In this document: positions 1 to 64,000 of the stretch, piece by piece
Layout of the letters: the number at the start of each line of letters is the position of its first letter
Position numbering within the stretch: position 1 is the first letter of the stretch
Origin: Cetorhinus maximus
Taxonomy: Eukaryota
Direction of reading: 5' to 3'
Length of the DNA stretch: 64,000 bases
Assembly: GCF_964194155.1 (NCBI RefSeq)
Contig: NC_135901.1
Location: 14,322,001-14,386,000, forward strand
Notes under the pieces: model-generated
What the model was told of the DNA's origin: nothing
Databases searched by the model: none
What the model saw: only the letters and a program-made list of their open reading frames with translations
Made by a program: the position numbers and the translations under genes

Positions 1-12204: not shown

Positions 12205-12681
12205 ATGGGAATCCTCTTTGTTTTCACCCTGTGTGTCTGTTTACCCTGTGAGTACCGATCAAACAAAGCGACATTGTGTGGATTTAATATAAAGCTGCCC
12301 GAGTCTATCCCAATTACAGACATTGTCTGGGGTTTTAACCCAGTTCTGTAGTTCGGCTCCAAGGGTCCATTAATCTCTCTCTGTTCAATTTCCAGGCTCT
12401 TTCAGTCAGTCAGTGGTGCAGACCCCGGCAGCGGTGACCAGGAAGGAGTGTCAGTCTCTCACGATCACCTGTGTTTTCTATGGTGGTTTATTCGCTCGTC
12501 CTTTGACGGGCGGGTATTTCTTCAGACAAACCCAGACCGGGACAGAGTGGGAGCGGATCTCCAGCGGGGGGAGATTTGTTGTGTCGGTGAATAAAGCAGA
12601 AAAGACATTTTGGCTGGAAATTCGGGATGTGAGAGTTGAAGACACCGCCACCTATTACTGTAAAGCTGAGTATGACACACA
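12205..12681 (+). CDS. NTCRV: NAR-TCR V segment 1 (leader exon 12205-12247, V exon 12396-12681)
   Basis: Leader MGILFVFTLCVCLP, gtgagt...ttccAG phase-1 intron, then QSVVQTPAAVTRKECQSLTITCVFYGGLFARPLTGGYFFRQ...ISSGGRFVVSVNKAEKTFWLEIRDVRVEDTATYYCKA. VNAR-like (CDR2 deleted) with extra FR1 Cys. RSS CACAGTG-22-ACAAAAACT at 12682-12719. Confidence 0.93.
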
Positions 12682-13045
12682 CACAGTGATGGGCCTCGGC
12701 TTCCCGCGATACAAAAACTCTCACTGCAGATTATCACAGAAACAAATGAAAAACCGGAGTTAATCTGCAGTTAAACCCCCACAGTTCCGCCTCACACCGT
12801 CTGCCCCACAGTCTAGTTTATAATGAGATTAGATTATTGCCGTTAACATCTTGAGTTTTATAAGTGCCGAGTGTGTGCGGATGCTGATGTCTTCCTGAGA
12901 TTGGTGTCAGTGAATGGGGATTGAGAATAACTGATCCCAGTAACAAACCCCTAACACTAGATGTGACCCCGGTCTTACAGGTGGAACAGGGAACCGCAGT
13001 CCCCGCTGTTTAACTAATGTCCCCACATCTCACCAAGTAAGCGGG

Positions 13046-13119
13046 GGATTTTATACTGACTTGTAACACTGTGTGGGTGGATGGGGAAAGTCACAGTGGG
13101 AGAGACCTGAGTAAATACC
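13046..13119 (+). other. NTCRD: NAR-TCR D segment 1 (13074-13091) with 12/12 RSSs
   Basis: GGATTTTAT-12-CACTGTG [TGGGTGGATGGGGAAAGT] CACAGTG-12-GTAAATACC. Confidence 0.88.
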
Positions 13120-13473
13120 TCACCACGATCACAATATAAATTCTCCGGGCCCGGATAGTGAATTGTCGGGTTGATGTAATTTTCGCTGTTATCTGGTTAC
13201 ATTTCATTGTAATTTCCATCATCCAGTTATCTTTCTTTGATATTTTTCTCGGTTTATATGAAGCGTATATCTCGTTCCGGGGATCATTTACTCAGAGCTC
13301 AGGGCCTCACAAAGAACACTTTGACTGGACAGAGACTTGGAAACATTCAATATTGTTTATTTATTTAAATCTAATGAATAATTGGGCAGTTTCTACTGTC
13401 TGATGATGATTTCCCGGCAAGTCGAGGTGTCGGTGGTTGTTGTACCGGGAAGACTGAGAGCGGTGTCACTGTG

Positions 13474-13526
13474 GTGGGAGACTAAATATCCGGATGGATC
13501 CGGGACGGTGGTGACTGTCACAGCCG
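13474..13526 (+). CDS. NTCRJ: NAR-TCR J segment 1
   Basis: GGTTGTTGT-23-CACTGTG at 13435-13473; WETKYPDGSGTVVTVTA; phase-1 donor G|GTAAG. Confidence 0.92.
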
Positions 13527-14459
13527 GTAAGTAGCTCCAAAACCCTCCGGTTGCAGCCTGTCCCGGGTAATGTTCACCGTCATTTTATTATTGAGATTAG
13601 TTTAGTTTAGGTGGGATGTGGGAGTTCTCAGAATCTGGGCCAGTATTGGTTTAACGGGCACATCGGGGACAACAACAACATCACGGACTCTCACACTCTG
13701 AGTCGCTTTTAATGAGCGGAGATTATCGACAATCCGGACTCCACTCCCGGTGTTAACTGTGACCGAGGGAGCTCTGTCTGTCCCTTAGAGCCCGGGAGCG
13801 GGGTCACAGAGCTCTCTCCTGGGCAGCAGATTGCAGTCCGAGCCGCGCAATGCGAATGAGGCACCGGGTGAATAAACTCAACTTAACTGCGGCCAATTCG
13901 GATACCTGCAGCGGCTCGTTCAATAACTGACCCGGGAGAAAAACGGGAGAGTGATACAAGGGACTTCAGATATAAGACACCCTGATGTGGGTCCAGGTGG
14001 AATTTTATTATTGGACAATCAGTGACTGAAATTAGTGACATTGTCCCCGCCATTTCTTTCAATTGTCCTCATAAAACCAATCACTTTCCTCCGTTTCCAC
14101 CCTCAGACCGAAATGTGAAAGTTTAGAACTGCAGACACTTCTCTATATTGAATGTAAATGTTTGAGAGATGGGATTGCTGTAATTTATCTGTATCACTGA
14201 TTACTGTGAATTGAAACAACACAGAGTAGGGAGAGTGTGAGGATGATGTATTAATCTTATAAAGGAGAACAGGGACATAAGGGAACAAGCACAAACTAGG
14301 AGAATGCTCATTTAGAACCAGCAAGAAAAAAATAATCGAAAGGGAGAGAAGGATTGGATGATTTCTGGGCGCATTTCAAAGTACAATCCGACTCGGTGTT
14401 GGGGGAGGTTTATGGAGGGAAGGACTGAAATGGACTCCAGTCCGGAATGCTGTGTAAAG

Positions 14460-14975
14460 TTTTGTTCCCCTTACAGAAGGGATATCAATCTGCATTGGAA
14501 GGAATGCAGCAAAGGTTCATCAGTCTGAATCCTGAAATGAAGGGATTGTCGAATGGGAAGAGATTTAGTCGTCTCGGTCTATATTTCCTAGAGTTTAGAA
14601 GAATGAGAGGCGATCTCATGAAAACATATAATATACTGAAGGGCTTTGACAGGGCAGATTTTGGGCCGGAGTTTCCCCAGACTGAGTAGTATAGAACTCG
14701 GGGTCACAGCGTCAGAATAAAGAGTCATCTGAGAAGGAAAAAATATCTTCAGCAGAACCATTGTTGTGAATCTGTGGCATTCTGTAACTCAGAGAGCTGT
14801 GGGTGTTCATAATCTGAGTGCATTGAAGAGAATATTAGCCAGTTTTTCGGATACTAAAAGTATCAGGGAAATGGGGAGAGTGCGGGAATGTGATGTTGTG
14901 GTTGTAAATCAGCCAGGATATTACTGAATGGCTGAGCAGGTTTGAAGGGTGATATCGGGGCTCCTGTTTCTATTG
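14460..14975 (+). mobile_element. Degenerate CR1 LINE 3' fragment in the J to supporting-V intron (copies at ~26950, ~39310, ~51650)
   Basis: ALEGMQQRF...LGLYFLEFRRMRGDLMKTYNILKG is a CR1 ORF2 C-terminal motif. Confidence 0.75.
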
Positions 14976-16579
14976 ATTGGATTCTTTGCCTTGATTTCTT
15001 ACACTCCTGAGTAAAGAAATGAGCAACAATCCACATCTCTCTGGGAAGATTGAACAGGCTGGGTCTCTTTTGTCTGGAAAACAGAATCACGGGGAATATC
15101 CATAGAAATCGTTTCAATAGTGAACAGTTTTAGGCTGGACAAATTGAGTCTAAAGCAATAGCCGTTAACATATGACTGTAACTAACAGAACGAATAAAAC
15201 ATTTAAGACAAATGCATTGAAACCAAGGCAGATCAGATTGTGGAACTTGCTGCCTCAGGGAGTGGTTGGAGATAGTGTTGATATATTTAGTGGAACACTT
15301 GAAAATACAGGAGGGAGAACGGAACAGACCAACACAGGGAGCTGGGTGGAAATGGTCAATTAGATTTCGGGTGGGGTCAGGCTGGAATTGATTATATACA
15401 CAGGCTGAATGACCCATTCCTCTTCCTCATTCTTCTTCCTCCATAATGTAAAATTGAGAGAAAACTCCGCCCAGTGAACCCGGGAGAGGATCAGTCAATG
15501 AGCGGAAAGCGTTGAAATTGTCAGAGAGCCGAAAGAGGCAGTTCCCAGTGAGTAACAGTAAAACCACTGAGGAAATTGAACAGACTGAGCCCAGTCGACA
15601 ACTTAAAGACTTTGGGCCAAGTTACCACGATTGCAAAAAGTGCAAACAGCACAAAGAAATAAAAGGAACGTGAAATTAAAGAAATAAAATGAAATTAATT
15701 GCACATATTTCAAATCAAGCTGAACTGGAGAAAATAGGACACTATTGATAGAACATAGAGAAATTGCGCAGAAGGCAGATAGAAATTCCCGAGTAGTTTT
15801 AAACCGCAGGAAATGATAGACCTTTGACCACTGATGCTCACTCTCGGTTTTGCCCAATCGGTGCTGATGATTCCCATCAGTTTGTGTTGGATCTTGCTGT
15901 GCACAGTCATTCCTCTTCCGCATTCTTCTTCCTCGATAATGTAAAATTGAGAGAAAACTCCACCCAGTGAACCCGGGAGAGGATCAGTCATTGAGTGGAA
16001 AGCGTTGAAATTGTCAGAGAGCCAGAAGAGGCAGTTCCCAGTTCATGCAACACAGCTGCGTTTCTCTCGAACAAACATGTTTTTTTTTGGAAGCTGATAG
16101 CCTCGCTGAACATAAAATACACCCTCGTGTTTGTGTCTCACCAAGGAAAATAGAAACGGGAATGTAATATAATTAATGGAATCATACGGCATGGAATGAT
16201 GACATTCGGTCCCTCGTGTAGGCGCTGACCCTTTAAAAGCGCAATTCAATTGTTCCCACTGCCCATGAATTTTCTCCACAGCTCTATATTTGTATTTACA
16301 TTTCCAGTATAGATCCATTACCCGTTTGAAAGTTACAATGGAACCTGTACCCAACACCAATTCAGACAGTGCAGTCCTAATCGGAAGAGTTCGCCATGTA
16401 AAATAAGATATCACCTCCTTCCCCACTGGATCATATTTTCATAAGAGTGAACACGGTTCAAACAGGCTTCCAGCAAGTAAAATTACTGCAAAAAGCAGAG
16501 CTATTCACGCGATTGACATATTCACCTGGACAAACAGTGGTTGAACAAAAATAAAATGTTCTTATTCTACATCCTCCAG

Positions 16580-16885
16580 ATTCCAGTTCCATAATTTCCA
16601 GGAATCCGCCTGAACAAACCTCTGCTGCCGGTGACACCGTTACATTAAGATGTGAATATTCAGGGTTCTGTCCGTTCACAGTACACTGGTATCGTCAGTC
16701 CCCAGGACAGGCTCCGGAATATCTGCTTCAGAGACACACTTCAGGAGAGGAGAATAAAGAAAAGGCTGCCGGGGGGAGAATTTCTGCTTCTATCGATTCT
16801 GCCGAGAAAATCAGCCGGTTAGATATCTCCAAACTACAACTGAGCGACTCCGCTGTGTATTACTGTGACCTGAGTCGCCGCACAG
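16580..16885 (+). CDS. TRDV: Supporting TCR-delta V 1 (leaderless, intact)
   Basis: Acceptor cctccAG, phase-compatible with J1; DSSSIISRNPPEQTSAAGDTVTLRCEYSGFCPFTVHWYRQSPGQAPEYLL...GRISASIDSAEKISRLDISKLQLSDSAVYYCDLSRRT. Extra CDR1 Cys; no leader exon found. Confidence 0.92.
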
Positions 16886-17048
16886 CACAGTGAAACAGAG
16901 CAGGGAGAGAGCCGTACAAAAACCTCAACATGGTGGGATTACAGACACACAGTGATACAGAGCACGGAGAGAGCTGTACAAAAACCTGAACATGGTGGGA
17001 TTACAGACACACAGTGATACAGAGCATGGAGAGAACTGTACAAAACCT
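16886..17048 (+). promoter_or_regulatory. Three tandem 23-RSSs (62-bp period)
   Basis: CACAGTG at 16886, 16948 and 17010, each followed by 23 bp and then ACAAAAACC, ACAAAAACC and ACAAAACCT. Confidence 0.93.
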
Positions 17049-17054
17049 GAACAT

Positions 17055-19480
17055 GGTGCTTGCACACGAACAGGTGAGTGACCTCATCCTGAGTGAGGCA
17101 CGGCCAGAGTCAGTGTGGGTACTGGCAATTTGGTGCACAGTGGGAATTGAACTGGTAAGTCCTTCTCTTTAAGTTCTCTTAATTTTTGTAACTACAGTGG
17201 TCTAGTTAAAGGGTTGGTAAGAGAGCTGATGCAACTGACGGTGTGACAGTTATCTGTCAATCACCTGATGCCTGATTAGGGACTTAATAGGTGTTGATTA
17301 GTATTTGAAGCATAACTAGTGTGAGTCATCTCAGCTCATCTCAGCTCTAATTAAGAAAGAGACAATTAAAAGCACACTACAGTGTGCTTGCACAAGAGCA
17401 GGGGAGAGACCTCATCCTGAGGGAGACACAGCCAGAGTGTGTGTGGCTATTGGCAATTTGGAACAGTGCGAATTCGGCTCAGAGGGGAGGAGGTGCTCTC
17501 TGCATTTTATCTTTGCTATCCAATTTATTAAATCTTCTGAGTGTGGCCTTGCCCTGCTGCAGCAGTAGAGGCTACAAGGGAAAGGAATGACTGGTAAGTA
17601 GTGGATAAGGTCGGGATGTATTTACAACTTTAATCGCTTGTAGTTTAAGGACTTTTTGTGGTTTGTAGTTTGTATAATCTGTAGTAACGAGGATCAGGAA
17701 AGAAGGGCCCGAGGGTAATTGATTTAAAAGGTTTAATTTAAAGGGATATAACATGGCAAGAGAGCTCAATGCCGTCATGTGCTCCTCGTTCTCCATGTAG
17801 GAAACCGGCAACATTTCCAGTGCCCAGAACCAGCATGTGTGCAGAAATTGTGTCCAGCTGCAGCTCCTGGAATCTTGGGTTTCAGAGCTGAAACGGCGGC
17901 TGGGGACACTGTGGAGCACCTGCGAGTCTGAGAGCATCGTGGACAGCACGTTTACAGAGGTGGTCACACAGCAGCTGAAGGGACTTGAGGAAGGAAGGGA
18001 ATGGGTAGTCCCAGGTAATCCAAGAGCAACAGGCAGGGAGTTGAGGAGCCCCCTGGGGTCCCGTTCGCAAATTGGTATTCCATTTTGGAGGCTGATGAAG
18101 GCGCTGCTTCCTCCAGGGAGTGCAAACAGAACCAAGCTTCTGACACCACAAGCAGCCTGTCTGTACAGGAGGGGAGGAAGAGAGGATGAACAATAGTAAT
18201 AGGGGATTCTATAGTCAGGGGGACAGATAGGCGCTATTGTGGCCGTCAACGTGTCTCTAGGACGGTGTGTTGCCTCCCTGGTGCCAGCCTCCGGAATGTC
18301 ACTGAACGCCTGCATGGCATCCTGAAAGGGGAGGGGGATAAATTAGAGGTCATGGTACATGTTGGTACCAATAACTTAGGTAGAAAGGGCGACGATGTCT
18401 TGCATCAAGAAATCAGGGAGTTAGGCAGTAGACTAAAAAGCAGGATCTCTCAGGTTGTAATCTCTGGGTTACTCCCAGTGCCACGTGCTAACAAGACCAG
18501 GAATAGGAGAATAGCGCAGATAAATACGTGGCTTAAGAGTTCGTGCAGGAGGGAGGGTTTTAGATTCCTGGAACACTGGGAATGTTTCTGGGGAAAGTGG
18601 ACCTTTACAAGCCGGATGGTCTACATCTGAACCATAGCGGAACTAACCTCCTTGCGGGCGGGTTTGCCAGTGCTGTTGGAAGTACTTTAAACTAATTCGG
18701 CAGGGGGAGGGGACACACAATGTTAGAAGAATAGGCACGCATCAGAATAAGTAATACATTCAAGTCAGAGGGAGAACCACTGCATTAAGCTTCAAGGGAG
18801 TAAGGCAAGGCTGGATGGCCTCTACTTTAATGCCAGGAATATTACAGGTAAAACAGAAGACTTAAGGGCGAGGGTTGACACGAGGAATTCTGATTTGGTA
18901 GCCATCATTGAGACGTGGTTGAGGGAGAGTCAGGATTGGCAGCTCAACATTCCGGGATATAGGATCTTCAGGCGAGACAGGGGTGAGGGCAAAAGAGGAG
19001 GAGGCGTTGCATTATTAGTTAAAGAGTCTGTTACTGCAGTGAGGAGAGATGCTATCTTGGAGAGGACATCGAATGAAGATTTGTGGGTAGAGTTTAGGAA
19101 TAAAAAAGGGGCAACCACATTATTAGATGTTTCTTATAGGCCCCCAGATAGTCAGCGGGATATTGAGGAGCAAATATGTGCGCAAATTGCGGAAGTATGT
19201 AAAAACAATAACAATAGGATAATTATATTAAGTGATTTCAACTTTCACAACATTAATTGGGATAGACAGAGTGTTAAGGGCTTGGATGGAGTGGATTTCT
19301 TGAAATGTGTACAGGAGAGCTGTTTAGGTCAATATGTAGAGGGTCCAACAAGGGACGGCGCAGTGCTGGACCTAATTCTGGGGAATGAATCCGGACAGGT
19401 GGCTGAGGTGGTGGTGGGGGAGCATTTTATTGATAGCGACCGCAACATGGTACAATTCAAGCTTGTTATGGACAAAGAAA
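17055..19480 (+). mobile_element. CR1 LINE 5' half: putative 5'UTR, disrupted ORF1 (Zn finger + SGNH esterase) and ORF2 APE endonuclease; no RT
   Basis: ORF1 from ATG 17753 (CRNC; IVIGDSIVRG...CCLPGA...VHVGTNN); ORF2 FNARN...VAIIETWL...SDFN...LDLILGN; stops and frameshifts present. Confidence 0.87.
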
Positions 19481-19944
19481 GAGAAATAGTGTCGGGTTGG
19501 TCGCTTGGGATAGTGACCTTCATAAAGAGATGTGCTTCCCCTCACTCCCTCCCCGGAGCGGAAGAAGCTGATCGTCTTCAGAGAACTAATCGGTTCAGAC
19601 GTGAACTCTGGAAGAAATGAGCAGCGGCCCAGCAACCCGCCTCCTTCTATCCGGTGAACAGTATCAATTTCCAGCCAGTTAGGAGCGGGAAAAATAAACA
19701 CGTGATGTAGACCTTGCATATCCATCATTGACTTTAATCAGTCAACATTTTTATCTCTTCACCCGGTTCCTTTCTTCTGTTGTGAGTTGTGTCCCGTTTT
19801 CGTATTGACATTCTCATAGCAAACATGTGTTCTGTTGCACAGCTAAAGCTATTATCCGTCATTCTGGAGATGCAAACAAGTAGCCACAGGACAGTGACCC
19901 AATGACCCAGAGAAAATTTTACACTATTAATCTCGTTGTTCCAG

Positions 19945-20301
19945 TGTTGCATATCCTGAATATTCTTCCATTTCGATGTCTCTCGGCCCGTGTGCTTTAA
20001 TCTCCCGCTTAGAAAACAGCCCAGGACGGGGTTTCGTTGCAGATTGACTGCAGCTACGAGTTGTCCGACTTCTACGTGATGCATTGGTACAGACAGAAAT
20101 CCGGTCAGGGACTGGAGTGGATTATAAGGCAGATATCGACTGGCAAAGAGAGGAGCGGACGATTTGAGCCGAATCTTTCCGAGTCGCAGAAACGCGGCCA
20201 ATTTGCTCATTGCAGACACGGGGAACGCCGATGCCGCGGTTTATTACTGTGCGGCTAAGCCCCACACCTAGACAAAACGCGGCAGTCACTGTAAAAAAAC
20301 C
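19945..20301 (+). pseudogene. TCR alpha/delta V pseudogene (unit 1)
   Basis: IDCSYELSDFYVMHWYRQKSGQGLEWII, frameshift, ANLLIADTGNADAAVYYCAAKP; degenerate RSS CACACCT-23-AAAAAAACC. Confidence 0.85.
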
Positions 20302-21319
20302 TCGCTTCCGGTTACAGTTCCGGGATTGCGGCAGCAATCTCTCTGATAGAACATGGCGAGCCAGGAGGCTCAGAGCATGAACAGCTAACGGGAGAGACGG
20401 GCCGGGCTGCCGCGGGTTGTCTAGTGGATCCTAATGGAGAGGATATTTCATCAGAGATACTGACGGTCACGGCAGAGAGTGTCGGACTGAGGGGGCAGTT
20501 AGTCAGTGCGGTCTTTGCTACGTGGGGAGCCTCCTTGTCTGATTGTGTCCCAGGGAACCGAGAGAGATCCTGAATGCTTAATTTGTGCCGTTGTGTGACG
20601 ATTCTTAAAGAACATTAATATAATTAAACAGTAAAACCCGCCCTTTAACTGAAATGTCCGCAATGTGGGCATATTCACTCTGCTCGCAAATTGTGGCCAA
20701 ATAGTTATTTAAAAGAATGCGCCTGCGATTGTCCTCCGGGTGATATTTTCCCCTCCTCTCTTGTGACTCGCAGCAGAAAGTTAACCAAATTCGACACACA
20801 AACAGAAAATGCTGGAAATACAACCAGAAACAGAGTGAAGGTTCCAGTCTGTGACCTTTCACCAGAAATCTGCAACTCCTCAAACTGAGTTCAGATGAAA
20901 TGTCACGGACATGAAACCTTTTTTCTGATTCGCTCTGCATCGATGCTTTCTGACCTGCCATAATTTTCTGTTATTATAACCCAACAGTATTTGCAATGGA
21001 GCATAATAGCTGATCATTCGGCTCCTTTCTGATGGCAGAGCCCTATCAAGGGAGAATCAGTAGCCATTCTCATTTCTAAATAGCTCTGCGTCATGAGTCA
21101 CTTGCAGGACAAACCATTTGTGAGACTGGTGGGATTTCATGACAATTGGCAACGATTTACTATTGTACAAATAACTCCAGGTTTTTATTGAATTGAAATT
21201 CCACGAATTGATGTTGTGTAATTCGAACCAGGGATATCATTCTGTGGTGTTCGATTGGTGTGCAGTGACAATACCCCTTCGCCACTTCCTCTCCCTTCAC
21301 CGAGTAAGAAGCAGAAAGG

Positions 21320-22253
21320 TTGAGGTGTGTGTTTGATTCCGGAAGTGCCCAGCAATGCGTAGATTGCTAAAGGCGCGTGTGTGTGTGTGTGCGCGCGCGC
21401 GCGTGTGTGTGTGCGTGTGTGGGTGTCACATTCCTGAAGTGCCCACCGGAGGGCTGATTTCTAAAGGTGTGTGTGCTGCGTGTGCCTGTGTGTTTGTGTG
21501 TTTGTTTGTTTGTGCGTGTGTGTGTATGTATGTCTGTGTATGTGTGTGCGCGTGCGTATGTATGTGTGTGTGTGTGTGTGTATATGTGTCTGTATGTGTG
21601 TATTATGACATTGTCCAGCAGAGGGTAGATTGCTGACGTTACGTTTGTGGCTGTGTGATTCCGGCAGTATTCAGCAGAGGGCAGATTGAAAAATTTTGTG
21701 TGTGTGTGTGCGTGTGTGTATGTGTGATTCCAGCAGTGCCCAGCAGACGGAAGATTTCCAAAGGTGTGTGTGTGCGTGATTATGACAGCGTCCAGCAGAG
21801 GGTAGGTTGCTAAAGCGTATATGTGTGTGCGTATGTGTGTGTTTCTGTGTTTCTAAGTATGTGTGTGATTCTGACTGTCAAGCAGAGGGTGGATTACTGA
21901 CGCTGTGCGTGTGTGTGTGTGTGTGTGCGTGTGTGTAAGAGAGAGAGAGAGATTCCGGCATTGTCCACTAGAGGGCAGATAATAATGTTGTGCGTGTGTG
22001 TCTGTGTATGTATGTGTGTTTGCATGAGTGTGTGCTTGTGTGTGTTTGTGTGTTTGTGTGTGATTGCGTCAACGTCCAGCAGATGGAAGATTGGTAAAAG
22101 TGTGTGTGTGTGTCTGTGTGCATGTAGTTATGACAATGTCCAGCAGAGGGTAGATTGCTAAAGGTGTGTGTTTGAATGTGTGTGTGTATGCGTGTGTGTG
22201 TCTGTGATTTTGGCAGTGGCCAGCAGAGGGTAAATTGTGAAAGGTGTGTGCAT

Positions 22254-22291
<38 letters not shown>

Positions 22292-22328
22292 TTCCAGCAG
22301 TGTCCAGCAGAGGGTAGATTGCTAAAGA

Positions 22329-22359
<31 letters not shown>

Positions 22360-22399
22360 ATGTGATCGCGGCAGTGTCCATCAGAGGGTAGATAGCTAA

Positions 22400-22440
<41 letters not shown>

Positions 22441-22899
22441 TGTGTGTGTGAGAGATTCCGGCAGTGTCCAGCAGAAGGTAGATTGCTAAAATTGCGTGTG
22501 TGAGATTATGACACCATACAGCAGAGGGTAGATTGCTTAAGGTGTGTGCGTGTGTGTGATTATCACAGTGTCCCGCAGAGCTAAAACTTTGTGTGTGTGA
22601 GTGCGCGTGTGTTTGTGTATGTGATTCCGGCAGTGTCCATCAGAGGGTAGATTGCAAAAGGTGTGTGTGTGTGTGTGTGTCTGTGTGTGATTGCGGCAGT
22701 GTCCAGCAGAGGGTAGATTGTAAAAGGTAAGTGTGTGTGATTATGACACTGTACAGCCGAGGGTAGATTGCTTAAGGTGTGTGTGTGTGTGTGATTGTGT
22801 GAGATTCCGGCAGTGTCCAGCAGAAGGTAGATTGTCTAAATGTGTGTGTGTTTGTGTGTGTGTGATTATGAAAGTGACCAGCAGTGGTTAGATTGCTTA

Positions 22900-22943
<44 letters not shown>

Positions 22944-23054
22944 TAATGACAGTGTCCAGCAGAGGGTAGATAGCTAAAGTTGTGTGTGAGTGTGTGTGTG
23001 TGTGTGTGTGTCTGCGCCCGAGCGCGGCGTGTGTGTGTGATTCCGGCAGTGTCC
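21320..23054 (+). repeat. Minisatellite: about 22 monomers GATTCCGGCAGTGTCCAGCAGAGGGTAGATTGCTAAAG separated by (TG)n
   Basis: Counted by eye; the core resembles the CTCF motif. Confidence 0.9.
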
Positions 23055-23346
23055 AGCACAGCAGCAAATGGCGATGTCGAATTGAAGGGCCGCATTAATA
23101 TTAAGGGAACCCTTTCGTTTTCTTCGTGTAAAACAGCAGACGCCATGACTGGGACATGTGGAAACATGTACCCCATCACCGAGCGCCAATACTCAGTGAA
23201 CATCTCAGAGCTTCCAAGCGATAGTGGAGGTGGTGAAACAGAATTGACGGAGGTTGGCGAGTAACCACAGTGCAGTGATATCAAGGGCAATTCACAACCC
23301 CTTAATTCTGAATGTTGTTCAGAACCTGAATCTTCGCCATTTCTTC
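23055..23346 (-). pseudogene. Highly degenerate TCR alpha/delta V relic (unit 1)
   Basis: Acceptor ttgtctttcAG, GRNGEDS...ISLHCGYS, then in another frame GSLNINAALQFDIAICCCA (decayed DxAxYYCA); no RSS, the minisatellite begins at the CDR3 position. Confidence 0.65.
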
Positions 23347-50711: not shown

Positions 50712-53633
50712 GTAAGTGACACCAAAACTCGCCGGGTTATAACCTGCCCTGGGTAATGTTCACCGTCAGTTTATTGTTGATATCAGTGGAGTTTGGGCAG
50801 GATGTGCGATTTGACGGAATCTGGACCATTATTGGTTTAACGGGCACATCGGGGACAACATTAACACCACGGACTCTCACACTCTGAATCGCTTTTAATG
50901 AGCAGAGATTGTCGACAATCCGGAATCCACTCCCGGTGTTAACTGTGACCGAGGGAGCTCTGTCTGTCACTTAGAGCCCGGGAGCGGGGTCACAGAGCTC
51001 TCTCCTGGGCAGCAGATTGCAGTCCGAGCCGCGCAATGTGAATGAGGTACCGGGTGAATAAACTCAGCACAACTGAGGCCAGTTCGGATACCTGCAGCGG
51101 CTCGTTCAATACCTGACCCGGGAGAAAAACGGGACAGTGACACAACGGACTCCAGGTATAAGAAATCCTGATGTGGGTCCAGATGGAATTTTATTATTGG
51201 ACAATCAGTGACTGAAATTAGTGACATTGTCCCCGCCATTGCTTTCAATTGTCTTCAAATTACCAATCACTTTCCTCCTTTTCCGACCTCAGATAGAATA
51301 GTGGAAGTCTGGAACTGCAGACACTTCTCTATATTGAATGTTGATACTTGAGGGATGGGATTGCTGTAATTTATCTGAATCCCTGATTACTGTGAATTGA
51401 AACAACACAGTGCAGTGAGAGAGTGAGGATGATGCATTCATTTTATAAAGGAGAACAGGAACTTTAGGAAACAATTATAAACTGGGGGAATGTTCATTTA
51501 GTATCAGCAAGAAATACTTCATCGCAAGGGAGAGAATGGTTGGGTGATTTCTGGGCACCTTTCAAAGTGCAATCCGACCCCCTGGTTGGTGAGGTTTATG
51601 GAGGGAGGGACTGAAATGGACTCTGGCCCGGAATGCTGTGGAATGTTTTGTTCTCCTTACAGAAGAGAGATCAATCTGCATTGGAAGGAGTGCAACAAAG
51701 GTTCATCAGACTGATTTCTGAGACGAAGGCATTGGTCAATGAGCAGAGATTGAATAGTAGAGCTCTACATTTCCTAGAGTTTAGAAGACTGAGAGGTGAT
51801 CATGACAAGGCAGATTCTGGGTCGCTGATTCCCCAGGCTGAGCAGTATATATAACTCGGGGTCAGAGTTTCAGAATAAAGGGTCATCCCTTGGAACTGAG
51901 AAGGAAAAAATGTATTCAGTGGAACCATTGTTATGAATCTGCAGCATTCTGTAACTCAGAGAGCGGTGGATGTTCAGTATCTGTGTGTTTGTAAGGCAAT
52001 ATTCAATAGATTTGCGGACACTAAAGGGATCAGGGATATGGGGAGAGTGCCGGAATGCGACGTTGAGGTTGTAAATCAGCCAGGATATTACTGAATGGCT
52101 GAGCAGGTTTGAAAGGTGATCTGGCGGCTCCTGTTTCTATTGATTGGATTCTCTGCTTTGACTTATTGCACTCCTGAGTAAATAAATCAGCAACAATCCA
52201 CATGTCTCTGGGAAGGTTGAACAGGCTGAATCTCTTTTCTTCTGGAAAATAGAGAACCACGAGCTTCCATGAAGATTTAATAGATTTTTTTTTAAATAAT
52301 GAACGGCTTTAATGTGGAGAAATTGTTTATTTGTGGCTGAGTCCAGGGCAATGGGCCATCAACATATGACAGTCAATAAAGAACAAATAAAAAACATTAA
52401 GACAAATAAATGTAAACAAAAAAAAATCAGCATGTGGAACTTGCTGCCGCATGGAATGGTTGGAGCAGGCAATATTGATGTATTTATTGAAACACTTGAA
52501 AATACAGGAGGGAGAAGGGAACAGACCGGCAGGGGGAGCTGGAGGGAAATGGTCAATTCGATTTCGGGCGGGGTCAGGTTGGAATGGATTATCAACACAG
52601 GTTGTATGGCCCATTCTTCATCCGCATTCTTCTTCCTTTAAAGTGCGAAATTCAGAGAAAGCTCCGCCCAGAGAACGCGGAGAGAATCAGTAAATGGGCG
52701 GAAAGAACTGAAATTGTCAGAGAGCCGGAAGAGGCAGTTCCCAGTGAGTCACAGTAAAACCACAGCGGAAACTGAACAGACTGAACCCAACCGACAACTG
52801 GGATGCTTTGGGACAATTTCCCACGATTGGAAGAACCACAAAAAGCAGAAAGTAAATGTGAAATAAAGGGAATGTGAAATAAAAGAAATAAAATGGAATT
52901 ATATGTCAAGTGAGCTCAACTGCAGAAAATTAGACTCTTTTGAAAGAACATAGAGAAACAGAGCAAAAGGCAGATAAAAATTCCACAGCAGTTTGAAACC
53001 GCAGTGAATGATTAGCTTTTGACCACTGACGTTCACTCTCTGTTTGGCCAAATCAGTGCTGATGAATTCCATCAGCTTGTGTTGGATCTTGCTGTGCGCA
53101 GTGATTCCACACAGCTGTGTTCATCTCCGGCACATATTGTTTTTGGAAACTGGCTCCTCGCTGATCATAAAATGTTCCCTCGGGTTTGTCTCTCACCCAG
53201 GAAAATTGAAACGGGATTGAAATTTAATTCATTGAATTATCCAGCACGGAAGGATGACATTCGGCCCATCGTGTAGGCGCTGACCCTTTAAAAGTGCAAT
53301 CCCATTGTTCCCACTGCCCATGAATTTTCTCCATAGCTCTGTATTTTTATTTACATTTCCAGCACAGACCCATTACCCGTTTGAAAGTTACAATGGAATC
53401 TGTTCCCAAGACCAATTCAGACCAAGTGCAGCACCGATCGGAAGAATTCGCCCTGTAAAATAAAATATCACCTCATTCCCCACTTGATCATATTTTCATA
53501 ACAGTGAACACGGTTCAAACAAGCTTCCAGCAAATAAAATTACTGCAAGAAGCAGAGCTATTCACGCGATTCAATTCACCTGGACAAACAGTGTCTAAAC
53601 AAAAAGATAATGTTCATTTTTTTTATCCTCCAG

Positions 53634-53974
53634 ATTCCCGTTCCATAATTTCCCGGAATCCACCTCTACAAAACTCCGCTGCCGGTGACACCGTTACTTT
53701 AAGCTGTGGATATTCGGGGTTCTGCACAGTGCACTGGTGCCGTCATTCCCCAAGGACAGGCTTGGGAATACCTGCTCCAGTGACACACCTCAGAAGAGGA
53801 GAATAAAGAAAACGCAGCCGGGGGGAAGAATTTCTGCTTCTATCGATCCTGCCGAGAAGATCATCCGGTTAAGAATCTCCAAACTGCAACTGAGCGACTC
53901 CGCTGTGTATTACTGTGCACTGAGTCGTCGCACAGCACAGTGATACAGAGCACGGTGAGAGCTGTACAAAAACC
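53634..53974 (+). pseudogene. TRDV: Supporting TCR-delta V 4 pseudogene with an intact first 23-RSS
   Basis: 302 nt versus 306: 6-nt CDR1 deletion, two +1 insertions and a TGA. RSS CACAGTG-23-ACAAAAACC at 53936-53974; second heptamer at 53998 has no nonamer. Confidence 0.88.
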
Positions 53975-54299
53975 TGAACACAGTGGCATTACAGACACAC
54001 AGTGATATGGGCACGGAAGGAGTTCAAATTCTTGTACTTTTTCTGTATTAAGTTGAAAGGAACACACACACACACACACACACATACACGCGCACAGAGA
54101 GAGAAGAGCGGTGGGAAAGGGAATCACCTAATCTCCACGAATGTATTTACAATTGACCTTGTAATTTTGTAGCACAGAATAAAGCCGTTAAACCCATCAG
54201 GTTCGCACGTTCCTTCCGGCTCCCCAGAGCCTTTAATATTTTTATATTTCGAGCTGCCTACAATACTCCTGCTAAAATAATTCATTCAATTATCCGTTC

Positions 54300-54750
54300 T
54301 TCAAAAAGCGATGTGGACTATTTGGGCATAAATGGTTGAAGGTGGCCTGACAGCCTAAGAAAATGCTCCTAAAACATCCGGAATCATCGGCTTCATAACA
54401 GTGGCATAGAGTCCAAAAGAAGGAAGCGCTAATGATCCCCTGGAAAGCACTGGTTCCCCCTCAACTGGAGCATTGTGTCCACTTCCGGGCATCGCACTTC
54501 AGGAAGGGAGTGAATGGTTTAGAAAGGGCGCAGATAAGTTTCCCAGGATCGGTCATGGGATGCAGAACTTCAGATTGGGGAAACTGGGCTTGTTCTCCAT
54601 GGAGAATGGGAGGTTCAGGGGATGTTTGATAGAGGTGTTCAAAATCATGAGAGTGTGGCCAGAGTAGATAGAAACAAACTGTTTCTATTGGCGAAAGAGT
54701 AGGGAGCAAGAACAGGAGGTTGGGTTTAGATTCATTTCCTTGGTGAATGG
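54300..54750 (+). mobile_element. Degenerate CR1 3' fragment
   Basis: KALVPPQLEHCVHFR...KLGLFSMENGRFRGCLIEVFKIM motif. Confidence 0.7.
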
Positions 54751-55189
54751 GTCGTGGAAGGCAGCGGCTCCGGCAATTCACTGCGGCTGGGAAAGCTCCT
54801 TATCTGTGGCACAGAGAGTGGGGGCGGCACATTGTCCGCACATTCGCGACTGTACAAATCCATCATTTCGATCTATTAAGAACGAATGCTTACTTCGAAG
54901 TCACTTTTCGTATTAATCGAGTCTTATCCACATACACGTTAGATATGCACAGCCTGCTGTCTCACACACACAGGGCTAACGGTGCGTGACAGAAACCTGG
55001 CCACTGGTTTACAATGGCTCAGGGCAAAATCTTCTCTTCACGACACCTGCACGGTGATTGGCTGTTTCTCCCATTGATTCGGGTCGGGGGGTCACGGAGT
55101 GTCTTTAAATCACCGCCCAGAATATCAAGTTAAGATTGAGAGCGAGAGACTTCAGTCCCATACTCGTGTTCTGGAGGAATCTACATAGG

Positions 55190-57370
55190 CATGAGGACAG
55201 ATACGGCCCTCGTGGACTGGGCAGGAAGACTACGAGGTAGGACAGTTGATGAACAGTGACAGATATTTAAGGAGATATTCAATTCCTCCCAAGTAAAATA
55301 TATTCCAAATAGGAAGAAAGATCTTAAGAGGGGAGGAAAAGCATCCATGGCTTAAGAAGGGAGGTAAATATAACATAAAGGCAAAAACCAAGACATAACA
55401 AATTGCAAAGGTCAGTGGCAGGCTGGAAGATTGGGAAACTTTTTAAAGATCAACAAAAGCTTACTAAAAAAAGGTAAAAAGAGCAAAGGTAAATTATGAA
55501 ATAAAACTTGTGCAAAATATAAAAACTGACAGCTTCTACAAGTATATGAAAGGAAAGAGAGCAGCTGAAGCGAATGTTGGTCCCTTGGAGGATGAGACTG
55601 GGGAGTTAATAGTGGGGAATGCAGAAATGGCAGAGACGCTTAATCAATATTTTGCCTCAGTTTTCACGGTGGAGGACACTAGTCCCACCCCTCTAGTAAC
55701 AGGTCGTGCAGAGGGTATAGAGAAGGAGGAACTTAGAAAAGTCACCCTCTATAGAGAAAAAGAACTGAGCAAACGATTGAGGTTAAAGGGTGACAAGTCC
55801 CCAGGACCTGATTGCCTACATCCTAGGGTCTTAAAGGAAGTGGCAGCGGAGAGAGTGGATGCATTGGTTATAATATTCCAAAATTACATGGATTCTGGAA
55901 AGGTTCAAGTGGATTGGAAAAATGCTAATATAACGCCCTTATTAAAAAAGGGGGAGGCAGAAAGTAGGAAACTATAGATCAGTTAGTTTAACATTGTCGT
56001 TGGGAAATTGTTGGAATCCATTATTAAGGAAGTAGTAATGGAGGACTTGGAAAGTCATAATTCAATCCATCAGAGTCAGCATGGTTTTATGAAGAGTAAA
56101 TCGTGTTTGACTAATTTTCTAGAGTTCCTTGAAGATGTGACAAGCAAAGTGGATAACGGGGATCCTGTAGATGTAGTGTATCTGGACTTCCAAAAGGCCT
56201 TTGATAAGTTGCCACACAAAAGATTAATACACAAGGTAAGATCACACAGAGTTAGGGCTAAAATATTAGCTTGGATAGAGGATTGGCTAGCCAACAGAAA
56301 GCAGAGAGTCGGGATAAATGGGTCTTTTTCTGGATGGCAAGCTGTAACTAGTGGGGTTTGGTCCTTGGGCCCCGACTATTTGCAATCTATATCAATGACT
56401 TGGATTCAGGGATAGAAGGTACTATAGCTAAATTTGCAGATGACACCAAAATTGGTGGGAAAGTAAGTTGCAATGAAGAAATAAGAAATTTACAAATGGA
56501 TTTGGATGGGTTAGGTGAATGGGCCCAAATTTGGCAGATGGAGTTTAACGTGGATAAGTCTGAGGTTATCCATTTTGGCCAGAAGAATTAGAGGGCGACT
56601 TATTATTCAAATGGAGGGAAACTTCAGAATGCTTCAGCGCAGAGGGATCTGGGTGTCCTCGTGCATGAATCACTGAAAGCTAGCATGCAGGTTCAGCAGA
56701 TAATAAGGAAGGCAAATGGAATTTTGGCATTGATTGCTAAAGGAATAGAGTATAGAAATAGGGAAGTGTTGTTTCAACTGTACAAGGCATTGGTGAGACT
56801 GCACCTGGAGCACTGTGCACAGTGTTGCTCCCCTTGCTTGAGGAAGGATGTTGTTGCATTGGAGGCGGTTCAGAGGTGGTTCACTAGATTGATTCCAGAG
56901 ATGCGGGGCTTGTCTTATGAGGAGCGATAGAGCAGTTTTGGCCTATACTCGCTAGAGTTTAGACGTATGAGAGGATATCTAATTAAGGTGTATAAGGTGC
57001 TAAAGGGTACAGACAAAGTAGACGTGGGGCGAATATTTCCCCTTGTGGGGCATTCCAGAACGAGAGGCCATAGTCTTAAGCAAAGGGGTGGCAGATTTAA
57101 ATCAGAGACGAGGAAGAATTACTTTTCTCAAAGGGCCGTGAATCTGTGGAACTCTTTACCTCAGGGTGCAGTGGATGCTGGGACCCTGAATAAATTTAAA
57201 GAGGAGATAGACAGATTTTTAATTAGTAACGGGTTGAAAGGTTATGGGGAGAGGGCGGGAAATTGGAGTTGAGGCCGAAATGAGGTCAGCCATGATCGTA
57301 TTGAATGGTGAGGCCCGAGGGGCTGAATTGCTTACTCCTGTTCATGGTTCTCATGTTCTTATGTTCTAAT
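55190..57370 (+). mobile_element. CR1 LINE 3' half with reverse transcriptase, disrupted
   Basis: KSPGPDCLHPRVLKE, QHGFMKSKSCLTN, YLDFQKAFDKLPH, IAKFADDTKIG; short tandem 3' tail (TTCTCATGTTCTTATGTTCT). Confidence 0.92.
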
Positions 57371-59140
57371 GTGAACAATTCACTGGAGCAGAAGGCTCCT
57401 GAAATATCCTGATCCTCAATGGTGGGGGAGGCCAGAGCCTCAGAGCAAAAGATAAGTCCGAACCATTTGTTCCAAACTTCAGCCAGAAATGCCGAGCGGA
57501 TGTTCCATCTCTGCCTCCTCCAGAGGTCCCCAGCATCACAGCTGCCAGTCTTCAGCCACTTCGATTCACTCCACGTGATGTTGAGAAACGGCTGAAGGCA
57601 CCGGATACTGCAAAGGCTGTGGCCCCTGACATATTCGGCAACATTACTGAAGACCTGTGCTCCAGAGCTTGCCGTGCTCCTAGCCAAGCTGCTGCAGTAC
57701 AGCTACAACACTGGCATCGACCCAGCAATGTGGAAAATTGCCAGGCAGGAATATTCCAACCCGGCAAATTACTGCCTCATCAGTCTACTCTCGATTATCA
57801 GTAAAGTAATGGAAGGGGTCATCAACAGTGCTGTCATGCAGCACTTCCTTCGCAATAACCTGCTCACTGACGCCCAGTTTGGTTTCCACCAGGGCCATTC
57901 AGCTCCTGTCCTCATTACAGCCTTGTTTGAATCATGGACAAAAGGGCTGAACTCTCAAGGTGAGGTCGGAGGGACAGCCCTTCTCACCAAGACCGATTTT
58001 TACAGAGTGTGGCAACAACGGGCCCTAGCAAAACTGGAGTCAATGGGAATAAGGGGAAAAACTCCGATGGTTGGAGTCATACCTAGCACAAAGGAAAATG
58101 GTTGTGGTTGTTGGAGATCAGTCATCTCGGCTCCAGGGCATCACTGCAGGAGTTCCTCAGGGTAGTGTTCTAGACCCAACCATCTACAGCTGCTTCATCA
58201 ATGACCTCCCTTCCATAATAACGTCAGAAGTGGCGATGTTCGCTGATGCTTGCAGAATGTTCAGCACCATTCACGACTCCTCAGGTAGTGAAGCAGTCCA
58301 TGTCCATGGCCTGGACAACATCCAGTCTTGGCTGACCAATGCTGATGACTTGTCCTCCAGAAGTAACATACGCGCCACACAAGTGCCAGGCAACCACCAT
58401 CTCTAACAAGAGACAGTCTAATCATCGCCCTTTGATGTTCAATATCATTACCATCACTGAATCCAACACTATCAGCATCCTGGGGGGTTACCATTAACCA
58501 GAAACTGAACTGAACTAACCACCTGTGGCTAAAAGAGCAATTCAGTGGCCGGGAATCCAGCGGCGAGTAACTCACCTCTTGAATCCACAAACCTGTCCAC
58601 AATCTACAAGGCACAATTCAGGAGTGTGATGGAATATTCTGCACTTGTTTGGATGAGTGCAGTTCCAACAGCGCTCAACCAGACTGACACCATCCAGGAC
58701 CCAGCAGCCCTCTCGATTGGCACCCCATCCATACACATTCACTCTCTCCACCACCGACACACAGTAGCAGCAGTGTGTACCATCTACAAGATGCGCTGCA
58801 GGAATTCACCAAGGTTCCTTAGGCATCACCTCCTAAATGCACGACCACTACCATCTAGAAGTGCAAGGGCAGCAGATAGATGGGAACCCCACCACCTGGA
58901 GGTTCTCCTCCAGGTCACTCACCATCCTAACTTGGAAATATATCTCAATTCATTCACTGTCGCTGAGTCAAATTCCTGGAACTCCCTCCCCAACAACGCA
59001 GTGGGTGTACCTACACCACATGGACTGCAGCGGTTCAAGAAGGCAGCTCACCACCACCTCCGCAAGGGCAATTAAGGAACGTAAATAAATGCTGGTCGAG
59101 CCAATGAAACCCTCATTGCTTGAATGAATTAAAATAAAAA
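57371..59140 (+). mobile_element. Second non-LTR LINE (CR1/L2-group RT), 5'-truncated and disrupted
   Basis: NYCLISLLSIISKVME, QFGFHQGHS, GVPQGSVLDP, MFAD; the 3' tail is shared with the local SINEs and ends A-rich. Confidence 0.87.
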
Positions 59141-59149
59141 CAGTGTTAA

Positions 59150-60360
59150 GCGCGTTTGGTACTTAACTAATTTGCTTGAGTTATTTGACGAGGTAGCGGA
59201 GAGGTTTGATGAGGTGAATGTGGTTCATGTGGCATACATGGACTTCGATTAAGTGCCATATAAAAGTCTTGACAACAAAGTTAGAGCCCGTGGAATAAAA
59301 GGGGCAGTCGGAGCATGGATGCGAAATTATCTGAGCAGCAGGAAACATCGCGGTGAACGGCTGTTCCTCGGGCTGGAAGAAGGAAAACAGTTGGATTCCC
59401 TAGGGATCGGCGTTGGGATCTTTACTTTTTCAATTTATATCAATGATCTAGCTTTGAGTTCACAGGGAACAATTTCAAAATTTGCGGATGACACCAAATT
59501 TGGATCTATTGCAAACTATGAAGAAATAATGAGAAGCTTCAAAAGCACATGGACAGACTGTGCAACGGGCGGTCAAATGGCACGTGCAAGTTATTGCAGA
59601 TAAGGATGAACTGATTAATTTCAGTGCTAAAAGCGAAAAGAAGCAATATGAAATCAAGAGTTCAATTGCAAAGGGGATGCAGGAGCAGAGGAGCCTTTGG
59701 GCCTATGTGCATAAACAATTGAATAGCGCAGGGCAGGTTGAGAAAAAGGTTCCTAAATATGCAGCATACCGGGCTTTAGAAATAGGATATAGACAATACA
59801 AACAAGGAAATTATGATAAATCTTTGCAAAAGACGTGGCCTCAGCTGGAGTATTATGTATCATTTTGGCCATCGCACTTTCGGATGGAAGTGAAGGCATG
59901 CGAGAGGGCGCAGGACACACTCATGGGAATGATGCCAGTGAATTTCAGATACGTGGATAGTTTTTCTCTACTGAGAAGGGAAAATTAAGTGGAGATTTCA
60001 TAGATTTGTTAGGTGTGCAAATGATGCGGGAAATGGTCAATATATGTAGGGAAGGATTGAGGATGAGAAGACCCCGATACAAGGCGATTGGCAAAAGATG
60101 AAACAGTGACATGATGGAAATATTTTTCCATGGACTGAGTAATTCACATCTGGAATGCACAGCCTGAGTGTGCGGCGGCAGCAGATCCAATCGTGGCTTT
60201 CAATAGGGAATTCAATAAAAACCTGAAGAGCAAAACATTGCAGAGCTCGAGAGAAAAGACGGATAGTGGGGCTGGGTGAGTTGCACTTAAAATGGGCTAG
60301 CACGGAAAATACGGGGTGAATTGCCACTATCTGAGATGTAATCATCCAACGATTCAGTGA
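59150..60360 (+). mobile_element. Third, more decayed CR1 RT fragment
   Basis: CLTNLLE-like start, IYINDL...ISKFADDTKFG, PQLEYYVSFW. Confidence 0.78.
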
Positions 60361-60479
60361 TATAATAATTCAATATATTTTCTGCTTGAGAAACAAAAAA
60401 ATCCTTAAATAGGAAGGAAGTGAGAAAATGGAAGAACTGAAGGAATGCCTTTAACAGGATAAATGGACAGGAAACACGA

Positions 60480-60620
60480 ACTTTACTCTTTCATGGCACG
60501 TGGGCGTCGCTAGCAAGGCCGGCATTTGTTGCCTATCCCTAATTGCACTTGAATTGAGTGGCTTGCTGGGACATTTGAGAGGGAGTTTTAGAGTCAACCA
60601 TATTGCTGTGGCTCTGCCCT
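60480..60620 (-). mobile_element. Shark SINE 3' fragment, inverted
   Basis: Reverse complement of the SINE tail seen at 23.6 kb. Confidence 0.62.
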
Positions 60621-61289
60621 GCCCCTGATTCAATGGTGGAATCGACCAATCATGGTGCTGTGACTGATGGAAAGTGTTGGGGAGCCGTCGATTCCCATGG
60701 GAAAACTTCCATTAGCTTTGTGAAACGTGCATTTAACAATGTTTGTGGGTCGTTCACGCTTCATAAGTGCGGCCGTTTATTTAGATAGGAAGGCCTTATT
60801 TTAACAGGGAGCACTGTCGAGGTGCGCATATTCTCACCCAGTGCAGCGCGGCCCTTGAACACATAGGGGCCTTTCCCAGCTGCGGTAATTGTGGGAGATG
60901 CTGACCTCCATGGAAAGATCATTGGTAGGTTGAATCCAAACCCAAACTCCCCCTCAGCTGGGAGTTCCCGGTCACTTGGTGCAAGAGACTGCGGGTTCTC
61001 TTGGGCGGAGGGAGTTTCTCGTTCGATTCTAGCCCGAGTCCTGGAAATCGCAGGAGATGGTGAAGGTCTCTACGGATTGAACAAAAAAAAGGGAAATAAA
61101 CGAATTGGCTGATACCTGAGGAAAAAGGCGGCAATACATTTACCCTAAATTATGAATTGGTCCATAATCAATGTTTCCAGGAAAAGGGAGATGAGAATGT
61201 GGAATAATTTCATGAACGATATTTGAAGACGAATTGCACAGGAGAGGATATTAAGAATGATCCATGTGTCTGCAATCCCACCATGTTCA

Positions 61290-61390
61290 GGTTTTTGTAC
61301 AGCTAACTCCGTGCTCTGTATCACTGTGTGTCTGCAATCCCACCATGTTCAGGTTTTTGTACAGCTCTCTCCGTGCTCTGTATCACTGTG
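61290..61390 (-). promoter_or_regulatory. Two tandem perfect 23-RSSs (62-bp period)
   Basis: GGTTTTTGT-23-CACTGTG at 61290-61328 and at 61352-61390. Confidence 0.93.
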
Positions 61391-61696
61391 CTGTGCGCCG
61401 AGTTAGGTGACAGTAATACACAGCGGAGTCGCTCAGTTGTAGTTTGGAGATATTTAACCGGCTGATTTTCTCGGCACGATCGATAGAAGCAGAAATTCTT
61501 CCCCCGGCAGCGTTTTCTTTATTCACCTCTCCTGAAGTGTGCCTCTGCAGCAGATATTCCGGAGCCTGTCCTGGGGACTGACGGTACCAGTGTACTGTGT
61601 ACTGACAGAACCCTGAATATTTACATCTTAAAGTAACGGTGTCACCGGCAGCAGAGGTTTGTAGAGGCGGACTCCAGGATATCAGGAACCTTGGAT
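61391..61696 (-). CDS. TRDV: Supporting TCR-delta V 5 (leaderless, intact, inverted)
   Basis: Acceptor cttccAG; DPRFLISWSPPLQTSAAGDTVTLRCKYSGFCQYTVHWYRQSPGQAPEYLL...DSAVYYCHLTRRT; 306 nt. Flank 61.7-63.4 kb is the inverted homolog of the J to supporting-V intron. Confidence 0.92.
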
Positions 61697-64000
61697 CTGG
61701 AAGTTGAAAAATGGACATTATGTGTTTGTTTTGCTACTGCTGACATGGGAGATTTGTCTATCGCGCGAACAGCTTTGTGTTTTTTTTTATATTGATTTGA
61801 AGCCTATTCGAACGCTGCTCATTGTTACTGAAATATGATCAACTGGGGAATGAGGTGATATTTTGTCTTCAGAGCGAATTCCTCCGATCAGGACTTCACT
61901 ATCTGAATGGGTTTTGGGAATAGATTCAATAGTAACTTTCAAACGGGTAATGGATCTGTTCTAAAACTGAAAAAATGCAGTACTATGGGGAATATGCATG
62001 AGTGGAGGGAACAATTGGATTACACTTTTAAAGGGACAGCACCTACACGATGGGCCGGATGTCATCCTTCCGCGCTGTATCGTTCTATGATGTATATTAA
62101 ATTTGTTTTTTTTTCCCCGGTGAGAGACGTTCCCGAGGGAACATTTTATTAACAGTGACACAGCCACTTTCCAAAATGTATTTATCCGACAGTAACGTAG
62201 CTACTTTGCATCACTGCGCACAGCAAGATCCATCAGAAAGCGATTGCAATTGGTCAGCACCAATCGGGTCAAACAGATGGTGAATGTCGATGGAGAAATG
62301 TCACCCATTAACTTCAGTTTAACACTTCTCAGGAGTTTCCATCTGCCTTTGGGCCTTTTAGACTATTTTCTTTGGTCAATGTAGTTTTTTCCCCATTTCT
62401 CTTTTATTTGACATATTTAAAGTTAGTTTCATTTCATTTCTACATTTACTTTGTCCCGTTTGTGCTTCTTGCCATCGTGGGAACTTGTCCCAAACTCTCT
62501 CAGTTGTCGGTTGGGCTCAGCCAGTTCAGTTTCCGCAGTGGTTTTACTGTTACTCACTGGCAACTGCCTCTTCCGGCTCTCTGACAATTTCAATTCTTTC
62601 CGCCCATTGACTGATTCTCTCCGCGTTCTCTGGGCGGAGTTTTCTCTAAGTTTTTCGTTGTACTCAATCTGCAGGAGAGGGACCGGCCATTCGGCACAGT
62701 GATTTATGTTGTGTGTACAATCCATACATGTCTCCCTAACCCGAAATCTAATTGACCATTTCAATCCAGCTCCCTGTGCTGGCCTGTTCCGTTTTCCCCC
62801 CTGTATTTTCAGCCTTCCCATAAATCCATCAATAAGGTCTGCTCCAACCACTCAATGTGGCATCAAGTTCCACATTCTGACGCTTCTTAGCGTATAATTT
62901 TCTTCTTAATGTCTGTGCTCTGTTAGTGACGATCTGATATTAATGTCCCACTGACCTGGACTCACCCACAAATATACAGCTGCACCACATGCACTCTATT
63001 AAACCCGTTCATAATTTAAAAGATTTCTTTGAATTGTCCTCCGGGTTCTCTGTTTCCCAGAGTAAAGTGACCCAGCCTGTTCAATCTTTCCAGAGAGATG
63101 TGCATTTTTGCTGATTTCCATTCTCAGAAATTTAAGACATCAATGCAAAGAATTTTACAAATATAAGCAGGAGTGAACATAACAACTTTCAAACCTGCTC
63201 CGACGCTCAATAATATCGTGGCTGATCTTCTACTTCAAGATCACATTCCCATCTTCATAGATTCTTTTCATAACCAAAAACCTGCCTTGAATACATTCAT
63301 CCACTGAGTATCCACACATCTCTGAGCTGTAGAATGCCACACATTCACAGCAATGGTTTGACTGAAGAAACTTCTCCTCTCCTCAGTTCTAATGGCCGAC
63401 CCCGAATTTTGAAACTGTTACCCTTTGTTATAGCCTGGGGAGGCACCCCCCAGAATCTGCCCTGTCAGCCTGTTGAGAATAAGATATGCTGTAATGAGAT
63501 CAGCTCTCATTCCTCTAAACTACAGCTACGAAATTATAATAAATTTTAAAATATTTTTCAGTTTTATTGTGCAGTAGATTTATGGGTTTAAATAGAGTTG
63601 GTTCTGTCTGTGTGATTTAATTACATTTGGGATCAAGTACACTGCAAGCTTGAAATTATCGAACGAAGCAATGCGTTGAAATGTGCTTGAAATGCTAATG
63701 AGTAAACATGAATGCTGGCTTAACATGTAAGGAGTGCAGGGAATTTAGGTTTCAATGGGACATTAGTCTGTTTACAACTAGCCAGATAAGCAAGGCTGAG
63801 GAGTGAGTTTTAATTTGCCCCAAAGGTTATCAGCAATATTGACAATATAATATTTTTTTATTATGAGGAAGGCACAGTTTTAAAGGTATGTGGAACAATA
63901 ACATTTACATACTAAAGAGCGATAAACATATATAGAGGAGAATGAAAGGCTATGTGAGGAGTGGGCCATGTAAGATCTGACAGGAATATATGAAACATCC

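What the first reader, a model, noticed from the sequence alone, without database searches (positions are those of the whole stretch)
16886..17048. Tandem arrays of complete 23-RSSs behind every intact supporting TCR-delta V
Seen: a 62-bp unit (CACAGTG-23-ACAAAAACC plus a 23-nt linker T(C/G)AACATGGTGGGATTACAGACA) occurs three times after supporting V1-3 (16886, 29249, 41571; the third nonamer is one A short). It occurs twice, both perfect, after the diverged inverted V5 (61290-61390). The pseudogene V4 keeps only RSS1 plus a decayed second unit. Known: V segments normally carry a single RSS. Inference: joining at RSS2 or RSS3 leaves RSS1 in the joint with an in-frame TGA (ACA GCA CAG TGA), which is non-productive but still recombinable. 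The array could therefore act as a multi-attempt or delay device, a RAG-loading booster, or a decoy that tunes NAR-TCR frequency. I do not know of a description of this arrangement.
Basis: partly seen in the sequence, partly recalled or inferred. Interest (0 to 1): 0.85.

Follow-up and report, generated by a model that had tools for sequence, protein, structure and literature searches.

The report
Repeated recombination signals in shark TCR
In this shark genome, one family of T-cell receptor gene pieces carries its DNA cut-here signal not once but as a run of up to twelve copies; one inner copy shows the marks of a real cut-and-join, and the second copy is likely kept as a spare target that would give these promoter-less pieces extra chances to rearrange.

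Summary
The 62-bp unit (heptamer, 23 spacer, nonamer, 23 linker) follows 93 of 95 leaderless NAR-TCR supporting V-delta copies parsed in this genome as 2-12 RSSs, behind intact (68/69) and broken (25/26) genes alike. These arrays hold 221 of 226 genome-wide tandem-RSS pattern matches. Copy number changes fast, like a minisatellite. RSS1 is strongly conserved, RSS2 moderately, RSS3 onward close to neutral; collapse to one RSS is rarer than a neutral model predicts (weak to moderate support). At C24:7.60 Mb one array ends exactly at heptamer 8 and is fused, with a P-like base, to a trimmed IgM D-J: a 12/23-compatible, RAG-type coding joint at an inner RSS, probably germline. Such joins keep RSS1's in-frame TGA, so they are non-productive, but two D-delta and eleven J-delta-type segments offer 12-RSSs for re-cutting. 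Best reading: an RSS minisatellite whose length drifts, with one spare RSS probably selected as a capture or second-chance target. I found no description in print, but four primary shark TCR-delta papers were unavailable.

The parts
12396..12681 (+). NAR-TCR V exon of cluster 1 (leader exon starts near 12205; single 22-RSS at 12682)
13074..13091 (+). NAR D, 12-RSS on both sides
13474..13526 (+). NAR J, 23-RSS upstream, phase-1 splice donor
16580..16885 (+). Supporting V-delta 1: leaderless 306-nt exon, open frame, extra CDR1 Cys
16886..16947 (+). Unit 1: RSS1 (perfect heptamer, 23 spacer, perfect nonamer) plus 23-nt linker; TGA in the V frame overlaps the heptamer
16948..17009 (+). Unit 2: RSS2 (perfect) plus linker
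17010..17058 (+). Unit 3: perfect heptamer, nonamer one A short, linker cut after 11 nt by a repeat-derived flank
24886..26017 (+). NAR V (24886-25173), D (25567-25581), J (25965-26017) of cluster 2
28943..29248 (+). Supporting V-delta 2
29249..29421 (+). RSS array of V2, identical to that of V1
37248..38379 (+). NAR V (37248-37535), D (37929-37943), J (38327-38379) of cluster 3
41265..41570 (+). Supporting V-delta 3
41571..41743 (+). RSS array of V3, identical to that of V1
49590..50711 (+). NAR V (49590-49877), D (50260-50276), J (50659-50711) of cluster 4
53634..53935 (+). Supporting V-delta 4, frameshifted pseudogene (302 nt)
53936..54017 (+). V4 RSS1, linker and a second heptamer with decayed spacer and no nonamer
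61391..61696 (-). Supporting-type V-delta 5: open frame, no NAR V-D-J within about 8 kb upstream
61265..61390 (-). Two-unit RSS array of V5, both RSSs perfect

Best explanation
This is a 62-bp minisatellite made of whole 23-RSSs behind the leaderless supporting V-delta family; its length drifts, an inner RSS shows a RAG-type joint, and the second RSS is likely kept by selection as a spare target that would let a promoter-less V be captured and then re-cut at RSS1. Shown: family-wide, family-specific arrays of 1-12 RSSs; fast copy-number change; conservation of heptamer and nonamer falling from RSS1 to RSS2 to RSS3+; one coding joint at RSS8; a stop codon that makes every join beyond RSS1 non-productive; two D-delta and eleven J-delta-type segments with 12-RSSs. 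Inferred: a single origin by tandem duplication at the CACA microhomology between heptamer and ancestral flank; gain and loss by slippage or unequal exchange; RAG engaging any RSS in the run, so that a first join at an outer RSS brings the V next to D-J-C delta with RSS1 still intact and a second join to a remaining 12-RSS makes the productive chain. Units beyond the second are mostly passengers.
For: 93 of 95 copies have 2 or more RSSs; 221 of 226 genome-wide tandem matches lie in these arrays; a pattern for other families gave 1 hit, a lone heptamer with no nonamer, although 260 V-type ends carry a perfect 23-RSS and 55 NAR V ends a 22-RSS. 20 of 45 identical-V pairs differ in RSS number. 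Parsimony changes, signal versus spacer per site: RSS1 0.09, RSS2 0.37 (intact V 0.22, broken 0.45), RSS3 0.70, RSS4 0.89, last 0.91; unit 2 shares only 5 of 80 unit-1 spacer variants, so it is not simply recopied from RSS1. Neutral birth-death predicts 34-50% of tips at one RSS, against 2 of 94 seen; a penalty on moves to one RSS improves fit at p 0.002-0.08 over four model settings. Joint at C24:7600017: untrimmed array end at the heptamer-8 position, one P-like base, IgM D-J trimmed by 5 from its 12-RSS, then C-mu exons. A species with fixed V differences from all 74 full-length G000 paralogs has a contig going back 63 bases and a loose end with another unit. Spare 12-RSSs.
Against: No somatic V-to-D-delta joint at an inner RSS, and no second join, was seen; the only joint is to IgM and is a single copy, with no reciprocal signal joint. 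RSS2 statistics are inflated by shared ancestry (one five-change spacer block recurs on several branches), by shifting unit positions and, by an alignment artefact at one linker site. RSS2 also looks conserved behind broken Vs (0.45, p 0.013), which recent breakage or a mutational cause could explain. The floor at two RSSs is model-dependent (p 0.08 in one of four settings) and could come from ectopic gene conversion or slower slippage in short arrays. L044 is intact with one RSS. Intact and broken Vs differ little in array length (median 5 vs 4.5, p 0.08). Unplaced contigs may be second haplotypes; there are only 35 lineages at 3% V divergence.
Confidence: 0.45

Rival explanations
1. A tolerated, neutral minisatellite: one ancestral slip duplicated the RSS, the array hitchhiked through all later duplications of the V family, and only RSS1 matters. 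Inner RSSs are cut now and then at small cost.
For: RSS3+ signals near neutral; arrays behind 25 of 26 broken Vs and behind orphan V5; fast unit gain and loss; several ancestral-type flanks begin with CACA, which gives a simple slippage origin; all copies descend from one ancestor, so family-wide presence is one event.
Against: RSS2 heptamer and nonamer are under-mutated, more so behind intact Vs, without sharing RSS1 spacer variants; few lineages fell to one RSS; the array persists in a diverged species; 279 of 385 extra RSSs still look cleavable though their use wastes alleles.
Confidence: 0.33
2. A decoy or brake: extra RSSs soak up D-J partners in dead-end joins, like deltaRec or the kappa-deleting element, lowering NAR-TCR output or pushing cells toward alpha rearrangement.
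For: Every join beyond RSS1 is non-productive; an inner RSS was used once; with a median of 5 RSSs random choice would make most first joins dead.
Against: A dose-tuned decoy predicts constraint on all units and on array length; RSS3+ drift and length varies 3-12 within one V clade. RSS1 stays re-cuttable, which a true deleting element would avoid.
Confidence: 0.1
3. A loading platform: the extra nonamers and heptamers bind RAG or shift nucleosomes next to RSS1 of a V without its own promoter, raising cutting at RSS1 while they themselves are rarely cut.
For: Arrays are confined to the leaderless family; constraint falls with distance from RSS1; 287 of 425 non-terminal units are 62 bp, close to six helical turns (inference).
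Against: The CAC needed for cutting is conserved in RSS2 too (3 changes), and RSS8 was cut. 25 units of 50 bp and 7 of 54 bp break the phasing.
Confidence: 0.12

Closest known systems
NAR-TCR cluster (NAR V-D-J plus leaderless supporting V-delta) of cartilaginous fish
   Same: Same gene order and hallmarks: NAR V with leader, A-B loop Cys and no WYRK Trp; supporting V without leader, with CDR1 Cys (features from passages of PMC1845163; sequence).
   Different: The passages seen mention no repeated RSS; here about 95 copies spread over 24 Mb and unplaced contigs, nearly all with RSS arrays.
Alternative RSSs upstream of mouse TRBJ1-2 and TRBJ1-7 (PMC6857471; abstract and first part of section 10 read)
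   Same: Cutting at a second RSS a few tens of bases away leaves the gene's own RSS in the coding joint, with P nucleotides as evidence of RAG.
   Different: There the alternative RSSs are single, cryptic and weak (under 0.1% of TRBJ1-2 joins); here they are tandem near-consensus copies of the true RSS, up to 12, on a whole V family.
Germline-joined shark Ig genes (PMC2193156; passages)
   Same: RAG-type joints with hairpin marks fixed in the germline; this genome has VD-DJ (4 copies) and VDJ (2 copies) IgM joints in the same IgM family.
   Different: The joint here links a non-coding linker of a TCR V array to an IgM D-J, TCR V to Ig J, the reverse of the IgH V to TCR-delta D-J trans-rearrangements named in PMC3457774 and PMC12227049 passages.
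Successive J-alpha rearrangement (receptor editing; PMC5931798 passages) and VH replacement (recalled)
   Same: A failed join can be replaced by a second RAG event.
   Different: Editing uses new V and J segments and VH replacement a cryptic heptamer inside V; here the spare sites are full RSSs behind the same V and the first join is always dead.
deltaRec and kappa-deleting element (recalled, no call)
   Same: 23-RSSs with a non-coding flank whose use gives a non-productive locus.
   Different: Those are single stand-alone elements with set partners; these are repeats attached to coding Vs and leave RSS1 usable.

Membership tests
NAR-TCR supporting V-delta | No leader exon; splice acceptor in phase with NAR J | tested here: met
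   0 leader-like exons between NAR J and V1; 306-nt exon after AG, phase-1 J donor
NAR-TCR supporting V-delta | Extra Cys in CDR1 | tested here: met
   SGFC in V1-V3 and V5; feature named in PMC1845163
NAR-TCR supporting V-delta | NAR V-D-J directly upstream | tested here: met
   V1-V4; NAR V upstream in 38 of 38 loci fetched with long upstream flanks; not met for V5
NAR-TCR supporting V-delta | Lies in the TCR alpha/delta locus with D-J-C delta | tested here: met
   D-delta about 40 and 60 kb from the window start, J-delta, C-delta-like exon and J-alpha run beyond
NAR-TCR supporting V-delta | Expressed as a doubly rearranged NAR V - V-delta - C-delta chain | not testable with these tools
   Only short assembled contigs were available
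Functional 23-RSS (extra units) | CAC heptamer, 23 spacer, near-consensus nonamer | tested here: met
   279 of 385 extra RSSs pass (CAC intact, at most 1 mismatch each), 179 perfect; RSS1 95 of 95 pass, 86 perfect
Functional 23-RSS (extra units) | Cut at the heptamer edge and joined to a 12-RSS partner | tested here: met
   One case, RSS8 to IgM D-J
Functional 23-RSS (extra units) | Used in thymocytes with D-delta or J-delta | not testable with these tools
   No raw thymic reads; none among loose ends listed
Minisatellite (VNTR) | Head-to-tail units of 10-100 bp with variable copy number among close copies | tested here: met
   1-12 RSSs; 20 of 45 identical-V pairs differ
Minisatellite (VNTR) | Homogenisation within each array | tested here: inconclusive
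   4.72 differences per 39 nt within arrays vs 5.04 between lineages
Deleting element (deltaRec or Kde type) | Stand-alone non-coding RSS element | tested here: not met
   221 of 226 tandem matches sit directly behind supporting Vs; 5 not traced
Deleting element (deltaRec or Kde type) | Programmed join that inactivates the locus | not testable with these tools
   Needs thymic joints
VH-replacement cryptic RSS | Heptamer embedded in V framework 3 | tested here: not met
   Extra sites are full RSSs downstream of the V

The most novel reading that the evidence does not exclude
Sharks built a two-step ratchet into NAR-TCR assembly: a selected run of spare RSSs lets a promoter-less V, up to 14 Mb away, dock at the delta locus through a deliberately dead first join, then finish by re-cutting at RSS1; the same arrays act as hot spots for germline RAG deletions that fuse TCR and IgM clusters.
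Probability: 0.27. Interest if true: 0.88.

Novelty: new variant of a known kind. Interest (0 to 1): 0.66.

Why it matters
V segments are taken to carry one RSS, since a second one outside it can only give dead joins. A whole V family with 1-12 tandem RSSs is a natural dose series for how RAG chooses among adjacent signals (nearest the coding end, first met, or random) and for whether same-V re-cutting rescues failed joins. It bears on how sharks make NAR-TCR, which needs two in-frame rearrangements, at useful frequency. The joint at RSS8 also records RAG deleting across clusters and fusing a TCR V array to IgM, a route for reshaping antigen receptor loci in the germline.

Tried and rejected
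Chance: rejected (0 control matches). Local duplication only: rejected. Linker as a D segment or two-way RSS: no 12-RSS or reversed nonamer 5' of it in the window scan. Rescue by splicing: the heptamer GT would end the exon in phase 2 while J donors are phase 1, and the good donor near 17074 lies after the stop (sequence, inference). Strict D-delta pattern: 0 hits; D found by reading the region. Signal joint of an array RSS: 0 hits. An unjoined twin of the fused IgM cluster: none; the four VD-DJ paralogs are 93.5-95.6% identical over about 9 kb and C715 does not start at the break. The joint in four other DNA runs: not among 31 listed pieces, 215 not shown, so no verdict. Somatic joins in RNA-guess runs: none among 18 listed loose ends, 10 not shown; contig depth cannot rank parts, so the drop in cover after the V end is not used. 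Run X6 (organism B) carries loose ends letter-identical to G000 flanks and is not counted as an independent species. Protein search gave 1 hit, an elephant shark Ig-like protein at 50%, no genomic context. Earlier findings: none. Paper search returned unrelated uses of 'RSS'. The first distinct-allele test (RSS1 3 vs 42, p 0.001; inner 28 vs 87, p 0.41) saturates and was replaced.

Full report
1. Observation. The window holds four NAR V-D-J clusters, each followed about 3 kb later by a leaderless V-delta exon, plus a fifth such V on the minus strand. Behind V1 the 62-bp unit starts at 16886 and 16948 with perfect heptamer and nonamer, and at 17010 with a nonamer one A short (TRF 2.8 copies). 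V2 and V3 repeat this letter for letter because they lie in a 12.4-kb triplication. V4 is frameshifted and has one RSS plus a second heptamer; V5 has two perfect RSSs, an open frame, and no NAR V, D or J within about 8 kb upstream.

2. Census. A DNA search with V plus array gave 40 scored paralogs, all with arrays, but that query favours arrays. A V-end pattern independent of the array gave 72 places. I fetched those not yet held, eight found by the tandem pattern, and 20 further stretches, mostly beside unmatched NAR Vs, of which 12 gave new copies, 1 was V5 again and 7 held no V end. Of 95 parsed copies, 93 have 2-12 nonamer-bearing RSSs (480 in all); 68 of 69 intact and 25 of 26 broken copies have two or more. 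The singles are L044 (intact) and V4. Some unplaced contigs may be second haplotypes; the copies fall into 35 lineages at 3% V divergence, 10.9% apart on average.

3. Specificity. A tandem-RSS pattern matches 226 times in 4 Gb, control 0; 221 matches lie in the 95 arrays. A version that excludes this family's flank (it misses other Vs with T after the nonamer) matched once, a lone heptamer. The genome has 260 V-type ends with a perfect 23-RSS (100 listed) and 55 NAR V ends. So the array belongs to the supporting family.

4. Age. All lineages share it, so it predates their radiation. In run X18 (organism D, RNA by guess) V contigs carry letters at 16717, 16777, 16767 and 16653 found in none of 74 full-length G000 paralogs; one contig goes back 63 bases at 16997 and a loose end continues with a shorter linker, a heptamer-like and a spacer-like stretch. 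That is a second, diverged species with an array; how distant is unknown. Four DNA runs labelled organisms A and B also hold tandem units but may be the same or a very close species.

5. Dynamics and selection. 20 of 45 pairs with identical V differ in RSS number. Per-site change in heptamer plus nonamer relative to spacer falls in a gradient: on the V tree RSS1 0.09, RSS2 0.37, RSS3 0.70, RSS4 0.89, last 0.91 (94 copies, one contig-edge copy dropped); by lineage representatives 0.08, 0.25, 0.75; by spanning tree 0.19, 0.32, 0.87. RSS2 behind intact Vs scores 0.22, behind broken Vs 0.45. Unit 2 shares 5 of 80 unit-1 spacer variants, so it is not being recopied from RSS1. The p values overstate the case because changes are shared by descent and unit positions shift. 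A neutral birth-death model predicts 34-50% of tips at one RSS against 2 of 94; a penalty on moves to one RSS fits better at p 0.025, 0.003, 0.08 and 0.002 in four settings. Conversion between paralogs could mimic this. Reading: RSS1 essential, RSS2 probably constrained, the rest drifting.

6. An inner RSS was cut. In L039 (C24:7.60 Mb) homology to three paralogous arrays ends at base 7600017, exactly where a perfect heptamer 8 follows in the closest paralog (99.8% over 10 kb). Next come one base complementary to the last linker base and an IgM D2-J joint lacking 5 bases, then C-mu exons. Four paralogous IgM clusters show that D-J with its 12-RSS intact. Both breaks at RSS edges, 23 with 12, with a P-like base, is the RAG coding-joint signature (criteria as in PMC6857471 section 10 and PMC2193156 passages). 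In paralogous blocks an IgM cluster lies 140-145 kb downstream of this V type in the same orientation, so a cis deletion is the simplest path (inference). It is the only one of 95 arrays ending in a J and single copy. No unjoined twin of that IgM cluster is in the assembly and the family has other duplicated germline joints, which favours germline (my estimate 75%) over a lymphocyte read; other runs gave no verdict. Either way RAG cut an inner RSS in vivo.

7. Consequence. The V frame stops in heptamer 1 in 95 of 95 copies, so joins beyond RSS1 are dead but keep RSS1. The delta locus starts about 40 kb from the window on the minus strand: D plus 2 J, then D plus 9 J-type segments (7 with FGxG in the first 69 bases), then a C-delta-like exon. 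Spare 12-RSSs therefore exist for a second join. This permits the multi-attempt model; it does not show it. V1-V4 would join by inversion, V5 by deletion.

8. Mechanism. Most likely (0.45): a minisatellite of RSSs, born once at a CACA microhomology (inference), free to drift in length, with one spare RSS likely selected because a V without its own promoter gains from an extra target and can be re-cut at RSS1. Rivals: neutral passenger (0.33), loading platform (0.12), decoy (0.10).

9. Prior work. The genes are known NAR-TCR parts (PMC1845163, PMC3457774, PMC12227049: passages only). Retention of an RSS after use of a neighbouring cryptic RSS is known at low frequency in mouse TRBJ (PMC6857471: abstract and first part of section 10). 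Germline RAG joints in sharks are known (PMC2193156: passages). PMC5931798 and PMC9248892 (passages) had nothing on tandem RSSs. Searches (listings) showed no description of RSS arrays behind V genes. Criscitiello 2006 and 2010, Deiss 2019 and Ott 2021 were not held, so their figures or supplements may mention it. deltaRec, Kde and VH replacement are recalled, not read.

10. Verdict. Real, family-wide, apparently undescribed, with direct evidence of one inner cut and moderate evidence that a second RSS is selected; function untested. New variant of a known kind; interest 0.66.

Noticed in passing
G000:C24:14.05-14.29 Mb (L113-L122): J-alpha run, C-delta-like exon, nine J-delta-type segments and D-delta lie on the minus strand in the middle of a 24-Mb region with V genes on both sides; a second identical D-delta with two more J lies 20 kb upstream, with IgH-like V genes between.
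   Followed up: partly
G000:C24 below 14.05 Mb: 14 of 35 listed supporting V ends beyond C-alpha are on the minus strand; if the assembly orientation is right their coding joints with D-delta would fall on an excised circle (inference).
   Followed up: no
L094-L097, L098-L099: IgM clusters with germline VD and DJ joints (4 copies) and the fully joined VDJ form (2 copies); the same DJ 12-RSS was used once by its own VD and once by the V-delta array.
   Followed up: yes
L023, L032, L034, L040, L053, L065a: One V clade has a non-consensus RSS1 heptamer (one mismatch at position 5), mostly followed by a perfect RSS2, with arrays of 3-12 RSSs; a natural test of competition between RSS1 and RSS2.
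   Followed up: no
L042, L046, L049, L054-L056, L058 and others: 25 units are 50 bp, lacking 12 linker bases that end exactly at the next heptamer; either a slip on a 2-base microhomology or an old RAG open-and-shut joint.
   Followed up: no
run X19 (organism E) on window 16982-17058: A 90-base contig matching the repeat unit has depth 586 while the V contig has 4.85; it may be a multi-copy array or the unit sitting elsewhere in that species.
   Followed up: no
window 17059-19620 and copies at +12.4 kb steps: The arrays of V1-V3 end in a repeat found with many different flanks in other runs, followed by broken LINE-like ORFs (esterase-like and endonuclease-like, recalled resemblance).
   Followed up: partly
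window 4366-4668 (-), about 11540-11790 (-), 32360-32660 (+): Other V-type remnants with single, weaker RSSs and no array.
   Followed up: no
window 12682, 13073-13092, 13473: NAR segments use an IgH-like signal order: V 22, D 12 and 12, J 23, with a single D per cluster.
   Followed up: partly
L041 (G000:C33:1257044-1257134): A V pseudogene of another family with one RSS and a lone heptamer 45 bases on, no nonamer; the only non-family hit of the tandem pattern.
   Followed up: yes

What the first reader, a model, noticed from the sequence alone, without database searches (positions are those of the whole stretch)
21320..23054. Arrays of about 20 co-oriented CTCF-motif-like monomers between cassettes (candidate insulator or super-anchor)
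Seen: the monomer (TGT)GATTCC-GGCAGTGT-CCAGCAGAGGGTAG is repeated about 22 times in one orientation with (TG)n spacers, once per unit (21.3, 33.7, 45.8 kb), and about 6 times inverted at 11.0-11.3 kb. Known: the CTCF core is CCASYAGRKGGCRS. Most monomers differ by one C to T, and CCACTAGAGGGCAG (21965, 34324, 46458) matches fully. TGTGATTCC resembles the CTCF upstream module at plausible spacing. In mouse, clustered CTCF elements (Igh 3'CBEs, IGCR1, Tcra/d INT1-2) restrict RAG scanning. Inference: each array sits between a supporting V 23-RSS and the next cassette's D 12-RSS, so it could confine V-D-J joining within a cassette.
Basis: partly seen in the sequence, partly recalled or inferred. 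Interest (0 to 1): 0.75.

Follow-up and report, generated by a model that had tools for sequence, protein, structure and literature searches.

The report
CTCF-motif arrays between shark receptor cassettes
Between the repeated gene cassettes of a shark T-cell receptor locus lie runs of about twenty same-direction copies of a likely binding site for the chromosome-folding protein CTCF, which may fence off each cassette during gene rearrangement as similar site clusters do in mammalian antibody genes, but no binding or function has been shown.

Summary
The arrays are real. In a shark NAR-TCR (TCR delta) locus, a 38-bp monomer spaced by (TG)n occurs 23, 23 and 14 times on the + strand and 5 times inverted. 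It scores as a moderate CTCF core (14.2 bits, p 5e-6, recalled matrix; 17 of 21 full monomers in array 1 pass 1e-4). None of 20,000 shuffles and none of six other repeats in the window score so. A partial upstream module sits at the canonical spacing. The off-consensus T at core position 12 is tolerated in mouse: 15 of 17 such VH sites lie under ChIP peaks. Selection on the motif is not shown (p 0.07-0.08), the three + arrays are copies of one, and an intact cassette lacks a forward array. Best reading: a CTCF-bound, forward-facing anchor upstream of NAR V-D-J that keeps its D from the previous cassette's V segments. It cannot be a strict fence, since the supporting V must join outside the cassette. 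Closest known: human IGH VH CTCF 'hot spots'. Untested; interest moderate.

The parts
21326..23058 (+). Array 1: 21 full CTCF-like monomers, one deleted copy, one terminal half copy; (TG)n/(GA)n spacers, start-to-start 50-172 bp, median 76
   Evidence: 17 of 21 at p<1e-4 and 9 of 21 at p<1e-5
33685..35421 (+). Array 2: recent duplicate of array 1 (about 0.8% different), 23 copies
45830..46921 (+). Array 3: shorter, more diverged copy, 14 visible copies, N run at 45945-46096
10970..11310 (-). Inverted array: 4 full monomers at a 56-bp period plus 1 degenerate copy (a sixth remnant by eye); same core consensus, different upstream part
   Evidence: best copy 14.2 bits
21962..21980 (+). Best site of array 1 (full consensus core, 17.8 bits, p 5e-7); copies with cores starting at 34324 and 46458
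11502..11795 (-). Decayed V pseudogene with a degenerate 23-RSS, about 230 bp from the inverted array and co-oriented with it
   Evidence: no Pfam hit; not detectably homologous to the 20-kb pseudo-V
12207..13530 (+). Cassette 1 NAR-type V (leader, V exon, 22-spacer RSS), D with 12-RSS on both sides, J with 23-RSS; open frames; no forward array upstream
16555..17048 (+). Supporting TCR-delta-type V of cassette 1 with three tandem 23-RSSs at a 62-bp period (copies at 28918-29411 and 41240-41733)
   Evidence: the label 'supporting V' is recalled
17800..19620 (+). CR1-like LINE fragment (esterase-type ORF1 and endonuclease) carried in each unit
   Evidence: Pfam hits on the unit-2 copy; family label recalled
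20013..20301 (+). Frameshifted TCR-type V pseudogene with 23-RSS, 1,086 bp upstream of array 1; heptamer near consensus only in the unit-2 copy (32622)
24696..26020 (+). Cassette 2 NAR-type V, D and J; ATG 1,646 bp and D left 12-RSS 2,489 bp downstream of array 1 (copies at about 37.1-38.4 kb and 49.4-50.7 kb)
6395..6427 (+). Single strong CTCF-like site (19.0 bits) whose upstream 9 bases equal those of the inverted monomer in the same register
2023..2056 (-). Single CTCF-like site, weak core (8.1 bits) with an 8/10 upstream module at the longer spacing, 2.3 kb downstream of a co-oriented V segment (4333-4758, -)
61290..61733 (-). Inverted supporting V with two 23-RSSs; the tail-to-tail junction at 54-61 kb carries no array

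Best explanation
The array is a minisatellite-amplified cluster of medium-strength CTCF sites, co-oriented with the V genes, that is copied along with the NAR-TCR cassette. Shown: the anatomy, the matrix score, and a spacing (median 76 bp) that would let most sites be occupied at once given a footprint of about 70 bp. Inferred: (1) shark CTCF binds several monomers, so that many medium sites add up to a strong cohesin stop; (2) facing right, the array is the left anchor of a loop that holds the next NAR V-D-J and supporting V; (3) it thereby impedes RAG working from the NAR D-J from reaching the previous cassette's 23-RSSs 5-9 kb upstream, which are 12/23-compatible with the D's left RSS in deletional orientation and would replace the NAR V; (4) like forward VH-region sites in mammals it is a leaky, developmentally relaxable anchor, not a wall, so the supporting V can still join TCR delta D-J elsewhere. 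Odds: monomer binds CTCF about 0.7; array influences recombination or cassette expression about 0.45.
For: Consensus monomer 14.2 bits, p 4.9e-6; 46 of 68 window hits at p<1e-4 fall in 4,974 bp of arrays (recalled JASPAR matrix). 0 of 20,000 shuffled monomers reach 14.1 bits; six other repeats in the window reach at most 1.1 bits. The match to the upstream consensus peaks at the canonical offset (8 nt; best of 13 offsets) in both monomer families, 4.6/10 mean and 6/10 (consensus and 5-bp linker from PMC12885311). Upstream contacts matter most for intermediate cores (PMC10287918). Core plus upstream motif is conserved from lamprey to human (PMC5504073), and shark CTCF has 11 fingers (PMC7471279). 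T at core position 12: 15 of the 17 such mouse VH sites that my text search found overlap CTCF ChIP-chip peaks, against 111 of 144 overall (PMC6746451 tables S1 and S5, my cross-count). Human IGH has co-oriented hot spots of up to 50 sites in 2.1 kb. An engineered 20-site array altered Igh loops (review PMC7930373). Both array families lie 3' of, and co-oriented with, a V 23-RSS, and the two pseudo-Vs are not detectably related. The one junction with no compatible D downstream (54-61 kb) has no array. No sign of a high-copy satellite: raw-read depth 2.1 in the bin holding the terminal half monomer, against 3,445 in a nearby interspersed repeat.
Against: No binding data. The score is modest (19th percentile of sites sampled from the matrix), and 4 of 21 array-1 monomers miss p<1e-4. 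All 21 have three or more mismatches to the mouse VH motif, so they fail that paper's own criterion, and the A8+T12 combination had 0 text hits in its tables. Selection is not shown: core against flank p 0.068-0.079 after dropping 4 indel-bearing monomers; no gradient with information content (rho -0.09), and variants are no more matrix-friendly than random (p 0.07, 0.15, 0.43); array 1 against array 3 differs 7 of 205 in matrix columns, like the left flank (41 of 1,321). The + arrays are one event copied, so the placement has at most two independent cases. Cassette 1 is intact without a forward array. The array-adjacent flank has about a tenth of the read depth of the NAR V region (0-2.6 against 10-19), so most cassettes in this genome may lack it. 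No second species was shown to hold the array. The upstream match lacks the conserved CA of TGCA in the + family. An unchecked note from this scan reports a CTCF minisatellite at a non-immune gene of a chimaera-like fish, so such arrays need not be immune-specific.
Confidence: 0.47

Rival explanations
1. A neutral compound mini/microsatellite. A 38-bp piece that happened to contain a CTCF-like word (perhaps a captured single site such as the one at 6412) was amplified by slippage and unequal exchange between (TG)n tracts and hitch-hiked in a recent cassette duplication. It may even bind CTCF but has no selected role.
For: The first 11 kb hold several unrelated satellites. Copy number varies freely (23, 23, 14, 5). 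No significant constraint. Intact cassette 1 lacks a forward array, and the flank is under-represented relative to NAR V. The consensus carries off-consensus bases that selection has not corrected, and only 1 of 21 monomers is a full match.
Against: A chance core of this score is rare (0 of 20,000), and a partial upstream module sits at the right offset in both families. The least-changed 14-column window of the monomer starts at core position 1, tied with positions 2 and 3. The two families share the core consensus but differ in 3-4 of 11 upstream bases. Both are placed 3' of and co-oriented with V RSSs.
Confidence: 0.33
2. CTCF-bound, but serving transcription and not RAG: an enhancer-blocker or barrier that shields the NAR V promoter 1.6 kb downstream from the LINE fragment and pseudogene upstream, or a promoter-side anchor that loops the cassette to the TCR delta enhancer, as the 'upstream' class of VH sites and protocadherin promoter sites may do.
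For: The array ends 1,646 bp before the NAR V ATG, within the range of the mouse 'upstream' class (within 8 kb of a leader). The upstream module is tied to enhancer blocking, and tandem copies raise it. NAR V, D and J lie within 0.8 kb, so their joining may not need scanning at all.
Against: The inverted array has no promoter downstream of it; cassette 1 has an intact leader without a forward array; no expression data were obtained (one search gave no RNA run with more than 0.09 of the words).
Confidence: 0.14
3. A recombination-prone (TG)n tract that drives cassette duplication, or a field of cryptic heptamers that acts as a RAG decoy; the CTCF likeness is incidental.
For: Long TG runs; 238 CACA words on the minus strand of array 1; array 3 has lost about nine monomers.
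Against: The edges of the near-identical blocks fall at about 16.5-17 kb and 31.8 kb, not in the arrays; no nonamer-bearing RSS was found in the arrays.
Confidence: 0.06

Closest known systems
Human IGH VH-domain CTCF 'hot spots' and mouse upstream/intergenic VH sites (Ciccone et al. 2019, PMC6746451)
   Same: Dense clusters (up to 50 sites in 2.1 kb) in the V region of an antigen-receptor locus, nearly all in one orientation relative to V transcription. The mouse motif shares CCAGCAG and the G run; T at core position 12 occurs there too and is mostly bound.
   Different: Shark TCR delta/NAR-TCR cassette, not a translocon IgH; (TG)n-spaced minisatellite; weaker cores (A at position 8; three or more mismatches to the mouse motif); one array per duplicated cassette, next to a private D-J; no binding data. 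No sequence homology was tested or is claimed.
Mouse Igh IGCR1 (PMC10293834; passages)
   Same: CTCF sites between V 23-RSSs and D 12-RSSs, placed to stop RAG scanning from a J-based centre into upstream V segments.
   Different: IGCR1 is two divergent sites, once per locus, with genetic proof; here about 20 tandem sites in one direction, repeated per cassette, with no functional test.
Mouse Igh 3'CBE super-anchor (PMC10293834, PMC7930373; passages)
   Same: Ten or more consecutive co-oriented sites.
   Different: The 3'CBEs close the locus at its 3' end and face back toward the V region; these arrays are inside the V region and face the same way as the V genes.
Engineered array of 20 CTCF sites in the mouse VH region (described in review PMC7930373; the primary paper was not held)
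   Same: Same size of array inside a V cluster.
   Different: Artificial, and the reported effect is for the inverted orientation; the shark + arrays are co-oriented with their V genes.
CTCF-binding tandem repeats such as DXZ4/Dxz4 (search listing and abstract starts only)
   Same: Tandem repeat that carries CTCF sites and can act as a boundary.
   Different: Macrosatellite with kilobase monomers (recalled) on the mammalian X; no link to V(D)J recombination.

Membership tests
Vertebrate CTCF-binding element | Core motif match above the usual scan threshold | tested here: met
   14.2 bits, p 4.9e-6; 17 of 21 array-1 monomers at p<1e-4 (matrix recalled, column sums consistent); controls
Vertebrate CTCF-binding element | Upstream (finger 9-11) module at a 5-6 bp linker (optional; about 13-15% of sites) | tested here: inconclusive
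   Best of 13 offsets is the canonical one, but only 4.6/10 mean in array 1 and 6/10 in the inverted family; no matrix for this module was available
Vertebrate CTCF-binding element | Binding by CTCF in vitro or in vivo | not testable with these tools
   None of the 24 runs listed showed a ChIP library (most had no library label)
Vertebrate CTCF-binding element | Purifying selection on the core relative to flanks | tested here: inconclusive
   Trend only: p 0.068-0.079; no gradient with information content; no excess conservation between arrays 1 and 3
VH-region CTCF hot spot (Ciccone 2019) | Several sites clustered within 0.1-2.1 kb in a V region | tested here: met
   21 full monomers in 1.7 kb among V segments
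VH-region CTCF hot spot (Ciccone 2019) | Uniform orientation relative to V transcription | tested here: met
   All four arrays are internally uniform and co-oriented with the V segment just 5' of them; that this is the same sense as mammalian 'forward' is recalled
VH-region CTCF hot spot (Ciccone 2019) | At most two mismatches to the VH-CTCF motif, in an IgH locus | tested here: not met
   0 of 21 array-1 monomers have two or fewer mismatches to the mouse motif (the human motif was not scored); the locus is NAR-TCR, not IgH
RSS-associated VH CTCF site | [quoted passage not shown] | tested here: not met
   Nearest monomers lie about 230 bp, 1,086 bp and 4,463 bp from the RSS heptamers
IGCR1-type insulator | Position between V 23-RSSs and D 12-RSSs | tested here: met
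IGCR1-type insulator | Pair of divergent sites | tested here: not met
   All monomers face one way; one opposite-strand hit at p<1e-4 among 46, overlapping a forward site
IGCR1-type insulator | Deletion or inversion changes V usage | not testable with these tools
   needs genetics or repertoire data
3'CBE super-anchor | [quoted passage not shown] | tested here: not met
   Arrays lie between V-bearing cassettes and are co-oriented with V genes; the position of C delta is outside the window
Genome-wide satellite | High copy number away from the locus | tested here: inconclusive
   Only a terminal half monomer (about 30 matching bases) was covered: depth 2.1 against 3,445 for an interspersed repeat in raw reads; short partial matches may be under-counted; no genome held

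The most novel reading that the evidence does not exclude
Sharks confine recombination within receptor cassettes by a portable, self-amplifying insulator: a microsatellite-spaced CTCF minisatellite that is duplicated with each NAR-TCR cassette and acts as a per-cassette IGCR1. CTCF/cohesin control of RAG would then date from the jawed-vertebrate ancestor, and array length and orientation would tune which cassettes are used.
Probability: 0.2. Interest if true: 0.8.

Novelty: new member of a known kind. Interest (0 to 1): 0.5.

Why it matters
Cartilaginous fish usually rearrange within a cluster (PMC12227049), and how that confinement is achieved is open (my knowledge of the field). All CTCF control of V(D)J recombination that I found in print is from mammals. 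A discrete 1.7-kb element with a predicted direction, present at some cassette junctions and absent at others in the same locus, makes the question testable with one band-shift, one ChIP and a repertoire comparison. If real, it extends CTCF-guided receptor assembly to the deepest jawed-vertebrate lineage and shows the same dense V-region clusters arising in sharks and humans. If not, it is one more satellite.

Tried and rejected
Whole-genome scan for the monomer: no genome is held, so genome-wide distribution stays open. Sequencing runs: 4 of 24 listed runs, all organism A, one sample, hold 0.25-0.56 of the array's words (possibly the window's own source, so not independent); 16 runs of other labels hold 0.06-0.14. 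Two of those (X5, X6) were laid on the flank plus NAR V and gave 0 and 1 records, not even on the high-copy repeat (about 39% and 38% of each run read), so their share is probably (TG)n words and is no evidence of conservation. A 23-nt monomer pattern found 0 matches in JGI metagenome contigs. Rfam: 0 matches in 19.5-25 kb. The 96-aa frame at the array's right end gave only one sub-threshold Pfam hit: not a gene. Breakpoint hypothesis: duplication edges are not in the arrays. Shared ancestry of the two V-plus-array placements: the pseudo-Vs align no better than shuffles (score 24 against mean 21, maximum 32). Constraint tests: the first, ungapped count on all 21 monomers looked significant (p 0.025) but included indel-shifted flanks; with 4 monomers dropped it is not, and bases next to microsatellites may mutate faster anyway (recalled). 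Assembly artefact: units differ by 0.2-12% in a mosaic, and contigs of organism A show further diverged copies of the flank, so the repeats look real, though no read spanning a unit junction was examined. Earlier-finding look-ups by sequence, place and words: 6 of 8 returned nothing or failed to match (empty); one search gave loosely related notes. Papers not held: PMC7909615 and PMC7116900. PMC7883824 (passages) gave only a general note on protocadherin site arrays.

Full report
Locus. The window is part of a shark NAR-TCR (TCR delta) region. The V exon at 24.9-25.2 kb is 100% identical to a gene model that the source labels Cetorhinus maximus; 53 relatives among 128 candidates come almost all from sharks and rays, and its closest solved relatives are mostly VNAR domains. 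Each cassette reads: NAR-type V with a 22-spacer RSS, D with 12-RSSs on both sides, J with a 23-RSS, then 3.3 kb on a TCR-type 'supporting' V with three tandem 23-RSSs (label recalled). Between cassettes lie a CR1-like LINE fragment, a frameshifted TCR-type V with a 23-RSS, and the array. The unit is about 12.36 kb and occurs three times; a fourth, 85%-identical cassette follows, then an inverted supporting V at 61.3-61.7 kb. NAR-TCR is known as a doubly rearranging TCR delta with an extra IgNAR-like V (PMC12227049 and PMC6795676, passages). No whole genome is held.

Observation. The 14-nt core has 47 matches with up to two mismatches, all in four arrays, against 0.43 expected. An iterated profile finds 59 monomers (4, 21, 21, 13); nhmmer finds 65 in the arrays (5, 23, 23, 14) and 8 outside, all with E of 2 or more. 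Spacing in array 1 is 50-172 bp, median 76. Arrays 1 and 2 differ by about 0.8% and lie inside a recent duplication whose edges are near 16.5-17 kb and 31.8 kb; array 3 is 4-11% different and shorter. The three + arrays are thus one element copied.

Is it a CTCF site? With the JASPAR MA0139.1 matrix, typed from recall, the consensus monomer scores 14.2 bits (p 4.9e-6; 19th percentile of sites sampled from the matrix) and the full-match copy 17.8 bits. Of 68 window hits at p<1e-4, 46 fall in the 4,974 bp of arrays; the 22 outside (11.5 expected) include copies within the duplicated units. In array 1, 17 of 21 pass 1e-4 and 9 of 21 pass 1e-5. Because the array is one sequence amplified, the fair control is a single monomer: 0 of 20,000 shuffles reach 14.1 bits, and six other repeats in the window reach at most 1.1 bits. 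The upstream module (consensus and 5-bp linker from PMC12885311, passages) matches best at the canonical offset out of 13 tried, but weakly: mean 4.6 of 10 in array 1, 6 of 10 in the inverted family. Upstream contacts count most for cores of intermediate strength (PMC10287918, passages and section 16). Core and upstream motifs are nearly identical in lamprey, chicken and human (PMC5504073, passages), and shark CTCF has eleven fingers (PMC7471279, passages), so the mammalian matrix is a fair proxy. The main blemish, T for C at core position 12, is tolerated in vivo. A text search of the supplement of PMC6746451 found 17 mouse VH sites with that T (a lower bound, as PDF spacing can hide rows), and 15 of the 17 are listed under ChIP-chip peaks (my cross-count of tables S1 and S5), against 111 of 144 overall. 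Those sites have G at position 8, however; the shark's A8+T12 combination had no text hit, and all 21 monomers of array 1 have three or more mismatches to the mouse VH motif.

Is it under selection? Not demonstrably. Parsimony changes among 17 monomers (4 with indels dropped) are 26 in the 19 matrix columns against 39 in 19 flank columns (p 0.068); for the 14-nt core p 0.079. Within the core, changes do not follow information content (rho -0.09), and variants are not clearly matrix-friendly (simulation p 0.074 and 0.146; rank test p 0.43). Between arrays 1 and 3 the matrix columns differ at 7 of 205 positions, the other monomer columns at 13 of 190, the left flank at 41 of 1,321 and the right flank at 21 of 314. 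Every trend points toward constraint; none is significant.

Is it a common satellite? Weakly no. On the flank plus cassette 2 (23016-25700), raw reads of run X21 give depth 2.1 in the bin with the terminal half monomer, 0-2.6 in the unique flank, 10-19 over NAR V-D and 3,445 in a high-copy interspersed repeat; contigs of X1 give 10,106, about 1,000-1,550 and 1.07 million for the half monomer, flank and repeat (the tool warns that summed contig depth is no copy number). This fits a monomer confined to a few arrays, but only about 30 bases of it were covered and the array body was not measured. The same data suggest that the array-adjacent flank accompanies only a minority of NAR V copies. No other species was shown to carry the array.

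Geometry and mechanism. Array 1 starts 4,463 bp after the supporting V's first RSS and 1,086 bp after the pseudo-V's RSS, and ends 1,646 bp before the next NAR V start codon and 2,489 bp before the D's left 12-RSS. The upstream 23-RSSs and that 12-RSS are convergent and compatible, so a join would delete the NAR V. In mouse Igh, cohesin stalls at the next upstream forward site and then reels in downstream DNA (PMC10121685, passages); IGCR1 sites stop RAG scanning from D-J into V, best in their normal orientation, and are relaxed when WAPL falls (PMC10293834, passages). By the usual convention (recalled) the + arrays are forward sites, that is, left anchors. I infer that each array closes the left side of a domain holding the next cassette. 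The spacing allows near-full occupancy given a footprint of about 70 bp. It cannot be an absolute wall, because the supporting V must join D-J segments outside the cassette (recalled). Two further facts fit: the inverted array lies about 230 bp 3' of an inverted, unrelated pseudo-V and faces the same way, and the tail-to-tail junction at 54-61 kb, which has no compatible D, has no array. One fact does not fit a requirement: cassette 1 is intact and has no forward array, though the 23-RSSs upstream of it point away. All steps from binding onward are inference.

Comparison. The closest known element is the human IGH VH 'hot spot': three sites in 100 bp up to 50 sites in 2.1 kb, 174 of 183 human VH sites in one orientation (PMC6746451: passages, sections 10 and 13, supplement file 2 parts 2 and 3 and a search of it; part 1 not read whole). 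The shark array looks and may work like these and sits like IGCR1, but it fails the VH-motif criterion, is not RSS-adjacent, is not a divergent pair and is not a 3' super-anchor. An artificial array of 20 inverted sites altered Igh loops (review PMC7930373, passages).

Novelty. I found no description of CTCF sites at a cartilaginous-fish antigen-receptor locus in searches (listings and abstract starts; 30 of 359, 20 of 95, 12 of 13, 25 of 46, 20 of 45 and 1 of 1 shown); the single paper has one generic mention (PMC8201067). The library lacks most subscription papers, including the main shark TCR locus review, and I did not see the nurse shark locus papers or the shark CTCF ChIP-seq paper or their supplements, which may bear on this. 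Dense V-region CTCF clusters are a known kind; this would be a new, distant member.

Verdict. Real repeat; probable CTCF sites (about 0.7); plausible but unproven role as a per-cassette anchor (about 0.45); neutral satellite remains a serious rival (about 0.33). Interest 0.5.

Noticed in passing
window 16886-17058, 29249-29421, 41571-41743, 61265-61390: The supporting V carries its 23-RSS as a 62-bp tandem repeat: three near-perfect RSSs in a row (two in the inverted copy, one plus a remnant heptamer in cassette 4). This could raise capture by RAG or allow non-productive cuts at the outer signals.
   Followed up: no
window 12682-12719, 25174-25211, 37536-37573, 49878-49915: All four NAR V RSSs have a 22-bp spacer, not 23.
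   Followed up: no
window 6395-6427 and 10970-11210: The strongest single CTCF-like site of the window shares 9 upstream bases, in the same register, with the inverted-array monomer; a single site of this kind may be the seed of the arrays.
   Followed up: partly
window 2023-2056 (-): Weak core with an 8/10 upstream CTCF module at the longer spacing, 2.3 kb downstream of and co-oriented with the V segment at 4333-4758.
   Followed up: partly
window 11795-11797: Homology of cassette 1 to the other cassettes begins exactly where the inverted pseudo-V's 5' part ends, which suggests an insertion or inversion junction that decapitated that V.
   Followed up: no
window 1032-1736, 8973-9505, 9663-10950: Other satellites: a 22-bp repeat (33 copies), two 30-bp arrays and a degenerate TG/GA repeat with a recurring AT-rich word; none resembles a CTCF site.
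   Followed up: partly
window 19000-20500 against 31400-32900: A patch of 2-5% divergence covering the LINE end and pseudo-V inside an otherwise 99%-identical duplication, which suggests gene conversion; only this unit's pseudo-V has a near-consensus heptamer.
   Followed up: no
window 53600-53940: The supporting V of cassette 4 is frameshifted while its NAR V, D and J appear intact.
   Followed up: no
proteins P0002-P0054: NAR V plus supporting V models of about 230 aa occur in 11 named shark and ray species but are named 'uncharacterized', 'immunoglobulin gamma-1 heavy chain-like' or 'TCR alpha-like', never NAR-TCR.
   Followed up: no
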